Assembly (NCBI GenBank): GCA_041649175.1
Contig: JBAZNR010000002.1
Location: 47,149 to 111,148 of the forward strand
Direction of reading: 5' to 3'
DNA length: 64,000 nt
Origin: Candidatus Omnitrophota bacterium
GTDB taxonomy: Bacteria; Omnitrophota; Gorgyraeia; Zapsychrales; JBAZNR01
Part shown: positions 1-64,000 of the stretch, one piece after another
How positions within the stretch are numbered: position 1 is the stretch's first letter
Layout: every line of letters starts with the position of its first letter
The notes under the pieces: generated by a model
The model's database searches: none
Seen by the model: only the letters and a program-made list of their open reading frames with translations
What the model was told of the DNA's origin: nothing
Made by a program: the position numbers and the translations under genes

Positions 1-46
1 CGATGATAAATAAAACGGAAGCGATGATGTAAGCGCTATTGATCAA
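1..46 (-). CDS. pntB: NAD(P) transhydrogenase beta subunit PntB, N-terminal fragment running off the window edge (putative TTG start at 46)
   Basis: Reverse-strand translation from a TTG at 46-44 gives L-I-N-S-A-Y-I-I-A-S-V-L-F-I-I, which resembles a PntB N-terminal TM helix. It lies immediately downstream of pntAB in the same orientation. Confidence 0.4.
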   Translation of the reverse strand, partial: MINSAYIIASVLFII

Positions 47-57
47 GATTTCCCGGC

Positions 58-375
58 TCACGGCTTGCCTCCGGGAGATTTAGTTTTAAACATTTTGAGC
101 ATGCGATCTGTAACCGTGTATCCTCCGACAACGTTGATCATAGCAAAGGCAACAGCTAAAGTTCCGATGACCGTACAAAAAGTGCTTCCAGGCGTTAAAC
201 CGACAGCCAGAAGGGCACCCACAATGGTAATTCCGGAAATAGCATTAGACCCCGACATAAGCGGTGTGTGCAAAGTAGACGGAACTTTCGCAATAAGTTC
301 AACGCCTAAGAAAATAGCAATGACGAAAATAAAAATAAGGTCGATCAACATTGCCGCACTGAGATTGGTTTCCAT
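58..375 (-). CDS. pntA: NAD(P) transhydrogenase alpha subunit part 2 (PntAB, membrane domain)
   Basis: 105 aa, all TM helices. Glycine-rich PntA-II-like sequence (GSNAISGITIVGALLAVG). Directly follows pntAA. Confidence 0.85.
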   Translation of the reverse strand: METNLSAAMLIDLIFIFVIAIFLGVELIAKVPSTLHTPLMSGSNAISGITIVGALLAVGLTPGSTFCTVIGTLAVAFAMINVVGGYTVTDRMLKMFKTKSPGGKP

Positions 376-387
376 TTAAGCCTCGCT

Positions 388-1542
388 TTAGTTCTTCAAT
401 AAAGCCGCATTAACAACTTTACCTTGATGAGTAATAAGACAGCCCGTGATGATATCGTCATCAAGTTTCAGATCAAATTTTTTTGTATCCGCATTCCAAT
501 ATTCTTCAACAAGGCTGCAAATATTGCTTGAGTACATTTGACTGGCATGGATGCTGACGCGGCCGGGCAGATTTCCTAAGCCTAAGATCAAAACACCGTT
601 AACCGTGACTTCTTCGTTAAGTTTTGAACCTTCCACGTTGCCGCCGCTTTCAACAGCCATATCGACAATGATGCTTCCCGGTTTCATTTGCGCGGCCGTC
701 TCTTTCGTGATCACGATCGGAGCACGGCGTCCGAAGAGTTGCGCGGTGGTAATGACAACATCGGATTGCGCGCAAACTTTTGCCATGCCTTGTCTTTGTT
801 TTTCTAATTGTTCGGTCGTGAGCGCCTTGGCGTAACCATCTTTGGTTTGACCGGTTTCGCCTAAATCAATTTCGACGAATTTCGCGCCCAACGACTGAAC
901 CTGCTCTTTAACAACGGGGCGGGTGTCAAAGGCTTCAACGCGCGCGCCAAGCCTCTTGGCGGTCGCGATAGCTTGTAATCCGGCAACACCGGCGCCGATC
1001 ACAAAAACGCGAGCCGGCGTAATTGTCCCGGCGGGTGTCATTAACATCGGGAAAATTTTAGCCGATCGCTCAGCCGCTAAGATAACAGCGACGTAGCCGG
1101 CTAAATTAGCTTGAGAGCTAAGGGCGTCCATTTTTTGCGCGCGGGTAGTGCGTGGGATCATTTCCATACTGATGGCGCTAATTTGATTTCTGGAAAATTC
1201 ATCAACTAAAACTTTTTCGTTAAAGGGATCGAGGAAGCTTATATGAATAGACCCTTTTTTGAGAAGGCCGATCTCTTCAAGAGGCGGTTTGCGTAGGCGT
1301 AAAATGAGATCAGATGAAGACAAGAGGCGTTTGCGGTCAGTTTCGACGGATGCGCCGGATTTCTTATATTCGTCATCGCGAATTCCGATGCTAACGCCTA
1401 AGCCTGTTTCAATGATGACTTGCGCGCCTTTTTTTGTTAGGCGTTCGACACTAGAGGGGATCACGCAAACACGTTTTTCTTCGGGATAAACTTCCTTTGG
1501 AATGCCGATGATCATGAAATACTTTTCCTCAAATTTGGTCAA
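388..1542 (-). CDS. pntA: NAD(P) transhydrogenase alpha subunit part 1 (PntAA, alanine dehydrogenase-like NAD-binding)
   Basis: 384 aa. Rossmann motif VFVIGAGVAGLQA. AlaDH/PNT family architecture. Operon with pntAB. Confidence 0.9.
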   Translation of the reverse strand: MTKFEEKYFMIIGIPKEVYPEEKRVCVIPSSVERLTKKGAQVIIETGLGVSIGIRDDEYKKSGASVETDRKRLLSSSDLILRLRKPPLEEIGLLKKGSIHISFLDPFNEKVLVDEFSRNQISAISMEMIPRTTRAQKMDALSSQANLAGYVAVILAAERSAKIFPMLMTPAGTITPARVFVIGAGVAGLQAIATAKRLGARVEAFDTRPVVKEQVQSLGAKFVEIDLGETGQTKDGYAKALTTEQLEKQRQGMAKVCAQSDVVITTAQLFGRRAPIVITKETAAQMKPGSIIVDMAVESGGNVEGSKLNEEVTVNGVLILGLGNLPGRVSIHASQMYSSNICSLVEEYWNADTKKFDLKLDDDIITGCLITHQGKVVNAALLKN

Positions 1543-1690
1543 AAATATTTATTGTAAATGAATAACCTTAAGATATCAAAACACCCTGCAAAGTCAAGAG
1601 AAATGACAAAGCTTTTTCTTGTTTTTGACTCTTGGCTCAAGTAAAATGGACATAACATTTTCTAGTTAACGTTTACCTAAGGAGGATGCA

Positions 1691-1846
1691 ATGGATTGGA
1701 AAGCGATTTTAGGAGCAGTTCTGATTTTAGGGGCCGTTATGTATCTTTTGTCGAAAAAGGGCGGATCTTGCTGCGGGACAAAATCCGAAAAAGACGAGAG
1801 CGGTAAAAAAGACGATTCCAAAGGCTGCTGCGGGCATAATCATTAA
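1691..1846 (+). CDS. small membrane peptide (51 aa) with one TM helix and two CCG motifs (SCCG...GCCGHNH)
   Basis: Not in the ORF track (<60 aa). Strong RBS AAGGAGGA 6 nt upstream of ATG 1691. Its stop codon lies 3 nt before the DUF2062 gene start. Hydrophobic N-terminus, Lys/Asp/Cys-rich tail. Confidence 0.45.
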   Translation: MDWKAILGAVLILGAVMYLLSKKGGSCCGTKSEKDESGKKDDSKGCCGHNH

Positions 1847-2341
1847 TTGATGGCGTTTGCCGAAAGAATAAAAAGATGGCTGCGCATCATTTGCCATAAA
1901 TTATTTGAGATCAATGATACGCCGCATCGTAAAGCGCTGGGTTTAGGACTGGGAGTTTTTTTGGGGATTTTTCCGGGAGCCGGTCCTATCGCTGCTTTAA
2001 CGGCGGCTTTTGTTTTTCGCGCGAATCGTGCCGCCGCGCTTTTAGGCAGTATTCTGACTAATACTTGGCTTAGCGTCGCTGTCTTTGCGTCGGCGGTTAA
2101 AATGGGTTCATTTTTGAATAAGCAAGACGCCCAATTTATTACTTCTGAGTGGAATAAATTGTTAGGTGATTTTTCTTGGGATAAATTAACACAAAAACCT
2201 TTTCTGGATGCGGCATTCGCTGTTTTCTTAGGGTTTTTTCTGATCAGTTTTACGCTTGGGCTCATCGTTTACGGATGTTCACTTTTCTTTTTTATCAAGC
2301 ATCAAAAATTTCAACAGAAAGATAAGTTATGCAAGGGTTAG
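1847..2341 (+). CDS. DUF2062-family membrane protein
   Basis: 164 aa. Motif LGLGLGVFLGIFPGAGPIAAL is typical of DUF2062. The likely ATG start is at 1850. Confidence 0.6.
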   Translation: MMAFAERIKRWLRIICHKLFEINDTPHRKALGLGLGVFLGIFPGAGPIAALTAAFVFRANRAAALLGSILTNTWLSVAVFASAVKMGSFLNKQDAQFITSEWNKLLGDFSWDKLTQKPFLDAAFAVFLGFFLISFTLGLIVYGCSLFFFIKHQKFQQKDKLCKG

Positions 2342-3657
2342 AGAAAATTCTTAATGAGCTAAGCAATATTGCTTGGGGCCCGGTGATGTTGTGTTTGCTT
2401 TTCGGGACGCATCTTTTTTTAACCGTTCGCACGGGATTTATTCAGCGCCATATTTTTAAAGCGATAAAACTTTCTTTGGAGCGAAAAAAAGAAGGCGATG
2501 GCGACATTAGCCACTTTGGCGCGCTGACGACAGCCTTGGCGGCAACGATCGGCACCGGAAATATTGTTGGGGTTGCGACCGCCATCGCCGCCGGAGGCCC
2601 GGGCGCGGTTTTATGGATGTGGTTGACGGGCGTTTTTGGGATCGCGACCAAATATTCTGAAGCGCTATTATCGGTCAAATACAGAACAAAAAATGCGCAA
2701 GGTTTTATGGCCGGCGGGCCGATGTATGTTTTAGAACGCGCGATGAATAATAAGCCCCTGGCTGTTCTATTCGCTTTTTTTACCGTTGTTGCGTCGTTTG
2801 GGATAGGGAATATGGTTCAAGCCAATTCGATCTCATCTCTAGCCAAAGAAACGTTTCATATTGCGCCATGGATCACCGGTATTATTATCACCAGTTTTAC
2901 CGCTTTCGTCATTATCGGCGGAATTAGATCCATCGCAAAATGCTGCGAGAAATTAATTCCGTTCATGGCCGTATTTTATGTTTTAGGCTGTCTTATCTTG
3001 CTAGCGATGAAATGGCAGACAATTCCGCAAACAATTTCTTTGATTTTTTCTAGCGCCTTTACGGGGCAAGCGGCTGTCGGAGGTTTCTTAGGCGCCGGGA
3101 TGAAAGAGGCTATGCGTTTTGGTATTGCGCGCGGACTTTTTTCAAATGAATCAGGATTAGGGAGCGCGCCCATTGTTGCGGCGGCGGCGCAGACGAAAAA
3201 CGCAGTTCGCCAAGCTCTTGTTTCATCTACCGGAACATTCTGGGATACGGTTGTGGTGTGCGCGATGACTGGATTGGTTTTAGTTAATTCCGGCGAATGG
3301 ATGCAAGGCTTAGGCGGCGCGGCTTTGACAAAAAAAGCATTTGAAGATTTTCCTGTTATTGGCCCGGCTCTTCTAACGGTCGGGCTTTTAACATTTGTTT
3401 TCTCGACGATATTAGGCTGGTCTTATTACGGCGAAAAAGCCGCTGAGTATTTATGGGGTACGGGCTCCATAAAAATATACCGCTGGATATGGGTTGCGGC
3501 GGTGATGGTCGGTTCTGTTGCAACGCTTCCGATCGTCTGGTCATTTGCCGATATTGCCAATGCCTGTATGGCTATTCCCAATTTGATCTCTCTAATCGTA
3601 TTAAACGGTATTATCGCGCAAGAGACAAGGCAGTTTGCGTTTTTAGAAACCCGGTGA
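2329..3657 (+). CDS. alanine/glycine:cation symporter (AGCS family)
   Basis: 442 aa polytopic protein. Signature GTGNIVGVATAIAAGGPGAVLWMW. Confidence 0.9.
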   Translation: MQGLEKILNELSNIAWGPVMLCLLFGTHLFLTVRTGFIQRHIFKAIKLSLERKKEGDGDISHFGALTTALAATIGTGNIVGVATAIAAGGPGAVLWMWLTGVFGIATKYSEALLSVKYRTKNAQGFMAGGPMYVLERAMNNKPLAVLFAFFTVVASFGIGNMVQANSISSLAKETFHIAPWITGIIITSFTAFVIIGGIRSIAKCCEKLIPFMAVFYVLGCLILLAMKWQTIPQTISLIFSSAFTGQAAVGGFLGAGMKEAMRFGIARGLFSNESGLGSAPIVAAAAQTKNAVRQALVSSTGTFWDTVVVCAMTGLVLVNSGEWMQGLGGAALTKKAFEDFPVIGPALLTVGLLTFVFSTILGWSYYGEKAAEYLWGTGSIKIYRWIWVAAVMVGSVATLPIVWSFADIANACMAIPNLISLIVLNGIIAQETRQFAFLETR

Positions 3658-3701
3658 TCCGCAAGAGAACTATTTCTTTCGGATACAATGAGGAAATCTT
3701 G

Positions 3702-4970
3702 ATGAGAGCAGGACTAAAAATCTTTATTTTATTCGCTGTTCCATTTTTAGCTTTTGCGCGACCGGCATCAGCGGCAACCATTATTTTTAAGTCCGGAGAA
3801 AAAGTAGTCGGGACAATTATGGAGCGCTCCGATCAGTATGTAGAATTTGAAACAAGCGGAACAACGAAGTTGTATTTCTTAGAAGATATTGCGACTATCG
3901 AAGAGGACGCGGCGCTTGTCGTTGAAAAGAAAAAAGAAGAACCTGCTATGCTCAAAGGTCCAAATCCTGCCGGTGCTTTGGCTGTAAATGAAAAAAAGGC
4001 TCCGGAGAAACAAAACAGCTTTTCGGATCAGGCTTTGATGCTTTATGGTAATCGGCGCGGAGACATCAACATTCGGCATCCGCAAGGGTGGCATATTATG
4101 GAGAAAAAATATGCTTATCCGTATCAGATCTATATTTCCCGCGAAAGAATTAAATCCCCCAATGATGTTTTTGAAGCCGGGATCACGATCTTCAAATATT
4201 ATCATCAGTCATGGTATTTGAATCTTAATAAAGACAACGTTGAGCAATCTTTGCTGACGATGGCGCAGGCTTCTGAACAAGCGCCGCCGGGGGTTACCAA
4301 GACTCTGGTCAAAAGAAAATCTATTTTGCTGGACGGTGCGTCCGGAATTATGGATGAGGCCATTCTTAAAGCGGATTCCGGACGAGAGGCCAGAGTTTAT
4401 CATGTGTTCGCGATGAAGGATGATGTTTTCGTTCAGTTCATTTTGGAAGCAAAGCCGGCGGAATTTGAAAACTATCGCGGCCGCTTTGAAGAAATACTTA
4501 AAACTGCGCGGATCTTTAATTTAGCCGGACGCGAACCCGACAATAAAACACTTGATAAAGAAATTGAACAATATGTTCTTAATGATGCGGTGAAATCGGG
4601 CAGTTCAGATTTTCGTCAGGTTGCCGAAGTTTTTGAAAAAGCGGTGGCAATGAATCCCTCTAACGCTAAAACCAGATTTTTACGCGCCGGATTTCTAATG
4701 GACGTAGCGAAGGGCGCGGACCAGAAAAATCAAGGCCTTTTCTTAAAGGAAGCAGAGGCAGATTTTATGATGGCGGCTGAGCTGTATATGAAATTCCCGC
4801 AAGATTATGATCAAAGAGACCGCCATGTGAATTTAGGGCAAATATATTTTCTTCTGGGAGATATGTATTATTTTCCGTATGGACAAAAAGATAACGCGAA
4901 AGAATTTTATAAAAAATCGGTCGAATTTGGAGACCCGAGAGCTTCGGAAGCCCTCAAGAAACAATTTTAA
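3702..4970 (+). CDS. secreted hypothetical protein (signal peptide; helical/TPR-like C-terminus)
   Basis: Internal ATG at 3702 gives MRAGLKIFILFAVPFLAFARPASA, a signal peptide. The longer track ORF from 3453 overlaps the upstream symporter. No catalytic motif recognised. Confidence 0.55.
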   Translation: MRAGLKIFILFAVPFLAFARPASAATIIFKSGEKVVGTIMERSDQYVEFETSGTTKLYFLEDIATIEEDAALVVEKKKEEPAMLKGPNPAGALAVNEKKAPEKQNSFSDQALMLYGNRRGDINIRHPQGWHIMEKKYAYPYQIYISRERIKSPNDVFEAGITIFKYYHQSWYLNLNKDNVEQSLLTMAQASEQAPPGVTKTLVKRKSILLDGASGIMDEAILKADSGREARVYHVFAMKDDVFVQFILEAKPAEFENYRGRFEEILKTARIFNLAGREPDNKTLDKEIEQYVLNDAVKSGSSDFRQVAEVFEKAVAMNPSNAKTRFLRAGFLMDVAKGADQKNQGLFLKEAEADFMMAAELYMKFPQDYDQRDRHVNLGQIYFLLGDMYYFPYGQKDNAKEFYKKSVEFGDPRASEALKKQF

Positions 4971-4975
4971 TTCTT

Positions 4976-5977
4976 ATGGATAAAAATTCATTTAATGCTT
5001 TGGTGGTACGCGAAGTTTCCGAAGGAAAATTTATTCGAGAAATTGCGCAACGGCAGATCAGCGATCTGCCTGTGGGAGAAGTTTTGATCCGCGTAAAATA
5101 TTCATCGCTAAATTATAAGGATGCGCTTTCGGCGAGCGGGCATAAGGGTGTTACAAAAAAATATCCGCATACGCCGGGTGTCGACGCGGCAGGGATTGTT
5201 GAAGAAAGCCGATCATCCGAATTCAAGCTAGGCGAAGAAGTCATTGTGACCGGATTTGATCTGGGAATGAATACATCCGGCGGGTTTGGGCAGTATATTC
5301 GCGTGCCGGCAGGGTGGGTTATAAAGCGTCCGGAAAAACTTTCTCTTAAAGAATGTATGATCTATGGGACGGCGGGTTTCACGGCGGCGCTTTCTTTGTG
5401 GAAATTGGAGAAAAATGATCTAAATTCATCAAAGGGTGATGTTTTGGTGACCGGAGCGACGGGTGGCGTGGGCAGTATGGCGGTGGCGATTTTATCAAAA
5501 GCCGGATACAGCGTTTCGGCGGTAACGGGAAAAGCTCACGAACGAGATTATTTATTAAGACTTGGCGCAAAAGAAGTTATTTCTCGCGAGGAGATGGATG
5601 ACAAAAGCGGAAAAGTTTTCTTAAAAGAACGCTGGGCGGCGGTTATTGATACGGTGGGTGGTAATATTCTGACAACGGCGCTTAAGTCGACAAAATTCGG
5701 CGGCAGCGTTACCTGTTGCGGAATGATCACTTCTAATGAATTAAAGACGGCGATCTTTCCCTTTATTTTAAAAGGCATCAATCTTTTAGGCATTGCCTCG
5801 GCAGAAACGCCTTTGGAAATAAAAAAGGAAATATGGGAAAGATTATCACGACAGTGGAAGATCGATTCTTTTCAAGAGAGCGCGCAAGAATGTTCTTTGG
5901 GCGAATTGAACCCAAAGATAGACATGATTTTAAAGGGCCAGATCAGAGGAAGAGTTTTTGTTGATTTAGAAAACTAA
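4976..5977 (+). CDS. MDR-superfamily quinone oxidoreductase, YhdH/AcuI-like
   Basis: 333 aa. GroES-like N-terminus followed by the Rossmann motif VTGATGGVGSMAV. Confidence 0.75.
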   Translation: MDKNSFNALVVREVSEGKFIREIAQRQISDLPVGEVLIRVKYSSLNYKDALSASGHKGVTKKYPHTPGVDAAGIVEESRSSEFKLGEEVIVTGFDLGMNTSGGFGQYIRVPAGWVIKRPEKLSLKECMIYGTAGFTAALSLWKLEKNDLNSSKGDVLVTGATGGVGSMAVAILSKAGYSVSAVTGKAHERDYLLRLGAKEVISREEMDDKSGKVFLKERWAAVIDTVGGNILTTALKSTKFGGSVTCCGMITSNELKTAIFPFILKGINLLGIASAETPLEIKKEIWERLSRQWKIDSFQESAQECSLGELNPKIDMILKGQIRGRVFVDLEN

Positions 5978-5992
5978 GGAAAGGAAAAGCAA

Positions 5993-6583
5993 TTGCTTAA
6001 CGAGCATGAATTAGCGAATAAAATTATTGATATGATGCGTAATCTAGGAGACATGGGTGTTTTTATCGGGATGTTTCTTGAATCCAGCATTGTTCCTATT
6101 CCATCGGAAGTTGTAGTGGTGGGTGCAGGAGCCATTGGGATTTCAATTTCATCCATTGTTATTTTTGGAGCTTTGGGTTCGACACTGGGTGCTATGGTTG
6201 GTTACGCCCTGGGCCGGTATGCGGCGATGCCGATCATATTAAAATTTGGAAAATATATTCTGATCAAACCGCATCACATTGAAAAAGCGGAAGCCTTTGT
6301 CAAAAAATATGGAATTTATAGTGTTTTGATAGGAAGAGTTTTGCCGGTTGTTCCGTTCAAGGTTTTTTCTATTGCGGCGGGGATAACGAAATTACCGTGG
6401 GTTCCGTTCGTTATTTGCACATTGATTGGTGTTGTTCCGCGGCTGTTTCTTTTGTCGATTTTTGGGATGAGTTTGGTGAAATATACTAGACCATCTTTAC
6501 TTGCCTTAGGCGGAGTGATCTTGATCTTTGTGGCGTATAAATTATCGAGAAGGTTTTACGCTAATCCATCACGCAATCGGTAG
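5993..6583 (+). CDS. DedA/SNARE-associated family membrane protein
   Basis: 196 aa. DedA-type glycine-rich motifs. 4-5 TM helices. Confidence 0.8.
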   Translation: MLNEHELANKIIDMMRNLGDMGVFIGMFLESSIVPIPSEVVVVGAGAIGISISSIVIFGALGSTLGAMVGYALGRYAAMPIILKFGKYILIKPHHIEKAEAFVKKYGIYSVLIGRVLPVVPFKVFSIAAGITKLPWVPFVICTLIGVVPRLFLLSIFGMSLVKYTRPSLLALGGVILIFVAYKLSRRFYANPSRNR

Positions 6584-8378
6584 GGGAAGTTTGCTTCATC
6601 AGATCTGCCGTTGCCGCATTTTCTTTTAAATGGGCGATGAGCGCATCAGCGCCGATGCGTCGATGGAAGGCGCCGAGTGTTTCACCGGGCTTAGCAGTTG
6701 TCTTGTAGAATTTAAAGAGCGTATTTAAAAGGGCCGCAACTTTTTCCCTCGAAATAGAACGCAGATACATTGTTGTTCCATCACCTGACATAAGCGGTGT
6801 TCCTTGAAAACGTCCGTCTTCGCTGGCAAAAAGTTTTAATTGATAGCGGTCCACGCCGGAACCGATCAAACCGATCGTTTTTGTGGCGGGACGAAAACAT
6901 TGCCGCTCGCATCCGGTGATCCCGATCGATTCTGCCAGATCACCCCAGCCCAAAGTTTCTAATTCATCAATAAGAAATGGTTCGAATTTTTCCGAGTCGG
7001 TATAAGTCAATCGGCACGTATCGCGTCCGACGCAAGCGCCGGAATGCAATCGAAGCGCGGAATAGGCTTTCCCATTTCTTTTTCCAAAACCATAGCTTGC
7101 TAGATCATTTTCAAAATCCGCTTTAGACTTTTCGGGAATATTGACAAACAGCACATCTTGATTGGGCGTGATCATGAGTTCTATTGGATATTTGTTCATC
7201 ACGCTTCGGATCATGGTTTTTAGTTTTCCGTTGGGGCTATGATCGGTTACGCGTCCGTTTTCAATAAACGCACCAAAAGCCCATAATCCGTTTGAGGGTT
7301 GTTTGGTCCATCCAAAATGTAAATGTCTTGCGCCGTAATCCAAGGAAAGGTCTGGCTTTTCAAGCGGAAAACCGACTTTCATGGAAACCTGTTCGCGATA
7401 CCAATCGGTTCCCATTTTTTTGATCACATATTTCAGGCGCGCCCAAAAACGGTTTTGCCGGTCACCAAATTCTGCGTGAACTTTGACAATGGCGTCTAAA
7501 ACGGGCATTAATTGCTCTTCGCTGACCTGGCACAGCGGTCGCCCTAGGGAGGCCATGCTGGGTTTTCCGTTGCGTTCACCTTGGCCGCCGCCGGCATAAA
7601 TTTGGAATTTTGCAACTTTACCATTTTCAATGATGGGCGCGACTCCGACGTCATTGGTCAAGAATTCGGTGCAATTATCGGGAATTAATTTCTTCGTTTT
7701 TTCATCGCGGTGAACGGCGGAAAACGCGATCTTAAATTTTCTATTTAGCAAATTGGGCCCATAAGAAAATGATTCATCCGGCTGGCGAACATATTTGGGG
7801 TCGATCGCGAATATTTCAATGAACGGTGCTAGGGGAAGTTGAAAATAAAGCGCGACTTTTTTGGCCCAGGCATTGGCGTTAAAAATATCCGAGTAGCACG
7901 ATAAAGGGCAGGCCATAACATTGCGCGTATTATCGCCACAGCCGTTTAGCGTATTGAATCCTGATTCGGCAATGCGTTTTACGATCTCAAGGATGGCCGG
8001 TTTTTTGACCCAATGGAATTGGATATTCTGACGATTGGTGAATCGCAGGGATGTATGGCCGTCGCTATCGGCGGTGAACTTTTCTGAAAGTTCATCTAAG
8101 ATCTGCCATTGCTTTCGATTGATCGGCCCGCCGCCGGGAATGCTGACACGAATAAGGTACATCCAGTCTTTTTCATTTCCCGTTTTGGCGCGGTTGAATT
8201 CCAGGTAAAATCCGTAGGATTTGGCGAGTTGCTCAGATTCCCAAATAATGTCGGGCTTATCGTCGCGCAGATCTTGGTAGAGAGTGCCGCGCAATCCCTT
8301 CGAATTGAGTTTATTAAGCTCTTCTTTGGAGAATTGTTCTTGCGGAGTTTTAAAATTAGGATTGAATTCTTTTTTCAT
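6561..8378 (-). CDS. ferredoxin-type nitrite/sulfite reductase hemoprotein (siroheme-[4Fe-4S])
   Basis: 605 aa. Siroheme-cluster cysteine motifs C-x5-C (CVGRDTC) and C-x3-C (CERQC). Duplicated NIR_SIR ferredoxin-like fold. Confidence 0.85.
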   Translation of the reverse strand: MKKEFNPNFKTPQEQFSKEELNKLNSKGLRGTLYQDLRDDKPDIIWESEQLAKSYGFYLEFNRAKTGNEKDWMYLIRVSIPGGGPINRKQWQILDELSEKFTADSDGHTSLRFTNRQNIQFHWVKKPAILEIVKRIAESGFNTLNGCGDNTRNVMACPLSCYSDIFNANAWAKKVALYFQLPLAPFIEIFAIDPKYVRQPDESFSYGPNLLNRKFKIAFSAVHRDEKTKKLIPDNCTEFLTNDVGVAPIIENGKVAKFQIYAGGGQGERNGKPSMASLGRPLCQVSEEQLMPVLDAIVKVHAEFGDRQNRFWARLKYVIKKMGTDWYREQVSMKVGFPLEKPDLSLDYGARHLHFGWTKQPSNGLWAFGAFIENGRVTDHSPNGKLKTMIRSVMNKYPIELMITPNQDVLFVNIPEKSKADFENDLASYGFGKRNGKAYSALRLHSGACVGRDTCRLTYTDSEKFEPFLIDELETLGWGDLAESIGITGCERQCFRPATKTIGLIGSGVDRYQLKLFASEDGRFQGTPLMSGDGTTMYLRSISREKVAALLNTLFKFYKTTAKPGETLGAFHRRIGADALIAHLKENAATADLMKQTSPTDCVMD

Positions 8379-8488
8379 CTGCGTTAATATGTTTTTGAGT
8401 TAATTCCGTCTGGAAAAGACGTATATCATAATATCCTATGGTCTTTGAAAGTCAATAATTTTTCTCCTGTTTCTTAAGAAAAAATATC

Positions 8489-9565
8489 GTGTCTGCTACC
8501 CAAAATAATTATGTTGGACGATTTTATAAAGAAGTTGAAAACGGACGGATCCTCTGTGATCTGTGTCCAAGGAATTGTGTCTTGTCCGACGGTCAACGTG
8601 GGTTTTGCTTTGTTCGTCAGAACATAAACGGGCAAATGATCCTGACGACATACGGGCGCAGCAGCGGTTTTTGCATTGACCCCATTGAAAAGAAACCGCT
8701 GAATCACTTCTTTCCGGGGACAAGTATCTTTTCTTTTGGGACGGCCGGATGCAATTTGGGATGTAAATTCTGCCAAAATTGGGATATTAGCAAATCGAAG
8801 GAATTTGAACGATTATCTGAAGAAGCAACGCCGGAAAGAATTGCTCAAACAGCAAAAAAGTTAGATTGCCGTAGCGTTGCGTTCACCTACAATGATCCGG
8901 TCATTTTTGCCGAATACGCGATGGATACGGCGGATGCCTGTCGGGCTTTAGGGATCTATGCGGTTGCTAAAACTGCAGGGTACATTACCGATGAAGCTCG
9001 TCCGGAATTCTTTAAGCATATGGATGCGGCCAATGTTGACCTAAAAGCTTTTACTGAAAAATTCTATCGGAATTTAACTCTTTCCGGGCTAAGGCCCGTT
9101 CTCGACACGCTCACTTTTCTAAAAGAAAAAACAAAAGTTTGGCTGGAGATCACGAATTTGATCATTCCCGGTGAAAATGATTCGCCGGAAGAATTTCTTG
9201 AAATGTGCAAGTGGATCGTTAAAAATCTTGGGGCGGATGTTCCTGTGCATTTTACGGCGTTCCATCCTGATTTTAAGATGAACGATCATCCGGCGACGTC
9301 GGCGAGTACATTGCGTAAAGCGCGCGAGATCGCTTTGGCGCAGGGAATACATTTTGTTTACACCGGGAATGTCAGTGATGTTAAAACACAAAGCACGTAT
9401 TGCCACGGATGCGGAAAACTCCTCATTGAACGTAATTGGTACGAATTAGGCGCGTATCATATTAAAGGCGGAAAATGCCGGTATTGTCAAACAGTTTGCC
9501 CCGGATATTTTGAAGATAGCGCCGGCCGTTGGGGTTCAAAACGTGTGCCGGTAAGTATGAACTAA
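8489..9565 (+). CDS. AmmeMemoRadiSam-system radical SAM enzyme (PflA-like activase family)
   Basis: 358 aa, GTG start. N-terminal CDLCPRNCVLSDGQRGFCFVRQ plus CNLGCKFCQN (Cx3Cx2C) and C-terminal CHGCG/CRYCQTVC. Confidence 0.8.
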   Translation: MSATQNNYVGRFYKEVENGRILCDLCPRNCVLSDGQRGFCFVRQNINGQMILTTYGRSSGFCIDPIEKKPLNHFFPGTSIFSFGTAGCNLGCKFCQNWDISKSKEFERLSEEATPERIAQTAKKLDCRSVAFTYNDPVIFAEYAMDTADACRALGIYAVAKTAGYITDEARPEFFKHMDAANVDLKAFTEKFYRNLTLSGLRPVLDTLTFLKEKTKVWLEITNLIIPGENDSPEEFLEMCKWIVKNLGADVPVHFTAFHPDFKMNDHPATSASTLRKAREIALAQGIHFVYTGNVSDVKTQSTYCHGCGKLLIERNWYELGAYHIKGGKCRYCQTVCPGYFEDSAGRWGSKRVPVSMN

Positions 9566-9589
9566 TATCAATGATCAAAAGGAGATCTT

Positions 9590-10348
9590 ATGAAGCTGTT
9601 GTGTTGGAATGTGAACGGGATCCGCGCGGTTGAAAAAAAAGGATTTGTGGAGTGGTTAAGAAAAGAATCGCCGGATATTTTATGTATCCAGGAAACGAAA
9701 GCCCATCCCAGCCAGTTGACAGAAGGCCTTTTGCGTCCGGGCCCGTATAAAACATATTGGTCGTCCGCCGAAAAGAAAGGTTATAGCGGCGTTGGGATCT
9801 TTTCTAAAAAAGACGCGGATGTTCAAGAGGGCCTGGGGATAAAGAAGTTTGATTGCGAAGGGCGCGTGCTTGAGGCGGACTATGGAGACTTTGTTCTGTT
9901 CAATATCTATTTTCCTAACGGCGGTGCCGGCAATAAACGTGTTCCATTTAAGATGGAATTCTATGACGCCTTCCTAAAAACAGCTTTAAATTTGCAAAAA
10001 AAGGGAAAAGGGATCATTGTCTGCGGCGATGTTAACACGGCGCATGAAGAAATTGATCTGGCGCGCCCCAAAGAAAATCAAAAGAATACCGGTTTTCTCC
10101 CTGAGGAGCGGGCCTGGGTCACCAAATTTATTTCGCACGGGTTTATCGACACATTCCGTCATTTTGAAAAAGGCGCGCAGCATTATACCTGGTGGGATTA
10201 TAAAACGGGAGCGCGCGCCAGGAATATCGGCTGGAGAATAGATTATTTTTTTATTTCAGAAAATCTATTGCCAAAACTCAAAAACGCGTTTATTTTAAAA
10301 GATGTGATGGGGTCCGATCATTGCCCCATTGGAATTGAAATTAAATAA
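9590..10348 (+). CDS. xth: exodeoxyribonuclease III
   Basis: 252 aa. MKLLCWNVNGIRA N-terminus and C-terminal SDHCPI are typical of the ExoIII/APE1 family. Confidence 0.9.
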   Translation: MKLLCWNVNGIRAVEKKGFVEWLRKESPDILCIQETKAHPSQLTEGLLRPGPYKTYWSSAEKKGYSGVGIFSKKDADVQEGLGIKKFDCEGRVLEADYGDFVLFNIYFPNGGAGNKRVPFKMEFYDAFLKTALNLQKKGKGIIVCGDVNTAHEEIDLARPKENQKNTGFLPEERAWVTKFISHGFIDTFRHFEKGAQHYTWWDYKTGARARNIGWRIDYFFISENLLPKLKNAFILKDVMGSDHCPIGIEIK

Positions 10349-10372
10349 GTTCCTGAAAACTGAGAGGGTGCG

Positions 10373-10732
10373 ATGTCAAAAAAGGTTCTAGTCGTTGATG
10401 ACGATCCGGTCGTTCTAAAGTTAGTAAAATCCCGCCTGGAAGCTAACCAATATGAAGTTACGACGGCTAGCGATGGCGATGAGGGTTTGCAAAAGCTTAA
10501 AACCCAAAAACCGGATCTGATCATTTTAGATGTCGAGATGCCTCGGATGGATGGCTATACGTTTGTTGTCGAATTAAAAAAGCACGATGATCTTAAAAAT
10601 ATTCCTATCATTATTTTGACGGCGAAGGAGCATCTGAAAGACCTCTTTAAGTTGGAAGGTATTCGGGACTATATCGTCAAGCCGTTCAAGGCCGAAAAAT
10701 TCCTCGAAACTGTAAAAAAATATCTCGCCTAG
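10373..10732 (+). CDS. single-domain response regulator (CheY-like receiver)
   Basis: 119 aa. DD...D(54-like)...T...K receiver signature (VLVVDDDP, LIILDVEMP, LTAKE, VKPF). Confidence 0.85.
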   Translation: MSKKVLVVDDDPVVLKLVKSRLEANQYEVTTASDGDEGLQKLKTQKPDLIILDVEMPRMDGYTFVVELKKHDDLKNIPIIILTAKEHLKDLFKLEGIRDYIVKPFKAEKFLETVKKYLA

Positions 10733-10763
10733 AATTACGACTTATCAAACAAAGGAGGATCGC

Positions 10764-11327
10764 GTGAATATCTTTTGTTCACTTTTCATTGTTTTTTCAT
10801 TGGGATTTTTATGCGCGGCTCCTATTAATGCCGCAGAGGCTGTCGCGGAAATTAAACCGACATTGGCAGGCTCTCCTATAGCCGGAGAGGCGGTCTTCGA
10901 GGAAAAAAACGGCGGATTAGATGTTGCGGTTACGCTTGTTAATGTGACGCCGGGCAAGCACGGATTTCATATTCACGAAAATGGAAGCTGTGATGACGAA
11001 GGGAAAGCCGCCGGAAGCCATTTTAATCCTGACGCGGTGGCGCATGGCATGGCCTCAAAGGATGGTTTTGAACATGCGCATGCCGGTGATTTCGGAAATA
11101 TTGAAATAGACGCGGATGGTTTCGGGACGCTTGATTTTTTTATGCCCGGACTAACTTTGACCGATATGAATTCGAAATATAATGTGGTAGGCCGAGCGGT
11201 TATCGTGCACGAAAAAGAAGATGATTTTGGCCAGCCTCTAGGAAACGCCGGCGGAAGAATTGCCTGCGGGATCATTGGGCTGGTGGATATGAGCGCGCAA
11301 ACAACCATCGGAGAACCTGCGCAGTAA
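10764..11327 (+). CDS. sodC: Cu/Zn superoxide dismutase, periplasmic
   Basis: 187 aa. Signal peptide. HGFHIHENGSC and GDFGNIEID metal-ligand motifs. Confidence 0.9.
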   Translation: MNIFCSLFIVFSLGFLCAAPINAAEAVAEIKPTLAGSPIAGEAVFEEKNGGLDVAVTLVNVTPGKHGFHIHENGSCDDEGKAAGSHFNPDAVAHGMASKDGFEHAHAGDFGNIEIDADGFGTLDFFMPGLTLTDMNSKYNVVGRAVIVHEKEDDFGQPLGNAGGRIACGIIGLVDMSAQTTIGEPAQ

Positions 11328-11396
11328 AATTTACCAATGCGGCAAGCAATGGGTGTAAGGGGTTTTTAAAATATTCCCGACGAGATTTTTGCCGAT

Positions 11397-11936
11397 ATGC
11401 TGACAACTCAAAATACGTTCGTTCTTCTCATTGATGTACAAGAGCGCCTGATGGCCCACATCCATAGGGTTGAGGAGTTTAATAAAAATCTCGTTAACTT
11501 CCTTAAAGGTGTCCGCATCTTAGAAGTTCCTTTCATTTTGACCGAGCATGTTCCCGAAAAACTCGGGAAAACCACTTCTCCTATTCTTGAAATCATGCCC
11601 GAAACAATTCCCATTGTTAAAAATACTTTTAGCTGCTGGGGGAACCGGGATTTTAAAAAGTCCGTTAAGAAACTTGGCCGCAAGAAGATCTTGGTTGCCG
11701 GTGTTGAAACCCATGTCTGCGTTTATCAAACCGTTGCCGATCTTGTGCAGGCCGGCTTTGAAGTTCAAGTGGTCAGCGATTGCGTTTCTTCCCGCACCCT
11801 TGACAATAAAAACATCGGCCTTGAGCGCATCAAACATGTCGGCGCGAGCGTTACCAGCGTTGAAACAGCTCTTTGCGAATTACTTAAGATCGCTCAAGGA
11901 GAAAAATTTAAGAAAATCATCCAGCTTATCAAGTAG
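11397..11936 (+). CDS. isochorismatase-family cysteine hydrolase
   Basis: 179 aa. ILVAGVETHVCVYQT catalytic-Cys motif. Confidence 0.8.
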   Translation: MLTTQNTFVLLIDVQERLMAHIHRVEEFNKNLVNFLKGVRILEVPFILTEHVPEKLGKTTSPILEIMPETIPIVKNTFSCWGNRDFKKSVKKLGRKKILVAGVETHVCVYQTVADLVQAGFEVQVVSDCVSSRTLDNKNIGLERIKHVGASVTSVETALCELLKIAQGEKFKKIIQLIK

Positions 11937-11942
11937 GCGAAT

Positions 11943-12452
11943 ATGGGGAAAATCATCATCAAGCAAAACGATATTACCAAAGAAGACGTTGATGTGATTG
12001 TGAACGCGGCGAATACAACACTTCGTGGCGGCGGGGGTGTTGACGGCGCTATTCACCGCGCGGCCGGAAGAAGCGTTTTAGAAGAATGCATTAAGATCGG
12101 CGGCTGTAAAACCGGTGATTGTGCCATGACCAATGCCGGAAAACTAAAAGCCAAACGTATTATTCACACCGTTGGACCGGTTTATTACAACGGAAAAAGA
12201 AATGAGGCGAGTTTTCTTAGGCGTTGTTATCATAACTCTTTTGCGTTGGCCAAAGAACAGCAGCTTAAAACAATAGCTTTTCCGGCGATCAGTACCGGAG
12301 CGTATGGATATCCTATTGAGGAAGCAACACGCATTGCTTTGCAAGAAGGCTTAAAAGCGCAAAATGATTTTGATGAAATTCGTTACGTGTGCTTTTCCGT
12401 GGAAGACTTAGAAATTTATGAGCGGATTTACGGTGAAATGACGCAAGTTTGA
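11943..12452 (+). CDS. macro-domain protein (O-acetyl-ADP-ribose deacetylase, YmdB-like)
   Basis: 169 aa. IVNAANTTLRGGGGVDGAIHRAAG macro-domain signature. Confidence 0.85.
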   Translation: MGKIIIKQNDITKEDVDVIVNAANTTLRGGGGVDGAIHRAAGRSVLEECIKIGGCKTGDCAMTNAGKLKAKRIIHTVGPVYYNGKRNEASFLRRCYHNSFALAKEQQLKTIAFPAISTGAYGYPIEEATRIALQEGLKAQNDFDEIRYVCFSVEDLEIYERIYGEMTQV

Positions 12453-12467
12453 GATCGGAGGAGTTCA

Positions 12468-12908
12468 ATGAAACTAACGAGTCCGGCATTTAGCCACAAT
12501 CAATCTATTCCAAAGAAATATACCTGCCAAGGCGAGAATATCAGTCCGCCGCTAAAAGTAGAGGGCATTCCTCCGGAAACAAAAAGCTTAAGTTTGATCA
12601 TTGACGATCCCGACGCGCCCGGAGGAAATTTTGACCATTGGATCGTTTTTAATATTCCGGTAGTAAGCGAGATCAAAGAAGACGCGATTCCCGGCTTACA
12701 GGGAAGTAATGATTTTGGAAAGTTGGATTACGGCGGCCCGTGTCCGCCTAGTGGTACGCATCGTTATTTTCATAAGGTTTATGCGCTGGATACCATGTTG
12801 AAACTCAACGAAGGTGTTTCCAAGAAACAAGTTGAAAAAGCGATGGAAGGGCATATTCTGGAAATGGCTGAATTGATCGGCTTGTACAAAAAGGAAAGAA
12901 GCTTCTAA
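12468..12908 (+). CDS. YbhB/YbcL-family PEBP (Raf-kinase-inhibitor-like) protein
   Basis: 146 aa. DDPDAPGGNFDHWIVFNIP and GYGGPCPPSGTHRYFHKVYAL motifs. Confidence 0.85.
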   Translation: MKLTSPAFSHNQSIPKKYTCQGENISPPLKVEGIPPETKSLSLIIDDPDAPGGNFDHWIVFNIPVVSEIKEDAIPGLQGSNDFGKLDYGGPCPPSGTHRYFHKVYALDTMLKLNEGVSKKQVEKAMEGHILEMAELIGLYKKERSF

Positions 12909-13051
12909 TGGTGAAAGCACAATTTACTAATCGGCAAAAGAATATTTCCCGCGTGATCAAGGAAAAGCGAAGCTTGCAAAATGATAAAAATAAAACTCGC
13001 GGCGGATTTCGCCTGAATCGCGAAAAGTAGTAAATTTAGATACTTTATAGT

Positions 13052-13078
13052 TTGTAAGATATTCGATTGTGATATAAT
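13052..13078 (+). promoter_or_regulatory. putative sigma70 promoter with extended -10 (TTGTAA-15bp-TGaTATAAT) for sdhCAB
   Basis: -35 TTGTAA at 13052-13057. TGn at 13070-13072. -10 TATAAT at 13073-13078. The sdhC ATG is at 13087, so the leader would be very short, and the 15-bp spacer is suboptimal. Confidence 0.35.
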
Positions 13079-13086
13079 CAAAACCA

Positions 13087-13773
13087 ATGTGTATCGCTAA
13101 ATATATTCAATCTTCCATCGGCAGAAAGCAAATTGTCGCCGTCACGGGCCTTTGCCTTGTTTTATTTATTATCGGGCATTTGGTGGGGAATTTGTTCATT
13201 TACGGCGGCCCCGATGCCTATAATTGGTACGCCGCAAAATTGATGCATTTAAGGCCAGGCCTTTATATTGTTGAATTCGGCCTGGCCCTTATCTTTTTTA
13301 TCCATATTTATTTTACCAGTGTTTTGGTGGCCGAAAATGTCCGCGCTCGAAAAGTGCGTTATGCCGTTAATCAACCCGTCGGAAAACGTTCTTTGGCAAC
13401 AAAGCTTATGCCGTATACGGCGACGTATTTACTGATCTTTCTTATTTGGCATCTTCTTGACTTTACGTTCACCGACCATAGCGCCCAGAAGTATTTTCTT
13501 AACGGCGTTGATCTGGGGCTTTACGGCGTTGTTTATCATGCTTTTGTCGATCCTTGGCATAGTTTTGGTTATATTGTCGCTATGTTTTGCTTAGGATTTC
13601 ATTTAGCGCACGGCATCCAAAGCACGGTTCAAACATTTGGCTATAATCACCCAACGTTTACGCCGCTTATTCAAAATGTCAGCAATGCTTTCGGTATTTT
13701 GATCGCTTTCGGCTATAGCACGATCCCGATCCTTATCATGGCGCATAACGGACGCTATCATCTTTTAGGATAA
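13087..13773 (+). CDS. sdhC: succinate dehydrogenase/fumarate reductase cytochrome b membrane subunit (single-subunit anchor type)
   Basis: 228 aa, 5 TM helices with conserved His. Immediately upstream of sdhA and sdhB. Confidence 0.75.
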
Positions 13774-13775
13774 TA

Positions 13776-15692
13776 ATGACGACACTGAATTCTAAAATTC
13801 CACCGGGGCCTTTAAAAGATAAATGGACGAAATTTCGTACCAATGTCAAGCTCATTAATCCTGCCAATAAACGTAAATATTCTATTATTGTCGTCGGAAC
13901 CGGTTTAGCCGGCGCTTCGGCGGCGGCATCTTTGGCTGAGCTTGGATACAAGGTCAAAGTTTTTTGTTTGAATGATAGTCCGCGCCGCGCCCATAGCATT
14001 GCCGCGCAAGGCGGAATCAATGCCGCCAAAAATTATCCCAATGACGGCGATAGTGTTGAGCGTTTGTTTTACGATACCATTAAAGGCGGAGATTTTCGCG
14101 CCCGTGAAGCCAATGTGTATCGTTTAGCGGAGATCAGCAATTCCATCATTGACCAATGTGTGGCGCAAGGAGTTCCTTTCGCGCGCGAATATAGCGGTTA
14201 TTTAGAGAATCGTTCTTTCGGCGGGGCACAAGTGTCGCGCACCTTTTACGCGCGCGGACAAACCGGACAACAGCTTTTACTCGGCGCTTACAGCGCTTTG
14301 ATGAAAGAGATCGGCAAAAAAACCATTGAGTTTTATTCGCGCCGGGAAATGCTGGATCTAGTCGTAGTGAACGGCAAGGCGCGCGGCATTGTGGCGCGCG
14401 ATCTTGTATCGGGAAAAATCGAATCTCATAGTGCCGATGCGGTTATTTTAGCCACCGGTGGTTACAGCAATGTGTATTATCTTTCTACAAACGCTAAATC
14501 GCCCAATGTCACTGCCGCTTGGCGCGCGCATAAAAAAGGTGCGTTTTTTGCCAATCCTTGCTATACGCAAATTCATCCCACCTGTATCCCGACGCACGGC
14601 GATTATCAATCCAAATTGACTTTAATGAGCGAAAGCCTTCGTAATGACGGACGCGTCTGGGTTCCTAAGAAAAAAGGTGATGCTCGAAAACCTTCCGACA
14701 TTCCTGAAAATGAACGCGACTATTATTTGGAACGAAAATATCCCAGTTTCGGAAATCTTGTTCCGCGCGACATCGCTTCGCGCGCCGCCAAAGAGCAATG
14801 CGACAAAGGTTTTGGCGTCGGATCGACGGGGCTGGCGGTTTATTTGGATTTCGCCGATTCTATTAAACGGCTGGGAAAAAATGTCATTAAAGAACGCTAC
14901 GGAAATTTGTTCGATATGTATGAAAAGATTATGGGCACCAGCGGCTATGATCAGCCGATGATGATCTATCCGGCTATTCATTACGCCATGGGCGGGCTGT
15001 GGGTGGATTATCATTTGATGAGCAATTTGCCCGGACTTTTTGTTTTAGGCGAGGCGAATTTTTCCGATCATGGCGCCAATCGATTAGGCGCCAGCGCCTT
15101 GATGCAAGGTTTGGCTGATGGATATTTCGTTATTCCCAATACCATTTGCGAATATTTTGCTACCAATTCATTTGAAAAAATAAGTCCCGACGCGCCGGAA
15201 TTTAAGATCTCGGAAAGGGAAGTTTCCGACAAAATTTCTAAACTGCTTTCCATCAAAGGCAAAAAAACCGTCGATGAATTTCATAAAGAATTAGGGCTTT
15301 TGCTTTGGGAAAAATGCGGTATGGCGCGCACGGAACAAGGATTAAAAGATGCGCTTAAAGAAATTGCGCGCATTCGCGATGAATTTTGGAGCAATGTTAA
15401 TGTCTTAGGTTCGGCACAAGATCTTAATCAGGCGCTTGAGCGCGCGGGACGTGTCGCCGACTTTTTAGAATTCGCCGAAACCTTGGTGCGCGATGCGCTT
15501 CATCGAAAGGAATCTTGCGGCGGGCATTTTAGAGAAGAATTTCAAACTCCTGAGGGCGAAGCTAAGCGCGACGATGAGAATTTTTCCTACGTTGCGGCTT
15601 GGGAATTTAAAGGCGTTGGCGCTGAACCTGTTTTGCACAAAGAAATACTGAATTTTGAAGAAGTTCATTTGGCTCAAAGGAACTATAAGTAA
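13776..15692 (+). CDS. sdhA: succinate dehydrogenase/fumarate reductase flavoprotein subunit
   Basis: 638 aa. FAD motif [16 protein letters not shown] active-site region. C-terminal helical domain. Confidence 0.92.
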
Positions 15693-16435
15693 TGAGCAAA
15701 AAATTAAATATTACTCTAAAGATTTGGCGACAGAAAAACGCTGATGCGCCCGGTAAGCTGGAAACGATCAAAGCCGATGCCATTGATTCGGATATGTCGT
15801 TTTTGGAAATGTTAGATGTCGTCAATGAACGCCTCACAAAATCCGGCTTAGAACCGATCGCCTTCGACCATGATTGCCGTGAAGGCATTTGTGGCGCATG
15901 CGGTGCGGTCGTTAACGGCCAAGCACATGGGCCTTTAAGAGGAACAACGCTTTGCCAGCTTCATATGAGACATTTTAAAGACGGTGACACCATTGTCGTT
16001 GAGCCGTGGCGTTCTCGCGCGTTTAAAGTGATCAAAGATTTAGTTGTTGATCGCGGCGCTTTTGATCGCATTATTTCCGCCGGAGGATTCGTTTCTGTGC
16101 GCACGGGAAGCGCGCCTGAAGCTAACACAATTCCTGTCGCGAAAAAGACATCCGACCTTGCCATGGATGCGGCCGCTTGCATTGGCTGTGGCGCTTGTGT
16201 GGCGGCGTGTCCTAACGCTTCGGCGATGCTTTTTGTGGCGGCCAAGGTTTCGCACTTAGCGCTTTTACCGCAAGGGCAAATAGAAAAGAAAGAGCGCGTT
16301 TTGAACATGGTCAAACAAATGGATAAAGAGGGTTTTGGAAATTGCTCCAACGAATACGAATGCGAAGCCGCTTGCCCTAAAGAAATTAGCGTTGCCAATA
16401 TCGCTCGGATGAATAAGGAATTCTTATCCGCGTAG
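15692..16435 (+). CDS. sdhB: succinate dehydrogenase/fumarate reductase iron-sulfur subunit
   Basis: 247 aa. 2Fe-2[10 protein letters not shown]. 4Fe-4S/3Fe-4[13 protein letters not shown] and CEAACP. Confidence 0.9.
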
Positions 16436-16463
16436 CTCCATAGAAGTTGTTTAAGCCATCCTC

Positions 16464-17840
16464 ATGAGCCTATCAATCGAAAAATCCACCATTCAAAAGT
16501 TCGACACTCCGGGTCCGCGTTACACCAGCTATCCGACGGCGCCCGAATGGGATAAAACCTTTGATCCACAAGTTTATATTCAAAAATTAAAAGAGTTCGG
16601 CCGTAGTCAAAAAAGCCTATCGATCTATGTTCACATCCCGTTTTGCCAATCGCTTTGTTATTTTTGCGCTTGCACAGTGGCTATTCGTAAGCAAGAAGAT
16701 AAATTCGGCGATGAATATCTAGATTATTTATGTAAGGAAGTGGATTTGGTGCGTGCCGCGATTGGACGGCGCGCAGCTGTTAAACAGTTCCATTTAGGCG
16801 GTGGAACGCCGACTTTTTTAACTGAAAAACAACTGGAGCGGCTCTATCATAAGATCGCCGAAAATTTTCTCATTGAAAAAGATGCCGAGATCTCCATCGA
16901 AGTTGATCCGCGCACCATTGATGAATCGAAGGTCAAAAAACTTCGCCAACTTGGATTTAACCGCATGTCGATGGGTGTACAGGATTTTAATGAAGAAGTG
17001 CAAAGGCAAGTCAATCGCATTCAACCCTTTGAAATGGTGAAGGAATTTTCCCGTTGGTGTAGGGAATTAAAGTTTGCTTCTATGAATTATGATCTCATTT
17101 ATGGTTTGCCGGGCCAGACAAGAGCAAGTTTTTTTGACACGGTTGAAAAAGTGATCAAGCTTAAACCCGACCGCATCGCGCTTTATAGTTTCGCGCACGT
17201 GCCGTGGCTTAAGAAACATCAGGGAAAATTAGACGAAAAAGCTCTTCCCATAGCGGATGAAAAGTTGGATATTTTTCTGGAGGCCCGTCGGCAATTTCTG
17301 GAAAACGGCTATCAGGCGATCGCTATGGACCATTTTGCGCTTTCAACCGATGAAATGAGTAAGGCCTTTAACAAGGGAACGCTTTACCGTAATTTTATGG
17401 GCTACACCTTAAAGCCTTCCGATGATTTTTTAGGATTTGGCATGTCGGCCATTGGGTTTATCGAAAATACCTTTATTCATAATTTTAAAACCATTCCGGA
17501 TTATTATGCGCCGCTTCAAAAGAATATTCTTCCTGTGGAGGCCGGCAAAGTTTTAAGCGAAGATGATTCAATGCGTCAATGGGCCATTAATTCGCTGATG
17601 TGCCGGTTTAAGTTGGATAAAAATGAGTTTAAAAATGTTTTCGCGCGTGATTTCAATGAATATTTTTCTTTTGAAGCGGCGCACATCTCCCAGTGTATTT
17701 CCGACGGGATTTTAACCGCGCAAGCGGATACGCTTATCGTGACCGATCTAGGAAAAATATTTATCCGTAATGTCTGTATGGGGTTTGACTGGTATTTGCG
17801 TCAAGAAAAAGGGCATAAAAAGTTTTCACGAACAGTTTAA
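16464..17840 (+). CDS. hemN: oxygen-independent coproporphyrinogen III oxidase (radical SAM)
   Basis: 458 aa. HIPFCQSLCYFCAC radical SAM motif plus C-terminal HemN domain. Confidence 0.88.
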   Translation: MSLSIEKSTIQKFDTPGPRYTSYPTAPEWDKTFDPQVYIQKLKEFGRSQKSLSIYVHIPFCQSLCYFCACTVAIRKQEDKFGDEYLDYLCKEVDLVRAAIGRRAAVKQFHLGGGTPTFLTEKQLERLYHKIAENFLIEKDAEISIEVDPRTIDESKVKKLRQLGFNRMSMGVQDFNEEVQRQVNRIQPFEMVKEFSRWCRELKFASMNYDLIYGLPGQTRASFFDTVEKVIKLKPDRIALYSFAHVPWLKKHQGKLDEKALPIADEKLDIFLEARRQFLENGYQAIAMDHFALSTDEMSKAFNKGTLYRNFMGYTLKPSDDFLGFGMSAIGFIENTFIHNFKTIPDYYAPLQKNILPVEAGKVLSEDDSMRQWAINSLMCRFKLDKNEFKNVFARDFNEYFSFEAAHISQCISDGILTAQADTLIVTDLGKIFIRNVCMGFDWYLRQEKGHKKFSRTV

Positions 17841-17852
17841 AAGGAGGATGTT

Positions 17853-18395
17853 ATGAAGAAAATATTTCTCGCATTATTTTTGACCTTGATCGCCACACCT
17901 TGCTTCGCCGAAGATTTTGCGGTCACCAGCGCGTCGTGGCAAGATGGCGCTATGATGGAGCGCCAATATGTTTTTAACAGCTTTGGCTGTACCGGAGAGA
18001 ATACTTCGCCTCAGGTTTCCTGGCGCAATGCGCCTGAGGGAACAAAAAGCTTTGCCGTAACGGTTTACGATCCCGATGCGCCCACAGGCTCGGGCTGGTG
18101 GCACTGGACGATTTTTAATATTCCGACCGATGTCAGCGATCTTAATGAAGGGGCAAGCGCGAGCGGCGCTTTGCCGGCTTCGGCTGTTCAAGGAAAAACA
18201 GATTTTGGAACCGCGCAATATGGCGGCGCTTGTCCGCCATCGGGTGATAAACCGCATCGTTATATCTTGACCGTTTATGCGCTTGGCATTGATAAGCTTG
18301 ACCTTACAAGCGATGCGTCGGGCGCGATGGTGGGGTATTATTTGAATGCCAATGCTTTAGGAAAAGCTTCGTTAATCGTAAATTATGGAAGATAA
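17853..18395 (+). CDS. secreted YbhB/YbcL-family PEBP protein (second paralog)
   Basis: 180 aa. Signal peptide. YDPDAPTGSGWWHWTIFNIP and GGACPPSGDKPHRY motifs. Confidence 0.85.
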   Translation: MKKIFLALFLTLIATPCFAEDFAVTSASWQDGAMMERQYVFNSFGCTGENTSPQVSWRNAPEGTKSFAVTVYDPDAPTGSGWWHWTIFNIPTDVSDLNEGASASGALPASAVQGKTDFGTAQYGGACPPSGDKPHRYILTVYALGIDKLDLTSDASGAMVGYYLNANALGKASLIVNYGR

Positions 18396-18501
18396 TGAGA
18401 CCCTGCTACATTTTTTCAAAATGTGACAGCGGGGTAAATTCGGTCAAACACTTTACGTTGCTGTCGCTACCGTAAAGCGTGACCTCACTTAGGAGGATCG
18501 T

Positions 18502-19077
18502 ATGAAAAATATTTTTTTAAGAACAACTGGGTTGCTTTTGACGATCATTTTTATGTTTTCATTAATTATCATTTCAAGTGCCTTGGCGGAACCTTTAGGG
18601 TATGTTGCCTATTGGTATGGGAAAGTCAATCAGCATAAGATGATTAATGGAGCCTGGGAAACGGATCCCGATGGTGTCTCTGGAGCGGATATTTATCCCG
18701 ACCTGTATTGTCAAAAGTGGTTCCCGGATTCCCTTGGTGTAAGAGATTTAGGGCCGCAGCTCATTGAAGGATGGAAAAACCAAGGCAATTCCGGAAATTA
18801 TGCGGGTCAAGGCGTTGTTTATGAATGCACCACGCAAGCCGAAGCTAAAATTACAACGCCGGTTGTTGCCTGGGGAACTGGTTTTCCGACCTGGAAACGT
18901 CCCGGAGAACCGACAAATCCCTGCGACCTTGAACAACAAATGTTAGTTCAGGAAAAGCCTTGGAATGGGCCGCATTGCGAGAATGGCGTCATTGTGTCGC
19001 AGCCTAAGAATTCTGACGAGCCTGTGTTTATACCGCGCGCGTTAGATGGCTCTTATAAAGGCTCTTACGATCAATGA
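18502..19077 (+). CDS. hypothetical secreted Cys-containing protein
   Basis: 191 aa with an N-terminal signal/TM segment. No recognisable catalytic motif. Good RBS GGAGGA upstream. Confidence 0.45.
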   Translation: MKNIFLRTTGLLLTIIFMFSLIIISSALAEPLGYVAYWYGKVNQHKMINGAWETDPDGVSGADIYPDLYCQKWFPDSLGVRDLGPQLIEGWKNQGNSGNYAGQGVVYECTTQAEAKITTPVVAWGTGFPTWKRPGEPTNPCDLEQQMLVQEKPWNGPHCENGVIVSQPKNSDEPVFIPRALDGSYKGSYDQ

Positions 19078-19580
19078 TCTTAAAGAAGCACAGTAAGCGC
19101 ATTGTCGGATTTGCGCCCATTGCGGATAAAAATTCCAAAGTGCTTATTTTAGGCTCCATGCCGGGCGTTAAAGCACTTCAAGTGCGAGAGTATTACGGAA
19201 ATCCGCAAAATCATTTTTGGAAAGTAATGACAGCGCTTTTAGGCGCCAAAGCAAATTTAAGTTACGCGGATAAAAAGAAGTTGCTTGTTAAAAACAAAAT
19301 AGCGCTTTGGGATGTCGTTTTTTCTTGTCAAAGGGCAGGTTCTGCCGATTCTGCGATGCGAAATATCCGCCCCAACAATTTTAGAAATTTTTTCAAGAAA
19401 TACGCTAATATAAAGATGATCTGTTTTAACGGCCAAACGGCCGCCAAGATTTTTCAGCGGTTTAATTCGGATATTGATTTACCCAGCATTATTTTGCCGT
19501 CCACCAGCCCGGCGCATACGATCGGATTTAAAAGAAAGTTAAAAGGGTGGGGGAAAATATTGAACGGGCGCAGTTTTTAG
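19074..19580 (+). CDS. DNA-deoxyinosine (hypoxanthine) glycosylase, UDG-superfamily
   Basis: 168 aa. LILGSMPG and YYGNPQNHFW motifs are characteristic of the mismatch-specific and hypoxanthine glycosylase branch of UDGs. Confidence 0.65.
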   Translation: MILKKHSKRIVGFAPIADKNSKVLILGSMPGVKALQVREYYGNPQNHFWKVMTALLGAKANLSYADKKKLLVKNKIALWDVVFSCQRAGSADSAMRNIRPNNFRNFFKKYANIKMICFNGQTAAKIFQRFNSDIDLPSIILPSTSPAHTIGFKRKLKGWGKILNGRSF

Positions 19581-19584
19581 TAAC

Positions 19585-19617
19585 CCTATACAATTTCCTA
19601 TACAATACCTATACGAT
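19585..19617. repeat. three direct repeats CCTATACAAT / CCTATACAAT / CCTATACGAT at roughly 11-12 bp spacing, immediately upstream of fic
   Basis: Exact 10-mers at 19585-19594 and 19597-19606, plus a one-mismatch copy at 19608-19617. One helical turn apart, which is iteron/operator-like. Confidence 0.6.
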
Positions 19618-19633
19618 ATGCTATTCTTAGCTC

Positions 19634-20644
19634 ATGTTTAAACCACATTATCGCACCACATCTTTTTTGATCAGTATTCTTGAGAATATGGCCGCGCAAA
19701 CGGCACTTATTAAGAATTCCGGCATTAAGTTTCCGGCGCGTGTTTCTCTTGAAAAAGATGCGGTCAATCGCAGTGTTCATTCCTCAACGTCGATCGAAGG
19801 TAACAACTTATCTCTTAAGCAAGTAGCCGCTTTAAGCGACAGAAAAGACATCGATGCTGATCAAAAACAAAAACAGGAAGTTCAAAATTGTTTAGCGGCC
19901 TTGCGCTGGGTTTTAGCGCACAAGCACAGTGCTTTTACGGAAAGTCAGCTTTTGACACTTCATAAGATGATGACCAAGGGACTTTTGCCTGCTGCTGCGA
20001 TCGGGCGATTTAGAAAAACTCAAAATTATGTGGTGAACGCTAAAAGAATCGTTATTTTTACTCCTCCGCCCCCCCAACAGGTAGCTCGTAAAGTAAAAGA
20101 ACTTTTTCTATGGCTTAAAAATACTCCCCTGGAGCATAGCGTTATTCATAGCGCTATTTTTCATCATGAATTTGTTACCATTCATCCCTTTACTGATGGC
20201 AATGGCCGGGTTGCGCGAGCAGCCAGCCAGTGGATTCTGCTCAAAAAGAAATTTGATCCCGTCTATACCTTAGGACTGGATGACTATTTTGCGCATGACC
20301 GAAACAAATATTATGCGATGATCCAACAGGCGCGCGATTTGGATAATGACTATACACATTGGATCGAGTATGTTGCTCAAGGCCTTTTAGTGTCGATTGA
20401 AAATATTGCCGGACGTATAAAGGAAATGAAGCGCGTCTTAAAAGGAAAAAGGATCGAATTAACGCCCAAGCAGGAAGAGATCTTAAATCTCTTAAATGAG
20501 CATGGCGCGATCGGTTCAGCGCAAATTTCCAAGGCAATGGATATCAATCGTGCGCGGGTTAATCAGCTGGTGGCGCCGCTTGTTAAAGCGGGAATTGTAA
20601 CCCAAGAAGGTAAAGCACGCGGCGTTAAATATGCTTTGAAGTAA
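19634..20644 (+). CDS. fic: Fic-family protein (class II, N-terminal inhibitory helix) with C-terminal winged-helix domain
   Basis: 336 aa. Canonical Fic motif HPFTDGNGRVARA. Inhibitory motif STSIEGN ([ST]xxxE[GN]) near the N-terminus. C-terminal wHTH-like region. Confidence 0.85.
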   Translation: MFKPHYRTTSFLISILENMAAQTALIKNSGIKFPARVSLEKDAVNRSVHSSTSIEGNNLSLKQVAALSDRKDIDADQKQKQEVQNCLAALRWVLAHKHSAFTESQLLTLHKMMTKGLLPAAAIGRFRKTQNYVVNAKRIVIFTPPPPQQVARKVKELFLWLKNTPLEHSVIHSAIFHHEFVTIHPFTDGNGRVARAASQWILLKKKFDPVYTLGLDDYFAHDRNKYYAMIQQARDLDNDYTHWIEYVAQGLLVSIENIAGRIKEMKRVLKGKRIELTPKQEEILNLLNEHGAIGSAQISKAMDINRARVNQLVAPLVKAGIVTQEGKARGVKYALK

Positions 20645-20647
20645 TTT

Positions 20648-20695
20648 GTGCAAAAATTGTCAGGAGCGGTAGAATAGAAGAAACAATTTTTGCAC
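20648..20695 (+). terminator. 13-bp stem / 22-nt loop hairpin directly after the fic stop (possible terminator or RNA structure)
   Basis: GTGCAAAAATTGT at 20648-20660 pairs with ACAATTTTTGCAC at 20683-20695. There is no clear U-tract. Confidence 0.3.
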
Positions 20696-20725
20696 CAGGC
20701 CCAGCAGTTCAATGAATTTAAAATG

Positions 20726-20856
20726 AAAATCCTAAATCCTAATGTCGAAATACTAAACAAATTCCAAATTCGAATTTTAAAATACAAAACTGTTTTGATA
20801 TTTGGATTTAGAAATTAGGGTTTGTTTAGGGTTTAGGATTTAGTGTTTAGGGTTTA
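20726..20856. repeat. about 130-bp AT-rich imperfect palindrome built of degenerate TTTAGGG/TTTAGGA heptamers (left arm CCTAAAT-type, right arm TTTAGGG-type), centred near 20791
   Basis: Left arm AAATCCTAAATCCTAA.... Right arm ...TTAGGGTTTGTTTAGGGTTTAGGATTTAGTGTTTAGGGTTT. Centre CAAAAC-T-GTTTTG. Sits at the left boundary of the low-GC R-M island and contains a perfect TATAAT at 20855-20860. Confidence 0.6.
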
Positions 20857-20934
20857 TAATAAATTTAACAGTTTGCGTCTTTGGTCTTGAATTGCGAAAG
20901 AGGGAGTGGGGAAGGTTTTGAAAGTGATCAGCAT

Positions 20935-21414
20935 ATGAAGAAAATAAATTCTATTCAAGCTGTCGCAATCCTGGCCACGCTTATAAGCGCAGCGACACTT
21001 TTTCGCCGGCAATTTGCGATCATGTTTGTACTTATTAATTTTGATACTTTCGTGAAAGAAAGCGGAAAACTCATTACAATAACAGGCTTGATCATTGATT
21101 TTCTACCTGTTTTGATTATTGTCGGAAGTTTGGGAGTTTTTCTGAGAAGACCGGGAAGTCTGCTCATCCTCAAATGGTGCTTTATTATCTCTTTAATCCT
21201 CAATTTATGGATTGGAATTATTCAATGCATCAATTTCTTTATTTTGCCTTCTATGGAAAATTATATTCCACCCGAAGGTTCCGTGGTTAGAAAAGCTAAC
21301 TTCGTCGCTCCGTTTATCTGGAGCGTTGTTTATGGATCGTTTCTTTATGTTGTCACTCGCCCCAAAGCCAAATTCTTTGGCATCCGAGCTCCAGAAAAAG
21401 ATGCGAGGGATTGA
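20935..21414 (+). CDS. hypothetical integral membrane protein (about 4 TM), first gene of the low-GC island operon
   Basis: ATG at 20935 (MKKINSIQAVAIL...). The track ORF extends to a TTG at 20881. No known motif. Confidence 0.5.
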   Translation: MKKINSIQAVAILATLISAATLFRRQFAIMFVLINFDTFVKESGKLITITGLIIDFLPVLIIVGSLGVFLRRPGSLLILKWCFIISLILNLWIGIIQCINFFILPSMENYIPPEGSVVRKANFVAPFIWSVVYGSFLYVVTRPKAKFFGIRAPEKDARD

Positions 21415-21428
21415 AGGAGCATTAAATA

Positions 21429-22067
21429 ATGCGTATAATTTTTGCTATACATGGAATTCAAAGCGTCCAAAAGGATAATTGGGTTAATAAATTTGTTAAC
21501 TATATTAACGAAGATGAACGATTTGATGGTGATATTAAAATACCGCATACTTATGGATATCTCCGGGCGCTTAATTCAGTAAACATGAAAACTAAATTTG
21601 ATCATGTTAAAAGTGTCATGCGAGAGTTGAGATCTCTTACGACTCAATATCCCGATGCTGAATTAAACATTGTTGGACACAGTTATGGGACAGAATTGAG
21701 TTATCAGGCGATCAAAAGAAGCGAAGAAGATGGCAAGTCGCCAATCAAAGTTAATAAGTTGATTTTAGTAGCCAGTATCGTTTCTGCTCATAGAGAAATT
21801 CCGTATGATGATACTCTGCGTGCTGGAAAGTTGAATGAGCTACATTGTTATTGCAGCTATAATGATGAAGTTTGTAGATATAATCCTTTTGGTCATTCTG
21901 GCTGCTTTGGTTTTTTGCGGAGCGCCTATGACATGAAATGTTATCAAAAACCTTTTAAAGATCTAGAAATTTATAATCATCAACAAAAAACTTTAGAACA
22001 TGGAGATTATTTTGAAGGAACTAAATTTTACAAAGAATGGCTTGATGTTATCGATCTAAGAAAGTAA
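21429..22067 (+). CDS. minimal alpha/beta-hydrolase, lipase/esterase-like (GHSxG serine hydrolase)
   Basis: 212 aa. N-terminal IIFAIHGIQS (oxyanion region) and nucleophile elbow IVGHSYGT. Candidate Asp at YNDEV and His at FGHSG. Size and layout resemble minimal lipases. Confidence 0.55.
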   Translation: MRIIFAIHGIQSVQKDNWVNKFVNYINEDERFDGDIKIPHTYGYLRALNSVNMKTKFDHVKSVMRELRSLTTQYPDAELNIVGHSYGTELSYQAIKRSEEDGKSPIKVNKLILVASIVSAHREIPYDDTLRAGKLNELHCYCSYNDEVCRYNPFGHSGCFGFLRSAYDMKCYQKPFKDLEIYNHQQKTLEHGDYFEGTKFYKEWLDVIDLRK

Positions 22068-22076
22068 CTTAATGTT

Positions 22077-23804
22077 ATGGTAAGAAAAATAAGCGGAAAA
22101 GAATATGAAGCTTGGTCAAAGGAGGATTTGATCAAGGAAATCGTGAAGATAAAAAGCACGACGTATGGGCTTGTTTGGCATCGCGATTTGCCAGAAGAAA
22201 AAATTGATATTTTAGTCAATCCGGATGCACGTACGCCAAGCGAGATGTTTCCCAACGAAATGGCGGGTAAGCCATTTCCTGTCTTGAAAGAAGTTAAGAA
22301 TAAAGCAATTGAATCTGATAAATCAAAACTCGTAAATCTTTTGATTGAGGGGGATAACTACCATTCTCTAGCTGTCCTTAATTTCACGCACCGCGAAGCG
22401 GTCGATTTGATCTACATTGATCCGCCTTACAATACCGGCAATAATGATTTCATTTACAATGACAAACTTGTTGATAAAGAGGATAGTTTTCGACATAGCA
22501 AATGGCTTTCGTTTATGGAGAAGCGTCTCAAGCTGGCAAAAAATCTTTTGAAACAAAGCGGGGTCATTTTTTTAAGTATTGACGATAATGAGCTGGCGCC
22601 ATTACGAATGCTTTGTGATGAAATATTCTCTTCAGAGAATTTCTTGGCAACGATAGTTTTGAAGAACAAAGCGGGTGCTGGAGCAAAACCAAAAGCATTA
22701 ATCGAGGTGCACGAATATATTTTGATGTACGCAAAAAGTTCCAGTTTCATTAAATCAATAAGCGTTCCTTATATTGAATCAAACAACAAGTTATTTACAA
22801 AAAAAGATAAGCATTTTTCGATCAGGGGACCTTACGGGACTTGGGCATTGGGGACAACTAGCATGGCTGATAGGCCAAATCTACGATACCCGATTAACTA
22901 TAATGGAGAAGAAATTTGGCCCGAAAAGCAATGGCTTTGGTCCAAAGAACGCGTAGAACAAGCAATGAAGAACGATGAACTTGTGTTCAATAAAATGAAA
23001 AACGGAAAATGGTCGGTTAGATTTAAACAATATTTAAAGGATAAAGATGGAATCTTGAGGAATTCAACCCCAACAACTCTTTTTGAGGGACCATATACAC
23101 ATGAAGGAACAAAAGAATTAGACGACATTCTAGGGAACCGTTTATTTATGTTTCCTAAGCCTGTTAACTTAATTAAGAAAATTCTAAAATTTAATTATAA
23201 TGGGGAGAAAAACAAAAATCACGTCATTCTTGACTTTTTTGCTGGTTCAGGGACAACAGGTCATGCAGTTTTAGAGCTAAACAAAGAAGACGGCGGTTGC
23301 AGATCCTTTATTTTATGTACGAATAACGGGGATCAAAAATCAGAGCATAAAATCGCTTCAGATATTTGTTATCCTCGGGTTAAAAAAGTAATAAGTGGAT
23401 ACAAAAATCAGAAAGAAGAGAAAGTCGATGGACTTGGCGGAAATCTCAAATATTACGCAACCGATTTCGTAGAAGCTGAGCCAACAGATAAAAATAAGCG
23501 AAAGCTAGTAAAAGAATCAGCGGATATGCTGTGCATCTTAGAAAATGCTTTTGAGTTTGTCCAAGGAACGGACGAATTCAAGATTTTTAAGAATACGGAT
23601 AAGTACATTGGGATTATTTTCTATGAGGAGGCAATAGAGGATTATAAAAAGATAATCAAAAAGATTGATGGGCGTTTTAACACTTACGTTTTCTCGATGG
23701 GTGATGATCCGCATGTGAGGAAATTTGCTGATGTTAAGAGTAAGGTGTCGCTTTGTGCAATTCCCGAAGTGATCCTAAAGGTATATCGGGAGATTTTTAA
23801 ATAA
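22077..23804 (+). CDS. mod: Type III restriction-modification methyltransferase (Mod), beta-class N6A/N4C MTase
   Basis: 575 aa. Motif IV IYIDPPYNTG precedes motif I LDFFAGSGTTGHA. Adjacent to the res gene. Confidence 0.85.
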   Translation: MVRKISGKEYEAWSKEDLIKEIVKIKSTTYGLVWHRDLPEEKIDILVNPDARTPSEMFPNEMAGKPFPVLKEVKNKAIESDKSKLVNLLIEGDNYHSLAVLNFTHREAVDLIYIDPPYNTGNNDFIYNDKLVDKEDSFRHSKWLSFMEKRLKLAKNLLKQSGVIFLSIDDNELAPLRMLCDEIFSSENFLATIVLKNKAGAGAKPKALIEVHEYILMYAKSSSFIKSISVPYIESNNKLFTKKDKHFSIRGPYGTWALGTTSMADRPNLRYPINYNGEEIWPEKQWLWSKERVEQAMKNDELVFNKMKNGKWSVRFKQYLKDKDGILRNSTPTTLFEGPYTHEGTKELDDILGNRLFMFPKPVNLIKKILKFNYNGEKNKNHVILDFFAGSGTTGHAVLELNKEDGGCRSFILCTNNGDQKSEHKIASDICYPRVKKVISGYKNQKEEKVDGLGGNLKYYATDFVEAEPTDKNKRKLVKESADMLCILENAFEFVQGTDEFKIFKNTDKYIGIIFYEEAIEDYKKIIKKIDGRFNTYVFSMGDDPHVRKFADVKSKVSLCAIPEVILKVYREIFK

Positions 23805-23805
23805 T

Positions 23806-26043
23806 ATGATATTCGAATTTAAAGATTACCAAGAAAATGCTGTTGTAAAGTTGAAGCGAGAAATCAATGAGCTTTTGGACTCGGATGAGAGCAAAATTTG
23901 TATTTTTAAAGCGCCTACAGGATCTGGTAAAACGCTGATGATGGCAGAATTCTTAAAGCGCTTAGTCGACTCTCGCGCAGATGGTAAGAAATTCTCGTTT
24001 GCATGGATTGCTGTAAATAAATTGCATGACCAGAGCCGAAATAATCTTCGGAAATATTACGATGAAAACGGTGTAGGTATAAAATGCTCGTATTTTGAAG
24101 ATTTGGATGATCGTAAAATTGGCGAAAACGAGATTTTATTTCTGAACTGGGCAAGTATCAATAAAAAAGACAATTTGTATGTTCGCGCAAATGAACGAGA
24201 TAACAATTTGACAAGTATTGTCGCTCGAACGAAAGATGAGGGCAGAATAATTTTTCTCATCATTGATGAAAGCCATCACACAGCGAATAGTGAAAAATCA
24301 AAGGAACTGATACAAGATATTGGACCCAAAATTACGATTGAAGTTTCAGCTACTCCACAACTAAATAACGCAAGCAGAATTGTTGAAGTGGAACTTAAAG
24401 ACGTAAAAGATGAAGAGATGATCAAGAAAGAAATTGTCATTAACCCTGGTTTTGAACATTACATCATTGATAAGAAGAAAAGTGACAAAACTGCAGATGA
24501 GCTTGTGCTAGAGACTGCGTTAAAAAAGCAGATTGAATTACAGAAGAAGCTTGAGATTGAAGGATCGGGTATTAATCCACTTTTGCTCATTCAATTACCG
24601 GATGCAGTGCAGGGTGTATCGGATAAAAAAGACGAGATTGTTACTTTACTCAAGAAATTTGGCTATACAACAGAAAACGGTCGACTCGCGATTTATCTTT
24701 CTGATAAAGACAACAAGGTAAACCTTACGAATATAGAGAAGAATGAGAACGAGGTTGAGGTGATGATATTCAAGCAAGCGATTGCGCTTGGCTGGGATTG
24801 TCCGCGCGCTTCAATTTTGGTTTTGTTTAGACAATGGCGCGAGGAAAACATTACTTTCTCTATCCAAACGCTTGGACGCATTATGCGTATGCCAGAGCAG
24901 AAACATTACGCCGATCAAGATTTGAACGTTGGCTATGTGTTCACGAGTTTACAGGACATCAATGTCGCCAAAGATTTATCGCGCGATTACATTACAACCT
25001 TTACTGGGTTTAGAATTAAGAATTACAAAAATCTTGATTTACTGGCCTATCACTCAAAGCGTTTCCGTGAGGAAACTCGCCTTTCCTCTGATTTTACGCC
25101 TCTTTTCGTCGAGGCAGGAAAGAAGCTGAAACTCAAAGAAAAGTTTTCATTCAAACATAGTATTTTAAAAACAAGTTTAATCGCGAGTGGTCGTGTTGTT
25201 GACAGTGATAAGGAAACAAAGGGCATAGATAGAAAAGGAACGCTTGATATTCCCAAGAATGAAGTTGAGTTGCAAAATGCGTTTGATATGTTTGCGCGAA
25301 ACAATCTCGCACCATTCGCGCCAGAGCAACGATCAATTGGTCGTATAAAAAGTTCAATCTATTCACTTTTTGAAGCGTCGCGAAACGAAGACGAATGGCC
25401 AAAGATTCAAGCCGCTGTTCTTGCGGAGGAAAACCGCCAAATTATGATTGATACCATCAATTTTGCAAAAGAAATGTATCAAGAAGAAGTTGGAAAAGGT
25501 AAAAATGAGCTAGTGAAGAATGAGGAGCCCTGGAATGTTCCGAAAGTAATAAACTACACTCTTTCTTTTGCAAAGAAAGATTATAAAAAGTCGGTGATGC
25601 TTCCATATTACACAAGGAAGTCCGGTGGAGGCACAGCGAATATGTTTGAAGAAGATAGTAACCTTGAAGTTGATTTCATAGAATATTTGGAAAAATCAAA
25701 AGAAGTGGAGTGGTGGTTTAAAAATGGGAAAAGTGATGCGACGTATTTCGCCGTACCGCATATGGAGCATGGGGCTGAAAAGCCATTTTATGTTGATTTT
25801 ATTGTAATGCAAAAAGATGGTCGCATTGGTTTATTTGATACAAAAGGCGGGCTGACTGCAGAAACGGCAAAATCACGCGCCGAGGGATTGGCAAAATATA
25901 TCACTGAACAAAATAAAAACGGTAAAAAATTATATGGCGGAATTGTGCTGAAAGAAAGGAATAGCTGGCGCTATCGTGATGGTTTGAAATACGAATACAA
26001 TCCAAGCAATCTCAAAGATTGGAAATTTTTGGATTTGAATTGA
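23806..26043 (+). CDS. res: Type III restriction enzyme Res subunit (SF2 helicase + endonuclease)
   Basis: 745 aa. Walker A APTGSGKT near the N-terminus. DEAH-like IIDESHHT. SF2 motif VI region. C-terminal PD-(D/E)xK-like YVDFIVMQK. Starts 2 nt after mod. Confidence 0.8.
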   Translation: MIFEFKDYQENAVVKLKREINELLDSDESKICIFKAPTGSGKTLMMAEFLKRLVDSRADGKKFSFAWIAVNKLHDQSRNNLRKYYDENGVGIKCSYFEDLDDRKIGENEILFLNWASINKKDNLYVRANERDNNLTSIVARTKDEGRIIFLIIDESHHTANSEKSKELIQDIGPKITIEVSATPQLNNASRIVEVELKDVKDEEMIKKEIVINPGFEHYIIDKKKSDKTADELVLETALKKQIELQKKLEIEGSGINPLLLIQLPDAVQGVSDKKDEIVTLLKKFGYTTENGRLAIYLSDKDNKVNLTNIEKNENEVEVMIFKQAIALGWDCPRASILVLFRQWREENITFSIQTLGRIMRMPEQKHYADQDLNVGYVFTSLQDINVAKDLSRDYITTFTGFRIKNYKNLDLLAYHSKRFREETRLSSDFTPLFVEAGKKLKLKEKFSFKHSILKTSLIASGRVVDSDKETKGIDRKGTLDIPKNEVELQNAFDMFARNNLAPFAPEQRSIGRIKSSIYSLFEASRNEDEWPKIQAAVLAEENRQIMIDTINFAKEMYQEEVGKGKNELVKNEEPWNVPKVINYTLSFAKKDYKKSVMLPYYTRKSGGGTANMFEEDSNLEVDFIEYLEKSKEVEWWFKNGKSDATYFAVPHMEHGAEKPFYVDFIVMQKDGRIGLFDTKGGLTAETAKSRAEGLAKYITEQNKNGKKLYGGIVLKERNSWRYRDGLKYEYNPSNLKDWKFLDLN

Positions 26044-26047
26044 AAAT

Positions 26048-27022
26048 ATGACAACGATTAGAAAAACTGAAGGTGGGATAGAATACTTATTTGGATTGCT
26101 AAAAGAAAAAGCAAAAACTGTTACTCGTGCTGCTTTTTGGAAAATCCCACATAAAAACTCACAACAAGAGGATATTTGCCTAAAAATTGGCAGATATAAC
26201 AAGAATGGCTTCGCGCCTGAAACACTTGAAAATACAAATCCAAAAAGTGAACTTACTTTGGATAATGAGGAATTTCAGAAATTACTTGAGTTTTTATCGG
26301 ATAACTACGAACCCTTTAAAAAGGGAGTAAAAGAGTATATCCCAATTGATGAGAAATTTGACCATCAAAAGGTTAAACATTTAAGGGCAATTTTTGCGGA
26401 TCCAGACAAACAGAAAGTTTTGGATTTTATTGCAAAGAACAATATCTTGCCAGAAGACATGATTGCGGGATTGCAACATCAGGCAAGAATGGGGGCGGTT
26501 AGAGAATTTGAAAATATGCTTGACCAAAATTTGCTTGAGCAGAAATGGCAGGAATGGCTAAAGCGAAATGACTGGGTTCTTGGAAGTGAATTTGTGAAGA
26601 TTTTAGAAGAACGAGAAATAGATACCGCAAATATCGCAGATTATTTAATGCAAGCGTATGATGGTTTTCTTGATATTGTTGAAATTAAGCGGCCCGAAGG
26701 GAACTTGCAATTTTGGGCCAATGGGCAGGATCATGGGAACTATGTGCCATCAGCCGACTTAACAAAAGCTGTTACACAAGCGACGAAATATATTTATGAA
26801 GTGGAACGTGAAGCAAACAGTGTGAAATTCTTAGAACGAGTCGCTAATGTAAAAACAATAAAACCGCGTTGTATATTGATTTTCGGTAGATCAAGCGACT
26901 GGAACAATGAGCAAAGAGAAGCATTTCGAATTTTAAATTCTAGCTATCATAATTTAACGATAATGACCTATGACCATGTTTTAAGTCGAGCCAAGCGGAT
27001 TTTAGAAATTGATGAAAAATAA
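26048..27022 (+). CDS. candidate Shedu-like (DUF4263) PD-(D/E)xK nuclease, last gene of the R-M operon
   Basis: 324 aa. Putative nuclease motif D..DIVEIK followed by a conserved C-terminal ILIFGRS....TYD region. Starts 5 nt after res. The assignment to DUF4263 is from memory of the family, not from a search. Confidence 0.4.
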   Translation: MTTIRKTEGGIEYLFGLLKEKAKTVTRAAFWKIPHKNSQQEDICLKIGRYNKNGFAPETLENTNPKSELTLDNEEFQKLLEFLSDNYEPFKKGVKEYIPIDEKFDHQKVKHLRAIFADPDKQKVLDFIAKNNILPEDMIAGLQHQARMGAVREFENMLDQNLLEQKWQEWLKRNDWVLGSEFVKILEEREIDTANIADYLMQAYDGFLDIVEIKRPEGNLQFWANGQDHGNYVPSADLTKAVTQATKYIYEVEREANSVKFLERVANVKTIKPRCILIFGRSSDWNNEQREAFRILNSSYHNLTIMTYDHVLSRAKRILEIDEK

Positions 27023-27134
27023 TTTAAACCGTTTCTAAATAATTATTGTTGTTAAAAAAATAGCGTGCCAGGCACAAAGCGGGGACAGGGTTGCCCCTAC
27101 TGATTTGAGAATAATCAACGAGGAAGGATATCCA

Positions 27135-27944
27135 ATGAAAAGCGGCAAAGATAAAGACAAGCAGGAAAAGAAACTTGGCAAAAAACTTTACGAACGCGAA
27201 CTTAAAAAACTACAAATAGAGCTGGTAAAACTCCAAGAGTGGATCAAGCGCAAAAACTTAAGAGCGATCGTTCTCTTTGAGGGCCGCGATGCCGCCGGCA
27301 AGGGCGGGGTTATCAAGCGTATTACTCAGCGTACCAGCCCGCGCATTTGCCGGGTGGTGGCTTTGAGCGTTCCGACAGAAAAAGAAAAAACCCAGTGGTA
27401 TTTTCAGCGTTATATCGCCCATCTTCCGTCGGCCGGAGAAGTGGTTTTATTCGACCGCACCTGGTATAATCGCGCCGGGGTAGAACGGGTGATGGGGTTT
27501 TGTACCGATGAGGAATATAAGGAATTTTTACGCTCGGTTCCGGAATTTGAACGGATGCTCATCCGCTCCGGCATTATCCTCATCAAATATTGGTTTTCGG
27601 TAAGCGACGAGGTTCAGGAAAAACGGTTTCAAAAGAGGCTGCAAGATCCCCGACGGCGCTGGAAGCTAAGCCCCATGGATTTGGACGCCCGCACCAGATG
27701 GGTGGAATATTCCAAAGCCAAGGATACCATGTTTGAGTGCGCCGACACAAAAGAGTCGCCCTGGTATGTGGTCAATGCCGACAATAAACGCCGCGCACGG
27801 CGTAAGTGGATTCATCATCTTTTAAGCAAGATGTCCTACAAAGACCTAACACCTAAACCCATCAAGCTGCCGCCGCGCCAAAAAGATAAGGGCTATGTGC
27901 GCCCACCGCTTACGAAACAACATTTTGTGCCGGAAGTGTATTGA
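27135..27944 (+). CDS. polyphosphate kinase 2 (PPK2, polyphosphate:nucleotide phosphotransferase)
   Basis: PPK2 P-loop VLFEGRDAAGKGG and lid/Walker B region. RBS GAGGAAGGA before ATG 27135. The track ORF starts at a TTG at 27105. Higher GC than the preceding operon. Confidence 0.88.
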   Translation: MKSGKDKDKQEKKLGKKLYERELKKLQIELVKLQEWIKRKNLRAIVLFEGRDAAGKGGVIKRITQRTSPRICRVVALSVPTEKEKTQWYFQRYIAHLPSAGEVVLFDRTWYNRAGVERVMGFCTDEEYKEFLRSVPEFERMLIRSGIILIKYWFSVSDEVQEKRFQKRLQDPRRRWKLSPMDLDARTRWVEYSKAKDTMFECADTKESPWYVVNADNKRRARRKWIHHLLSKMSYKDLTPKPIKLPPRQKDKGYVRPPLTKQHFVPEVY

Positions 27945-27954
27945 AATAGCGCTT

Positions 27955-28032
27955 ACCCCTGCTGATTTGTTTTCAAAAGCAAAACAAATCAAAACGTAGG
28001 GGCTGCTTATTTCCTGCGGAAATAAGCAGGGG
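27955..28032. terminator. compound stem-loop region between convergent genes (PPK2 on +, secreted protein on -), probably a bidirectional terminator
   Basis: GATTTGTTTT/AAAACAAATC hairpin at 27964-27990. CTGCTTATTTCC-TGC-GGAAATAAGCAG hairpin at 28003-28029. Outer CCCCTGCT/AGCAGGGG pairing. Confidence 0.55.
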
Positions 28033-28036
28033 TTGA

Positions 28037-28609
28037 TTATTTTCCGCGGGAATTTGTATCGAAAGAGTTTTGAATGTCGTTTCCGACATCATCGATTGTA
28101 TCATCTTCGTCTTGGGGCGCAATGACCCGAATAACCGTTCTTGCCCTGACTTCGGCCTCTGTGCCGGCAATATTCAAGGGAAGTGTTGCTTTGACAAAAT
28201 ACGGACCCGGATCGACCGGAGATAAAGGCCCTGCGGGATTTCCATACGGAGGAACAGATAAGACCATGCTTCCATAGGCTACAGAAGCGCGACTTTTGGA
28301 ATAGGCGCCGTCATTGGAGGGGTGATTGGTCCCGTTGACTTCGCTGTGATGGTTACGCGTGCGGCCGTACACGTCGGTTGCCAGATCAAACCTTACAGTG
28401 ATAACATTGTTGTCTGCGCCGCCAACAGCCACGTATCCGTCCGATTCATTATTGATCTCAATTTGATAGTAGATCGTCTCACCCGGCGCGTAAACGGCTT
28501 TGTCTGTTTTGATCTCAACGCTGACCGGTTCTTCGATGGCATAGCTCAAAGCGCTTAACCCGACCACAAACGATAATGCTGTTAACATGACCAATGATCT
28601 TTTTTTCAT
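28037..28609 (-). CDS. hypothetical secreted protein
   Basis: 190 aa. Signal peptide MKKRSLVMLTALSFVVGLSALSYA. No recognisable motif. Confidence 0.5.
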   Translation of the reverse strand: MKKRSLVMLTALSFVVGLSALSYAIEEPVSVEIKTDKAVYAPGETIYYQIEINNESDGYVAVGGADNNVITVRFDLATDVYGRTRNHHSEVNGTNHPSNDGAYSKSRASVAYGSMVLSVPPYGNPAGPLSPVDPGPYFVKATLPLNIAGTEAEVRARTVIRVIAPQDEDDTIDDVGNDIQNSFDTNSRGK

Positions 28610-28788
28610 GCAAGGATCTCCTTTTGGGATTAAATTTTAGTATCCACAATATAGCATACCGAACGGCCATTAGCAAACTTGGGGGATTTTTAATGTTCTT
28701 CTGATAACTAATCTGGTTTTTTCTCCTCGATTGTGGTACACTCCTTTTTCGCTATAAGACGCTAAAAATTAAATAAGGTGGATTTAAT

Positions 28789-30405
28789 ATGATCTCAGTC
28801 AGTAATGTTTCTTTGCAATATGGCCAGCGCAAGCTTTTCTCCGGCGCGAATATTTTGTTCACAGCGGGGAATTGTTATGGGCTTATTGGCGCCAACGGTT
28901 CCGGAAAATCCACCTTCCTTAAGATCCTTTCCGGCGAAGTGGACACAACCTCCGGAGAAGTTTCCGTGACGCCGGGCAAGCGTATTTCGGTTTTAAAACA
29001 AGACCAATTTGCTTTTGATGAATTTTCGGTCCTCACCACCGTTATTATGGGCCACAAAAAGCTTTACGATATTATCGCTGAAAAAGACGCGCTTTACGCC
29101 AAGCCGGATTTTTCCGATGCTGATGGGATGCGCATGGCGGACTTAGACCACGAATTTTCCGCGCTGGACGGCTGGAACGCCGAATCGGAAGCCGCTAAAC
29201 TCTTAAATAGTCTCGGCATCGGCGAAGAGCTTTGCCAGCTTTCCATGAAACAGCTAAAGGCCGGACAAAAAGTGCGTGTTCTTTTAGCGCAAGCCTTATT
29301 CGGCAATCCGGATATTTTACTGTTAGACGAACCCACCAATCACTTAGACATCAATACCTGTATGTGGCTGGAAGAATTTTTGTGTGATTTTGAAAATGTG
29401 GCCATCGTCGTTTCTCACGACCGCCATTTTTTAGATAAGGTTTGCACGCATATTGCCGATATTGATTTTGGAAAGATACAACTTTATCCGGGTAATTATA
29501 CATTTTGGCAGGAATCAAGCCAATTGGCGCTTCGTCAGCGCAGTGAGGACAATCGAAAAACAGAAGAAAAGCGCAAAGAATTGCAAGATTTTATCGCGCG
29601 TTTTAGCGCCAATGCTTCAAAATCCAGGCAAGCCACCAGCCGAAAAAAGATCTTAGAAAAACTCACCATTGAAGAAATTCGCCCCTCCTCACGCAAATAT
29701 CCGTATTTAGGTTTTGAGCCCGAGCGCGAAGCCGGCAATGATCTTTTAACCATCAAAGATCTTTCTAAGTCTTTAGACGGACAAGTGATGTTTGAGAAGC
29801 TCAATATCACCATTGAAAAAGGCGATAAAGTGGCTTTTGTGGGGCCAAACGATCTGGCGCGCACCATGCTTTTTCAAATCTTAACCGATGAATTAAAGCC
29901 GGACGAGGGAAGTTTTAAATGGGGATTTTCTACGCGGCGTGCGTATTTTCCCAAAGATAATGTTAAATATTTTCAAAGTGAGCTGAATATCATTGATTGG
30001 CTTCGTCAATTTTCGGATAATAAGGATGAAAATTTCGTGCGCGGATTTTTAGGGCGCATGTTGTTTTCGGGCGAAGAAACATTTAAACCCGTGAACGTTC
30101 TCTCCGGAGGGGAAAAGGTGCGCTGTATGTTGGCGCGCGCCATGCTTATAAAACCCAATGTTCTTATTTTAGACGAACCCACCAATCATTTGGATCTGGA
30201 ATCTTTAACCGCGCTAAACCGGGGATTACAAAAATTCAACGGAACCATTCTTTTTTCTTCGCATGACCATCAACTGGTGCAAACCGTCGCCAATCGCATT
30301 ATCGAAATTACGCCCAAAGGTTACGTGGATATGATCGCCACTACCTTTGATGAATATTTGGCGGACGAACGCACCAAAGAACGTTTGAAGGAATTTTATT
30401 TATAA
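28789..30405 (+). CDS. ABC-F family ATPase (tandem ABC domains, no TMD), YbiT-like
   Basis: 538 aa. Two Walker A motifs (GANGSGKST and GPNDLARTM) and two signature/Walker B motifs (LLLDEPTNHLD twice). Confidence 0.85.
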   Translation: MISVSNVSLQYGQRKLFSGANILFTAGNCYGLIGANGSGKSTFLKILSGEVDTTSGEVSVTPGKRISVLKQDQFAFDEFSVLTTVIMGHKKLYDIIAEKDALYAKPDFSDADGMRMADLDHEFSALDGWNAESEAAKLLNSLGIGEELCQLSMKQLKAGQKVRVLLAQALFGNPDILLLDEPTNHLDINTCMWLEEFLCDFENVAIVVSHDRHFLDKVCTHIADIDFGKIQLYPGNYTFWQESSQLALRQRSEDNRKTEEKRKELQDFIARFSANASKSRQATSRKKILEKLTIEEIRPSSRKYPYLGFEPEREAGNDLLTIKDLSKSLDGQVMFEKLNITIEKGDKVAFVGPNDLARTMLFQILTDELKPDEGSFKWGFSTRRAYFPKDNVKYFQSELNIIDWLRQFSDNKDENFVRGFLGRMLFSGEETFKPVNVLSGGEKVRCMLARAMLIKPNVLILDEPTNHLDLESLTALNRGLQKFNGTILFSSHDHQLVQTVANRIIEITPKGYVDMIATTFDEYLADERTKERLKEFYL

Positions 30406-30638
30406 TGGAAGACGAGCTTAAACCCCAGCCGTTAGACGCCTTGATGATCCGTTTAAAATTATCCAATCACGATCTGGTGGCGGCATCCACCGAACAGCTG
30501 ACGCATAAAATGGTGGCGAAGGGAAGAAAAGGAAAAAAACTTACCCCCAATGTTCAGCGCAAGATCCTTTTAAGCCTGCAAACACTTTTCCCGGAAGAAA
30601 AGCTTAATCTAAAAAAAGTTTTTGAATTTTCAGAATAA
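30405..30638 (+). CDS. small hypothetical protein (77 aa) between the two ABC-F genes
   Basis: Start overlaps the upstream stop (ATAATGG). Lys-rich. No motif. Confidence 0.3.
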   Translation: MEDELKPQPLDALMIRLKLSNHDLVAASTEQLTHKMVAKGRKGKKLTPNVQRKILLSLQTLFPEEKLNLKKVFEFSE

Positions 30639-30684
30639 ACTCTTTTCCTTTGAGATTTTTTCATAAGGATACGATCGTTCACTT

Positions 30685-32604
30685 ATGGCACTTATTAGCT
30701 TACAGGAAATATCGCTCGCTTTCGGCGGGCCAAAGATCTTCGAGAATTTAAGCTTTCAGCTTGAAGTGGGCGAACGCGTCGCTTTGCTGGGCCGTAATGG
30801 GACAGGCAAAACCACTTTAATGAAGGTGATCGCCGGCCAAGTGAGCATTGATATCGGCCAAGTTGTTCGGCAACAAGGAATTGAAATAACGCATTTACCG
30901 CAAGAGATCCCATCGGATATTAAGGGAACCGTTTTTGATATTGTCGCCTCCGGCTTAGGCAAGCGCGGCGAACTGCTTAAAGATTATTATCACGTCAGCC
31001 ATCGCTTGCACGCCGAACACACTCCCGAACTGATGAAACAGCTCGACCGTTTGCAAGGCGAGCTTGACCGCACCCAAAGCTGGGACACCAACAACAAGGT
31101 TGATGAAGTCATTTCGCATATGAAGCTTGATCCGGAAAGTGATTTTTCCGAGCTTTCCGGCGGACAGAAGCGCCGAACGCTTTTGGCGCGCGCGCTGGTT
31201 ATTGAGCCCGATATTTTACTTTTAGACGAACCGACCAATCATTTAGACATTGATTCCATTGATTGGTTGGAAGAATTCTTAAAAAAGTTCAAAGGGACAT
31301 TGTTATTTGTGACGCACGACCGGATGTTCATGCGCCATTTGGCGACGCGTATCGTTGAGCTTGACCGGGGAAGTATTTTTAGCTGGGAATGTGATTATGA
31401 AACATTTTTAACCAGAAAACAGCTGGCTTTAGAAAATGAAGCGGCGCAGCGTTTTGAATTTGATAAAAGATTAGCGGAAGAAGAAGTGTGGATCCGTCAG
31501 GGCGTTAAAGCCCGTCGGGTGCGCAATGAAGGCCGGGTGAAAGCTCTGGAGCGTATGCGCGAAGAGAAAAAAGCTCAGCGCCAGCAAATAGGCTTAGTGA
31601 AGATGAAGGCGCAAGAGGCCGAACGCTCGGGGCATTTGGTCGCCAAAATTTCTAATTTAGGTTTTAGTTATCCCGGAAAATGTCTCATCAAAGATTTTTC
31701 CACGCAAATCATGCGCGGGGATAAAATTGGAGTGATCGGCGCCAATGGTTCCGGCAAAACAACATTACTGCGTTTGCTTTTAGGAAAAATGACGCCGGAA
31801 AAAGGCAAAGTACGCCTGGGAACAAATTTAGAAGTTGCTTATTATGATCAGTTGCGCGAACAATTAGACGAAGAAAAAACCGTTTGCGAAAATGTGACCG
31901 GCGGCGGAGATATGATCGAGATCAACGGCAAGCCTCGGCATATCATGGGATATTTGGCGGATTTTCTTTTTTCTCCTGAACGGGCGCGAACACCTGTTAA
32001 GGTGCTTTCGGGCGGGGAACGCAATCGGCTTTTTCTGGCAAGACTTTTTACCAAGCCGTCGAATGTTCTGGTGATGGATGAGCCTACCAATGATCTGGAT
32101 ATGGAAACGCTGGAGCTTTTAGAAGAACTTCTTTCGGAATATTCCGGCACGCTTCTTTTGGTGAGCCATGACCGGGCTTTTTTAAATAATGTGGTGACAG
32201 GTACATTCGTTTTGGAAGGCGACGGCGCGGTGAATGAATACGTCGGCGGATATGATGATTGGCTCGCGCAGAGAAAGCCCGTTGCTGATACAGAAAAGAA
32301 AGATGTGGGCGCCCCTGAAGAAAAAATCGTTAGGGCGCCCCAACCCTCCCAAGCCTATAACGGCCCCAGAAAACTTTCTTATAAGGAAGAGCGTGAGCTT
32401 GCCGCACTTCCGGTAAAAATTGAGAAATTGGAAGCCGAGCAAGATAAACTTTATACGCTTTTATCGGATCCCAATTTTTTTCAAAAAGATCCCGCGCAAT
32501 TTGCCAAAACGAAATCCAGATTAGAAGAAGTAGAAGACGAGCTTTTAGCCGCTTTTGAACGTTGGGAAGTCTTAGAAGGCTCTTCAGACGAGCAAACGGC
32601 GTAG
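30685..32604 (+). CDS. uup: ABC-F family ATPase with C-terminal coiled-coil/DNA-binding-like domain, Uup-like
   Basis: 639 aa. Two ABC cassettes (GRNGTGKTT and GANGSGKTT; LLLDEPTNHLD and LVMDEPTNDLD) plus a roughly 90-aa C-terminal helical tail, as in Uup. Confidence 0.8.
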   Translation: MALISLQEISLAFGGPKIFENLSFQLEVGERVALLGRNGTGKTTLMKVIAGQVSIDIGQVVRQQGIEITHLPQEIPSDIKGTVFDIVASGLGKRGELLKDYYHVSHRLHAEHTPELMKQLDRLQGELDRTQSWDTNNKVDEVISHMKLDPESDFSELSGGQKRRTLLARALVIEPDILLLDEPTNHLDIDSIDWLEEFLKKFKGTLLFVTHDRMFMRHLATRIVELDRGSIFSWECDYETFLTRKQLALENEAAQRFEFDKRLAEEEVWIRQGVKARRVRNEGRVKALERMREEKKAQRQQIGLVKMKAQEAERSGHLVAKISNLGFSYPGKCLIKDFSTQIMRGDKIGVIGANGSGKTTLLRLLLGKMTPEKGKVRLGTNLEVAYYDQLREQLDEEKTVCENVTGGGDMIEINGKPRHIMGYLADFLFSPERARTPVKVLSGGERNRLFLARLFTKPSNVLVMDEPTNDLDMETLELLEELLSEYSGTLLLVSHDRAFLNNVVTGTFVLEGDGAVNEYVGGYDDWLAQRKPVADTEKKDVGAPEEKIVRAPQPSQAYNGPRKLSYKEERELAALPVKIEKLEAEQDKLYTLLSDPNFFQKDPAQFAKTKSRLEEVEDELLAAFERWEVLEGSSDEQTA

Positions 32605-32667
32605 CATTTTTTGTTTTGCGCTGGACAAAACGGAGTTCAGGGGTGATAATCTGTTGGGTAAAATCTT

Positions 32668-33186
32668 ATGAAAAATAATCAGAAAAAATCTTTGCAGGAG
32701 ATGTTTCCTCGGCGATTCGATATCCCGGTCCTGATCATTTTTTGCGCCGGGCTATTTTGCGCCGGGCTTTCTTTGCCGCTTTTAGAGGTTAAGAATTTTA
32801 TTTTCTGGAAAGACGAATATTCGGTCATGTCGGGCGTGGTCGGGTTGTTCCATGACAGAGAATATTTCCTATCTTTTGTTATTTTTGCATTTTCGATCAT
32901 ATTTCCGGTCATAAAATTATCTACTCTTTGGATCCTTTGGAAAGTGCGTTTTAGCGCGGAAAAGCGCCAAAAAGTATTATTTTGGTTGGAACAATTAGGC
33001 AAATGGTCCATGCTGGACGTATTTGTGGTGGCGATCATGATCGTGGCGGTCAAGTTGGGGCCGCTGACAAATATTCGCCCGCGACTAGGTGTTTACGTAT
33101 TTGCCGCCGCTATTTTAGCGGCGATGCTAACGACGAAGTGGATCGAGAAATTTGCCGCGCGCGTGGCGAACAAAAATGATCAATAA
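32668..33186 (+). CDS. PqiA/YebS-family (paraquat-inducible protein A-like) membrane protein, single copy of the domain
   Basis: 172 aa, 4 TM helices. [12 protein letters not shown] motif is typical of PqiA. Confidence 0.65.
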
Positions 33187-34735
33187 ACCCGCAAAAACCT
33201 TAGAACCGAAATTCTCTGAACAAGAGATGGACGATTGCATCGCGCTTTTGAATGCCTTCATTGAAGACAGCGAGCAATTATTCTTGATCAGCAAAGAACA
33301 GCGCATTGCCCTTGTTACCGCCGCCGGAAAACTTTCCCGCCCGGATAAGCTTGAGATCATTAAACGTCAGCGCGACCGCAAAAGAATTCAAAAACAAAAG
33401 ATCATCAATTATGAAAAGAAAGTGCGCGCCGCAACCGGTATTCGCAGCGCCCGAGAGGCGGCTGTTTTTAGCGCTCCGGCGCTGATCGCGCATGAGGATT
33501 CTTTAAAGCAGGAAAGGCCTGAGCTTTTAACGCCGCGCGATTGTTATATTTGCAAGGCTCCTTTTACCCGCGTTCATTTCTTTTATGATTCTATGTGTCC
33601 GAAATGTGCCGAATTCAATTATCAAAAACGTTTCCAAATGGCGTCATTGGAAGGGCAAACTGCGCTTATTACCGGATCGCGGTTAAAGATAGGTTATCAG
33701 GCGACTTTAATGATGCTTCGCGCCGGAGCCAGGGTTATTGCCACCACGCGTTTTCCGGTTGATTCAGCGCTGCGATTTTCTCGTGAAGAAGATTTTAAAA
33801 AATGGGGCGGGCGGCTTCATATTTATGGATTAGATCTACGGCATACGCCTAGTGTTGAGATCTTCTGTAATTTTATCGAACAGCAATATGACCGCTTGGA
33901 TATTTTGATCAATAATGCGGCGCAAACCGTGCGTCGTCCACCGGGTTTTTACGCGCATTTATTAGAGAATGAAGCTAAAAGCTTTGAAACGTTGCCGCCT
34001 GAGGTTCAGGCGCTTTTGCGTCCCTTTGAACAGTGCAAGCAAAAGCTTTCGGATGCGACGGGTCAAAATCAATTAGCGGCGAGCGCGAACTTGCCGGTCG
34101 CCTGGAACGCAAAAGCGCCGGGCTTAGGGCTTTTTGCGTCGGCTAAGTTATCTCAAGTTCCGTATTCGCACGATCATAGCTTATCGGCCGAAAAAGTTTT
34201 TCCGAAGGGCAAACTGGATGCCGATCTTCAACAAGTGGATTTGCGCGAAGTCAATAGCTGGCGGCTTCGTTTGGGCGATATTCCTACCGCCGAGATGATC
34301 GAAATCCAATTGGTCAATGCGATCGCGCCTTTTGTGTTATGCAATCGTCTTTCTAAAATGATGAAGCGGGACAATACGGGTAAAAAACATATTGTGAATG
34401 TTTCGGCGATGGAAGGGAAGTTTTTGCGTTTTGTAAAGACCGATCGCCATCCGCATACCAATATGGCCAAGGCGGCGCTCAATATGCTAACGCATACATC
34501 CGCTAGCGACTTGGCTAAAAGCGGGATTTTTATGAATTCGGTTGATACCGGATGGGTCACCGATGAAGATCCCATCGCGCTTTCTTTGCGCAAACAAGAT
34601 GTGCATGATTTTCAACCCCCCTTGGATATTGTCGACGGTGCCGCGCGGGTTTGCGATCCGTTCTTTGACGGGATCATCACCGGCAAACATTGGAACGGGC
34701 AATTCCTCAAAGATTATTTCCCCATTGATTGGTAA
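33176..34735 (+). CDS. short-chain dehydrogenase/reductase (SDR) with N-terminal basic region and CxxC...CxxC zinc-ribbon extension
   Basis: SDR motif [25 protein letters not shown]. Upstream CYICKAPF...CPKC zinc ribbon and a [13 protein letters not shown] basic stretch. Start taken at MINKP (33176); the track ORF runs from 33152. Confidence 0.7.
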
Positions 34736-34777
34736 AAAGCGGCTGCCTTGCGGAACAATAATAAATAATTATTTACA

Positions 34778-34806
34778 TTGACAAAGTTATATTCGTCGTC
34801 TATAGT
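34778..34806 (+). promoter_or_regulatory. sigma70 promoter TTGACA-17bp-TATAGT driving cspA
   Basis: -35 at 34778-34783, a 17-bp spacer, -10 at 34801-34806. About 190 nt upstream of the cspA ATG (cold-shock genes typically have long 5' UTRs). Confidence 0.65.
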
Positions 34807-34840
34807 TACGTTGCAGTAAATAGTGGAAAAGATTCTGAAG

Positions 34841-34880
34841 ACCGTAAGGAACAGGATTAACTGCCTTACGGTTTTTGTTT
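34841..34880 (+). promoter_or_regulatory. terminator-like hairpin plus U-tract inside the cspA 5' UTR (candidate attenuator)
   Basis: ACCGTAAGG at 34841-34849 pairs with CCTTACGGT at 34864-34872, followed by TTTTGTTT. Lies between the promoter and the cspA start codon. Confidence 0.5.
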
Positions 34881-34998
34881 CTGCAGTATGTTGTCTTCGA
34901 AGTTTAAGAGAACCAGTGCTTTGTAAACCTTGATAAGGTCACAGAAGTTAGCATTGCCAATATTTACTCAATTCTAGTGAAAGGAGGACAGTAAATAC

Positions 34999-35199
34999 AT
35001 GGCACAAGGTAAAGTAAAATGGTTCAATGACCAAAAAGGTTTTGGATTTATTACTCCCGAAAACGGCAACGATGTATTTGTTCACCACAGCGCTATTCAA
35101 GGCGATGGTTACAAATCATTAGCCGAAGGTCAGGCGGTTTCTTTTGATATCACCACCGGCCCTAAAGGAGAACAAGCTCAAAACGTTGTTAAATTGTAA
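34999..35199 (+). CDS. cspA: cold-shock protein (CspA family, S1-like OB fold)
   Basis: 66 aa. [17 protein letters not shown] (RNP1) and VFVHHSAI (RNP2). RBS AAGGAGGA. Confidence 0.95.
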
Positions 35200-35217
35200 T
35201 TGAACAACAAGTAAAAA

Positions 35218-35256
35218 GGCCCGATGACCGCTAAGGTCATCGGGCCTTTTTATTTT
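35218..35256 (+). terminator. rho-independent terminator of cspA
   Basis: GGCCCGATGACC-GCTAA-GGTCATCGGGCC followed by TTTTTATTTT. Confidence 0.85.
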
Positions 35257-35432
35257 CCAGCCGTTTTAAATATTAATCTAAATTATCAAAATTCATCTTG
35301 ATTTTAAAATGGGTGGGGAGTAAAGTAAGACAAGTGATTTGGTTAAGTCCCGAGTTGAAGGGGGAACCCGGACTCTAAAAAAGTAAAACCTTCGTTCAAT
35401 AAAATTTATTCGAACGGAGGATTTTTTATTTT

Positions 35433-36695
35433 ATGAATATGACCCAACTCTTAGCCCTTAGTCTTAGCATTTTCCTCGCTTCAGCTTCTTTCTCTTTCGC
35501 TCTCCAGGCAGCACCGGATCAGGAAAAATATCAAAAAGACATGGTCAATGTGTTCGATGGTAATTTTTCTGCCGCACAAGAAGTGCGCGATGACATTCGG
35601 GCTATTGAAGAAGCCATTGACGAAAGCCCGGGAGACCCGTCTCTTTATTATGAGCTTGCACTCATTTATGGCAGTGTAAAGAACTATTCCAAGACCATAG
35701 AATTTCTTAAAAAGACTATTGCCTATTCGTCGGACGATCAAAAGCTGCTTATTGCTCTTCACTGCATTTTGGCCAAGCAGTATATGTGGATAAAGGATTT
35801 TAATAAAGCCAGAGAAGCGATCGATAAGATCCGAGGGCATGACCCTGAGAATTTATTTGTTTACACAGTGGATACGGAATATTTTATTCTTAAGAAAGAC
35901 TGGGTTAAAGCAGCCAAGAAGCTAAAAGAAGCAGAAGGGGCCTGTGCGGCCGAAAATATCGATTGCTATTGGGATGCCTGGAACTTTTGCTTGAAGAAAG
36001 TAAAGAGCAAAAAAGATATTATCGAACTTTTTCGGCTCGGGGTTGAAGAAAATCCAAACTCTGCCAAGGCGCATAGGGCGTATGCGGCGGCTTTAAGGGG
36101 GAGCTTTGAGACGATCCAGGAGGATTTCCCGATCGTTATGCAGGAACTTCAAAAAGCGTACGAACTCGATCCCAAATATGTTCCGACGATGTTAATGATC
36201 GCCAATACGCATATGTTCCTGGGGATCTCTTCAAAAGATAAAAGCCATTTTAAGGATGCTCTTTCATGGTTCAGTAAAGCGCGAAGCGCGGATCCTAAAA
36301 ATTTGCGTTCACTTTATGCCTTAGGCTATTTTTATTATTTGACGGGCGATAATCTAAAAGCGATCAAAAAACTGGAATATTTGCTCAAGAAAAATCCCGA
36401 CGATGAAGACGTGACAGAGATCTTGGCGTACTCTTATAATAACCAAGCATTTCACGCACATTATGAAACTGGAAAAAACTTATCCCGGGGCCTTAGGCTT
36501 ATTGAGAAGGCGATCAAGTTGCTTCCTTATAGCGCGGTGATCCTCAGCACGAAAGCCGAGCTTCTCTATAAAATGGGAAAGCTTTCGGAAGCTAAGAAGG
36601 TGATCAATCAAGCTGCGGTTTTTGCGCCGAGCCATCCCTCTGTCAAAAAGGACATTTTTGTGATTGAAGAAGCGCTTAAAAGTCGCGGACAATAA
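35433..36695 (+). CDS. secreted tetratricopeptide (TPR) repeat protein
   Basis: 420 aa. Signal peptide. Multiple TPR-like 34-aa helical repeats with A/Y/L positions. Confidence 0.7.
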   Translation: MNMTQLLALSLSIFLASASFSFALQAAPDQEKYQKDMVNVFDGNFSAAQEVRDDIRAIEEAIDESPGDPSLYYELALIYGSVKNYSKTIEFLKKTIAYSSDDQKLLIALHCILAKQYMWIKDFNKAREAIDKIRGHDPENLFVYTVDTEYFILKKDWVKAAKKLKEAEGACAAENIDCYWDAWNFCLKKVKSKKDIIELFRLGVEENPNSAKAHRAYAAALRGSFETIQEDFPIVMQELQKAYELDPKYVPTMLMIANTHMFLGISSKDKSHFKDALSWFSKARSADPKNLRSLYALGYFYYLTGDNLKAIKKLEYLLKKNPDDEDVTEILAYSYNNQAFHAHYETGKNLSRGLRLIEKAIKLLPYSAVILSTKAELLYKMGKLSEAKKVINQAAVFAPSHPSVKKDIFVIEEALKSRGQ

Positions 36696-36738
36696 CGCTG
36701 GGAAAATTTATTTTGACTGCTATAATAGGCGCAAGTCT

Positions 36739-37080
36739 ATGACGAAACGATCGATTCCTTTTATCTTTGTTGTCGCTTTACTTTTTACCGGTGCAATTTC
36801 TTTTGCGCAGCAAGAGGTGACATTGCCGCCGGCCAGTAGCGTCAATCAGCCGGTTCCCGAAGGGATGGAAGCGGTGCAGATCGGCGCCAGCGCGGTGTTG
36901 ATCATCCCCAAAGGAGCTAAAACACGTAAAGTCGGCGCGCAAATCATCGTGGAAGGCACGAAAGAATACATGGCGCGCAAAACTTTCGAGATCGAAGAGC
37001 GCCTTTTAGAGATCGAAAAACGTCAATCAGATATGGCCAAAGATATCGAATCTCTTAAAAACGCCAGAGAAATCAAATGA
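36739..37080 (+). CDS. small secreted hypothetical protein with C-terminal coiled coil
   Basis: Internal ATG 36739 gives MTKRSIPFIFVVALLFTGAISFA, a signal peptide. The 3' end overlaps the hemE start (ATGA). Confidence 0.4.
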   Translation: MTKRSIPFIFVVALLFTGAISFAQQEVTLPPASSVNQPVPEGMEAVQIGASAVLIIPKGAKTRKVGAQIIVEGTKEYMARKTFEIEERLLEIEKRQSDMAKDIESLKNAREIK

Positions 37081-38087
37081 AACCCTTATTTCTTCAAGCT
37101 TTTGAAGGGACGAATAAAACTGTCCCTGTTTGGTTTATGCGCCAGGCCGGGCGCTTCCTGCCGCAATATCGTGCTTTAAAGGAAAAATATTCTTTAAACG
37201 AGATGTTCCAAACGCCTGAATTGGCATCGGAGATCACGGTTCAACCTATTGATGCCTTGGGCGTGGATGCGGCTATTTTATTCGCGGATATCTTAACGCT
37301 TCCTTCGGCAATGGGTTTTAACATCAAATTTTCTAATACTGATGGGCCGGTCATCGATAATTCCTTAGGAAATGCTGCCAATTTCAAAAATATTCACGAT
37401 CTTGACGATCTGTCTTTCGTTGAAAAGACGATCAAACTTGTTAACGCGCGTTTGCCGGACAATATCCCGCTTATTGGTTTTGCGGGCAGTCCTTTTACGG
37501 TTTTAAGCTATTTGGTCGAAGGCGGCTCCTCGCTTAGCTTCGCCAAGCTTTTTAAGTTCTTGGCCGAAGAACCGCAGCAATTCCATCGTCTTATGGAAAT
37601 CTTGACGAAAAATACGATCGATTATCTTAATTTGCAGAAGAAAGCTGGTATTAAAGCATTTCAGATCTTTGATACCTGGGGCGGTATTTTGCGGCCTAGC
37701 GACTACGCCCATTTTGTTTTGCCTTACGTAAAAGAGATCTTTGAAAAAGTTGATTTGCCGTCGATCTATTACGTGAAAAATTGCAGCCATTTGCTGGCGC
37801 TGATGGAGCAAACGGACGCAGATTTCCTATCGGTCTGCCATACGGTGGTTTTAGGGCATAATTCTATTTTGGAGAAAACCCAAAAAGGCGTTCAGGGAAA
37901 TTTGTTTAACGGGATTTTTTATGCGCCGAGCAAAAATCTGGAAAAAGAAGTCCGGGATGTTTTGCTCGGCGCACAACATTATAAAAAATATATTTTTAAT
38001 TTAAGTCACGGCATTTTACCTGACACGGATGTTTCAAAAGTAAAGTCAGTGGTGGAGCTGGTACACAAGTTCAAATGGCAACCGTAA
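37077..38087 (+). CDS. hemE: uroporphyrinogen decarboxylase
   Basis: 336 aa. N-terminal PVWFMRQAGR signature. Confidence 0.92.
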   Translation: MKPLFLQAFEGTNKTVPVWFMRQAGRFLPQYRALKEKYSLNEMFQTPELASEITVQPIDALGVDAAILFADILTLPSAMGFNIKFSNTDGPVIDNSLGNAANFKNIHDLDDLSFVEKTIKLVNARLPDNIPLIGFAGSPFTVLSYLVEGGSSLSFAKLFKFLAEEPQQFHRLMEILTKNTIDYLNLQKKAGIKAFQIFDTWGGILRPSDYAHFVLPYVKEIFEKVDLPSIYYVKNCSHLLALMEQTDADFLSVCHTVVLGHNSILEKTQKGVQGNLFNGIFYAPSKNLEKEVRDVLLGAQHYKKYIFNLSHGILPDTDVSKVKSVVELVHKFKWQP

Positions 38088-38113
38088 AGATCTTCCGGTC
38101 ATAATTTTATCTC

Positions 38114-39475
38114 ATGGCAAAAATCTGTATCATTGGCGGCGGAATAAGCGGTTTGGCAGTTTTGCATTATTTAAAACAGAAATATGCCTCGCGCGCTGAT
38201 ATTGATATTCAATTGTTGGAAAAGAATGATACGCTTGGCGGAACCATTAAAAGCATTCGCCACGATGACGTTTTATTCGAGACCGGCCCCAACGGTTTTC
38301 TTTCCTCGAAGCCCCGCACCTTAGAATTTATCAAAGAATTAGGATTATCGGACGAACTCGTCAGCGCGGATAAACAATCCGAAGAGCGCTTTTTGCTTTC
38401 CAAAGGAAAACTCCACGCGCTTCCTAAAAATCCGGCCACTTTTTTGAAATTCAAACTTCTATCTTCGTTAGAAAAACTTCGTATTCCCTTGGAATATTTT
38501 ATCGCCAAAGGAGCTGATCCGGTTGAAAGCGTTTATGATTTCGGAAAAAGGCGTTTGGGAAAACGTTTTGCGCAAGTTTTTCTGGACCCGATGTGCGCCG
38601 GGATCTTCGGCGGGGAAGCGCAAAATCTAAATTTGAAACTCGCCTTTCCGCGTATTTATGAGATCGAACAAACCTACGGTTCTTTGATCAAGGGGATGAT
38701 CGCTTTAAAAAAGAAAAAAAGCGAAAAGCATTACAATGTTGAGCCCAAAGGAACCTTAACTTCCTTTCGCCGCGGAATGTCGCAGCTCATTGAGGTTTTG
38801 AGCGCGCGCTATCAAAATTCCATTGTGACGGGTTGCGAAATCGATTTTATTAATAAGGTTGGCGGCAGTTTTGTTATTCGCGCAAAAAACCAGAATCTTT
38901 TAGCTGACGAAGTTTATATGTCCGTACCCGCCGCGGCCGCGGCGAAGATGGCCAATTCTTTAAGCCCGTCTTTGGCGGGCAGTTTGCGTTGTGTTTTTTA
39001 CGCGCCGATGACGGTTGCGGGGTTGGTGTACAGGCGTTCGGATTTTGAAATCCTGCCATTTGGTTTTGGTTATTTAACTTCTTCTTTGGAACGTCGCGAT
39101 ATTTTGGGGGTTTTATTCGATAGCAATATTTTCCCCAATCGCGCCGGAAGTGAATATTTTTCCTGCCGGGTGATGATGGGCGGAGCGAGAAATCCGTCGA
39201 TGATCAGTGAGTCAAAAGAAAAGTTGCTCAACCTGGCCAAAGAGGAAATAAAGAATATTCTTAAAGTCCGCCAAGAACCGGTCAAAGAATTTTTTGCAAG
39301 TTTTCCCAGCGCCATTCCTCAATACGATAAAGCGTATGTTCAGGTCAGGGAAAACATCATCAATGAATCGTTAAAAATAAGCCGCTTACATCTTGCCGCT
39401 AATTATTTGGGCGGGATTTCTCTTAATGACTGCGTTGAAAATGCGTATCAAACGGTTCAACAAAGTAAGTTTTAA
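38114..39475 (+). CDS. hemY: protoporphyrinogen/coproporphyrinogen oxidase (HemY-type FAD amine-oxidase fold)
   Basis: 453 aa. FAD dinucleotide motif ICIIGGGISGLAV plus C-terminal HemY-type motifs. Confidence 0.82.
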   Translation: MAKICIIGGGISGLAVLHYLKQKYASRADIDIQLLEKNDTLGGTIKSIRHDDVLFETGPNGFLSSKPRTLEFIKELGLSDELVSADKQSEERFLLSKGKLHALPKNPATFLKFKLLSSLEKLRIPLEYFIAKGADPVESVYDFGKRRLGKRFAQVFLDPMCAGIFGGEAQNLNLKLAFPRIYEIEQTYGSLIKGMIALKKKKSEKHYNVEPKGTLTSFRRGMSQLIEVLSARYQNSIVTGCEIDFINKVGGSFVIRAKNQNLLADEVYMSVPAAAAAKMANSLSPSLAGSLRCVFYAPMTVAGLVYRRSDFEILPFGFGYLTSSLERRDILGVLFDSNIFPNRAGSEYFSCRVMMGGARNPSMISESKEKLLNLAKEEIKNILKVRQEPVKEFFASFPSAIPQYDKAYVQVRENIINESLKISRLHLAANYLGGISLNDCVENAYQTVQQSKF

Positions 39476-39538
39476 ATAATAAATTAATCTTTGTTTCTTT
39501 TTAAGTTTTTGCTATGATGGCTCGAATTTAAAAACACC

Positions 39539-40234
39539 ATGAAACCACATTTCCTTATTATTCTATTCTTTGTCTTGATCGCAGCCTGTGAACCGGCCGC
39601 GCCTAAAGAACGCCGCTATACGGAAATAACTGTTTCTCCGGAAATTTCCATGGCGCAGGATCCGCACGCGTTTTTAAACGAAATGCCTGAAGATCCGCAC
39701 GCGTTTCTCAAAAACATGCCGCAGGATCAAGATCCGCACGCTTTTTTAAATCAAATGCCGATGGGCGATCTGCCGGTAGCTGATCCTAAGCAAGATGATC
39801 TAAGCTGGGATGTTCCCGACGGCTGGAGTGAAAAACCGGCCAGCGGTATGCGGCTTGCGACATTGGTTGATGCGGATACAAAAGATCCTATTGATTGCAG
39901 CATTGTTTCCTTAGGCGGACAGGCCGGCGGCCTTCAGGCTAATGTCCAGCGTTGGATGAAACAGATCAATGTCTCGGTGTCTTCACCGGAAGAATTAGAT
40001 AAATTTTTAGCGAAAAGTGAAACGGTAAAAGGCGCAGAATTATCCGCGAGCGTCATTGACCTTACTTTATTGCAATCCTCGGGTGATGCGGCTTTACCCT
40101 CAATGATCGCCGCGATCGTTACCACAAACGAAAAAACTTATTTTGTCAAAATGGCCGGATCAAAATCGGCTGTCGAAAAAAACAAAAGCGCATTTACAGC
40201 GCTTCTTAAATCCCTCAAGCTCAAAGCAAAGTAG
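39539..40234 (+). CDS. lipoprotein with three tandem DPHAFL(N/K)xMP repeats
   Basis: 231 aa. Lipobox LIAAC. Repeats DPHAFLNEMPE / DPHAFLKNMPQDQ / DPHAFLNQMPM are encoded by 33-39 nt tandem DNA repeats at 39659-39763. Confidence 0.55.
   Translation: MKPHFLIILFFVLIAACEPAAPKERRYTEITVSPEISMAQDPHAFLNEMPEDPHAFLKNMPQDQDPHAFLNQMPMGDLPVADPKQDDLSWDVPDGWSEKPASGMRLATLVDADTKDPIDCSIVSLGGQAGGLQANVQRWMKQINVSVSSPEELDKFLAKSETVKGAELSASVIDLTLLQSSGDAALPSMIAAIVTTNEKTYFVKMAGSKSAVEKNKSAFTALLKSLKLKAK
39659..39763 (+). repeat. intragenic tandem DNA repeat (3 units, period 33-39 nt, GATCCGCACGC(G/T)TTT...ATGCC)
   Basis: Units start at 39659, 39692 and 39731. They encode the DPHAFL peptide repeats. Confidence 0.7.
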
Positions 40235-40239
40235 TTTCT

Positions 40240-41364
40240 ATGTTGGACAAAATTAAATCACTGCGCATCATGCGAACATTAAGTTCTGTTAAGTGGGCGG
40301 TTTTCTGCCTGCTGGCGCTTTTTATTTTAGTTTTTGCCGGGACAGTTTATCAGGCCGAATACGGGCTTTACTTAGCCCAAGAACGGTTTTTTAATTCCTT
40401 TGTGTTTTTGTTGTTCGGATTTTTGCCGTTTCCGGGCGCTCAGTTGGTTTTATGGATCTTGTTCGTTAACCTAACCGCCGCGGCCATTACGCGTTTTCAA
40501 TACAAATGGTCCAAAATCGGATTAACGGTCATTCATGGCGGTATATTATTGTTTTTTATTTCGGCGTTCGTCACATTTTATTATTCTTTTGAATCAAATC
40601 TGACTTTAAATGAAGGTGAGTCGTCCAACGTTTCGGCGGCCTATCACAATTGGGAAATATCGGCCTGGGAAAAAGCCACAGGAAAGAAAAGCGTTATCGC
40701 TTATGATGCCGATCATTTAAATTCAAACGCGGTTTTGCGCTTTGATGATCTTGGTTTTTCGCTGACGGTAAAAAATTATTATCCGAATAGCGCCGCTTTT
40801 AGCGAATCGGATAAAAAAGATGCTGTGCGAAATAGTTCGGGGATCAGTATTTTAGAAGAGCGTCCCGTTGATCATGATCCGGTAAAAAATATTCCAAGCG
40901 GCAAGTTTGTTTTAACACAGGCGAATTCGCCAAGCCAAGATATTATTTTGTTTGGCGGCGACATGTTACCGACGCAGATCACCGCTGGCGCAAAGCACTA
41001 TGAACTTGTGCTTCGCCGGAAGCGATTTGAATTGCCGTTCGCTGTCAAGTTAGTCGACTTTCGCATGACCAAACATCCCAATACCGAAATGGCAAAAAGC
41101 TTTGAAAGCACGGTTGAGGTTCAAACGCCTTTAGCGTCGCGGGAGGTCATAATTTCTATGAATAATCCTTTGAGGCATAATGATTTTACTTTTTATCAGG
41201 CGTCGTATTCTATCGGGCGTAACGGCGAAGAAACATCAACCTTAGCCGTTGTCAAAAATAAAGGGCGTGTTTTGCCGTATATCGCAACGATCGTTACATT
41301 TTTAGGATTAGTTTTTCATTTTTCTGTTTCTTTGTATCGCATGCGCGCAAAGGATCCGGCATGA
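40240..41364 (+). CDS. ccsB: cytochrome c biogenesis protein CcsB/ResB (system II), short form
   Basis: 374 aa. N-terminal TM helices, periplasmic domain, C-terminal TM and FYQASYS-like ResB motif. Translationally coupled to ccsA (ATGA overlap). Confidence 0.78.
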   Translation: MLDKIKSLRIMRTLSSVKWAVFCLLALFILVFAGTVYQAEYGLYLAQERFFNSFVFLLFGFLPFPGAQLVLWILFVNLTAAAITRFQYKWSKIGLTVIHGGILLFFISAFVTFYYSFESNLTLNEGESSNVSAAYHNWEISAWEKATGKKSVIAYDADHLNSNAVLRFDDLGFSLTVKNYYPNSAAFSESDKKDAVRNSSGISILEERPVDHDPVKNIPSGKFVLTQANSPSQDIILFGGDMLPTQITAGAKHYELVLRRKRFELPFAVKLVDFRMTKHPNTEMAKSFESTVEVQTPLASREVIISMNNPLRHNDFTFYQASYSIGRNGEETSTLAVVKNKGRVLPYIATIVTFLGLVFHFSVSLYRMRAKDPA

Positions 41365-43238
41365 AAAAAAATATTATCGCGTGTGTTTTGACCGTGGTGG
41401 CTGTTCTTAGCTTCTCTGTGTTTGCCAGCGCCGAAGAAGGGAAATTTCCGCTTCAGCAGTTCGGACGCATGGCAATTTTAGAAAGCGGACGGATCAAGCC
41501 GATCGACACATACGCGCGCCATGTTTTATTGCAATTCTCCGGAAAGACAACCTACGAGCGAAAACCTGCCTTAGCTTGGTTGGCGCGGGTTATCTTTACG
41601 CCGACACAAACGCGTGATGACAAAGTCTTCCTTATTAATAATGCCGAGATCGCACATGCTTTGGGTGTTACGGCGGAATCAAAACGCCGGTATAGTTTTG
41701 CGCAGTTGGAAAAAGGGTTTCATCAGCTTGAAATGTTGGCGGCTTCCGCTAACCAGATTGAACCAAAATCACGCAGTGTTGTTGAAAACGAGATCCTTCG
41801 CACTTTTGAAAATCTGGTGCTTTACTTAGGCCTGACGGACAGTTTCAGTTTTGCCGTACCTCACGTTGATTTTTCCATTTCCTCTGGTAATGTTGTGCGG
41901 ATGCTGCAACTTCCGGAAACACAAAAAGAATTTACTTTTCTTGAGATCGCGCTTCATTCGGATTTGATCCGTCCGGTGGCAGATAGTTTAACCGCAAAGA
42001 ATTCTTCTGATTGGACCGAGGATGAGCGGGAGATCTTCCGGATTTTGTCGAATATGTATCAATGGTCGCAGTATTTTCGTCATCTTCCGCTGATGGTTAT
42101 TCCGTCGGAAGGAAACCACGAACAAAATTGGCTAAGCCCCTGGGATGCGATGGCCCAAGAATTTCACAGCGAAAAAATCAAAAAAGAGATCATATTTTTA
42201 GCCGAGTTGACGCGTGGCTATCAGGACAAACAGCCGATCGTCTTTGATCTGGCGGCGAAGAAATTTTCTGACTCGGTGCGGCAGCGCACCAGTGATGTGC
42301 GTAGCATGCGTTATATTGACTTGGAATTATCATATAATCGCGCCGGATATTTTGTTTTTTCTCATATCTTTTATTGGTTATCGTTTTTGGCGTTTATTGC
42401 TTTTGCGGTTAATGGAAAGCTGAATTTACGCTTCGCGAGTTTCATGTTTTTGATCCTAGGATTTATTCCGCATACAGCGGGTTTGATTTTCCGTATCATT
42501 ATTCTGGGGCGTCCGCCGGTCACCAGCCTCTATGAAACCTTTGTTTTTGTTGCCTGGATGAGCGTTTTGCTCGGCATCATTATCGAGAAAGTGAATCGCA
42601 AGTGGCTCGGGAACATTGTCGGCAGTATTGCCGGTGTTTTGCTTTTGATCATTGCCGGAAAATTCAGCAGTGACGGGGACACCATGAAAATGTTAGTCGC
42701 TGTTTTAAATTCTAATTTTTGGTTAGGCATTCATGTTCCTACCATTACCATGGGCTATGCGGCGTGTTGTGTCGCCGGGATCATTGGGCACGCCTACATT
42801 ATTCAAGCGATCGCGCATCCGCAAGATACCGCACAGCTGCGTGCGACCTACAAAACACTTCTCATGTCTTTAGGGCTTGGTTTGACATTGTCTTTTTTTG
42901 GAACGATGTTAGGCGGCATTTGGGCGGATCAATCCTGGGGAAGGTTTTGGGGCTGGGACCCCAAAGAGAATGGCGCGCTTTTGATCGTTATCTGGTGCAT
43001 TATTATCTTTCACGCGCGGATTGCGAATATGTTAGACGAGTTAGGCGTGGCGGCGGCCAGCATTTTTGGCATTGTTATTGTGGCGTGGGCCTGGTTTGGC
43101 GTCAATTTATTAAGCGTTGGCCTTCATTCTTATGGGTTTACATCCGGTGTTGCGGCAGGGCTTATTGGCTATGTGGCGGCACAAGTCGTATTTTTGATCG
43201 CAGGTGTTTTCTGGGCAAGAAAAAGGTTAAAAATTTAG
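41361..43238 (+). CDS. ccsA: cytochrome c biogenesis protein CcsA/ResC (system II heme exporter/lyase) with a roughly 330-aa N-terminal periplasmic extension
   Basis: 625 aa. WWD domain WGRFWGWDPKENGALL. Conserved His residues in TM helices. Signal peptide plus a large soluble N-domain. Confidence 0.85.
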   Translation: MKKNIIACVLTVVAVLSFSVFASAEEGKFPLQQFGRMAILESGRIKPIDTYARHVLLQFSGKTTYERKPALAWLARVIFTPTQTRDDKVFLINNAEIAHALGVTAESKRRYSFAQLEKGFHQLEMLAASANQIEPKSRSVVENEILRTFENLVLYLGLTDSFSFAVPHVDFSISSGNVVRMLQLPETQKEFTFLEIALHSDLIRPVADSLTAKNSSDWTEDEREIFRILSNMYQWSQYFRHLPLMVIPSEGNHEQNWLSPWDAMAQEFHSEKIKKEIIFLAELTRGYQDKQPIVFDLAAKKFSDSVRQRTSDVRSMRYIDLELSYNRAGYFVFSHIFYWLSFLAFIAFAVNGKLNLRFASFMFLILGFIPHTAGLIFRIIILGRPPVTSLYETFVFVAWMSVLLGIIIEKVNRKWLGNIVGSIAGVLLLIIAGKFSSDGDTMKMLVAVLNSNFWLGIHVPTITMGYAACCVAGIIGHAYIIQAIAHPQDTAQLRATYKTLLMSLGLGLTLSFFGTMLGGIWADQSWGRFWGWDPKENGALLIVIWCIIIFHARIANMLDELGVAAASIFGIVIVAWAWFGVNLLSVGLHSYGFTSGVAAGLIGYVAAQVVFLIAGVFWARKRLKI

Positions 43239-43291
43239 GAATAAGTGATATAATTGGGACATTTATTAGCACTTTTTAAGTCAATTCGACT

Positions 43292-44356
43292 ATGCAGATC
43301 GTTACACTCGGAATTAACCACAAAACAGCCCCTATTGAAGTCCGCGAGAAATTTTGCTGCTCACCACAACAGCAAGAATTGCTTTTAAGCGAACTGCGCA
43401 ATAATCCTTCTGTCGCCGAAGCCTTCATCCTATCCACTTGTAATCGTCTCGAAATTTACGCGTACACCGTTAGCGCCCAGGATGCTCAGACGATCCTTAA
43501 AACGCTTTTCTCGGTCAAAAAGATCAAGTTTTCAGATATTTTGCAAAAACACTTTTACATTTATGCGGATGAAGTGGCGGTGGATCATTTCTTGCGTGTC
43601 GCGGCAGGCTTGGATTCTTTAGTGTTGGGTGAAAAGCAGATCTTAGGCCAGGTTAAGGAAGGTGTTAAGCTTGCGGCATCAAAAGGGATGCTGGGAAAAT
43701 ATTTTAACATTTTAACCAATATTGCCGTGCGCACCGGGAAAAAAGCCCAAAGTGAAACGCAGATAAGCTATGGCGGCTCGTCCATTAGTTGGGCGGCGGT
43801 TGCTTTAGGTGAAAAGATCTTAGGAAGTTTTTCCGAAAAGTCTGTCCTGATGATCGGCGCTGGAAAAATGGGCGAATTGACTGCGCAGCAAATTAAAAAT
43901 AAAGGCGCTAAAAATTTGTTTTTTATGAACCGTACGCAATCTTGTGCTAGCGCCTTGGCATCTCAGTGTCGCGGGCAAGAGGCGGCATTTTGCGATATGG
44001 AAAGAATTCTTTCAGAAATAGACATTTGTTTTTGTTCGGTGGGCGCGCCGCATTTTATTTTGGAAAAAAGCACGGTTTTTAAAGCGATGCAAAAACGAGA
44101 GAGTCGTCCGCTTGTTTTTATCGATATTTCCGTTCCGCGCAACATCGACCCGGCTTGCGGCGAGGTGAGCGGTGTTGATCTTTATCATGTGGACGACCTT
44201 GAACGCGTCGTGGATGAAAATATTCAACGTCGGACAGCGGCCGTTGATTTGGTTGAGAAAATTATCCGGCAAAAACATGCCGAGTTTTACCGCAAGATCG
44301 AGAAAATAACATCGCGGCAGTACAGCGATTATTACGAGCCCGCACGTGTTAAGTAA
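43292..44356 (+). CDS. hemA: glutamyl-tRNA reductase
   Basis: 354 aa. MQIVTLGINHKTAPIEVREKF N-terminus, catalytic Cys in LSTCNRLE, NADPH-binding GAGKMG. Confidence 0.9.
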   Translation: MQIVTLGINHKTAPIEVREKFCCSPQQQELLLSELRNNPSVAEAFILSTCNRLEIYAYTVSAQDAQTILKTLFSVKKIKFSDILQKHFYIYADEVAVDHFLRVAAGLDSLVLGEKQILGQVKEGVKLAASKGMLGKYFNILTNIAVRTGKKAQSETQISYGGSSISWAAVALGEKILGSFSEKSVLMIGAGKMGELTAQQIKNKGAKNLFFMNRTQSCASALASQCRGQEAAFCDMERILSEIDICFCSVGAPHFILEKSTVFKAMQKRESRPLVFIDISVPRNIDPACGEVSGVDLYHVDDLERVVDENIQRRTAAVDLVEKIIRQKHAEFYRKIEKITSRQYSDYYEPARVK

Positions 44357-44368
44357 AAAAGTTCTTAA

Positions 44369-45001
44369 TTGATGATGGATTTCTTTCGGCGGCTGATATC
44401 CGCAATAAGCGCGTTTGTGCATTTTGTTATTCCTCCGCGCGAGTGGCGATTTGTTGTTATCGTTCTTTTGGGAATTTTTGCTGGATTGGGTTTTTATACA
44501 CTGCGGATCTCGAATGCGGTTTCTTATCTTTCAGATCAGCCCGAAACGTGCATGAATTGCCACGTGATGTCACCGGAATATGCGACGTGGGCGCATGGCA
44601 GCCACCGCCAGCGGGCGGTTTGTACCGATTGCCATGTTCCGCATGATAACGTGATCCATAAATATTTTTTTAAAGCAAAAGACGGATTGCGGCACGCGAC
44701 GATCTTTACAATGCGTACTGAGCCGCAGGTGATCGTGATGAAGCCGGACGGAGTTACGGCGGTGCAGGAAAATTGCATTCGTTGCCACGCAAATTTACTT
44801 GATGGTGTTTCGGCTCGTGATGTGACCGGAAAGAATTATTTACACGGAGAGGGTAAGCTATGCTGGGATTGTCATCGGGAAACGCCTCATGGAACGGTTC
44901 GTAGCTTGTCATCTGTGCCGTATGCGCGTGTTCCTCAATTACCCAGCGTTATTCCGTCGTGGTTAGATGAATTCTTGCGAAAATCTCAAAATATAAAATA
45001 A
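44369..45001 (+). CDS. nrfH: cytochrome c nitrite reductase small subunit NrfH (NapC/NirT-family tetraheme quinol dehydrogenase)
   Basis: 210 aa. N-terminal TM anchor. Four CxxCH motifs: CMNCH, CTDCH, CIRCH, CWDCH. Confidence 0.9.
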   Translation: MMMDFFRRLISAISAFVHFVIPPREWRFVVIVLLGIFAGLGFYTLRISNAVSYLSDQPETCMNCHVMSPEYATWAHGSHRQRAVCTDCHVPHDNVIHKYFFKAKDGLRHATIFTMRTEPQVIVMKPDGVTAVQENCIRCHANLLDGVSARDVTGKNYLHGEGKLCWDCHRETPHGTVRSLSSVPYARVPQLPSVIPSWLDEFLRKSQNIK

Positions 45002-45010
45002 AGGGCGGCT

Positions 45011-46483
45011 ATGAAAAAAATCAATGATTTGATCAGCGAAAAACCTTGGATCGGATGGGTTATTTTCTTGGTGACGATTGCGGTTGTTTTCGCGCTCGGG
45101 CTTTTGGCATCCTCCATTATGGAGCGGCGCACCGAAGCTAAGCTCGCGTTTCAAGTTGCAAAGCCGATTCCCGAATGGGAACCGCGTAATGAAATTTGGG
45201 GTGAAAATTTTCCTCGTCAATTTGAGCGTTATCAAAGTACGAAGGAAAGCGATTTTGCCAGCCGTCACGGCGGAAGCGTTGAAATCGACAGTTTAGAACG
45301 CGATCCACGTATGATCGTTTTATGGGCGGGATATGCGTTCGCGCGCGACTATAATCAAGGCCGAGGACATTATAATGCCATTACAGATATTCGAAAAACT
45401 TTAAGAACCGGTGTCGCTCAGCCCGGAACATGCTGGACATGTAAAAGCACCGATGTTCCGCGCCTCATGAAAGATTTGGGTGTGGCACAATTTTACAAAA
45501 AGAAATGGTCGGATCTTGGCTCCGAAGTTGTGAATCCTATCGGCTGTCAGGATTGTCATGATCCCAAAACGATGAATTTGCGCATCACACGCCCGGCCTT
45601 GGCGGAAGCGCTTGAGCGGCAAGGAAAAGATGTAAAAAAAGCAACGCATCAAGAAATGCGTTCGCTTGTTTGCGCGCAGTGTCATGTGGAATATTATTTT
45701 AAAGGTGATGAAAAATATTTAACCTTTCCTTGGGATCAGGGACTGACCGCTGAAAATATTGAAAAATATTACGACCAGTACGATCATGTGGATTGGGTTC
45801 ATGCGCTTAGCAAAACGCCAATGCTAAAAGCTCAACATCCGGATTACGAATTATGGGCGTTAGGCGTGCATGCTCAGCGCGGTGTTGCGTGCGCCGATTG
45901 TCATATGCCGTATCGCAGTGAAGGCGGCGTGAAATTCACTGATCACAAAATTCAAAGCCCTCTTAATAATATCGCGAATTCTTGCCAAGTTTGTCATCGG
46001 GAAAGCGAAGAAACGCTTCGTCAGAATGTTTTTGAACGCCAGGATAAGGTTTTAGAATTGCGGCTCCAGGCGGAAGATGCGTTGGTGAACGCGCATATCG
46101 AGGCTAAAGCGGCTTGGGAAAGCGGCGCGACCGAAGAAGAGATGAAGCCGATCTTAAAGCTTATTCGCCAGGCGCAGTGGCGTTGGGATTATGCGACCGC
46201 AAGCCATGGCGCGAGTTTTCACGCGCCTTTGGAGGTTTCGCGGATCTTAGGCGGAGCGACGCAAAAAGCGGGTGAGGCGCGTGTCTTATTGGCGCGTGTC
46301 TTAGCGGCGCACGGAATTCAAACGCCGATTGCAATGCCGGATATTTCTACAAAAGAAAAGGCGCAATCGTTTATTGGCCTGGACATGAGTAAGCTTAAAG
46401 CTGAAAAAGAAGAATTTATGAAAAATGTTTTGCCCGAGTGGGACCAAAAAGCCAAAGAACGGCAAGAAAAGATGACGCCATAA
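45011..46483 (+). CDS. nrfA: ammonia-forming cytochrome c nitrite reductase, pentaheme catalytic subunit NrfA
   Basis: 490 aa. Active-site CxxCK (CWTCK) plus four CxxCH motifs (CQDCH, CAQCH, CADCH, CQVCH). Signal-anchor N-terminus. Confidence 0.92.
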   Translation: MKKINDLISEKPWIGWVIFLVTIAVVFALGLLASSIMERRTEAKLAFQVAKPIPEWEPRNEIWGENFPRQFERYQSTKESDFASRHGGSVEIDSLERDPRMIVLWAGYAFARDYNQGRGHYNAITDIRKTLRTGVAQPGTCWTCKSTDVPRLMKDLGVAQFYKKKWSDLGSEVVNPIGCQDCHDPKTMNLRITRPALAEALERQGKDVKKATHQEMRSLVCAQCHVEYYFKGDEKYLTFPWDQGLTAENIEKYYDQYDHVDWVHALSKTPMLKAQHPDYELWALGVHAQRGVACADCHMPYRSEGGVKFTDHKIQSPLNNIANSCQVCHRESEETLRQNVFERQDKVLELRLQAEDALVNAHIEAKAAWESGATEEEMKPILKLIRQAQWRWDYATASHGASFHAPLEVSRILGGATQKAGEARVLLARVLAAHGIQTPIAMPDISTKEKAQSFIGLDMSKLKAEKEEFMKNVLPEWDQKAKERQEKMTP

Positions 46484-47814
46484 TGTTGCCAGAAATTATT
46501 TACCAATATCCGTATTTTTTTATTGGCGTAATTGCTATTTTAGTCAATATTCCGATGGGTTATCTTCGGGAAGGCTGCGCAAAATTCTCGCTGGCGTGGT
46601 TTTTCTGGATCCATGCCTCTATTCCGATCCTTATCTATTTGCGTTGGACGCTTCACACGTCAAAGCTTTTTATCCCTGTTGCCATTATGTTTGCCATCGT
46701 CGGGCAGATCGTCGGTAGCCGTTATCGGCGCAAAAAAATGCCGCAGGCCGAGCATGACGCTCTCGAGCAAATCTCTGATCTGCGTCTTATGAAAAATGCC
46801 GGTTGTTCGGCGGGGGATGCGGATATTCAAGTTGTCTTGCTTAACATGGGCGGGCCGCAGGAAAATAAAGATGTTCCGGATTTCTTAAAAAGGCTTTTTT
46901 TGGATGTGCGGCTTATCCGATTTCCGCTGGCGTTTTTATTACAGCCTTTGTTCGCAAATTTACTTGTATTCTTTAGAGCCAAAGCCGCGCAACATCGTTA
47001 TCAGTTGATCGGCGGCGGAAGCCCGATTCTAAGATCAACCATGCAGCAGGCGGCGGCGCTGCAGGCTGAATTGAAGAAACGCGGGCGAAATTTGAATGTC
47101 ACGATCTGTTTTAACTATAGCTATCCGCTTCCATCCGATACAGTGGAAGAAATAAAGCTTTCAAATAAGAAATTTGTTTTACCGGTGAGTTTGTATCCGC
47201 ATTATTCCGAGGCAACGACCGGTTCCAGCGTTTATTTCCTACAAAAGGAAGCGGCACAGAAAATTCCGGATGTTCGGTTTTTAGATGCGGATTCTTATTA
47301 TTTAAACGATTCCTACATTCAGGCATTTGCCGATCGTATCCGTCAGCAAATAAAGCCGAATGAATCTTTAAGTGATTTTTATCTTTTGTTTTCGGCGCAC
47401 GGGTTACCGCTTTATTTTCTAAAGGAAGGCGATGTTTATCCTTTTCAAATCGCTCAAACGGTCGCTAAAGTTATAAATTCTTTAGGCCGGCAAGACGCGT
47501 GGAGCATTTCCTATCAAAGCGCGGTTGGGCCGCTTGTTTGGTTAAAGCCATCGACGGAAAGCATGATTTCCGCTTTGGCTAAGCGCGGTGTGAAGAAGCT
47601 TCTGGTTGTTCCTATTTCTTTTGTGACGGATCATATCGAAACTCTTTGCGAGATCGATATAGAATATCGAACAATGGCTAAAGAATTAGGGATCAAAGAT
47701 TTCCGGATGAGCAAGGCTTTAGAGTCGCATCCGGGATTTATATCCGCTTTAGCGGATAGTGCGGAATCGGCGTTACGTTATCAACAAAAACAACGCGAGT
47801 GTTCTCGCGTTTGA
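46483..47814 (+). CDS. hemH: ferrochelatase with a roughly 100-aa N-terminal polytopic membrane extension
   Basis: ATG at 46483 overlaps the nrfA stop (TAATG). N-terminus has 3 predicted TM helices, followed by the ferrochelatase signature VVLLNMGGPQ and a C-terminal HIETL region. Confidence 0.85.
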   Translation: MLPEIIYQYPYFFIGVIAILVNIPMGYLREGCAKFSLAWFFWIHASIPILIYLRWTLHTSKLFIPVAIMFAIVGQIVGSRYRRKKMPQAEHDALEQISDLRLMKNAGCSAGDADIQVVLLNMGGPQENKDVPDFLKRLFLDVRLIRFPLAFLLQPLFANLLVFFRAKAAQHRYQLIGGGSPILRSTMQQAAALQAELKKRGRNLNVTICFNYSYPLPSDTVEEIKLSNKKFVLPVSLYPHYSEATTGSSVYFLQKEAAQKIPDVRFLDADSYYLNDSYIQAFADRIRQQIKPNESLSDFYLLFSAHGLPLYFLKEGDVYPFQIAQTVAKVINSLGRQDAWSISYQSAVGPLVWLKPSTESMISALAKRGVKKLLVVPISFVTDHIETLCEIDIEYRTMAKELGIKDFRMSKALESHPGFISALADSAESALRYQQKQRECSRV

Positions 47815-47826
47815 AATAAAGGAGCT

Positions 47827-48147
47827 GTGATGAAGCCAATCAATGTCGCGTTTTTAATTTACGGGATCCTCATGTTTGTGGGCGGATTTATCGGTTTCGC
47901 CAAAGCCGGAAGCAAAATGTCTTTGATCATGGGCATTGTTTCCGGGCTTATTATTATTCTCGGCGTTTTAATTTCCTTGAACAATCCGCAAACCGGATAC
48001 CTTGTTTTAACAGTGACAACAACGTTGTTGTCGGCTGTTTTTATAAGCCGTTTGATCAAAACACAAAGTTTTATGCCGTCGGGAATGCTCTTGATCTTTA
48101 GCCTCGCGGCCTTAGCAGTTTGCGTTGTTCAATTAATAAAAAAATAG
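47827..48147 (+). CDS. TMEM14-family small membrane protein (4 TM)
   Basis: 106 aa. VGGFIGFAKAGSKMSLIMG matches the TMEM14 signature GGxxGYxKxGSxxSLxxG. RBS AAGGAG. Directly after hemH. Confidence 0.5.
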   Translation: MMKPINVAFLIYGILMFVGGFIGFAKAGSKMSLIMGIVSGLIIILGVLISLNNPQTGYLVLTVTTTLLSAVFISRLIKTQSFMPSGMLLIFSLAALAVCVVQLIKK

Positions 48148-48365
48148 TGACTCCTAAGATTGATAAAAGTAATTTTCAGCATGTTTCCATCGGCCTTAAT
48201 GTCGCCACCGGAATGTTCGTTTTTTCCTATTTGGGATTTTTAGCCGATAAAAAATGGGGCGGGCAAGCCTGGACATTGGTAGGGATTCTCTTAGGATTGG
48301 TGTATAGCGCTTATGAGATCTGGAAACTTATTCGTCAGCTGAACGATCAGGATAAAAAAACGTAA
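48120..48365 (+). CDS. atpI: AtpI/AtpZ-like small membrane protein preceding the F-ATPase genes (PF09527-like)
   Basis: 81 aa (or from GTG 48147). Two TM helices. ...GLNVATGMFVFSYLGFLADKKWG... resembles the ATPase_gene1 family. Immediately upstream of atpB. Confidence 0.45.
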   Translation: MRCSINKKIVTPKIDKSNFQHVSIGLNVATGMFVFSYLGFLADKKWGGQAWTLVGILLGLVYSAYEIWKLIRQLNDQDKKT

Positions 48366-49132
48366 TGGCAAATCCCGGATTTAATTTAGAACAGTACATT
48401 ATGCATCATGTGACGAATGCGCACCAGTGGCGTTTGCCGTTTTTACCGCCTTTGGAATTGCCATCGTTTTTAAGCCTCCATGCCTTAATGCTGTTTTTTT
48501 GCGCGGCATTTTTGATCGTTCTTTTTGTGTTTTGTTTTAACAAAAAAGACCGTGTTCCTCACGGTATGACAAACCTTTTGGAAGCGTTCGTTGTTTTTAT
48601 CCGTGATGATATTGCCGTTAACTGCTTAGGTGAAAAAGACGGACGGAAAATGACACCGCTTTTTTGCACGTTTTTCTTCTTTATCTTGGGTTTGAATTTG
48701 ATGGGGCTTATTCCGCTGTTTTCTACTGCAACCGCGAATGTTAATGTAACGGCCGCGCTGGCGCTTGTTACCCTAAGCTTTATGATATTTGGCGCTATCT
48801 ACAAAAATGGATTCATGGGGTTTGTTAAGGCGCTTGTTCCATCAGGAGTTCCTGCTCCCATTTTGATCATTTTGGTTCCCATTGAGGTTTTAGGGCTTTT
48901 TATTAAAACGTTCGCCTTAACGATCCGTTTATTCGCCAATATGCTAGCAGGGCATATTGTGATTTTTGCGCTTTTAGGTTTGGTTGTTCTGTTGGGCTTT
49001 GCGGCGCTTCCGGCAGTTGTTCTGGCCCTTTTTATTTATGTTGTTGAGATATTAGTTTGCTTTTTGCAGGCGTACATTTTTACGCTTTTATCGGCGATGT
49101 TCATCGGTCAAATGTATCATCCGGCGCATTAA
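48365..49132 (+). CDS. atpB: F0F1 ATP synthase subunit a
   Basis: 255 aa. Conserved LFANMLAGH arginine-helix region. Confidence 0.92.
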   Translation: MANPGFNLEQYIMHHVTNAHQWRLPFLPPLELPSFLSLHALMLFFCAAFLIVLFVFCFNKKDRVPHGMTNLLEAFVVFIRDDIAVNCLGEKDGRKMTPLFCTFFFFILGLNLMGLIPLFSTATANVNVTAALALVTLSFMIFGAIYKNGFMGFVKALVPSGVPAPILIILVPIEVLGLFIKTFALTIRLFANMLAGHIVIFALLGLVVLLGFAALPAVVLALFIYVVEILVCFLQAYIFTLLSAMFIGQMYHPAH

Positions 49133-49144
49133 GATAAATTTAGA

Positions 49145-49172
49145 GAATTACTTTACTAATTTTCGAGGTTCA
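49145..49172 (+). promoter_or_regulatory. possible internal promoter (TTTACT-16bp-TATAAT) ahead of atpE
   Basis: -10 TATAAT at 49167-49172. Weak -35 TTTACT at 49145-49150. Located in the 105-nt atpB-atpE gap. Confidence 0.3.
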
Positions 49173-49237
49173 GTATAATACGGGTATTCAAAAAGACGAT
49201 TTTTAAGCAATATAACGATAAACGAAAGGACTTAAAT

Positions 49238-49453
49238 ATGACTCCAGCAGTATTTGCCGCCTTAGGCGCAGGTTTAGTGACCATTGGCGTTGGATTCGGG
49301 ATCGGAAAGCTCGCTGCCGCTGCCGTAGAGGGCATTGCCCGTCAACCGGAAGCGACCAATAAGATCCAAACAGCCATGTTGATCGCGGCTGCTTTGATCG
49401 AAGGGGTTGCTTTGTTTTGCGCGGTTATTTGCTTTTTAGCCCTTAACAAATAA
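49238..49453 (+). CDS. atpE: F0F1 ATP synthase subunit c
   Basis: 71 aa hairpin. GIARQPEA loop. Conserved carboxylate (E) in helix 2. Confidence 0.92.
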   Translation: MTPAVFAALGAGLVTIGVGFGIGKLAAAAVEGIARQPEATNKIQTAMLIAAALIEGVALFCAVICFLALNK

Positions 49454-49470
49454 TTAAACCAGGGAAAATC

Positions 49471-50004
49471 ATGACGCCTGATAGCGCATTAGAACATGTT
49501 TCTGGGGCCGCTGAGCACGCGCCGGGAGTTTTTACACCCGATGTGATGATGGCTGTTTTGACTTGGGTGACTTTCTTTGCGCTTTTGCTCGTCCTTTATA
49601 AGTTCGCCTGGAAACCTATTTTAAACGCTTTAGAATCGCGCGAAGAATTGATCCGCCGCTCAGTTGAAAACGCGGAAAAGGCGAACCGCCAACTGGCGGA
49701 TATCGAAAAATCACGCGATGAGATCATCGCGCAGGCGCACGAAAAAGCCAAAGATGTTGTGGATCAAGCACGTAAAGCGGCTATTGAAGCGGCTGGCGTG
49801 ATCCAGCAGAAAACCAGAGACGACGCGCATATCATTTTAGAAAATGCCCGTCGTGAGATCAACGCCGAAAAAGAAAAAGCACAAGCCGAGCTCAAAAGCA
49901 CCAGTGCGCATATTGCCGTTCAGCTGGCCGAAAAACTTATTAACGAAAATTTAGATTCAGAAAAGAATCAGAAAATCGTTCGAGATTTTATTAAGGATAT
50001 TTAG
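49471..50004 (+). CDS. atpF: F0F1 ATP synthase subunit b
   Basis: 177 aa. Single N-terminal TM helix plus a long charged helix. Confidence 0.85.
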   Translation: MTPDSALEHVSGAAEHAPGVFTPDVMMAVLTWVTFFALLLVLYKFAWKPILNALESREELIRRSVENAEKANRQLADIEKSRDEIIAQAHEKAKDVVDQARKAAIEAAGVIQQKTRDDAHIILENARREINAEKEKAQAELKSTSAHIAVQLAEKLINENLDSEKNQKIVRDFIKDI

Positions 50005-50007
50005 CCT

Positions 50008-50544
50008 GTGAAAAAGCTTCCCGTAAGATCTTACACTCAAATGCTTCTTGAGCTGTCCAAAGAGCAAAATAGTCTTGAGACAGTCGCTGGGGACATGGTT
50101 GCGCTAAAATCGCTTATTGGCGATTCAAAAGAGTTCGATGATTTTTTAAATAACCCTTCGATCTCGTCTTCGGTGCGTCAGGGGATGGTCGAGGAGCTGT
50201 TTAAGACTCGTGTTCATGCAACGACGTTTCAGTTCTTAAATTTTCTTTCTGAAAAAGGACGATTGCCCCTTCTTTTTGATATTTGCCTTTTATTTGAGGG
50301 AAAATATAAAGACATTAAAGGCATTGTCGACGTGACTATTTTCACCTCATTTGAGTCAAACACTGCGGAGATCAAAGACATTTGCCGTCAACTCAAAGAA
50401 AAACTGCATAAAGATATTGAGCCTAAAGTGGTGGTCGACCGTCACTTGTTAGGCGGGATCAAAATTAAGGTAAAAGATTTTGTTTACGATTTGAGCCTGC
50501 GCAACCAACTTGTTAAATTTCAAAAAGGAATTTTTACAGCCTAA
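50008..50544 (+). CDS. atpH: F0F1 ATP synthase subunit delta (OSCP)
   Basis: 178 aa. Position between b and alpha. OSCP-like helical N-domain. Confidence 0.82.
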
Positions 50545-50549
50545 AGCCT

Positions 50550-52063
50550 ATGTCTACAACGATCCGTCCGGATGAAATATCCGCCATCTTAAAAAAGCAA
50601 ATCGCCGGTTTTGAAAAGAAACTTGATTCCTATGAAATCGGGACCGTTTTAAATGTCGGTGACGGCATTGCCCGTGTTTATGGGCTAAGCAATGTTATGG
50701 CCGGGGAATTAGTGGAATTTTCTTGCGGGTTGCGAGGCATGGTTTTAAACCTGGAAGAAGATAATGTCGGCGTTGCGGTTTTCGGCGAAGATAAGCATAT
50801 CCGCGAAGGGGATGAAGTGAAGCGAACACAAAAAATCGCTTCTGTTCCCGTCGGTGAGAAACTCATTGGGCGCATTGTGGATGCCTTAGGCGTTGCCATT
50901 GACGGACAAGCGCCGATCGAGGCAAAGGAATTCCGCCAAATTGAAGTGAAAGCCCCCGGAATCATCCAGCGCCAAAATGTTCACGAGCCGCTTCAAACCG
51001 GAATAAAAGTTATCGATGCCTTAACGCCTATTGGCCGCGGTCAGCGCGAATTAATTATCGGCGATCGCAAAACCGGCAAGACAACCATTGCCATTGACAC
51101 CATCGTTAATCAGCGCGGCCAGGGAGTTTTTTGTTTTTATGTGGCGATCGGCCAAAAGCGTTCCACGGTTGCTCAAGTTTATGAAGTATTGAAAAAACAC
51201 GGTGCCATGGAATATACCACCATTGTTGCCGCGACCGCTTCTGATCCGGCGCCGATGCAATTTTTAGCGCCTTATTCGGGTTGCGCCATGGCGGAATATT
51301 ACCGTGATTCCGGCCGGCACGCCTTGATCATTTATGATGATTTAACCAAGCAAGCCCAGTCGTATCGCCAAATTTCACTTTTGCTTCGTCGTCCTCCGGG
51401 CCGAGAAGCGTATCCGGGAGATATTTTCTACTTGCATAGCCGTCTTTTGGAACGCGCCGCAAAAATGAGCAAGCAACAGGGAGCGGGAAGCTTAACGGCT
51501 CTTCCTATTATTGAAACACAAGCGGGCGATGTGTCGGCCTACATTCCCACCAACGTTATTTCTATTACCGATGGACAAATTTATTTAGATACCGATCTAT
51601 TTAATGCCGGGCAAAGACCGGCGGTCAATGCGGGGCTTTCGGTTTCCCGCGTCGGGGGCGATGCTCAAGTTAAAGCGATGAAGCAAACCGCTGGAACGCT
51701 TCGGCTTGACTTAGCACAATATCGCGAGCTCGAAGCTTTTTCTCAATTTGCATCTGACCTTGATCCGGCGACCCGCAAGCAACTTGAGCGCGGACATCGT
51801 TTGATGAATGTGATCAAACAGGGCATTCAACATCCTCTGCCAGTTGTTAAACAGGTTGCGATCATTTACGCAGGCGTAAACGGGTTTTTAGATGATATTC
51901 TACCCAAGGACATTGCGCGTTTTGAAGCTGAATTAAACAACGCTCTTGATTCGCATTATGCCGATTTTGTTAAGCTTTTTGATAGCGTGCGGCAATTAAC
52001 ACCCGAGATCAGGGCCGCCTTAGATGAACTTTTAACCGCAGTTAAAAAAGGTTTTAAACTGTA

Positions 52064-52064
<1 letters not shown>
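50550..52064 (+). CDS. atpA: F0F1 ATP synthase subunit alpha
   Basis: 504 aa. P-loop GDRKTGKT. Highly conserved alpha-subunit sequence. Confidence 0.97.
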
Positions 52065-54372
<2,308 letters not shown>

Positions 54373-54373
54373 T

Positions 54374-54673
54374 ATGAGCGCTTATCCATTCTCTTTTGTT
54401 ACGGTTCACGGAAAAATATTTGACGGAAAAGTAGATTCTGTTATCGCGCCCGGCGTTGAAGGCTATTTTGGTGTCTTAAGCCAGCACGCGCCGATGGTGG
54501 CGATGCTCACCAGGGGAGTCGTGTCTTTGCGTCAAGAAGGCGTAGAAAAGCATTTTGCTGTTAACCAGGGAATTTTAGAAGTTGACGGCAGCGGCCAAGT
54601 TGTTTTATTGGCGCAAGAAGGTGTTGCGGCGGATAGTATCAATCAGGCAAAAGAAAAAGCCGCCGCATTTTAA
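54374..54673 (+). CDS. atpC: F0F1 ATP synthase subunit epsilon (short form, beta-sandwich only)
   Basis: 99 aa. Position after beta. Epsilon-like N-terminal beta domain; the C-terminal helical hairpin is absent. Confidence 0.75.
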   Translation: MSAYPFSFVTVHGKIFDGKVDSVIAPGVEGYFGVLSQHAPMVAMLTRGVVSLRQEGVEKHFAVNQGILEVDGSGQVVLLAQEGVAADSINQAKEKAAAF

Positions 54674-54685
54674 TTAATATTAACA

Positions 54686-55591
54686 TTGTTTTTTAACCAT
54701 TGGCTTTTTTCAATGGAAAATTATATAAATAAAAACCAACCTGAAGCGAGTGCGCCTGAAGAGAAATCTTTTATCGGCGTCATTTTCCATTCTTTTTTTA
54801 TCATTCCGTTTATTATCGCTGTTTTTATGCTGCTTTTGTTCTGGGGCGTGCGCGCTTTGACGACAGAGCAGAAAACCGCTTTTGATTATCTGGAAGATGT
54901 CAAAACCGGCGGCTTAACCAAACGTTGGCAATCGGCGTTTGAGCTGTCAAAGTTGCTGGCGAGCCCTCAGTTAAAACCTTCAAGCGAGAAATTCTATTCC
55001 GAACTTAAAAAAACATTCCTAAATTCTTCCCATGATGACAGCCGCGTGCAGCAATATTTGGCTCTGGCGATGGGGAAGACCGAAAATGTGATTTTTGCCG
55101 AAACGCTTTTATCCGCCTTGAAAAGCGCCAATCCGGATGCGGCCGCGTCCATCATTTACGCGTTGGGGATGTTAAAGGAGACTAAAGATTCTCCGGTTGC
55201 TATTTATCCGTTCTTAGAGAATCCCGATCCTCAAATCCGGTTAGCGTCTGTTATCGCTTTAGGGAATATCGGCCAGTCTGAATCCGTACCGTATATAAGG
55301 AAAGCATTATTTGACGCGGAACCAAATATTAAATGGGATGCGGCCGTCGCTTTGGCCAAATTACAAGACGAGTCAGGGAAAGAAGTTTTGTTGAATTTGT
55401 TGGATCGTCAGTATCTTTCCGGTTTTCCACAGGTTGACGCGAATGAACAAATTCAAATTATGATCGTTGCCATGAGAGCGTCGGCACTCTTGAAAGACGC
55501 GCAATTGCAAAATGCGCTCGTTGATTTGGCTAAGAATGACCCCAATATTGATGTTCGAAAAACTGCTTTGGAACTAACAAGATCAGAATAG
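54686..55591 (+). CDS. HEAT/PBS-lyase-like repeat protein with N-terminal TM anchor
   Basis: 301 aa. Repeated DPxxRxxAxxALGxIG units. Sits between the ATP synthase and Rieske/cyt b genes. Confidence 0.65.
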   Translation: MFFNHWLFSMENYINKNQPEASAPEEKSFIGVIFHSFFIIPFIIAVFMLLLFWGVRALTTEQKTAFDYLEDVKTGGLTKRWQSAFELSKLLASPQLKPSSEKFYSELKKTFLNSSHDDSRVQQYLALAMGKTENVIFAETLLSALKSANPDAAASIIYALGMLKETKDSPVAIYPFLENPDPQIRLASVIALGNIGQSESVPYIRKALFDAEPNIKWDAAVALAKLQDESGKEVLLNLLDRQYLSGFPQVDANEQIQIMIVAMRASALLKDAQLQNALVDLAKNDPNIDVRKTALELTRSE

Positions 55592-56140
55592 GTGAGCACA
55601 ATGAGTGATAAAGATAAGTCTAATTCCACGCCTTTGAAATCCTTGACCGAAACGCCCATTGACCGTCGGACATTTATCAAGTGGTCGGCGGTCGGCTGGA
55701 TCGCTTTTGCCGGTGTGGTGGGCGGATACGCGTCCATGATCATGCGGTATTTATTTCCCAATGTTTTGTTTGAGCCGGTTCAGACGTTTAAGGCGGGTTT
55801 TCCGGATGAATATCAGATCAATGAGGTTTCCGAGCGCTGGAAAGATAAATTTGGCGTGTGGATCGTTCGTGATGATGAAAAAATTTACGCCCTATCGACC
55901 GTATGCACACATTTAGGTTGCACGCCAAATTGGTCGCCAAATGAAGGAAAATTCAAATGTCCATGTCACGGCAGCGGATTTTATAAAACCGGGATCAATT
56001 ATGAAGGCCCGGCGCCGCGTCCTTTAGAGCGGTTTAAGATCACTTTAGCCGATGACGGACAGATCTTGATCGACAAAACGAAGAAATTCCAGCAAGAAAA
56101 AGGCGAGTGGAAAGACTCTGAATCTTTTCTTGCTGTTTGA
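55592..56140 (+). CDS. Rieske [2Fe-2S] subunit of a cytochrome bc/b6f-type complex (Tat-targeted)
   Basis: 182 aa. Tat motif RRTFIKW. Rieske boxes CTHLGC and CPCHGS. Confidence 0.9.
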   Translation: MSTMSDKDKSNSTPLKSLTETPIDRRTFIKWSAVGWIAFAGVVGGYASMIMRYLFPNVLFEPVQTFKAGFPDEYQINEVSERWKDKFGVWIVRDDEKIYALSTVCTHLGCTPNWSPNEGKFKCPCHGSGFYKTGINYEGPAPRPLERFKITLADDGQILIDKTKKFQQEKGEWKDSESFLAV

Positions 56141-56163
56141 TATGAGATTTTAAGGAGGCTTAA

Positions 56164-56964
56164 ATGTCTGTACCGCAGCAAAAAAATAAAAAGAATCTGC
56201 TAGAACGATTTACAGAAACCCAGGTGTATCGTTCCATTTTTCGTACCGGCATTCCGGTAAATCGCCGTCAGCGAATGATGGTTGTTTTAAATAATGTCTT
56301 TCTTCATTTACATCCCGTGCGGCTTCCTAAGCATGCGGTGAAATTAACATATACCTGGTGCATGGGCGGGCTTTCATTCTTCATCTTTCTCGTTTTGACA
56401 GTGACGGGCATTTTGCTGATGTTTTATTATCGCCCAACGGTGGAATATGCTTACGGCGACGTGACGGATTTGGCCCAACAAGTACCGCTCGGTATTATGC
56501 GCGAAATTCACCGTTGGTCGGCGCATTTAATGGTCATCACGGTTTGGCTGCATATGTTTCGGGTTTTTATGACCGGGGCTTATAAACCGCCGCGCGAATT
56601 TAATTGGGTGGTTGGCGTTATTTTACTTGTCTTAACAATGCTCATGAGCTTTACCGGATATTTATTGCCGTGGGATCAGTTGGCGATTTGGGCCATTACC
56701 GTTGGTTCGAATATGGCCGGCGCGACACCTTTTGTCGGTTCTGCCGGGCCTGGCGCGTCGCTTTTGGCCATCGGCGATGTAAATTTTGTCCATGCGGGAA
56801 GTGACGCGCGTTTTGCCATGCTGGCGGGACGTTTTGTCGGCGAAGGGGCTTTACTTCGTTTTTATGTTTTACACTGTATCGGTTTGCCTTTTGTCATCAT
56901 GATTTTTATGATCATTCATTTTTGGAGAATTAGAAAAGACGGCGGTATTTCCGGCCCAACATAA
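56164..56964 (+). CDS. cytochrome b (b6-like, N-terminal four-helix heme-binding half, split form)
   Basis: 266 aa. Conserved heme-ligand His pairs in helices B and D. Confidence 0.88.
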
Positions 56965-56984
56965 TTCGCCAGGAGCAAATATTT

Positions 56985-58100
56985 ATGGAAACCATCAAAA
57001 ATATTATCAATTATATCGCCGCACCAAAGATCATGTTCACGGTGATCTTGCTGTGCTTTTTCTTTGTATTTCCTCCCACGAATTTCTTCGAAAGAATTAA
57101 CCGCCGGCTTAAGCTGTATTTGATCTGGACAAAAAAAGGCGGCATTATTTTATTCGCAACTTTATTCTCATTTTTTATTTTTGGGTTGATGGATGAAAAT
57201 TTTCGTTTGATCGTTTTAAAGCCCGATAATGTTCCCATCGTCGGATTGCTTTTCTTGGTCGTATTTTTCTTATGGCTCAGCATGTATCAGGCAACCATCA
57301 ATGATCAAAGATTGTCGGAAGGCAAGAAACCTACCGAATATCATGATCCCAATGATAAAGTTTTGGTTTGGCCCGACCTTGTTTACATTGAATTGATCGC
57401 GCTCATCGTTTGTTCCGCCTTGATCATTGCCTGGGCAATTCTTCTTCCTGCACCCTTAGAAGAACCGGCCAATCCGACGGTTTCGCCAAATCCTTCCAAA
57501 GCGCCGTGGTATTTCTTAGGCTTGCAGGAAATGTTGGTCTATTTTGACCCGTGGATCGCCGGTGTTTTGTTTCCGACGATCATTTTGCTGGGGCTGATGG
57601 CTATTCCGTATATTGATACCAATCGCGAGGGGGCGGGATATTATTCATTCTCTCGAAGAAAGATGGCGGTCTCTATCTTTTTGTTTTTCTGGTTAGCGCT
57701 GTGGATCTTTTTGATCTCTACGGGAACGTTTTTGCGCGGGCCGAATTGGAATTTCTTCGGGCCTTTTGAAAAATGGGATATCGCGAAATTAACACCGCTT
57801 AACAACATTAATCTCTCGGAATTTGTTTACATGATCGTTTTACAGCGGCGTTTACCGGAAAATATTTTGCTTCGCGAAGCGTGGGGATTTTTAGCGCTGG
57901 GTGGATATTTTCTGGTTTTGCCGATCCTTTTAGCGAAAACACTTTTAAAGGATGTTTACAAACGTTTGGGAAGTTTTCGTTATAGCATTTTTGTTATTTT
58001 TCTTCTGATCGCTTTATTATTGCCGCTTAAGATGTATTTACGGTGGATCTTCAACTTAAAATATATTATCGCCATCCCGGAATTCTTTTTTAATATCTAA
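56985..58100 (+). CDS. cytochrome b C-terminal half / subunit-IV-like protein (extended, 371 aa)
   Basis: APWYFLGLQE (a PEWY-motif variant) plus several TM helices. Follows the split cyt b. Confidence 0.7.
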   Translation: METIKNIINYIAAPKIMFTVILLCFFFVFPPTNFFERINRRLKLYLIWTKKGGIILFATLFSFFIFGLMDENFRLIVLKPDNVPIVGLLFLVVFFLWLSMYQATINDQRLSEGKKPTEYHDPNDKVLVWPDLVYIELIALIVCSALIIAWAILLPAPLEEPANPTVSPNPSKAPWYFLGLQEMLVYFDPWIAGVLFPTIILLGLMAIPYIDTNREGAGYYSFSRRKMAVSIFLFFWLALWIFLISTGTFLRGPNWNFFGPFEKWDIAKLTPLNNINLSEFVYMIVLQRRLPENILLREAWGFLALGGYFLVLPILLAKTLLKDVYKRLGSFRYSIFVIFLLIALLLPLKMYLRWIFNLKYIIAIPEFFFNI

Positions 58101-58102
58101 TT

Positions 58103-61042
58103 ATGGCTGACAATCAAGAACGTTATTACAACATCAACAAGCTCAACAAGATCTTCGCGTTTGTAAGTATTCTGCTTCTCGCGGCGCTTGTTTTTCTTTT
58201 TGTTGATGATTACAAGAGGGAATGGAAAGATCATCAAAAGAAGTTCCGCGAACTCGAAATTGAAAAAACCCGTCAGCGTTACGCGGATGAATCTGCGAAA
58301 TTAGGCGATAATGCGCAATATCAGTCGCTTCTTAAGGATCTTGACGCCGCGAAAACCCAGCACAAAGAAAAATCCGGCGAAATTGCATCAGAACAAAGCA
58401 AGTTTTCCCAGTTAACCACGAAATACGATATTGAGAAGCAAAAGTATCAATTCAAAAAAGCTGAGTTTGACGCGGCTAAATATGCTTTTGAAAATGCCAG
58501 TTCTCATAATTCATCGGACGTAACTCATCTTAAAACACAATTAGAAAAAGTTGAGCAGGAAACAAATGTTCTGTTTAAGCTAACGGAAGAGCTTAATGCG
58601 GGCGTTGTTGCTCAACAAGGCGTTATGGATCAGCAAACTCGTCAGCTGCGCGATATGGAAAAGAAAAGAGATTCTTTAGCGCGCCAAGCCAATATTTTAG
58701 CGAGAAAACTTAACCTCATTGATCCGCAAAAAATGTCTTTTGCGAATAAAATTGCTAATTTCATCCGCGATCTTCCGGTGCTTGATTTTATGAATCCGAA
58801 TTACCGAATTCAACAAGTTGTCTTAAAGGACATTACAGAGGATGTTAATTTCGCCCATATTCCTAAAGTCGATCGCTGCATGACATGTCATTTAGGCATT
58901 GCTAATCCTGATTTTAAAGATGCGCCGCAACCTTTCACAACACATCCTAATTTAGAGCTTTATTTAACCAGCAAATCTCCGCATCCGTTTGAGGAATTTG
59001 GTTGTACGGTTTGTCATCAGGGGCGCGGGCGGGGAACTGATTTTTATTCAGCTGTCCACACTCCTTCCTCTTTGGAGCAGCAAAAAGAATGGGAGCAAAA
59101 AAAAGGATGGAAAAAATATGAACTTTGGGAAGCGCCGATGTATTCCAAGGAGCATATTCAAGCCGGATGTTATAAATGTCATTCTGACCAAACGGTGATC
59201 AAAGGTGCCGAGCGGCTTAATATCGGGTTAAATCTGATCGAAAAATCCGGCTGTTACGGCTGTCATTATATCGAGCGCTACACAGATTGGGTTAAAGTTG
59301 GCCCGGATTTAACGTTTATCAGTTCCAAGTTAACGCCGCAATGGGCGTATCGCTGGATCGAAGACCCAAAATCATTCCGGCACAATACCTGGATGCCCGC
59401 ATTTTTTGATCAATCTAATACGAACGATCCCGAATCTAAAAAACGCGGACAGCAGGAAATTCATTCAATTGTTCACTATCTTTTCGCGAAAAGTTCTGAG
59501 TTCTCTCTGAGTGATGTTGCGGTGAGCGCGGACGCCAAAAAAGGAGAAGAGCTTGTTTCTTCTTTGGGCTGTTTCGGTTGTCATCAAATTGAGCCAAAAC
59601 CTGTTTCGAAAACAATGACATTGCAATCGTTGCGCCGTGAACACGGGCCAAACCTTATCGGCATGGGGTCGAAATCTTCAAAAAAATGGCTTTTCGATTG
59701 GCTCAAAAATCCCAAGCGCTATCATCCGCAGACCAGAATGCCCAATTTGCGGCTTTCGGATGAAGAGGCCGCGAATATCACGGAGTATCTTTCGGCAGAT
59801 AAAAATAATGACTTTATGAATGTCAAAGTGCCGGAAATTGATCCCGTTATTTTGAATGAAATTGTTAAAGACTTTTTAAAGAAAGAAAATACTTCTGCGC
59901 AGATGGAAGAAAAATTAACAAAGATGAACAGTGAAGAAAAGCTTCAATTCGCCGGAGAAAAACTTATCCGTCATTACGGGTGTTTTGGCTGTCACACAAT
60001 TCCTGGATTTGAAAATGAAAAACCTATCGGAACCGACTTAACAGAAGAAGGCAGTAAATCTGCGCATCGTTTGGATTTTGGTTTTGTCCATATGGAACAT
60101 TCGCCGCAAGCGTGGTTTGAGCAAAAATTAAAAGACCCGAGGATCTTTGATCAAAATCGCATTAAAACTCCTGATGAAAAATTAAAAATGCCGAATTTCT
60201 GTTTTACGGAAGATCAGGCTAAAGCGATCACGACAGCGCTTTTAGGTTTTGTCAAAGATAAGCCGGAAGAATCAAAATTGCCAAAGAAGACAATGCGTCG
60301 CCAAATGGTCAATAGCGGTCAAAGGCTTGTTCGTGAATTCAATTGTCAGGGTTGCCATGTGATCGAAGGCGACGGCAGCGCCATCGGACCAAGCATTCAT
60401 GATTGGCTGGTCAAATATCAGAATAAGTCTGACGCAGAAGCCGAGGCCTTGATCAAAAGTTTTGGCCCTCCGGATCTCATTGGGGAAGGTAAGAAAGTTC
60501 ATGCCGAGTGGCTTTTTAATTTTATCCATAGCCCTGAAGTTATTCGCCCTTGGCTTACCGTGAGAATGCCAAGCTTTGGTTTATCTGCAAAAGAAAATAA
60601 TGATTTTGTAAAATACTTTAATGCTTTGGATGATCAAGATTTTCCGTTTACCCAGCGATCGGTTGGCGAAATTACCGAAGACGAACGAAAAGCGGCGGAG
60701 ATACTTTTTTCAAAGAATTATTTTGACTGCACCAGCTGCCATATCGTCGGCGATAAAATGCCCAGCGGCACGCCGGATAAATGGGCGCCGGACTTTGCTT
60801 TAGCTAAAACCAGACTAAAGCCCGAATGGATCGCGCAATGGATCAAAGATCCGCAAAGCTTGCTTCCGGGGACAAAAATGCCGACATATTTTGATCCTAA
60901 ATATTTTGACCAAAGCGGGCCGGATGATGTTTTAGGCGGCGATGAAAACAAGCAAATTCATGTTTTGCGGGATTATATTTTGACTTTGACCGGGCAGCCG
61001 TCGAGTGAGAGCAAGGCTGATCAGCCTTCCGTTCAGCAATAG
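58103..61042 (+). CDS. octaheme c-type cytochrome (979 aa) with an N-terminal TM anchor and roughly 200-aa coiled-coil region
   Basis: Eight CxxCH motifs: CMTCH, CTVCH, CYKCH, CYGCH, CFGCH, CFGCH, CQGCH, CTSCH. The N-terminal charged helical segment (residues about 40-230) is heptad-like. Immediately downstream of the bc-complex genes. Confidence 0.85.
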   Translation: MADNQERYYNINKLNKIFAFVSILLLAALVFLFVDDYKREWKDHQKKFRELEIEKTRQRYADESAKLGDNAQYQSLLKDLDAAKTQHKEKSGEIASEQSKFSQLTTKYDIEKQKYQFKKAEFDAAKYAFENASSHNSSDVTHLKTQLEKVEQETNVLFKLTEELNAGVVAQQGVMDQQTRQLRDMEKKRDSLARQANILARKLNLIDPQKMSFANKIANFIRDLPVLDFMNPNYRIQQVVLKDITEDVNFAHIPKVDRCMTCHLGIANPDFKDAPQPFTTHPNLELYLTSKSPHPFEEFGCTVCHQGRGRGTDFYSAVHTPSSLEQQKEWEQKKGWKKYELWEAPMYSKEHIQAGCYKCHSDQTVIKGAERLNIGLNLIEKSGCYGCHYIERYTDWVKVGPDLTFISSKLTPQWAYRWIEDPKSFRHNTWMPAFFDQSNTNDPESKKRGQQEIHSIVHYLFAKSSEFSLSDVAVSADAKKGEELVSSLGCFGCHQIEPKPVSKTMTLQSLRREHGPNLIGMGSKSSKKWLFDWLKNPKRYHPQTRMPNLRLSDEEAANITEYLSADKNNDFMNVKVPEIDPVILNEIVKDFLKKENTSAQMEEKLTKMNSEEKLQFAGEKLIRHYGCFGCHTIPGFENEKPIGTDLTEEGSKSAHRLDFGFVHMEHSPQAWFEQKLKDPRIFDQNRIKTPDEKLKMPNFCFTEDQAKAITTALLGFVKDKPEESKLPKKTMRRQMVNSGQRLVREFNCQGCHVIEGDGSAIGPSIHDWLVKYQNKSDAEAEALIKSFGPPDLIGEGKKVHAEWLFNFIHSPEVIRPWLTVRMPSFGLSAKENNDFVKYFNALDDQDFPFTQRSVGEITEDERKAAEILFSKNYFDCTSCHIVGDKMPSGTPDKWAPDFALAKTRLKPEWIAQWIKDPQSLLPGTKMPTYFDPKYFDQSGPDDVLGGDENKQIHVLRDYILTLTGQPSSESKADQPSVQQ

Positions 61043-61191
61043 GTTCAGACGGATTTGCATAAAATCTTTTTGCAAAGCTTGACAAGGAAAAGTAGCTGTA
61101 GTAGTCTGACAGCAAATTAGCCAGGACTTTGCTTTTAAGTAGGCAAATTAAGTTAATCTAGTCGCTAGTTATTAAGGAAAGGTGGATATCA

Positions 61192-61902
61192 ATGAGAAGC
61201 AAATCACTTTTATGGTCTTTATGTTTTATGTTTGCTGCAAGCACTCTTCTTGTTGCGGCATCATGGGCAGGAACGGTTACCGGAACCGTAAAATATGAAG
61301 GGGAAGTTCCAAAATTTGCGGAACTAAAAATGGATGCCGATCCGATCTGTCTTGCGAAACATAGCGGTCCGGCGTATCCTGATACGCTTGTTTTAGGCGA
61401 TGGAAATACCATGGCTAATGTCTTCGTTTATGTAAAAAGCGGTTTAGCGAAGAAAGACTATCCGGTGCCGCAAGAACCGGTGGTTATTGATCAGCAAGGC
61501 TGCCAATATTCTCCTCATGTGTTTGGTGTTCGCGTTGGCCAGCCATTAAAGATCCTCAATCCCGACGGCACTTTGCACAATGTTCATGCTTTATCAAAAG
61601 TTAATCCCGAATTTAACATCGCAATGCCGCAATTCCGCAAAGAGATCATTCAGACATTCGACAAAGAAGAGTTCATGTTTCCTTTAAAATGCGATGTTCA
61701 CCCGTGGATGGCGGCTTGGGGCGCAGTTATGTCACATCCTTTCTTTACTGTAACAGGGAAAGACGGAAAATTTACCATTCCCGGGCTTGATGCCGGAACT
61801 TACGAAGTAGAAGCGTGGCATGAGAAATTAGGAACGCAAACGGCGACCTTGACTGTCACTGCCGACGCACAAACATTAACGGATTTTACCTTTAAAAGAT
61901 AA
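61192..61902 (+). CDS. secreted cupredoxin (type-1 blue copper, amicyanin/pseudoazurin-like)
   Basis: 236 aa. Signal peptide. Amicyanin-like LHNVHAL and ligand loop KCDVHPWM (C-x2-H-x2-M). It has a single Cys, so this is not a CuA site. Confidence 0.7.
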   Translation: MRSKSLLWSLCFMFAASTLLVAASWAGTVTGTVKYEGEVPKFAELKMDADPICLAKHSGPAYPDTLVLGDGNTMANVFVYVKSGLAKKDYPVPQEPVVIDQQGCQYSPHVFGVRVGQPLKILNPDGTLHNVHALSKVNPEFNIAMPQFRKEIIQTFDKEEFMFPLKCDVHPWMAAWGAVMSHPFFTVTGKDGKFTIPGLDAGTYEVEAWHEKLGTQTATLTVTADAQTLTDFTFKR

Positions 61903-61907
61903 TATTC

Positions 61908-63644
61908 ATGTCTGACACAAACCACAGTTCGCACAAACAAAGTTTTTGGCGAACCTATATTTTTTCAACTGATCACAAAATGATCGGCCTGCAATACGGC
62001 TTTACCAGCCTTATTTTTCTTTTCTTTGGGTTTTGTCTCGTCATGTTAATGCGTTGGCAACTGGCATTTCCAGGACAGCCGGTTCCTTTTATAGGGAAAT
62101 TTTTTGGAGAAGCCAATATGCCTGGTGGCGTTATGCTTCCGGAATTCTATAATCAGCTAGGTGCGATGCATGGAACTATTATGGTTTTCTTAGGAGTTGT
62201 CCCGCTGGCGGTGGGCGCTTTTGGAAATTATATTGTTCCTTTGCAGATCGGTGCCCCGGATATGGCATTTCCAAAGCTTAATATGGCTAGCTATTGGGCT
62301 TACTTTTTAGGCGGAGTGACAATGCTGGTCAGTTTTTTTGCTCCCGGTGGCGCGGCTAATTCGGGATGGACTTCTTATCCACCGCTTTCCAATATCGCAA
62401 CCATGGGCCAGACGATGTGGCTTTTCGGAATGGTTTTGCTGATCACTTCATCTCTTCTTGGCGCGGTTAATTTTATTGTGACGATCATTCAGTTGCGAAC
62501 CAAGGGAATGACGTTTATGCGTATGCCATTTTTTGTTTGGGCGCAGTTGGTTACGGCTTTTATTTTGCTTCTAGCATTTCCTCCTTTGGAAGCGGCAGGT
62601 GTTTTGCAGTTGATGGACAGACTTGCCGGAACGAGTTTTTTTATGCCGAGCGGACTTGTTATTAGCGGACAACCGCTCACAATCAGCGGAGGCGGAAGCC
62701 CGCTTCTTTGGCAGCATCTTTTCTGGTTTTTGGCACATCCGGAAGTTTATGTTTTGATCTTACCGGCGATGGGAATTGTTGCGGAAGTCATTGCCAATAA
62801 CACGCGTAAGCCTCTTTGGGGATTGCGCATGATGATCGCCTCTATTTTGATCTTGGGATTTTTATCCTTTATTGTTTGGGCGCATCATATGTATTTAACC
62901 GGAATGGGGACAGTGATCAGCGCGTTTTTCCAAACGACGACGATGATGATCTCTATCCCATCTGTTATTATCCTATCCTCGCTTTTTATAACGTTATGGG
63001 GAGGGTCCATACGCTTTAATGCACCGATGCTTTTCGCGCTCGCTTTTTTGCCGATGTTCGGTATTGGCGGACTAACTGGGCTTCCTTTGGGTTTGGCGAT
63101 TGCGGATATTCATCTTCATGATACCTATTATGTGATCGGGCATTTTCATTATGTGGTGGCGCCGGGGACGATCTTCGCGCTTTTTGCCGGAGTTTATTAT
63201 TGGTTTCCGAAAGTAACGGGACGAAAACTTAATGAAGCGCTGGGACGTTTGCATTTTTGGCCGTCTTTGATCGCGATGAATTTTATCTTTATGCCCATGA
63301 TGATCCAAGGCTTGGCAGGGGTTTCTCGCCGACTTTATGACGGAGGGGCATCGTATGCGCATGCGCAAGGTGTTTTGCATCTTAATGTTGTTATGTCGGT
63401 AGCGGCCTGGGCTTTGGCGATTGCCCAAATCCCATTTATTATTAATTTGTTTTGGAGTATTAAAAGCGGGGAAAGAGTAAAATCCGATAATCCATGGGAG
63501 GCGACAACTTTAGAATGGTCAACGCCGACACCGCCACCGCATGGAAATTTCTCGACTCCTGTGGAAGTTTACCGCGGGCCGTATGAATATAGCGTTCCAG
63601 GGGCACAAAAAGACTTTACGCCGCAAGATCAACCAAAGGTTTGA
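61908..63644 (+). CDS. ctaD: cytochrome c oxidase subunit I (heme-copper oxidase, A-type-like)
   Basis: 578 aa. Canonical HCO helices with His ligands (WAHHMY, HDTYYV..GHFHY). Confidence 0.95.
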   Translation: MSDTNHSSHKQSFWRTYIFSTDHKMIGLQYGFTSLIFLFFGFCLVMLMRWQLAFPGQPVPFIGKFFGEANMPGGVMLPEFYNQLGAMHGTIMVFLGVVPLAVGAFGNYIVPLQIGAPDMAFPKLNMASYWAYFLGGVTMLVSFFAPGGAANSGWTSYPPLSNIATMGQTMWLFGMVLLITSSLLGAVNFIVTIIQLRTKGMTFMRMPFFVWAQLVTAFILLLAFPPLEAAGVLQLMDRLAGTSFFMPSGLVISGQPLTISGGGSPLLWQHLFWFLAHPEVYVLILPAMGIVAEVIANNTRKPLWGLRMMIASILILGFLSFIVWAHHMYLTGMGTVISAFFQTTTMMISIPSVIILSSLFITLWGGSIRFNAPMLFALAFLPMFGIGGLTGLPLGLAIADIHLHDTYYVIGHFHYVVAPGTIFALFAGVYYWFPKVTGRKLNEALGRLHFWPSLIAMNFIFMPMMIQGLAGVSRRLYDGGASYAHAQGVLHLNVVMSVAAWALAIAQIPFIINLFWSIKSGERVKSDNPWEATTLEWSTPTPPPHGNFSTPVEVYRGPYEYSVPGAQKDFTPQDQPKV

Positions 63645-64000
63645 TGATGCCAGACACAATTCCATACACAACGCACGAACGGCCTGATACGGGACTTTAT
63701 AATGCCAAGATTGGTATTTGGCTTTTTTTAGCTTCGGAAGTGATGCTATTTGGTGCTTTGTTTTCGTCGTATGTTCTTTTGCGCGTCGGGTCGACCAACT
63801 GGCCGTTAGGGCATACGATTCTCAATGTTCCGATCGCCACTTTTAATACCATGGTTCTTATTTCCTCCAGCGTGACAATGGTGATGGCATGGGCATCATT
63901 AAAGCTGAATAATTTCAAAAAATATCGATTGTATTTAGGATTGACCGTCTTGTGCGGGCTTATTTTTCTCGTCGTCAAAGGCTTTGAATATAACGCCAAA
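63644..64000 (+). CDS. ctaE: cytochrome c oxidase subunit III, running off the right window edge
   Basis: ATG at 63644 overlaps the coxI stop (ATGA). MMPDTIPYTTHERPDTGLYNAKIGIWLFLASEVMLFGALF is typical of the CoxIII N-terminus. Not in the ORF track because it is unterminated. Confidence 0.75.
   Translation, partial: MMPDTIPYTTHERPDTGLYNAKIGIWLFLASEVMLFGALFSSYVLLRVGSTNWPLGHTILNVPIATFNTMVLISSSVTMVMAWASLKLNNFKKYRLYLGLTVLCGLIFLVVKGFEYNAK

What the first reader, a model, noticed from the sequence alone, without database searches (positions are those of the whole stretch)
20700..27030. Low-GC five-gene operon: TM protein, minimal lipase-like hydrolase, Type III R-M Mod and Res, Shedu-like nuclease
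Five co-directional ORFs (20935-27022) are separated by only 14, 9, 1 and 4 nt, so they are almost certainly one transcript. This block is visibly more AT-rich than the flanking housekeeping genes (sdh, hemN, PPK2). On its left it is bounded by a 130-bp heptamer palindrome that carries a TATAAT, and by a Fic gene. Type III R-M systems are normally two-gene units. Here mod/res is bracketed upstream by a membrane protein plus a GHSxG serine hydrolase, and downstream by a candidate DUF4263 (Shedu-type) PD-(D/E)xK nuclease. That suggests a composite, possibly cooperating defence locus with an architecture I do not recognise as described.
Basis: partly seen in the sequence, partly recalled or inferred. 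Interest (0 to 1): 0.75.

Follow-up and report, generated by a model that had tools for sequence, protein, structure and literature searches.

The report
Modular defence island: Type III R-M plus Shedu
This low-GC block in a Candidatus Omnitrophota genome is a horizontally acquired anti-phage defence island made of separate, mostly already-known modules (a Fic protein, a Type III restriction-modification pair with a Shedu nuclease attached to its end, and an uncharacterised small hydrolase that turns up beside many different defence systems), not one new five-gene machine.

Summary
Five co-directional ORFs (20935-27022) have gaps of 14/9/1/4 nt and are the five lowest-GC genes of 54 in the window. 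The domain calls are correct: Type III Mod, a ResIII helicase-nuclease, Shedu SduA and a Ser-Asp-His alpha/beta hydrolase.

Mod-Res-SduA is a recurrent mobile cassette. It recurs as Fic-Mod-Res-SduA in L067 and as Mod-Res-SduA in L060. The same SduA clade also sits 2 nt after a Type II R-M in L069. Shedu genes embedded in R-M systems, Type III included, were already reported (Gu et al. 2023), so this part is not new.

The TM protein is a near-orphan, with 2 homologues among 1.84 billion representatives, and is never linked to the hydrolase elsewhere. The hydrolase family (65 homologues found, the named ones almost all Omnitrophota) lies in about 30 different contexts. At least 17 of these directly flank recognised or candidate defence genes of varied kinds: Type III-like and Type I R-M, CBASS, Shedu, dGTPase and PADLOC candidate systems. 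It is therefore a promiscuous defence-island gene, not a dedicated R-M/Shedu partner.

Tight spacing is the genomic norm here (median gap 15 nt). The hydrolase family is the only mildly novel element.

The parts
19634..20644 (+). Fic-domain protein with a C-terminal winged-helix domain (SoFic-like). It lies at the left edge of the island, and its composition is close to the genome background.
   Evidence: Pfam Fic 5.6e-21 and HTH_24. PADLOC SoFic 3.1e-54 over residues 21-330. The NCBIfam SoFic equivalog scores only 56.7 bits against a cut-off of 550. The motif HPFTDGNGRVAR lies at residues 184-195. GC 0.433, z = -0.7.
20648..20695 (.). Perfect 13-nt inverted repeat with a 22-nt loop, immediately after the Fic stop codon.
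   Evidence: repeat I2. Function not tested.
20713..20867 (.). Imperfect palindrome of about 155 nt built from 7-nt units (AAATCCT-type units on the left arm, TTTAGGG-type on the right arm). A TATAAT lies at 20855-20860, at its right edge.
   Evidence: It is unique in the window and in the 68 fetched loci. No Rfam family matches. Its role is unexplained.
20935..21414 (+). Small membrane protein of 159 aa with 4-5 hydrophobic segments. It is a near-orphan.
   Evidence: Sequence and hydropathy. No Pfam, PADLOC, NCBIfam or PHROG hit. Only two real homologues (E 6.7e-19 and 2.2e-08) among 1.84 billion representatives.
21429..22067 (+). Minimal alpha/beta hydrolase of 212 aa with the triad Ser85-Asp146-His191. 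It belongs to a narrow family, mostly from Omnitrophota, that is found in defence islands.
   Evidence: GHSYG at residues 83-87. S85, D146 and H191 are invariant in 20 homologues. AF2 model pLDDT 92.9. Generic alpha/beta-hydrolase fold matches with TM-score 0.55-0.64.
22077..23804 (+). Type III Mod (beta-class N6-adenine-type methyltransferase). Its central, variable target-recognition region spans about 22650-23226.
   Evidence: Pfam N6_N4_Mtase 2.6e-35. PADLOC MTase_III 2.2e-91. PDB Type III Mods 6k0w 2.6e-52 and EcoP15I Mod 4zcf_A 1.2e-33. DPPY at residues 115-118 lies before FFAGSG at 387-392. DNA homology to four related cassettes is lost between about 22650 and 23226.
23806..26043 (+). 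Res subunit: an SF2 helicase (GSGKT at residues 39-43, DESH at 154-157) with a C-terminal PD-(D/E)xK-like nuclease region (D664 ... D678-T-K680).
   Evidence: Pfam ResIII 1.6e-20 and DEAD 4.7e-08. PADLOC REase_III 4.3e-20, partial match. The C-terminus weakly matches the BPTD_3080 restriction-endonuclease family. Motifs. Homologues of 70-90% identity are named 'type III restriction enzyme' by JGI.
26048..27022 (+). Shedu nuclease SduA: an N-terminal region of about 160 aa followed by the DUF4263 PD-(D/E)xK domain.
   Evidence: Pfam SduA_C 1.1e-27. PADLOC SduA PDLC00385 2.1e-144 over the full length. It aligns to B. cereus SduA 8ti8 (9e-10) with the motif residues conserved: E164, D198, E212/K214 and Q244. 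More than 2,000 homologues, the best at 75-88% identity, occur across phyla.

Best explanation
The block at 20.7-27.0 kb is a horizontally acquired defence island in a Candidatus Omnitrophota chromosome. It is assembled from separable modules that happen to lie in one co-directional, tightly packed array.

Module 1 is a mobile Mod-Res-SduA cassette. By inference from the families, Mod methylates host sites. Its variable central region sets the specificity. Res, an ATP-dependent SF2 helicase-nuclease, cuts unmethylated invading DNA. SduA is a Shedu PD-(D/E)xK nuclease whose gene starts 4 nt after the res stop. It adds a second nucleolytic layer. It probably acts on phage DNA structures such as free ends or replication intermediates, and R-M cleavage may itself generate those ends.

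Module 2 is a small soluble Ser-Asp-His alpha/beta hydrolase. It belongs to a narrow family that rides in defence islands next to many unrelated systems, so it most likely acts on its own. Its substrate is unknown, and esterase or lipase-like chemistry is inferred only from the fold.

The membrane-protein gene in front of the hydrolase is a lineage-specific orphan with no demonstrable link to the rest.

A SoFic-like Fic gene on the left completes the island.

Shown here: gene identities, catalytic motifs, foreign composition, recurrence of Mod-Res-SduA, and variability of the hydrolase's neighbours. Inferred: every biochemical activity, co-transcription, and any R-M/Shedu synergy.
For: Foreign composition:
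- These are the five lowest-GC genes of 54, and GC3 differs between modules (hydrolase 0.255, Mod/Res 0.372, SduA 0.315), which suggests separate origins.

Family assignments:
-.

Recurrence of the cassette:
- L067 carries Fic-Mod-Res-SduA with Res 86%, SduA 80% and Mod 59% identical and a 3-nt Res/SduA gap. About 76% DNA identity runs from 22094 to 26979.
- L060 carries Mod-Res-SduA with Res only 33-40% identical but SduA 87%, also with a 3-nt gap.
- The same SduA clade (88%) lies 2 nt after an AlwI-like Type II R-M in L069.

Modularity:
- Close Res relatives (86-89%) carry other genes, or none, after res, and some have an extra gene between mod and res. They sit near serine recombinases.
- The SduA clade also occurs as HTH-SduA-Fic and beside BREX, with no R-M next to it.

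Hydrolase:
- About 30 non-redundant contexts were examined. The directly flanking genes include N6_N4 MTase + ResIII (several loci), Type I HsdM, SduA, CBASS cyclase + phospholipase (3 loci upstream, 1 downstream), dGTPase, PDC-S02, PDC-S21, PDC-S37/Hhe-like, a HerA-like ATPase and ThsB-TIR.

TM protein:
- It is a near-orphan.

Literature:
- Shedu within R-M systems and ResIII-DUF4263 fusions are reported.
- E. coli SduA senses free DNA ends.
Against: - No expression or functional data exist, and the organism is an uncultured MAG.
- Res shows no sequence match to any solved Type III Res, including EcoP15I, and only partial PADLOC REase_III matches. Its nuclease motif is read from sequence alone.
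- The SduA N-terminal domain could not be classified because the AF2 model is poor (pLDDT 62.8), so the trigger of this Shedu is unknown.
- All six closest hydrolase contexts (78-100% identity: the window, L003, L004, L005, L006, L009) have an R-M system just downstream. A looser functional tie between this hydrolase subclade and R-M systems is therefore not excluded.
- Defence enrichment around the hydrolase was not measured against a matched control set of random Omnitrophota genes.
Confidence: 0.8

Rival explanations
1. All five genes form one cooperating, co-transcribed defence system in which the membrane protein and hydrolase work together with Type III R-M and Shedu.
For: - Gaps are 14/9/1/4 nt on the same strand, with low GC across the whole block.
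- No convincing internal terminator was found.
- The closest hydrolase relatives also sit 5' of R-M systems.
Against: - The five-gene order was found nowhere else.
- The TM protein is a near-orphan.
- Hydrolase partners vary widely and include non-R-M systems.
- Homology to related cassettes covers only Mod-Res-SduA.
- GC3 differs between the modules.
- Spacing this tight is the norm in this genome.
Confidence: 0.07
2. Functional coupling within the cassette (a sub-hypothesis compatible with the best explanation). Type III cleavage produces DNA ends that activate SduA or load it, so that Mod-Res-SduA acts as a two-stage nuclease system rather than as two independent neighbours.
For: - The SduA start codon lies 2-4 nt after the last R-M gene in four independent contexts involving three different R-M families.
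- Gu et al. report 602 Shedu genes within R-M systems and ResIII-Shedu fusions.
- E. coli SduA recognises free DNA ends.
Against: - The same SduA clade also stands without any R-M (HTH-SduA-Fic, or next to BREX).
- Close Res relatives lack SduA.
- This SduA's N-terminal sensor domain is unresolved.
Confidence: 0.35
3. The TM protein and hydrolase form a two-gene membrane-directed module, either an abortive-infection effector or a domesticated lysis cassette. This would be analogous to hydrolase-plus-transmembrane defence genes or to phage holin-plus-esterase pairs.
For: - The 14-nt gap, and a good Shine-Dalgarno sequence (GAAGGAG) before the hydrolase gene.
- In phage contig L051 a hydrolase homologue (40% identity) follows three small membrane-protein genes, one of which hits a PHROG called 'hemolysin'.
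- Several other loci have a small TM ORF next to the hydrolase.
Against: - The TM proteins are not homologous to one another.
- Only about a quarter to a third of loci have an adjacent ORF with 2 or more TM segments, which is about what chance would give.
- The hydrolase has no signal peptide or TM segment.
- Neither protein has a PADLOC hit.
Confidence: 0.15
4. The hydrolase has nothing to do with defence. It is ordinary cargo of mobile elements, or a dispensable metabolic esterase, and it hitch-hikes in variable regions where defence genes also accumulate.
For: - Mobile-element genes lie nearby in several loci: HTH_17, TnsA-like, IS110, rve integrase, RadC.
- It has only a generic fold and no sensor domain.
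- It matches no known defence model.
- JGI annotates some members as 'pimeloyl-ACP methyl ester carboxylesterase'.
Against: - Recognised or candidate defence genes lie directly adjacent in at least 17 of about 31 contexts.
- The catalytic triad is strictly conserved.
- No housekeeping neighbour recurs.
Confidence: 0.35

Closest known systems
Type III restriction-modification systems (EcoP15I-type Mod2Res complexes)
   Same: mod lies immediately upstream of res. Mod is a beta-class methyltransferase with DPPY before FxGxG and a variable central recognition region. It matches solved Type III Mods (6k0w 2.6e-52, EcoP15I Mod 1.2e-33). Res has an SF2 helicase core plus a C-terminal PD-(D/E)xK-like motif.
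   Different: Res is short: 745 aa, against about 970 aa for EcoP15I Res (the EcoP15I length is from my own knowledge). It has no detectable sequence match to any solved Res, and PADLOC REase_III matches cover only residues of about 150-400. Relatives carry an optional third gene between mod and res and variable genes after res.
Shedu (SduA) embedded in R-M systems, as catalogued by Gu et al. 2023 (bioRxiv 10.1101/2023.08.10.552793)
   Same: A single DUF4263 nuclease gene with all four PD-(D/E)xK motifs sits at the 3' end of an R-M operon. That paper counts 602 of 5,499 Shedu genes within Type I-IV R-M systems and proposes complementation.
   Different: Nothing categorical. This is a particular, highly mobile SduA clade (75-88% identity across Patescibacteria, Ignavibacteria, Flavobacteriaceae and Omnitrophota), found here behind three different R-M families. 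Its N-terminal domain class is unresolved.
Minimal alpha/beta hydrolases (Bacillus subtilis lipase A, 1i6w; esterase PE8, 5dwd; yeast YDR428C, 1vkh)
   Same: The size (about 180-260 aa), the fold and a Ser-Asp-His triad on a G-x-S-x-G elbow. Foldseek E-values are 1e-6 to 1e-4 and TM-scores 0.55-0.64.
   Different: Sequence identity is only 10-17%. There is no secretion signal. The family has its own conserved motifs (HCYCSxxDEVC, NPFGHSG). The genomic setting is defence islands, not lipid metabolism.
Hydrolase-plus-transmembrane defence genes (Rst_Hydrolase-3Tm in DefenseFinder; recalled from memory, and the name occurs in three papers)
   Same: A hydrolase is combined with transmembrane segments in an anti-phage hotspot.
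   Different: Here the TM protein and hydrolase are separate genes. The TM partner is not conserved. Neither protein matches any PADLOC model. Homology is therefore not supported, and this is a loose analogy only.
SoFic (single-gene Fic defence system)
   Same: A Fic domain with an intact HPFx(D/E)GNGRxxR motif. The PADLOC SoFic model matches across the whole protein (3.1e-54).
   Different: The score is far below the NCBIfam SoFic equivalog cut-off (56.7 against 550 bits). Its composition is close to the genome background, so it may not be part of the acquired block.

Membership tests
Type III restriction-modification | Mod is a beta-class N6A/N4C DNA methyltransferase (motif IV DPPY before motif I FxGxG, with the target-recognition domain between them). 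| tested here: met
   Pfam N6_N4_Mtase 2.6e-35. PADLOC MTase_III 2.2e-91. DPPY at residues 115-118 and FFAGSG at 387-392. The variable centre spans 22650-23226. PDB Type III Mods are hit.
Type III restriction-modification | Res has an SF2 helicase/ATPase core (Walker A, DExH). | tested here: met
   Pfam ResIII 1.6e-20 and DEAD 4.7e-08. GSGKT at residues 39-43 and DESH at 154-157.
Type III restriction-modification | Res has a C-terminal PD-(D/E)xK endonuclease domain. | tested here: inconclusive
   The motif D664...D678-T-K680 was read from the sequence. The only model hit is a weak match to the C-terminus of the BPTD_3080 restriction-endonuclease family (3e-05, 22 bits). No structure was predicted.
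Type III restriction-modification | Res is sequence-related to characterised Type III Res subunits. | tested here: inconclusive
   PADLOC REase_III matches are partial (4.3e-20, residues 168-379). phmmer finds no PDB hit, EcoP15I Res included. JGI names close homologues 'type III restriction enzyme'.
Type III restriction-modification | mod and res are adjacent on the same strand, with mod first. | tested here: met
   The gap is 1 nt. The same order is found in L061, L065, L067 and L068.
Type III restriction-modification | ATP-dependent cleavage that requires two inversely oriented unmethylated sites, with hemimethylation of an asymmetric site. | not testable with these tools
   This needs biochemistry or methylome sequencing.
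Shedu (SduA) | A DUF4263 / SduA_C nuclease domain. | tested here: met
   PF14082 1.1e-27 (97.6 bits against a cut-off of 27). PADLOC SduA 2.1e-144.
Shedu (SduA) | PD-(D/E)xK motifs I-IV are intact (B. cereus E204, D249, E264/K266, Q295). | tested here: met
   The alignment to 8ti8 places E164, D198, E212/K214 and Q244 at these positions. All are invariant in 29 homologues.
Shedu (SduA) | Acts as a single-gene system (occurs without fixed partners). | tested here: met
   The same clade is found as HTH-SduA-Fic and beside BREX without R-M, as well as behind three different R-M families.
Shedu (SduA) | An N-terminal regulatory/sensor domain of a defined class (Type 1A-1X), and tetramer formation. 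| tested here: inconclusive
   About 160 residues precede the nuclease domain. The AF2 model is of low confidence there (pLDDT below 60), so no class was assigned. The oligomeric state was not tested.
SoFic | A Fic core motif HPFx(D/E)GNGRxxR and a full-length match to the SoFic model. | tested here: inconclusive
   The motif is present at residues 184-195. PADLOC SoFic 3.1e-54. The NCBIfam SoFic equivalog scores 56.7 bits against a cut-off of 550.
alpha/beta-hydrolase superfamily (lipase/esterase-like) | A nucleophile elbow G-x-S-x-G and a Ser-Asp-His triad on the alpha/beta-hydrolase fold. | tested here: met
   GHSYG at residues 83-87. S85, D146 and H191 are invariant. The AF2 model has pLDDT 92.9. 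Foldseek gives probability 1.00 for many alpha/beta hydrolases.
Pfam Lipase_3 (class 3 lipase) | A score above the curated gathering threshold across the domain. | tested here: inconclusive
   The score is 25.7 bits against a cut-off of 22, but the match covers only profile positions 3-76 of 140. 59 of the 65 homologues have no precomputed Pfam domain.
Known hydrolase-containing defence systems (PADLOC-DB 2.0.0 models) | An HMM match of the hydrolase or the TM protein to any defence-system model. | tested here: not met
   Both proteins give 0 families at E <= 0.01. Neither has a PHROG hit.

The most novel reading that the evidence does not exclude
The 210-aa Ser-Asp-His hydrolase family (window 21429-22067) is a previously unrecognised anti-phage gene of Omnitrophota. 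It could be autonomous, or a portable accessory that sits next to many different defence operons (R-M, Shedu, CBASS, dGTPase and others). It would act through an esterase or lipase-type reaction on a phage-derived or envelope substrate.
Probability: 0.3. Interest if true: 0.55.

Novelty: new member of a known kind. Interest (0 to 1): 0.33.

Why it matters
What looked like a new five-gene architecture is a mosaic of known systems. The R-M-plus-Shedu pairing is already in the literature.

Three points remain useful:
1. A single SduA clade, 75-88% identical across very distant phyla, is repeatedly placed 2-4 nt behind the last gene of different R-M systems. This makes it a clean natural test case for the proposed R-M/Shedu complementation.
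2. The Mod-Res cassette shows optional gene slots, between mod and res and after res.
3. The small hydrolase family is a reasonable guilt-by-association candidate for a new defence or defence-accessory gene, in a phylum with no cultured, genetically tractable members.

Tried and rejected
- TM homology: no neighbour of any hydrolase homologue resembles the TM protein, even at E <= 10. An exhaustive phmmer search found only two real relatives. I therefore rejected 'TM + hydrolase is a conserved pair'.
- Enrichment of small TM genes next to the hydrolase: about a quarter to a third of loci have one, which is not clearly above chance, so I dropped this as evidence.
- Viral-contig scans: single-sequence scans with SduA and with Res found nothing. 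The hydrolase scan gave one phage contig.
- Cultured phage genomes hold no hydrolase relative, and plasmids hold only two distant ones.
- The SduA structure prediction was too poor to classify the N-terminal domain, so I did not run a fold search on it.
- The idea that the res 3' end travels with sduA: the alignment shows only ordinary conservation of the Res C-terminus in L060, so I do not claim it.
- Palindrome: no copies elsewhere in the window, in the fetched loci or in viral contigs. No Rfam family matches. No comparable structure lies next to Fic or the hydrolase in L067, L052, L009 or L003.
- Flanking direct repeats (att-like): the longest shared word between the two island borders is 10 nt, so there is no evidence of site-specific insertion.
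- Promoter and terminator scans were not above shuffle expectation.

Full report
**Source and observation.** The window comes from a 659-kb contig of a Candidatus Omnitrophota MAG.
- TM protein, 20935-21414
- hydrolase, 21429-22067
- Mod, 22077-23804
- Res, 23806-26043
- SduA, 26048-27022

All five are on the + strand, with gaps of 14, 9, 1 and 4 nt. GC in 1-kb windows falls to 0.36-0.40 across the block, against 0.42-0.49 on either side. Gene by gene, these are the five lowest-GC genes of 54 in the window (GC z -2.2 to -4.5; GC3 z -2.3 to -6.1).

GC3 is not uniform within the block. It is 0.255 for the hydrolase, 0.315 for SduA, 0.372 for Mod and Res, and 0.384 for TM. That pattern fits several acquisitions better than one.

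The left border carries a real imperfect palindrome of about 155 nt built from 7-nt units (20713-20867). Its arms match at 55 of 81 aligned positions, scoring 24 against -2.6 +/- 4.8 in shuffles. As RNA it folds with z = -4.67. A TATAAT sits at 20855-20860.

One correction is needed. In this genome 53 of 58 ORFs are on the + strand and the median same-strand gap is 15 nt. Promoter-like and terminator-like sites are at shuffle level. Co-direction and tight spacing therefore say little about co-transcription here.

**What the genes are.**
- **Mod** is a Type III methyltransferase. PADLOC MTase_III gives 2.2e-91. The solved Type III Mods 6k0w (2.6e-52) and EcoP15I Mod (1.2e-33) are hit. DPPY at residues 115-118 lies before FFAGSG at 387-392.
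- **Res** has the ResIII/SF2 helicase core: Pfam 1.6e-20, with GSGKT at residues 39-43 and DESH at 154-157. It also has a C-terminal D664...D678-T-K680 motif. It matches PADLOC REase_III models only partially and matches no solved Res by sequence. It is a divergent, short (745 aa) Res.
- **SduA** is a clear Shedu nuclease. PF14082 gives 1.1e-27 and PADLOC SduA gives 2.1e-144 over the full length. Aligned to B. cereus SduA (8ti8), the motif residues E164, D198, E212/K214 and Q244 are all present, and they are invariant in 29 homologues.
- **The Fic protein** on the left (19634-20644) has an intact HPFTDGNGRVAR motif and matches PADLOC SoFic (3.1e-54). It falls far below the NCBIfam SoFic cut-off, and its GC is near the genome background.
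- **The hydrolase** has GHSYG, and its triad S85/D146/H191 is invariant. The AF2 model is confident (pLDDT 92.9). Its matches are only generic ones to minimal alpha/beta hydrolases, such as B. subtilis LipA, esterase PE8 and yeast YDR428C (TM-score 0.55-0.64, 10-17% identity). Neither the hydrolase nor the TM protein matches any PADLOC, NCBIfam or PHROG model.

**Is the five-gene order conserved? No.** The TM protein has just two real homologues among 1.84 billion representative proteins. None lies beside any hydrolase homologue.

The hydrolase family is small: 65 homologues were found, and those with a source name come almost entirely from Omnitrophota. I recovered about 30 non-redundant genomic contexts. 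The neighbours differ almost everywhere, and in most loci they are defence genes:
- Hyd-RadC-N6_N4 MTase-ResIII in L004, L005 and L009
- Hyd-x-x-MTase-ResIII in L003
- Hyd-Type I HsdM in L006
- Hyd-SduA (a different, 432-aa Shedu), with ThsB-TIR genes upstream, in L010/L019
- Hyd followed by a HerA-like ATPase in L018
- Hyd followed by a PDC-S37/Hhe-like helicase-nuclease in L011
- Hyd followed by a CBASS patatin effector in L014
- Hyd-PDC-S02 in L034, Hyd-PDC-S21 in L043 and Hyd-dGTPase in L045
- a CBASS cyclase plus phospholipase immediately upstream in three further loci

At least 17 of about 31 contexts (the window plus about 30 others) have a recognised or candidate defence gene directly adjacent.

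The hydrolase is therefore a promiscuous defence-island gene, not a fixed partner of Type III R-M or Shedu. I note that all six closest contexts (78-100% identity: the window plus L003, L004, L005, L006 and L009) have an R-M system just downstream. A looser tie to R-M systems cannot be excluded. One member (40% identity) lies on a genuine phage contig, behind three small membrane-protein genes.

**What is conserved is Mod-Res-SduA.** Res and SduA each have very close homologues (70-90% and 75-88% identity) in metagenomes. These include Patescibacteria, Ignavibacteria and Flavobacteriaceae, which points to recent inter-phylum transfer.
- L067 carries Fic-Mod-Res-SduA, with Res 86%, SduA 80% and Mod 59% identical to the window and a 3-nt Res/SduA gap. 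DNA homology to the window runs from 22094 to 26979, that is, from the start of mod to the end of sduA and no further.
- L060 has Mod-Res-SduA with a much more distant Res (33-40%) but an 87% SduA, again 3 nt after res.
- In L069 the same SduA clade (88%) starts 2 nt after the methylase of an AlwI-like Type II R-M.

The linkage is not obligatory. The same SduA clade also occurs as HTH-SduA-Fic and next to BREX. Close Res relatives (87-89%) have other genes, or none, after res. Some carry an extra conserved gene of 245-270 aa between mod and res, and they sit near serine recombinases. In all related cassettes, Mod loses DNA homology between about 22650 and 23226. This is the expected variable target-recognition region.

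**Comparison with the literature.** Gu et al. (bioRxiv 10.1101/2023.08.10.552793) report 602 of 5,499 Shedu genes encoded within R-M systems of Types I-IV and 87 within BREX. They also describe Shedu nuclease domains fused to ResIII or N6_N4 methylase domains, and they suggest that Shedu complements R-M. Loeff et al. (bioRxiv 10.1101/2023.08.10.552762) show that E. coli SduA senses free DNA ends and nicks near them. The R-M + Shedu arrangement is therefore already described. This locus is a new example of it, in Omnitrophota.

**Most likely mechanism.**
- Shown here: the family assignments, intact catalytic motifs, foreign composition, the recurrent Mod-Res-SduA unit and the variable hydrolase partners.
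- Inferred from established knowledge of the families: Mod marks host DNA. Res uses ATP to find unmethylated sites and cut there. SduA, probably held inactive by its N-terminal region, attacks phage DNA structures.
- Speculative: R-M cuts create the ends that SduA recognises. I put this at about 0.35.
- The hydrolase most probably acts on its own. Its role in defence rests on guilt by association only (about 0.3 for a true anti-phage function), and its substrate is unknown. The TM gene is a lineage-specific orphan.
- The heptamer palindrome remains unexplained. It is unique in the window and in all fetched loci, and no Rfam family matches it.

**Verdict.** The locus is a modular defence island built from known kinds of system, not a new five-gene architecture. 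Its novelty is that of a new member of a known kind. The hydrolase family is the one element that could prove new.

Noticed in passing
window 20713-20867: An imperfect palindrome of about 155 nt made of 7-nt units (AAATCCT... / ...TTTAGGG), lying between Fic and the low-GC block. It is unique in the window, in the 68 fetched loci and in viral contigs. No Rfam family matches it, and no counterpart lies next to Fic or hydrolase genes elsewhere. Its function is unknown; it could be an operator array, an insulator/terminator or a recombination scar.
   Followed up: partly
window 20648-20695 and 19585-19624: A perfect 13-nt inverted repeat lies directly after the Fic stop codon. A 12-nt tandem repeat (CCTATACAATAT, 3.4 copies) lies directly upstream of the Fic start codon. 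Both are possible regulatory sites for the Fic protein, which carries a winged-helix domain.
   Followed up: no
L059 6001-7029 (ENA ERZ27247363, contig k141_2684624): An 84%-identical SduA sits next to BREX genes in an Ignavibacteria contig. That contig is from the same ENA sample (ERZ27247363) in which the window's own contig was found, which suggests the gene circulates within that community.
   Followed up: partly
L061 4505-9914; L065 4451-11048: Close relatives of the Mod-Res pair (Res 87-89% identical) carry an extra conserved gene of 245-270 aa between mod and res; the two copies are 49% identical to each other, and one has a weak hit to an unknown-function PHROG. They also carry unrelated small genes right after res (a 224-aa soluble protein, or 180- and 193-aa membrane proteins). 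They lie beside large serine recombinases, and one lies beside a rolling-circle Rep gene.
   Followed up: partly
L069 1221-4847: The same SduA clade (88% identical) starts 2 nt after the methylase of an AlwI-like Type II R-M. This is a third R-M family with this Shedu appended at its 3' end.
   Followed up: partly
L051 8923-13864 (IMG/VR UViG_3300003885_000013): A phage contig with a DNA polymerase and a RuvC-like resolvase encodes a 40%-identical hydrolase homologue. The gene lies directly after three small membrane-protein genes, one of which hits a PHROG labelled 'hemolysin'. This could be a lysis-type cassette.
   Followed up: partly
window 19634-20644; L067 3829-4986; L052 7163-8161: Three mutually distant Fic proteins (26-32% identity over partial alignments) lie directly beside the same SduA clade in three different arrangements: Fic...Mod-Res-SduA twice, and HTH-SduA-Fic once.
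   Followed up: no
L015 10001-10429: One hydrolase homologue is truncated to 142 aa, with the alignment stopping at query residue 123. It is probably a pseudogene.
   Followed up: no
window about 11397-12908 and 17853-18395: Upstream of the sdh genes lies a run of isochorismatase-family, Macro-domain and PEBP genes. A second PEBP paralogue (37% identical) follows hemN. I did not examine these further.
   Followed up: no

Follow-up and report, generated by a model that had tools for sequence, protein, structure and literature searches.

The 64,000-nt stretch of DNA analyzed here (the window) comes from an Omnitrophota metagenome-assembled genome and contains a co-directional array of genes for a membrane protein, a small alpha/beta hydrolase, the two subunits of a Type III restriction-modification (R-M) system and the Shedu nuclease SduA (Table 1). 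The genes are separated by gaps of 14, 9, 1 and 4 nt, and the 1-nt gap lies between the adjacent Mod and Res genes of the R-M system. The initial annotation had placed the first two genes at the head of an R-M operon, and the uninterrupted run into Mod, Res and SduA bears this out.

The array sits in a low-GC island, with a GC content of 36-39% across 21-27 kb compared with 42-49% in most of the remaining window. On the left side of the island lies a SoFic-like gene, a defense-type neighbor that is outside the hydrolase module. The intervening DNA holds a perfect inverted repeat and an imperfect hairpin. The perfect repeat begins 4 nt past the Fic stop codon and is possibly a terminator or an operator. 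The hairpin lies where the low-GC block begins on the left. Its heptad motif occurs 5 times where 0.85 occurrences are expected, and its predicted RNA fold has an energy of -38.6 kcal/mol (z -4.55). An Rfam search with this hairpin returned only sub-threshold miRNA-like hairpin matches. The island borders in the window yielded no tRNA genes, Pfam detected no integrase among the 8 window proteins scanned (19074-27944), and a promoter and terminator scan of the window remained at background level.

Table 1. Features of the locus, with positions counted from the first nucleotide of the window
Feature	Position	Strand	Basis
Fic/DOC + winged-HTH protein (SoFic-like)	19634-20644	+	Pfam Fic 5.6e-21, HTH_24; PADLOC SoFic 3.1e-54
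Perfect 13-nt inverted repeat, 22-nt spacer	20648-20695		Repeat search
Imperfect AT-rich hairpin, ~130 nt, TTTAGGG/AAATCCT-like heptads	20727-20855		Inverted-repeat search
Orphan 159-aa membrane protein	20935-21414	+	ORF, 4 predicted helices
Shine-Dalgarno AAGGAG of hydrolase gene	21414-21419	+	Sequence; overlaps TGA of upstream ORF
Minimal alpha/beta hydrolase, 212 aa (predicted)	21429-22067	+	Pfam, AF2, Foldseek, conservation
Hydrolase oxyanion H8-G9 (predicted)	21450-21455	+	Invariant residues
Hydrolase nucleophile S85 (predicted)	21681-21683	+	GHSYG elbow
Hydrolase triad D146 (predicted)	21864-21866	+	Invariant
Hydrolase triad H191, LEHGDYF (predicted)	21999-22001	+	Invariant
Type III R-M methyltransferase (Mod)	22077-23804	+	Pfam N6_N4_Mtase 2.6e-35; PADLOC MTase_III 2.2e-91
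Type III R-M restriction/helicase subunit (Res)	23806-26043	+	Pfam ResIII 1.6e-20; PADLOC REase_III 4.3e-20
Shedu nuclease SduA	26048-27022	+	Pfam SduA_C 1.1e-27; PADLOC SduA 2.1e-144

The hydrolase and its active site

The second gene of the array is predicted to encode a cytoplasmic, minimal, lid-less Ser-Asp-His alpha/beta hydrolase resembling lipases and esterases. The AF2 model is of high confidence (pLDDT 95.3, pTM 0.93) and has the canonical strand order. In this model the HG oxyanion segment follows the strand at residues 2-7, S85 the strand at 78-84 and D146 the strand at 135-142, and H191 comes after the last strand (181-185), at the canonical position of the histidine. The G-x-S-x-G elbow, the Ser-Asp-His order after the last two strands and the overall fold of an alpha/beta hydrolase are thus all present. 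Because residues 2-7 already form the first core strand, the protein has no signal peptide.

The segments IIFAIHGIQS, GHSYG, YNDEV and FGHSG, from which an active site had been proposed in the initial annotation, all occur in the protein. Three of them hold up as proposed: residues H8, G9, H84, S85, G87 and D146 are each found in 60/60 sequences of the homolog alignment, and this includes the GHSYG serine, on whose conservation the initial reading depended. H191, outside these segments, is likewise found in 60/60. The histidine was misplaced. The FGHSG residue, H156, is replaced by Arg in 7/60 homologs and was rejected in favor of the invariant H191. The conservation of H191, together with its place after the last strand of the model, indicates that the catalytic triad is S85-D146-H191. 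A dN/dS of about 0.05 (0.035-0.059) reveals strong purifying selection on the gene.

A Foldseek search with the model returned 108 PDB chains at E<=1e-3, and the best 50 are nearly all alpha/beta hydrolases. The best matches include 1vkh, 6nkc, B. subtilis LipA (1i6w), monoglyceride lipases and Tle3. These structural matches are generic, and a family profile found no sequence match to solved structures (E at least 0.14), so a close relative of solved structure was dismissed. The Pfam Lipase_3 model matches at 1.1e-5 (25.7 bits, cut-off 22), partially, over model positions 3-76 of 140. Lipase_2 and DUF900 match weakly, and most homologs have no precomputed Pfam match. No PADLOC or NCBIfam model matches the hydrolase, and the identity of a known defense model was rejected on this ground. 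Between them, Pfam, the model and Foldseek support the minimal lipase or esterase layout that had been suggested. The enzyme shares with B. subtilis LipA and rumen Lip_vut1 (6nkc) a length of ~180-210 aa, a GxSxG elbow, an HG oxyanion segment and the lack of a lid, with a Foldseek probability of 1.0 and a TM-score of 0.55-0.6. Sequence identity to these minimal lipases is only 10-17%, and they are secreted, whereas the window hydrolase has no signal peptide and is found in defense islands.

The upstream membrane protein

The protein encoded upstream begins with ATG (an alternative TTG start lies at 20881) and has 4 hydrophobic stretches, at residues ~4-24, 43-72, 73-107 and 122-141. This agrees with its first description as a protein of about 160 aa with roughly four transmembrane (TM) helices and no recognizable motif, and Pfam, NCBIfam and PADLOC indeed gave zero matches. 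A single-sequence AF2 model has 4 helices and, with a pLDDT of 60, is unusable for a fold search; it offers no functional clue. The ORF itself is unlikely to be a chance product, because one as long occurred in 4/5000 first-order Markov random sequences (p ~0.001), which were modeled on the 784-nt region 20645-21428 that contains the ORF. A search of 5.8 billion proteins found only the protein itself, and tblastn against 13 hydrolase-homolog loci found no match. The membrane protein is thus a genome- or lineage-specific orphan and no conserved partner of the hydrolase.

The initial annotation had treated the two genes as a pair. Neighbor clustering found no related upstream gene at ~31 other distinct hydrolase loci, and a conserved pair was rejected. 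Since the membrane gene is unrelated to any other neighbor and one of a kind, the two genes probably do not form a conserved two-part system. They could still act together here, as a two-gene abortive-infection module with a membrane protein for anchoring, gating or sensing and a hydrolase that breaks down membrane lipids. We regard this as quite unlikely, even though the 14-nt gap and the overlap of the hydrolase ribosome binding site with the upstream stop codon suggest it. Relatives of the hydrolase very often carry a membrane anchor (N-terminal in L028, L029 and P0069, C-terminal in receiver-hydrolase proteins), which the Omnitrophota hydrolases lack, and unrelated multi-TM genes adjoin the hydrolase gene at a few other loci (L004, L025, L026). 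Multi-TM proteins account for 5/34 flanking genes at 17 close-clade loci, compared with 8.5% of all neighborhood genes, which is not a convincing enrichment. The absence of the orphan from all homolog loci speaks against the module, as does the pattern of DNA conservation: blastn similarity between loci is confined to 21410-22092, approximately the borders of the hydrolase ORF, and the alignments begin at 21410-21429, only at the hydrolase ribosome binding site. The membrane protein could tether or restrain the hydrolase in this one genome, a role to which the comparative data lend no support. Tight gene spacing alone is a misleading pointer to a two-gene system here.

Defense systems that join a hydrolase to a TM protein do exist. 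Rst_Hydrolase-3Tm of P4 satellites pairs a hydrolase with a small multi-TM protein in the same two-gene layout and is thought to act by abortive infection (PMC9122126). Its hydrolase is HAD-like, whereas the window enzyme has an alpha/beta fold and an unconserved TM neighbor, and neither window protein matched the PADLOC models of that system.

Distribution and neighborhood of the hydrolase gene

The hydrolase family comprises 65 clusters among 5.8e9 proteins and was found in 17/185,579 species genomes. It is a rare accessory gene. It is better conserved than the housekeeping genes around it: the hydrolases of two loci are 70% identical compared with 64% for the flanking V-ATPase A, and in a second comparison 89% identical compared with 67-69% for flanking housekeeping genes. 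One copy is frameshifted. The identity of a phage or plasmid gene was rejected, as 2.9 million viral contigs and 50,697 phage records gave no match and a plasmid search gave two weak matches only; a homolog of 34% identity lies on a phage-like contig. The 300-nt flanks on both sides of 16 hydrolase copies were searched for direct and inverted repeats and showed no general signal of an integron cassette or att site, with a ~27-nt repeat at L006 only. Judging from these sequence comparisons, the hydrolase probably moves as a self-contained single gene among Omnitrophota defense islands.

Across ~32 distinct loci the hydrolase has no constant partner gene. Its neighbors include Type III and Type I R-M systems, Shedu, ThsB/TIR (Thoeris), AbiEii/AbiGi, and SMODS with patatin (CBASS-type), as well as DUF1016, RadC, SLFN_AlbA_2, DUF4917, Tle1-like genes and conjugation coupling proteins. 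Of 17 loci examined closely, at least 13 have the hydrolase directly beside unrelated defense systems. Known defense genes therefore recur beside it in unrelated contexts, a guilt-by-association argument that counts recurrence and not enrichment over background. The initial annotation had named housekeeping homologs as the finding that would speak against its reading. The Omnitrophota homologs lie in defense or mobile islands, and a housekeeping enzyme was rejected on the rarity of the gene and its variable context.

Related effectors and interpretation

Among the closest known systems is Detocs, and a Detocs equipped with a hydrolase-type effector defends E. coli from a diverse set of phages. 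An hhalign comparison of the hydrolase family with a receiver-hydrolase-TM protein, P0108, gave a probability of 99.1% (E 7.8e-19, 30% identity over 194 columns), and the hydrolase domain is shared motif by motif (HG, HSxGT, CSYxD, GHGxYF). Relatives that are 33% and 30% identical to P0108 itself, which alone entered the family-level comparison, occur in the three-gene PDC-M60A/B/C operons of Yersinia and Vibrio. We take these operons to be Detocs-like from their matching architecture only; a text linking PADLOC PDC-M60 to Detocs was not found in the literature. The homology to a hydrolase-type DtcC effector domain thus runs through P0108 and not through the published E. cloacae protein. Several Detocs components are missing. 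No match to PDC-M60A/B and no kinase was found among the 6 window proteins scanned (19634-27022), and the window has no stand-alone buffer receiver protein (DtcB). The hydrolase itself has no N-terminal receiver (no Pfam Response_reg) and starts at its first hydrolase strand, a bare domain with no fused TM helix. The resemblance to abortive-infection effectors noted in the initial annotation therefore survives in part: the domain is homologous to a Detocs-like effector, while the conserved membrane partner has fallen away.

Other conflict systems use related enzymes. Protease-activated alpha/beta-hydrolase zymogens are latent death effectors of defense modules, with closest homology to lipases and a substrate that is still unknown (bioRxiv 10.1101/2025.11.14.688446). 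Like the window hydrolase they are described as lipase-like alpha/beta hydrolases, and we liken the two on that description. The zymogens are tied to a dedicated protease and cleaved into three fragments (bioRxiv 10.1101/2025.11.14.688446), whereas Pfam found no peptidase domain among the same 6 window proteins, and a faint C92-like neighbor occurs at one homolog locus only (L004). In distant relatives, the hydrolase domain is joined to RHS repeats, M23 peptidase, WD40, or NB-ARC and TPR domains. The similarity to the conflict-system effectors of the T6SS Tle, RHS and STAND types, with Tle3 among the structural matches, is at the superfamily level only, and the window hydrolase differs from them in having no secretion or delivery domain, immunity gene or T6SS genes.

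The position of the gene at the head of an R-M operon would be explained if the hydrolase were an accessory of R-M or methyltransferase systems, for instance a back-up toxin, or a regulator linked to Type III R-M. Of the ~32 distinct loci, 8 have N6_N4 methyltransferase genes no more than ~8 kb from the hydrolase; in 6 of them (the window, L013, L015, L016, L020 and L024) the hydrolase comes first on the same strand, separated from the methyltransferase by 0-2 small genes. A Type I HsdM gene lies directly downstream in L017, and in the window the gap to Mod is 9 nt. We consider this reading very improbable. The adjoining methyltransferases are no orthologs of one another (Mod of the window and Mod of L013 share only 31% identity over 124 aa, whereas the two hydrolases share 80%), most loci have no methyltransferase nearby, R-M genes precede the hydrolase in L006 and L010, and elsewhere its direct neighbor is Shedu, CBASS-type genes, a helicase or DUF1016. 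The adjacency may carry no functional meaning, because R-M genes are the commonest residents of such islands. It is decidedly unlikely, in our judgment, that the hydrolase is cargo of integrative or conjugative elements and, alongside RadC-like JAB proteins and DNA methyltransferases, helps the element rather than the host, whether to establish itself, to counter defense or to compete with other elements. A RadC-JAB gene adjoins the hydrolase in L015, L016 and L020 and is nearby in L017, L043 and L045, genes for T4SS coupling-protein-like ATPases are found upstream of it at L043/L045 and L025, and other loci contain IS110, an rve integrase and a TnsA-like gene. The single-gene pattern of transfer and the homolog on the phage-like contig fit such cargo as well. 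The near-blank viral, phage and plasmid searches do not, the methyltransferase is one component of a complete R-M system in the window and at several other loci, and the remaining neighbors are bona fide host defense genes. We also know of no alpha/beta-hydrolase that acts as an anti-defense protein.

The gene might instead encode an ordinary accessory esterase or lipase of variable regions, with a metabolic, envelope-related or host-interaction function and no immune role. The generic fold and motifs and the lack of a PADLOC match would suit such an enzyme. Distant homologs in Stahlbacteria and WOR-3 have a housekeeping-like context, beside sugar-nucleotide, acyl-CoA and flippase-type genes, and housekeeping genes flank the hydrolase on one side at some Omnitrophota loci (RuvABC, Macro-NUDIX, glycosyltransferases). 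This is unlikely given that the gene is rare, has no conserved metabolic neighbor and no signal peptide, directly adjoins unrelated defense systems at most closely examined loci, and is homologous to the effector domain of conflict systems.

We give an even chance to the reading that the hydrolase gene alone is the conserved functional unit, a free-standing, sensor-less candidate effector of esterase or lipase type in defense and mobile islands. An active cytoplasmic S85-D146-H191 hydrolase would be exchanged among Omnitrophota as a self-contained single-gene module that lands in defense islands and in integrative or conjugative elements, and here right before Type III R-M and Shedu. It would represent, as a stand-alone protein, an effector domain elsewhere fused to a sensor or regulator, such as receiver domains (in Detocs-like operons), NB-ARC and TPR, RHS or WD40, very often with a membrane anchor. 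The enzyme would most likely act on a substrate close to the membrane, probably a lipid, by hydrolyzing an ester bond, and this cleavage would either damage or stop the infected cell, as in abortive infection, or interfere with the invading element. An attack on host membranes by a sensor-less, apparently unregulated lipase-type enzyme should be toxic, and this one comes with no conserved gene for an antitoxin, immunity protein or sensor. This counts against an effector, as do the blank PADLOC search, the missing anchor, the housekeeping-like contexts in Stahlbacteria and WOR-3 and the homolog on the phage-like contig. Even so, the hydrolase on its own can reasonably be considered a candidate new immune effector. 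A bolder proposal, which we hold to be rather unlikely, is that the bare ~210-aa hydrolase spreads as one gene and is by itself a single-gene anti-phage system of Omnitrophota, or a cassette acting in trans for the adjoining defense system, and that a de novo membrane protein has been recruited in this genome as its tether or gate.

Alpha/beta-hydrolase effectors are emerging in Detocs, protease-activated modules, Lamassu-type systems and STAND proteins, with their substrates and mode of killing or arrest of cells still unknown. A conserved, easily modeled hydrolase of 210 aa that stands free is a convenient minimal object for finding such a substrate. It also poses the question of how an enzyme of this kind is kept harmless when no sensor is fused to it. 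To our knowledge, Omnitrophota have no cultured model and almost no characterized immunity, and the hydrolase adds a candidate defense gene for this phylum.

An intact Ser-Asp-His hydrolase

The hydrolase is an intact Ser-Asp-His enzyme under selection. An AF2 model built from a 60-sequence alignment (pLDDT 95.3, pTM 0.93) predicts a minimal alpha/beta hydrolase topology without a lid. Nearly all of the best 50 of 108 Foldseek matches in the PDB were alpha/beta hydrolases (TM-score 0.55-0.6, identity 10-17%). The matches included yeast YDR428C (1vkh), the rumen lipase Lip_vut1 (6nkc), B. subtilis LipA (1i6w), monoglyceride lipases and Tle3, so structure prediction and comparison bear out the minimal lipase or esterase layout first proposed. 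By sequence, the family profile found no solved structure (best E 0.14), and Pfam returned a partial Lipase_3 match barely above threshold with weak matches to Lipase_2, DUF900 and cutinase. There is no signal peptide, as the first core strand lies at the very start of the protein.

All 60 homologues keep H8, G9, H84, S85, G87, D146 and H191, including the GHSYG serine (S85) on which the initial annotation depended. That annotation named the HG segment, the serine and the Asp (D146) correctly, but chose the wrong His, that of FGHSG. This residue, H156, is Arg in 7 of the 60, and the invariant D146 and H191 follow strands 135-142 and 181-185 of the model; the predicted triad is therefore S85-D146-H191. 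For the two pairs with unsaturated dS, dN/dS was 0.035-0.059, a low ratio in the coding sequence that indicates a functional enzyme.

A clade-specific His/Cys cluster, H139-C140-Y141-C142 ... C149 (about 21843-21875), surrounds the catalytic Asp and shows almost no variation within the Omnitrophota clade; receiver-fused relatives retain only one Cys. A role as a metal or redox site that regulates activity is conceivable.

The array and its island

The window belongs to a MAG of Candidatus Omnitrophota. The membrane protein and the hydrolase (100% matches to WC676_05335 and WC676_05340) begin a co-directional array that continues with Mod, Res and SduA, with intergenic gaps of 14, 9, 1 and 4 nt. 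GC content is 36-39% across 21-27 kb versus 42-49% for most of the remaining window. Third-position GC is 0.25-0.38 in the five array genes and 0.43-0.56 in the flanking HemN, PPK2 and ABC-F genes, with Fic in between at 0.41. The low-GC block is a defence island that was acquired. A search of the window found no tRNA genes, and the eight proteins scanned from 19074 to 27944 included no integrase.

Features of the array and its surroundings (window coordinates)
Feature	Position	Strand	Basis
SoFic-like Fic + wHTH gene, 5' of array	19634-20644	+	Pfam/PADLOC
Perfect 13-nt inverted repeat	20648-20695		
AT-rich imperfect hairpin, ~130 nt	20727-20855		RNA fold
Membrane protein, 159 aa	20935-21414	+	ORF call
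Hydrolase, 212 aa	21429-22067	+	ORF call
Type III Mod	22077-23804	+	Pfam/PADLOC
Type III Res	23806-26043	+	Pfam/PADLOC
Shedu SduA	26048-27022	+	PADLOC 2e-144, very strong
PPK2 gene	downstream of array		Pfam

Three recognised defence modules surround the hydrolase between 19634 and 27022: SoFic-like Fic with its wHTH, a complete Type III R-M system and Shedu SduA. The inverted repeat (GTGCAAAAATTGT / ACAATTTTTGCAC, spacer 22 nt) lies 4 nt past the Fic stop and may be a terminator, or else an operator for Fic's wHTH. The hairpin, where the low-GC block begins on the left, is composed of TTTAGGG/AAATCCT-like heptads and folds as RNA at -38.6 kcal/mol (z -4.55); in Rfam it gave only sub-threshold miRNA-precursor matches. 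A MITE-like element, a scar left by recombination and a regulatory structure are all conceivable.

The membrane protein has four hydrophobic stretches and no match in Pfam, NCBIfam or PADLOC, as expected from the motif-less, four-helix protein of about 160 aa originally described. Its AF2 model has four helices at low confidence (pLDDT 60). It is probably a real gene, since just 4 of 5000 random sequences matched to it in composition contained an ORF as long. The single match among 5.8 billion proteins was the protein itself, and tblastn against 13 loci with hydrolase homologues returned nothing; by these comparisons it is an orphan.

An accessory, mobile single-gene unit

The hydrolase gene is an accessory, mobile single-gene unit that resides in defence islands and integrative or conjugative elements. 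Clustering at 90% identity groups the close homologues (52-81% identity, ~210 aa) into just 65 clusters, and the few with a named source come from Omnitrophota. Copies occur in only 17 of 185,579 species-representative genomes, 14 of the 17 being Omnitrophota or mislabelled relatives. Searches of 2.9 million viral contigs and 50,697 phage records gave no match, and a plasmid search gave two weak ones. The gene is not core, and the concern that its homologues might be housekeeping genes is not borne out by this distribution or by their defence and mobile-element neighbours.

We surveyed about 32 distinct loci, and no neighbour was constant. With blastn, similarity between the window and each other locus was limited to 21410-22092, the RBS and ORF. 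The genes that recur near it belong to defence systems or mobile elements: N6_N4 DNA methyltransferases (8 loci, frequently with Res), RadC-JAB (6), DUF1016 nucleases (6) and patatin with or without SMODS, CBASS-type (5). Others are Type I R-M, C5 methyltransferase with Vsr, ThsB/TIR, Shedu, AbiEii/AbiGi, SLFN_AlbA_2, DUF4917, Tle1-like hydrolases and T4SS coupling-protein-like ATPases. Hydrolases 80% identical adjoin methyltransferases that are not orthologous to each other. Between genomes the hydrolase is more alike than its housekeeping flanks (70% versus 64% for V-ATPase subunit A; 89% versus 67-69%), and in two related genomes it sits on opposite sides of one conserved block. At L027 (10001-10830) a frameshift splits a decaying copy into ORFs of 142 and 136 aa. 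Together, the single-ORF similarity, shifting neighbours, excess conservation, opposite placement and frameshifted copy form the signature of a single-gene module that lives in variable islands and is exchanged horizontally.

Several loci have features of their own. At L006 a direct repeat of ~27 nt, AATTCCGGGGACA(C)TAAC(T/C)TAATTTA, brackets the hydrolase (7943-7970, 8640-8667); next comes a 51-aa duplication of the 5' end of a Macro-NUDIX gene located 2 kb downstream. The core motif recurs inverted directly past the hydrolase at L010-L012 (L010 8673-8683, minus strand). These repeats look like an insertion or recombination footprint, and were not seen at the remaining copies. At L004 (7162-9376) the start of the hydrolase shares 4 nt with the end of a 280-aa gene (faint C92-peptidase match, three TM segments); a 245-aa gene starts at the hydrolase stop, its N-terminus duplicating that of the adjacent DUF1016 nuclease gene. 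Coupling-protein-like ATPases lie a few genes away at L043 (2873-10298), L045 and L025 (69-1925), which suggests carriage on integrative or conjugative elements; at L043 and L045 the hydrolase also adjoins RadC and a Tle1-like (DUF2235) hydrolase. Several truncated homologues appeared in the protein search (P0037, P0056, P0062, P0065).

Relation to defence effectors

The hydrolase is homologous to an effector domain that occurs, usually with a membrane tether, in Detocs-like and other conflict systems. At E<=1e-3 an exhaustive profile search gave 1596 representatives, of which only 15 reached E<=1e-30. In many distant relatives the domain is a module, fused to RHS repeats, M23 peptidase, WD40/propeller, NB-ARC with TPR, or a receiver domain. 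Many larger relatives have a hydrophobic segment straight after it, and almost all of the ~390-aa proteins carrying it from about residue 150 have a C-terminal TM helix. A scan of two of these, P0108 and P0111, showed a receiver domain at the start. The Omnitrophota family aligned with P0108 by hhalign (probability 99.1%, E 7.8e-19, 30% identity over 194 columns), with all catalytic motifs matched.

Relatives of P0108 occur in three-gene PDC-M60A/B/C operons in Yersinia (L031 2208-7176) and Vibrio (L032 2355-7167). The first protein (~1100 aa) matches PADLOC PDC-M60A, the second, a stand-alone receiver, PDC-M60B, and the third joins receiver, alpha/beta hydrolase and C-terminal TM helix. A phage-type integrase gene lies beside the Yersinia operon and an AlpA/HTH_17 gene beside that of Vibrio. 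Detocs is described as a DtcA kinase, a DtcB buffer receiver and a DtcC receiver-effector, and the matching architecture suggests that PDC-M60 is Detocs.

In the Stahlbacteria/WOR-3 homologues (L028 1418-2296, L029 129-1013, P0069; ~40% identity) an N-terminal TM helix precedes the hydrolase and a Cys-rich tail of ~50 aa follows it; their neighbourhoods are housekeeping-like. A 34%-identical homologue (L030, also L063 and L064; 9899-10588) lies on a 66-kb contig binned as Saccharibacteria, which is phage-like: it has a large putative DNA polymerase and SbcCD-like genes, besides numerous small ORFs in one orientation (identities read from ORF starts).

The window hydrolase is not a member of Detocs, as it has no kinase, receiver or TM segment. 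It is not Rst_Hydrolase-3Tm, whose hydrolase is HAD-like (PMC9122126), nor a T6SS Tle effector, and it shows none of the features of the protease-linked zymogen module (bioRxiv 10.1101/2025.11.14.688446), with no adjacent protease. PADLOC 2.0 does not cover it. The most fitting description is a stand-alone variant of the alpha/beta-hydrolase effector domain known from defence systems.

We infer that the hydrolase would be an immune or conflict effector, cleaving an ester bond in a membrane-proximal substrate. It consists of the domain alone, with neither a sensor nor an anchor nor an antidote. That it is an accessory esterase without an immune role is unlikely, if the least so of the alternatives; its neighbours are recurrently defence genes. 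The initial annotation had likened the two genes to effector modules of abortive-infection systems. The effector-like hydrolase in defence islands stands, but a conserved pair does not: the membrane protein is an apparent orphan and the hydrolase has no constant neighbour. Of 17 close loci, only 4 have a multi-TM protein immediately beside the hydrolase (5 of the 34 flanking genes versus 8.5% of all neighbourhood proteins), which is not a convincing enrichment. The orphan could be a local tether or gate, the one pointer being the 14-nt spacing, and a genome-specific two-gene module is rather unlikely.

RadC, methyltransferase and coupling-protein neighbours suggest a mobile-element establishment or anti-defence gene, a reading we consider quite unlikely. 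That the hydrolase is an accessory of R-M systems, as its place before Mod and Res might imply, is very improbable; most of the loci have no methyltransferase close by. The architecture is not surprising, and the hydrolase is a clean candidate for experimental testing.

Follow-up and report, generated by a model that had tools for sequence, protein, structure and literature searches.

The 64,000-nt stretch of DNA analysed here (the window), from an uncultivated Ca. Omnitrophota MAG, contains a block of low GC content (37%) at 20881..27022 in which five plus-strand genes follow one another: those for a 177-aa unknown protein and a 212-aa alpha/beta-hydrolase-like protein, then mod, res, and sduA. 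Pfam searches place a UDG gene (19074-19580) and a Fic gene on its left flank and the housekeeping gene PPK2 (27105-27944) on its right. GC content rises from 36% to 47% across the 82-nt spacer that separates sduA from PPK2, and sduA is, as had been predicted, the terminal cistron. We interpret the block as a small, horizontally acquired defence island between housekeeping genes. No credible att-like direct repeats were found around the island, no tRNA genes were found within the window, and scans of viral contigs for relatives of Res and SduA gave no matches. Neither the 177-aa gene nor the alpha/beta-hydrolase gene recurs in any related SduA or Res locus, and the window Fic gene does not recur near SduA or Res elsewhere; the Fic gene adjoining SduA in one group of related loci (L009-L018) is unrelated to it at E ≤ 1e-4.

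The mod gene (22077..23804, + strand) encodes a 575-aa Type III beta-class N6-adenine methyltransferase (Pfam N6_N4_Mtase, E = 2.6e-35; PADLOC MTase_III, E = 2.2e-91). Its DPPY motif (22419-22430, aa 115) is followed by the TRD and then by FAGSG (23238-23252, aa 388), and this order, motif IV (DPPY)-TRD-motif I (FxGxG), is that of the beta class. Directly downstream, with its ATG 1 nt after the mod stop codon, lies res (23806..26043, + strand), encoding a 745-aa Type III restriction subunit of the SF2 helicase-nuclease type (Pfam ResIII, 74 bits; PADLOC REase_III, E = 4e-20). The mod-then-res order is common to all related loci. Within Res, the helicase motifs GSGKT (23920-23934), DESH (24265-24276), SAT (24346-24354), and QTLGRIMR (24865-24888) precede a C-terminal nuclease motif made up of E621 (25666-25668), FYVD (25786-25797), and DTK (25837-25845). 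The C-terminus matches the NCBIfam restriction-endonuclease C-terminal model (3e-5), while a PDB sequence search with the window Res, which is shorter than EcoP15I Res, gave no match at E ≤ 0.01. Across 12 Res proteins that share 33-98% identity, neither the helicase motifs nor the nuclease residues E621, FYVD664, and D678-T-K680 vary. By its sequence, this is a complete Type III restriction-modification (R-M) operon whose Res has its own nuclease; it would be expected to hemimethylate its sites through Mod and to cleave DNA in an ATP-dependent manner at two unmethylated sites in inverse orientation. The idea that SduA stands in for a missing Res nuclease, prompted by the shortness of Res (745 aa), is ruled out by the invariance of E...FYxD...DxK in Res and 11 homologues.

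Four nucleotides separate res from sduA: the res stop codon TGA (26041-26043) is followed by AAAT and the sduA ATG (26041..26050 for the whole junction, + strand). The junction has no Shine-Dalgarno-like motif, and from 25088 to 27424 we detected nothing on the + strand that resembles a promoter or a terminator. The gene order and spacing establish sduA as the last gene of the Type III operon, where it is probably translationally coupled. A possible RNA hairpin between 26026-26041 and sduA codons 62-67 (26231-26246) was also considered as a coupling device and rejected; it is unsupported because a duplex z-score of about -2 is seen in just some of the Res clades and because coding constrains both arms.

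Identity and architecture of SduA

The sduA reading frame (26048..27022, + strand) runs from an ATG at 26048 to a TAA stop codon at 27020-27022 and encodes 324 aa, as originally described. Its proposed assignment to the DUF4263/Shedu nucleases was confirmed by profile searches. PF14082 (DUF4263/SduA_C) scores 97.6 bits, where the Pfam gathering score is 27 (E = 1.1e-27, far above chance), spanning aa 164-311 and profile positions 4-158 of 159. Similarly, 23 PADLOC SduA models match the protein, the best of which (PDLC00385, E = 2.1e-144) covers aa 15-322 of 324 and reaches profile position 317 of 319. The protein is identical to an NCBI entry (P0001) from a Ca. Omnitrophota MAG titled 'Shedu immune nuclease family protein'. 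Searches with phmmer matched it to both solved enzymes, B. cereus Shedu (8TI8, 9e-10) and E. coli SduA (8PS4, 1.7e-7), with the E/D/ExK/Q motifs aligned.

Alignment to 8TI8 also confirms the expected conservation of the catalytic D/E/K positions. The catalytic residues of the window protein are E164 (codon 26537-26539), D198 (26639-26641), E212 (26681-26683), K214 (26687-26689), and Q244 (26777-26779), corresponding to E204, D249, E264, K266, and Q295 in motifs I-IV of B. cereus Shedu (residues as listed by Gu et al., bioRxiv 10.1101/2023.08.10.552793). All five are invariant across 49 close homologues. In a diverse set of 35 sequences reaching down to 23% identity, D198, K214, and Q244 never vary, and conservation is at least 90% at both E164 and E212. 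The original prediction had seen the PD-(D/E)xK core in the peptide YDGFLDIVEIKRP (aa 204-216, 26657-26695), followed by the C-terminal peptides ILIFGRS (aa 276-282) and TYDHVL (aa 307-312). All three peptides are present, and motif III (E212 and K214) falls inside the first, but the motif II aspartate D198 lies outside it, in ...NIADYL.... The sequence identifies the window protein as a true and intact Shedu (SduA) nuclease of phage defence, with predicted enzyme activity.

Comparison of the window sduA with its homologues gives dN/dS of 0.03-0.06, which indicates strong purifying selection. The clade to which it belongs is found in CPR, Elusimicrobia, Bacteroidota, and Ignavibacteria, with SduA identities of 84-90% across phyla. 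Recent horizontal transfer is ruled out as the cause of this similarity by dS values of 1.2-2.5, at which synonymous sites are near saturation, and the similarity is attributable instead to strong purifying selection.

Members of the Shedu family (PF14082, PDLC00385) are built from an N-terminal regulatory domain, then a helical linker, then the DUF4263 domain. The window protein shares this layout, with a fold matching 8TI9 and 8PS5, although it is shorter (324 aa versus 380-410). In our AlphaFold model (m322f2b981b66, overall pLDDT 83.7), the N-terminal domain (aa 1-72, 26048..26263, + strand) consists of three long antiparallel beta-strands with pLDDT of 65-89; this model was built on a diverse alignment, and one built on a shallow alignment, with N-terminal pLDDT below 50, was discarded for this domain. 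The linker (aa 73-158, 26264..26521, + strand) contains helices at 73-91, 106-116, 121-130, and 136-158 and aligns by phmmer with residues 117-205 of B. cereus Shedu. The DUF4263 PD-(D/E)xK nuclease domain (aa 159-320, 26522..27007, + strand) is supported by the 8TI8 alignment and by Foldseek. In Foldseek searches with the model, SduA structures ranked first, led by 8ps5_A (E = 5e-11 over 303 columns) and including 8ti9_C (TM 0.77, rmsd 3.4 Å), with EndoMS/NucS next.

The N-terminal 150 residues had been described as unrelated to anything recognizable. At the level of Pfam and PDB sequence relatives this stands, as none were found even at E ≤ 10. The description does not extend to PADLOC models, which take in all but the first 14 residues of this region, or to structure, as the model aligns with E. 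coli SduA over the 303 columns noted above. Of 1.84 billion cluster representatives, only 133 contain the N-terminal domain; all full-length matches are SduA-sized (318-355 aa) and the remainder are shorter fragments. N-terminal regulatory domains of Shedu proteins fall into several classes, such as Type 1A sPC4/Whirly (Gu et al.).

E. coli SduA (Loeff et al.; 8PS4/8PS5) is the best structural match, with the domains in the same order and a conserved tryptophan in the N-terminal domain of both proteins (W25 in E. coli; W31, codon 26138-26140, + strand, nearly invariant, in the window). In contrast to these similarities, the two sequences are only about 20% identical, and this within the nuclease domain alone; the 303-column alignment has an overall rmsd of 15 Å, so the two N-terminal domains may not be equivalent. 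The genetic setting differs as well, as the E. coli gene stands by itself at a P2 prophage hotspot. The small N-terminal domain of the window protein has no sequence similarity to its counterparts in the E. coli and B. cereus enzymes, which counts against the mechanism that we infer below.

Genomic neighbourhoods of the SduA clade

Loci of the clade were retrieved with peptide patterns derived from the window SduA alone, and many lie on short contigs. An R-M gene is directly upstream of SduA in 29 of 44 distinct junctions (66%), a proportion that is not a tally of independent events, as several of the junctions are close relatives. The upstream gene encodes Type III Res in 18 cases, a Type II methyltransferase (N6_N4 or Eco57I-like) in eight, and a Dam-class methyltransferase, HsdS, or R.AlwI in one case each. 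In the 18 Res-SduA junctions, which span at least four deep Res clades, the gap is -1 to +4 nt. Gaps are equally tight where SduA follows Type II methyltransferases, R.AlwI, HsdS, or a 71-aa HTH gene; loci L009-L018 carry an XRE-HTH-SduA variant of the clade. Such tight linkage could arise simply because the genes are expressed together, or because SduA is carried along by a mobile R-M unit, with no mechanistic interplay in either case.

The original prediction had called this arrangement unusual, but it has been published before: 602 of 5,499 Shedu genes lie inside R-M systems of Types I-IV, Type III included, and Shedu has been proposed to complement R-M activity (Gu et al.). The window shows the same phenomenon, a Shedu gene in or beside an R-M operon. 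It is a well-supported, ordinary feature of defence islands and the usual state for this clade, where the linkage, repeated across R-M types, is roughly six-fold more frequent (66% of junctions) than among Shedu genes overall (11%). The clade appears to differ from the wider set in that linkage is the majority condition and that the position is fixed, immediately after the last R-M stop codon. Its sister Res lineages hold other defence genes in this same slot.

This last point emerges from seven Res genes that are 71-89% identical to the window Res. None of the seven is followed by SduA (0/7); the slot instead holds Ppl-like, PDC-S19, or unknown genes, or nothing. Unannotated occupants comprise a 224-aa gene in one locus (L064:6240-6914) and genes of 180, 193, and 220 aa in another (L063:6241-8048), besides 245-270-aa genes located between mod and res. 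A 48-aa ORF that follows res in L070 was considered as an SduA relic and rejected. Truncated SduA relics are otherwise common in related loci (L008, L051, L054, L055, L060, L061), and in two of these (L008 and L060) the relic lies behind an intact Mod-Res pair. Relocated SduA copies with relics of the res 3′ end upstream occur in L002 and L021, and DNA homology between the window and L001 or L002 reaches 125-150 nt into the 3′ end of res.

SduA and Res sequences do not track one another across loci. SduA identity is 84-99% where Res identity is 33-98%, with discordant pairs: L003 and L035 share 96% identity in SduA versus 36% in Res, and the window SduA is closer to that of L001 (90%, with Res at 34%) than to that of L028 (87%, with Res at 91%). 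In our interpretation, the slot that immediately follows R-M stop codons accepts various single-gene defence modules interchangeably, and SduA is one of them.

Relation of SduA to restriction

The explanation that we favour, and hold with good confidence, is that the window SduA is a self-contained, intact Shedu that would act on DNA ends; its gene comes last in a complete Type III operon, with which it is co-transcribed and probably coupled in translation. By homology to the two characterised Shedu proteins, SduA would assemble into a homotetramer and its N-terminal domains would let in DNA only at free ends, with the small beta-rich domain as the putative sensor. In E. coli SduA, the N-terminal domains clamp the free ends of dsDNA, nicking takes place 14 nt from the 5′ end, and circular DNA is spared (Loeff et al.); end clamping followed by nicking is likely the common mechanism. 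The window nuclease would accordingly be expected to nick or cleave near a DNA end and to spare the circular host chromosome. Co-expressed with the R-M genes, it would have two kinds of target, the linear ends of phage DNA as it enters and the double-strand ends left where Res cuts unmodified DNA. It would constitute a second layer, similar to RecBCD, and keep restricted DNA from being repaired or from undergoing recombination-dependent replication; RecBCD itself degrades DNA after restriction (EcoSal review, PMC12707154). Action on DNA ends, already suggested in the original prediction, would fit the characterised Shedu proteins, and by the same analogy end sensing, tetramer formation, and synergy with restriction are presumed for the window protein.

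The strongest competitor, which we regard as possible but unlikely, is that SduA merely hitch-hikes as an independent defence gene: that it accumulates at the 3′ ends of R-M operons because these are mobile, expressed, and recombination-prone landing sites, with no interplay between SduA and restriction beyond a common defence island. Unrelated defence genes in the post-res slot of sister lineages are consistent with this, as are the integrases, serine recombinases, and rolling-circle Rep gene that flank several loci, the low-GC insertion represented by the window block, and the SduA copies accompanied by only an HTH gene. Defence islands are, moreover, a widespread phenomenon. Two observations stand against simple hitch-hiking: the enrichment over the figure of Gu et al., and a junction placed so precisely, within 0-4 nt of the upstream stop codon, that selection for coupled expression is a better explanation than insertion at random. 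On the functional coupling with Res suggested in the original prediction, the evidence is divided: the conserved junction and the strong R-M enrichment together argue for selected co-expression, whereas the observations in the next paragraph speak against a dedicated partnership. Furthermore, both characterised Shedu enzymes act at DNA ends, the product of restriction, so that some interplay would be expected even without a dedicated partnership.

A dedicated three-gene system, in which SduA is a physical or functional subunit of the window's Type III enzyme, appears improbable to us. SduA might in that case be a guardian similar to PrrC, kept latent by Res and freed when a phage anti-restriction protein inhibits Res, or an obligatory second nuclease of the complex. 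The Res-SduA gap maintained in 18 junctions speaks for this reading, as do the relocated copies that retain res 3′-end relics and the homology extending into res in L001 and L002. There are precedents both for guardians in R-M loci, PrrC and PARIS (PMC12707154), and for a two-component Shedu, KELShedu (PMC12577705). However, the discordance between SduA and Res phylogenies, the presence of SduA behind other genes at equally tight gaps, and the exchange of slot occupants (none of the seven Res genes at 71-89% identity carrying SduA) all argue against a dedicated Res-SduA partnership. Res also retains a complete nuclease motif of its own, and the SduA relics behind intact Mod-Res pairs indicate that the R-M system persists without SduA. 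Co-divergence and exclusive linkage to one R-M lineage, the marks of a cognate guardian, are absent from the window clade. We conclude that SduA is neither a substitute for a missing Res nuclease nor a dedicated Res subunit.

The two precedents help to define these differences. In the EcoprrI Type Ic locus, PrrC is, like the window SduA, a second-line nuclease whose gene lies within an R-M operon and is expressed along with it. PrrC, however, cleaves tRNA anticodons and is bound physically by its cognate R-M enzyme until a phage inhibitor frees it; the window SduA, in contrast, does not co-diverge with Res and moves among unrelated R-M types, which makes a cognate-partner mechanism similar to that of PrrC unlikely. 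KELShedu likewise places a DUF4263 nuclease in a tight operon with another gene, and the XRE-HTH-SduA variant of our clade resembles its pairing of the small DNA-binding KELA with the KELB nuclease. In the window, however, SduA is paired with a Type III Res of 745 aa rather than with a 12.6-kDa DNA-binding protein.

The C-terminal tail and wider leads

About 70% of the 120 closest homologues of the window SduA end in an acidic, SSB-like tail, ...(E/D)-D-I-P-F-COOH. The window protein ends in ...RILEIDEK* instead, and the DNA downstream of its gene has no homology to the tail-coding region. Tail loss might have altered its function. About 20% of homologues independently lack the tail, and the solved B. 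cereus and E. coli enzymes, too, are without it.

That the window SduA is decaying or functionally altered through loss of this tail, and possibly inactive, is suggested by the commonness of the tail among its relatives and by the frequency of truncated relics in related loci, but we consider it very unlikely: the ORF is otherwise full length with all motif residues and conserved core positions intact, the tailless homologues still have intact ORFs, the solved enzymes have no such tail, dN/dS remains at 0.03-0.06 against tailed homologues, and the end of the PADLOC SduA model coincides with that of the window protein.

Beyond the intact, probably end-acting nuclease that we favour, a broader and more speculative reading, to which we give limited credence, casts the whole clade as a specialised 'restriction finisher': an end-sensing nuclease evolved to be the translationally coupled last cistron of R-M operons of any type, fitted in most members with an SSB-docking tail, with the slot after res being hot-swappable more generally. 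The clade, unusually conserved (dN/dS about 0.04), may on this reading destroy the ends made by restriction, and in CPR, Omnitrophota, and similar lineages it may even take the place of RecBCD/AddAB; the DIPF tail may dock most members onto SSB-interacting replication or repair proteins.

For the window itself the finding matters little: it adds to a defence island one more Shedu gene, already named by NCBI and recognized by PADLOC, in an R-M placement that is already published. The clade offers more, as leads from comparative genomics in which functions are putative. A tightly coupled terminal SduA in Type I, II, and III operons presents a testable case of synergy between restriction, which creates ends, and Shedu, which senses them. 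Because most members bear the SSB-tip-like tail, Shedu may also be connected to the SSB interactome in a way not yet described. Finally, near-identical Type III res genes are followed by alternative defence genes at a 0-4-nt junction, so the slot after the res stop codon in this lineage may be hot-swappable for single-gene defence modules and could be mined for new ones, among which its unannotated occupants may then be counted.

A Shedu nuclease at the end of a Type III operon

The gene at 26048-27022 on the + strand has the reading frame of the original prediction, with an ATG at 26048 and a TAA at 27020-27022, and encodes a 324-aa protein (SduA) in which we located the predicted peptides YDGFLDIVEIKRP (aa 204-216), ILIFGRS (aa 276-282) and TYDHVL (aa 307-312). 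Its ATG follows the TGA stop (26041-26043) of res (23806-26043, 745 aa) by 4 bases (AAAT), with no Shine-Dalgarno-like motif ahead of it, and the stop of mod (22077-23804) lies 1 nt ahead of the res ATG. A consensus scan of the + strand from 25088 to 27424 returned no promoter-like or terminator-like sites. SduA is indeed the terminal cistron: it is the last gene of the block, followed by an 82-nt spacer and the housekeeping gene PPK2, and GC content rises from 36% to 47% between SduA and the PPK2 side. A 16-nt inverted repeat (15/16 complementary) pairs 26026-26041, at the res-stop/sduA-start, with 26231-26246, within sduA codons 62-67. Its duplex energy falls ~2 sd below shuffled controls in some Res clades only and both arms code for conserved peptides (FLDLN, NPKSE); the repeat is probably not a functional structure.

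The operon lies within a block of 37% GC (20881-27022), both flanks of which have 45% GC and encode, by Pfam, succinate dehydrogenase, HemN, PEBP and UDG (left) and PPK2 and ABC-F proteins (right). Directly 5′ of mod, at gaps of 14 and 9 nt, are genes for a 177-aa protein without a family match (20881-21414, +) and a 212-aa lipase-like alpha/beta-hydrolase (21429-22067, +; weak Lipase_3 similarity, 1e-5), neither of which was found to recur beside related Mod-Res or SduA loci. Just left of the block is a Fic/SoFic-like gene (19634-20644, +; PADLOC SoFic E=3e-54; own GC 43%) whose product ends in a winged-helix/MarR-like domain. In L009-L018 (L numbers denote related loci from genome and metagenome scans, each in its own coordinates), the gene immediately after SduA is also a Fic gene, but one unrelated to that of the window.

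Mod matches PADLOC MTase_III (E=2.2e-91), and its DPPY (aa 115) ahead of FAGSG (aa 388) is the beta-class order typical for Type III Mod. The Res SF2 helicase motifs (GSGKT, DESH, SAT, QTLGRIMR) and C-terminal signature (E621...FYVD664...D678-T-K680) are invariant across 12 Res proteins of 33-98% identity, indicating that Res is a complete helicase-nuclease and SduA a second nuclease. The retained nuclease signature rules out SduA as a stand-in for a missing Res nuclease. A 5.8-billion-protein collection lacks the exact window Res (best match 89% identity) but contains its neighbour SduA at 100% identity. PF27151 (YagJ), a more recent Pfam family, is listed in precomputed annotations for Res homologues. 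L062 (3179-3991) and L064 (3244-3981), both closely related to this Type III system, have an extra unannotated 245-270-aa gene, tightly spaced, between mod and res, where the window has none.

Family, fold and predicted activity of SduA

SduA is a further member of the known Shedu kind, as the tests proposed with the original prediction bear out. Pfam SduA_C (PF14082) matches aa 164-311 (97.6 bits, cut-off 27, E=1.1e-27), and 23 PADLOC SduA models match the protein, the best of which (PDLC00385, E=2.1e-144) covers aa 15-322. The N-terminal 150 residues, previously considered unrelated to anything recognizable, are therefore part of an already modelled SduA subfamily. NCBI lists an identical sequence, on a 659-kb contig, under the name 'Shedu immune nuclease family protein'. 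Against PDB sequences, phmmer matched 8TI8/8TI9 (B. cereus, 9e-10) and 8PS4/8PS5 (E. coli, 1.7e-7) and no non-Shedu proteins. Allowing for a +2 numbering offset in the B. cereus chain, the phmmer alignment places E164, D198, E212/K214 and Q244 on B. cereus motifs I-IV (E204, D249, E264/K266 and Q295, respectively; Gu et al., bioRxiv 10.1101/2023.08.10.552793). All five are unchanged across 49 close homologues; in a set of 35 sequences going down to 23% identity, D198, K214 and Q244 remain invariant, and conservation of E164 and E212 is 90% or more. The peptide originally proposed as the catalytic core contains motif III; the aspartate of motif II is in NIADYL, 7-14 residues ahead of this peptide.

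Queried exhaustively against 1.84 billion cluster representatives, the N-terminal 150 aa matched just 133. All full-length matches are proteins of 318-355 aa that match at their own N-terminus, so this domain is restricted to the present SduA clade. A first AlphaFold model, built from a shallow alignment, was poor over the N-terminal 113 residues; a second, with diverse sequences added, reached a mean pLDDT of 83.7 with zero residues below 50. It predicts an antiparallel set of three long strands (12-20, 24-34, 41-51), then a long helix (73-91) and a helical linker up to residue ~158, followed by the nuclease domain. In a Foldseek search of the PDB, DNA-bound E. coli SduA ranked first (8ps5_A; E=5e-11, 303 aligned columns, rmsd 15 A) and the nuclease domain of B. 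cereus Shedu second (8ti9; TM 0.77, rmsd 3.4 A); third was EndoMS/NucS, which both Shedu papers (Gu et al.; Loeff et al.) name as a relative.

Both characterised Shedu enzymes work at DNA ends (Loeff et al. for E. coli SduA). In the E. coli tetramer, the N-terminal domains build a clamp accessible only to free dsDNA ends, on which Trp25 stacks, and the nuclease nicks the DNA 14 nt in from the 5′ end; circular DNA escapes, and the enzyme without its N-terminal domain is a toxic nuclease (Loeff et al.). The window SduA shares the three-part layout and, as the E. coli enzyme has Trp25, carries Trp31 in its N-terminal sheet, nearly invariant among its homologues. From this layout, the intact active site and Trp31, we infer that it is an end-sensing nuclease.

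SduA and the genes upstream of it

A Shedu gene within an R-M operon had been considered unusual, a view at odds with both published and present counts. Of 5,499 Shedu genes whose genomic context was available, Gu et al. place 602 inside R-M Types I-IV and 87 inside BREX, and they suggest that Shedu complements both. From genome and metagenome scans and contig look-ups, we assembled 46 distinct junctions (the SduA start plus the same-strand gene directly upstream), 44 with usable upstream DNA. In this set, which was found via peptide patterns of the window SduA alone and includes many short contigs and several closely related junctions, an R-M gene lies directly upstream in 29/44 (66%), versus 11% of Shedu overall. 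This gene is a Type III Res at 18 junctions (gap -1 to +4 nt), an N6_N4 methyltransferase at four (2-62 nt), an N6_N4-like methyltransferase at two (3-8 nt), an Eco57I-like methyltransferase at two (22 nt), and a Dam-class methyltransferase (150 nt), an HsdS itself behind HsdM (10 nt) and R.AlwI (105 nt) at one each. Farther upstream of the N6_N4 methyltransferases are R.AlwI (L027, L030) and a PLD-type endonuclease (L057); the L059 contig is short there. At three more junctions, SduA is preceded at 4 nt by a 71-aa XRE-HTH gene and followed by a Fic gene. Remnants of the 3′-end of res persist upstream of SduA in L002 (48 codons, 83% identity, in-frame stop) and between R.AlwI and sduA in L021 (~35 nt coding KDWK.FDLN*). 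Given these remnants beside relocated SduA copies, the Res-SduA junction is probably ancestral in much of the clade.

Across the 11 loci with both genes complete, Res identity spans 33-98% and SduA identity 84-99%. The L003 and L035 SduA proteins are 96% identical and their Res proteins 36%; the window SduA is 90% identical to that of L001 (Res 34%) and 87% to that of L028 (Res 91%). SduA dN/dS is 0.03-0.06 at a dS of 1.2-2.5 (Nei-Gojobori; window versus L001, L003, L005, L019, L028, L030, L032 and L035). With dS near saturation, such low dN/dS attributes the high SduA identity to strong purifying selection, and recent transfer as its source is ruled out. The lowest SduA dS is 1.22 (L001), where Res dN is 0.70. 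Relative to L028, dS is 1.34 for Res and 1.55 for SduA, and this pair looks co-inherited. The clade, unusually conserved for a defence gene, spans Omnitrophota, CPR/Patescibacteria, Elusimicrobia, Bacteroidota and Ignavibacteria.

In the reverse direction, our sample comprised seven Res genes with 71-89% identity to the window Res. Mod precedes Res in 7/7, and an intact SduA follows in 0/7. The slot directly after the res stop instead holds a 180-aa protein (L063, gap 2 nt), a 224-aa protein (L064:6240-6914, 4 nt), a 944-aa Ppl-like PHP-ATPase (L069:6239-9073, 0 nt; PADLOC Ppl 1.4e-41), a 948-aa Ppl-like protein (L071:6237-9083, 4 nt), DUF3644 (PDC-S19, 4.9e-127) with a Cas4-like nuclease (L068:6343-8839, 104 nt) or an unrelated 48-aa ORF (L070, 1 nt); L075 has no gene nearby (352 nt). 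Slot proteins of 180, 193 and 220 aa (L063:6241-8048) and 224 aa (L064) have no Pfam or PADLOC match and are, by position, candidate defence genes. Several of the seven loci have integrases, serine recombinases or a rolling-circle Rep gene nearby. Given such varied genes behind near-related Res, the post-res slot looks like an exchangeable cargo position, with the window SduA as one occupant.

Remnants of SduA follow an intact Mod-Res in L008 (38 codons) and L060 (52 codons), showing that the R-M system persists without SduA. Copies broken after 38-52 codons occur at L008:9995-10690, L060:2020-2211 and L061:1872-2063, and indicate recombination-driven turnover at the slot. In L008 the remnant continues in frame into a C-terminal segment that, by eye, resembles a conserved region of Type I HsdS.

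Possible role and C-terminal tail

Cutting by Res, or by any R-M type, yields the kind of DNA ends that SduA is predicted to sense, and SduA may act as a generic second nuclease on restriction-made ends. Restricted DNA is finished off by RecBCD, and phage ends are shielded by Gam (PMC12707154). A generic end-acting role would explain how a single, strongly conserved SduA can serve R-M systems unrelated in type and specificity, as well as selection for tight co-expression. Pure hitch-hiking of SduA on R-M operons seems unlikely to us, as it leaves both the six-fold enrichment at R-M genes and the precise junction unexplained. A PrrC-like guardian of a cognate Res is disfavoured by the discordant Res and SduA identities and by the promiscuity of SduA across R-M types, evidence that speaks against a dedicated Res partner.

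The window SduA itself is of modest interest; wider leads are the clade-wide R-M linkage, the exchangeable last position in operons of this Type III lineage and, in most homologues, a tail resembling the SSB tip. Of the 120 closest homologues, some 70% end in an additional acidic tail of ~19 aa with the consensus ...(E/D)-D-I-P-F-COOH, which is missing from the window SduA (27008-27022) and ~20% of homologues. This tail is very similar to the C-terminal tip of bacterial SSB (DDDIPF), the docking site for SSB-interacting proteins, and goes unmentioned in the Shedu papers searched. The tail has a net charge of ~-5 across the last 20 aa, with examples at L001:5387-5449, L003:5656-5712 and L021:8967-9032.
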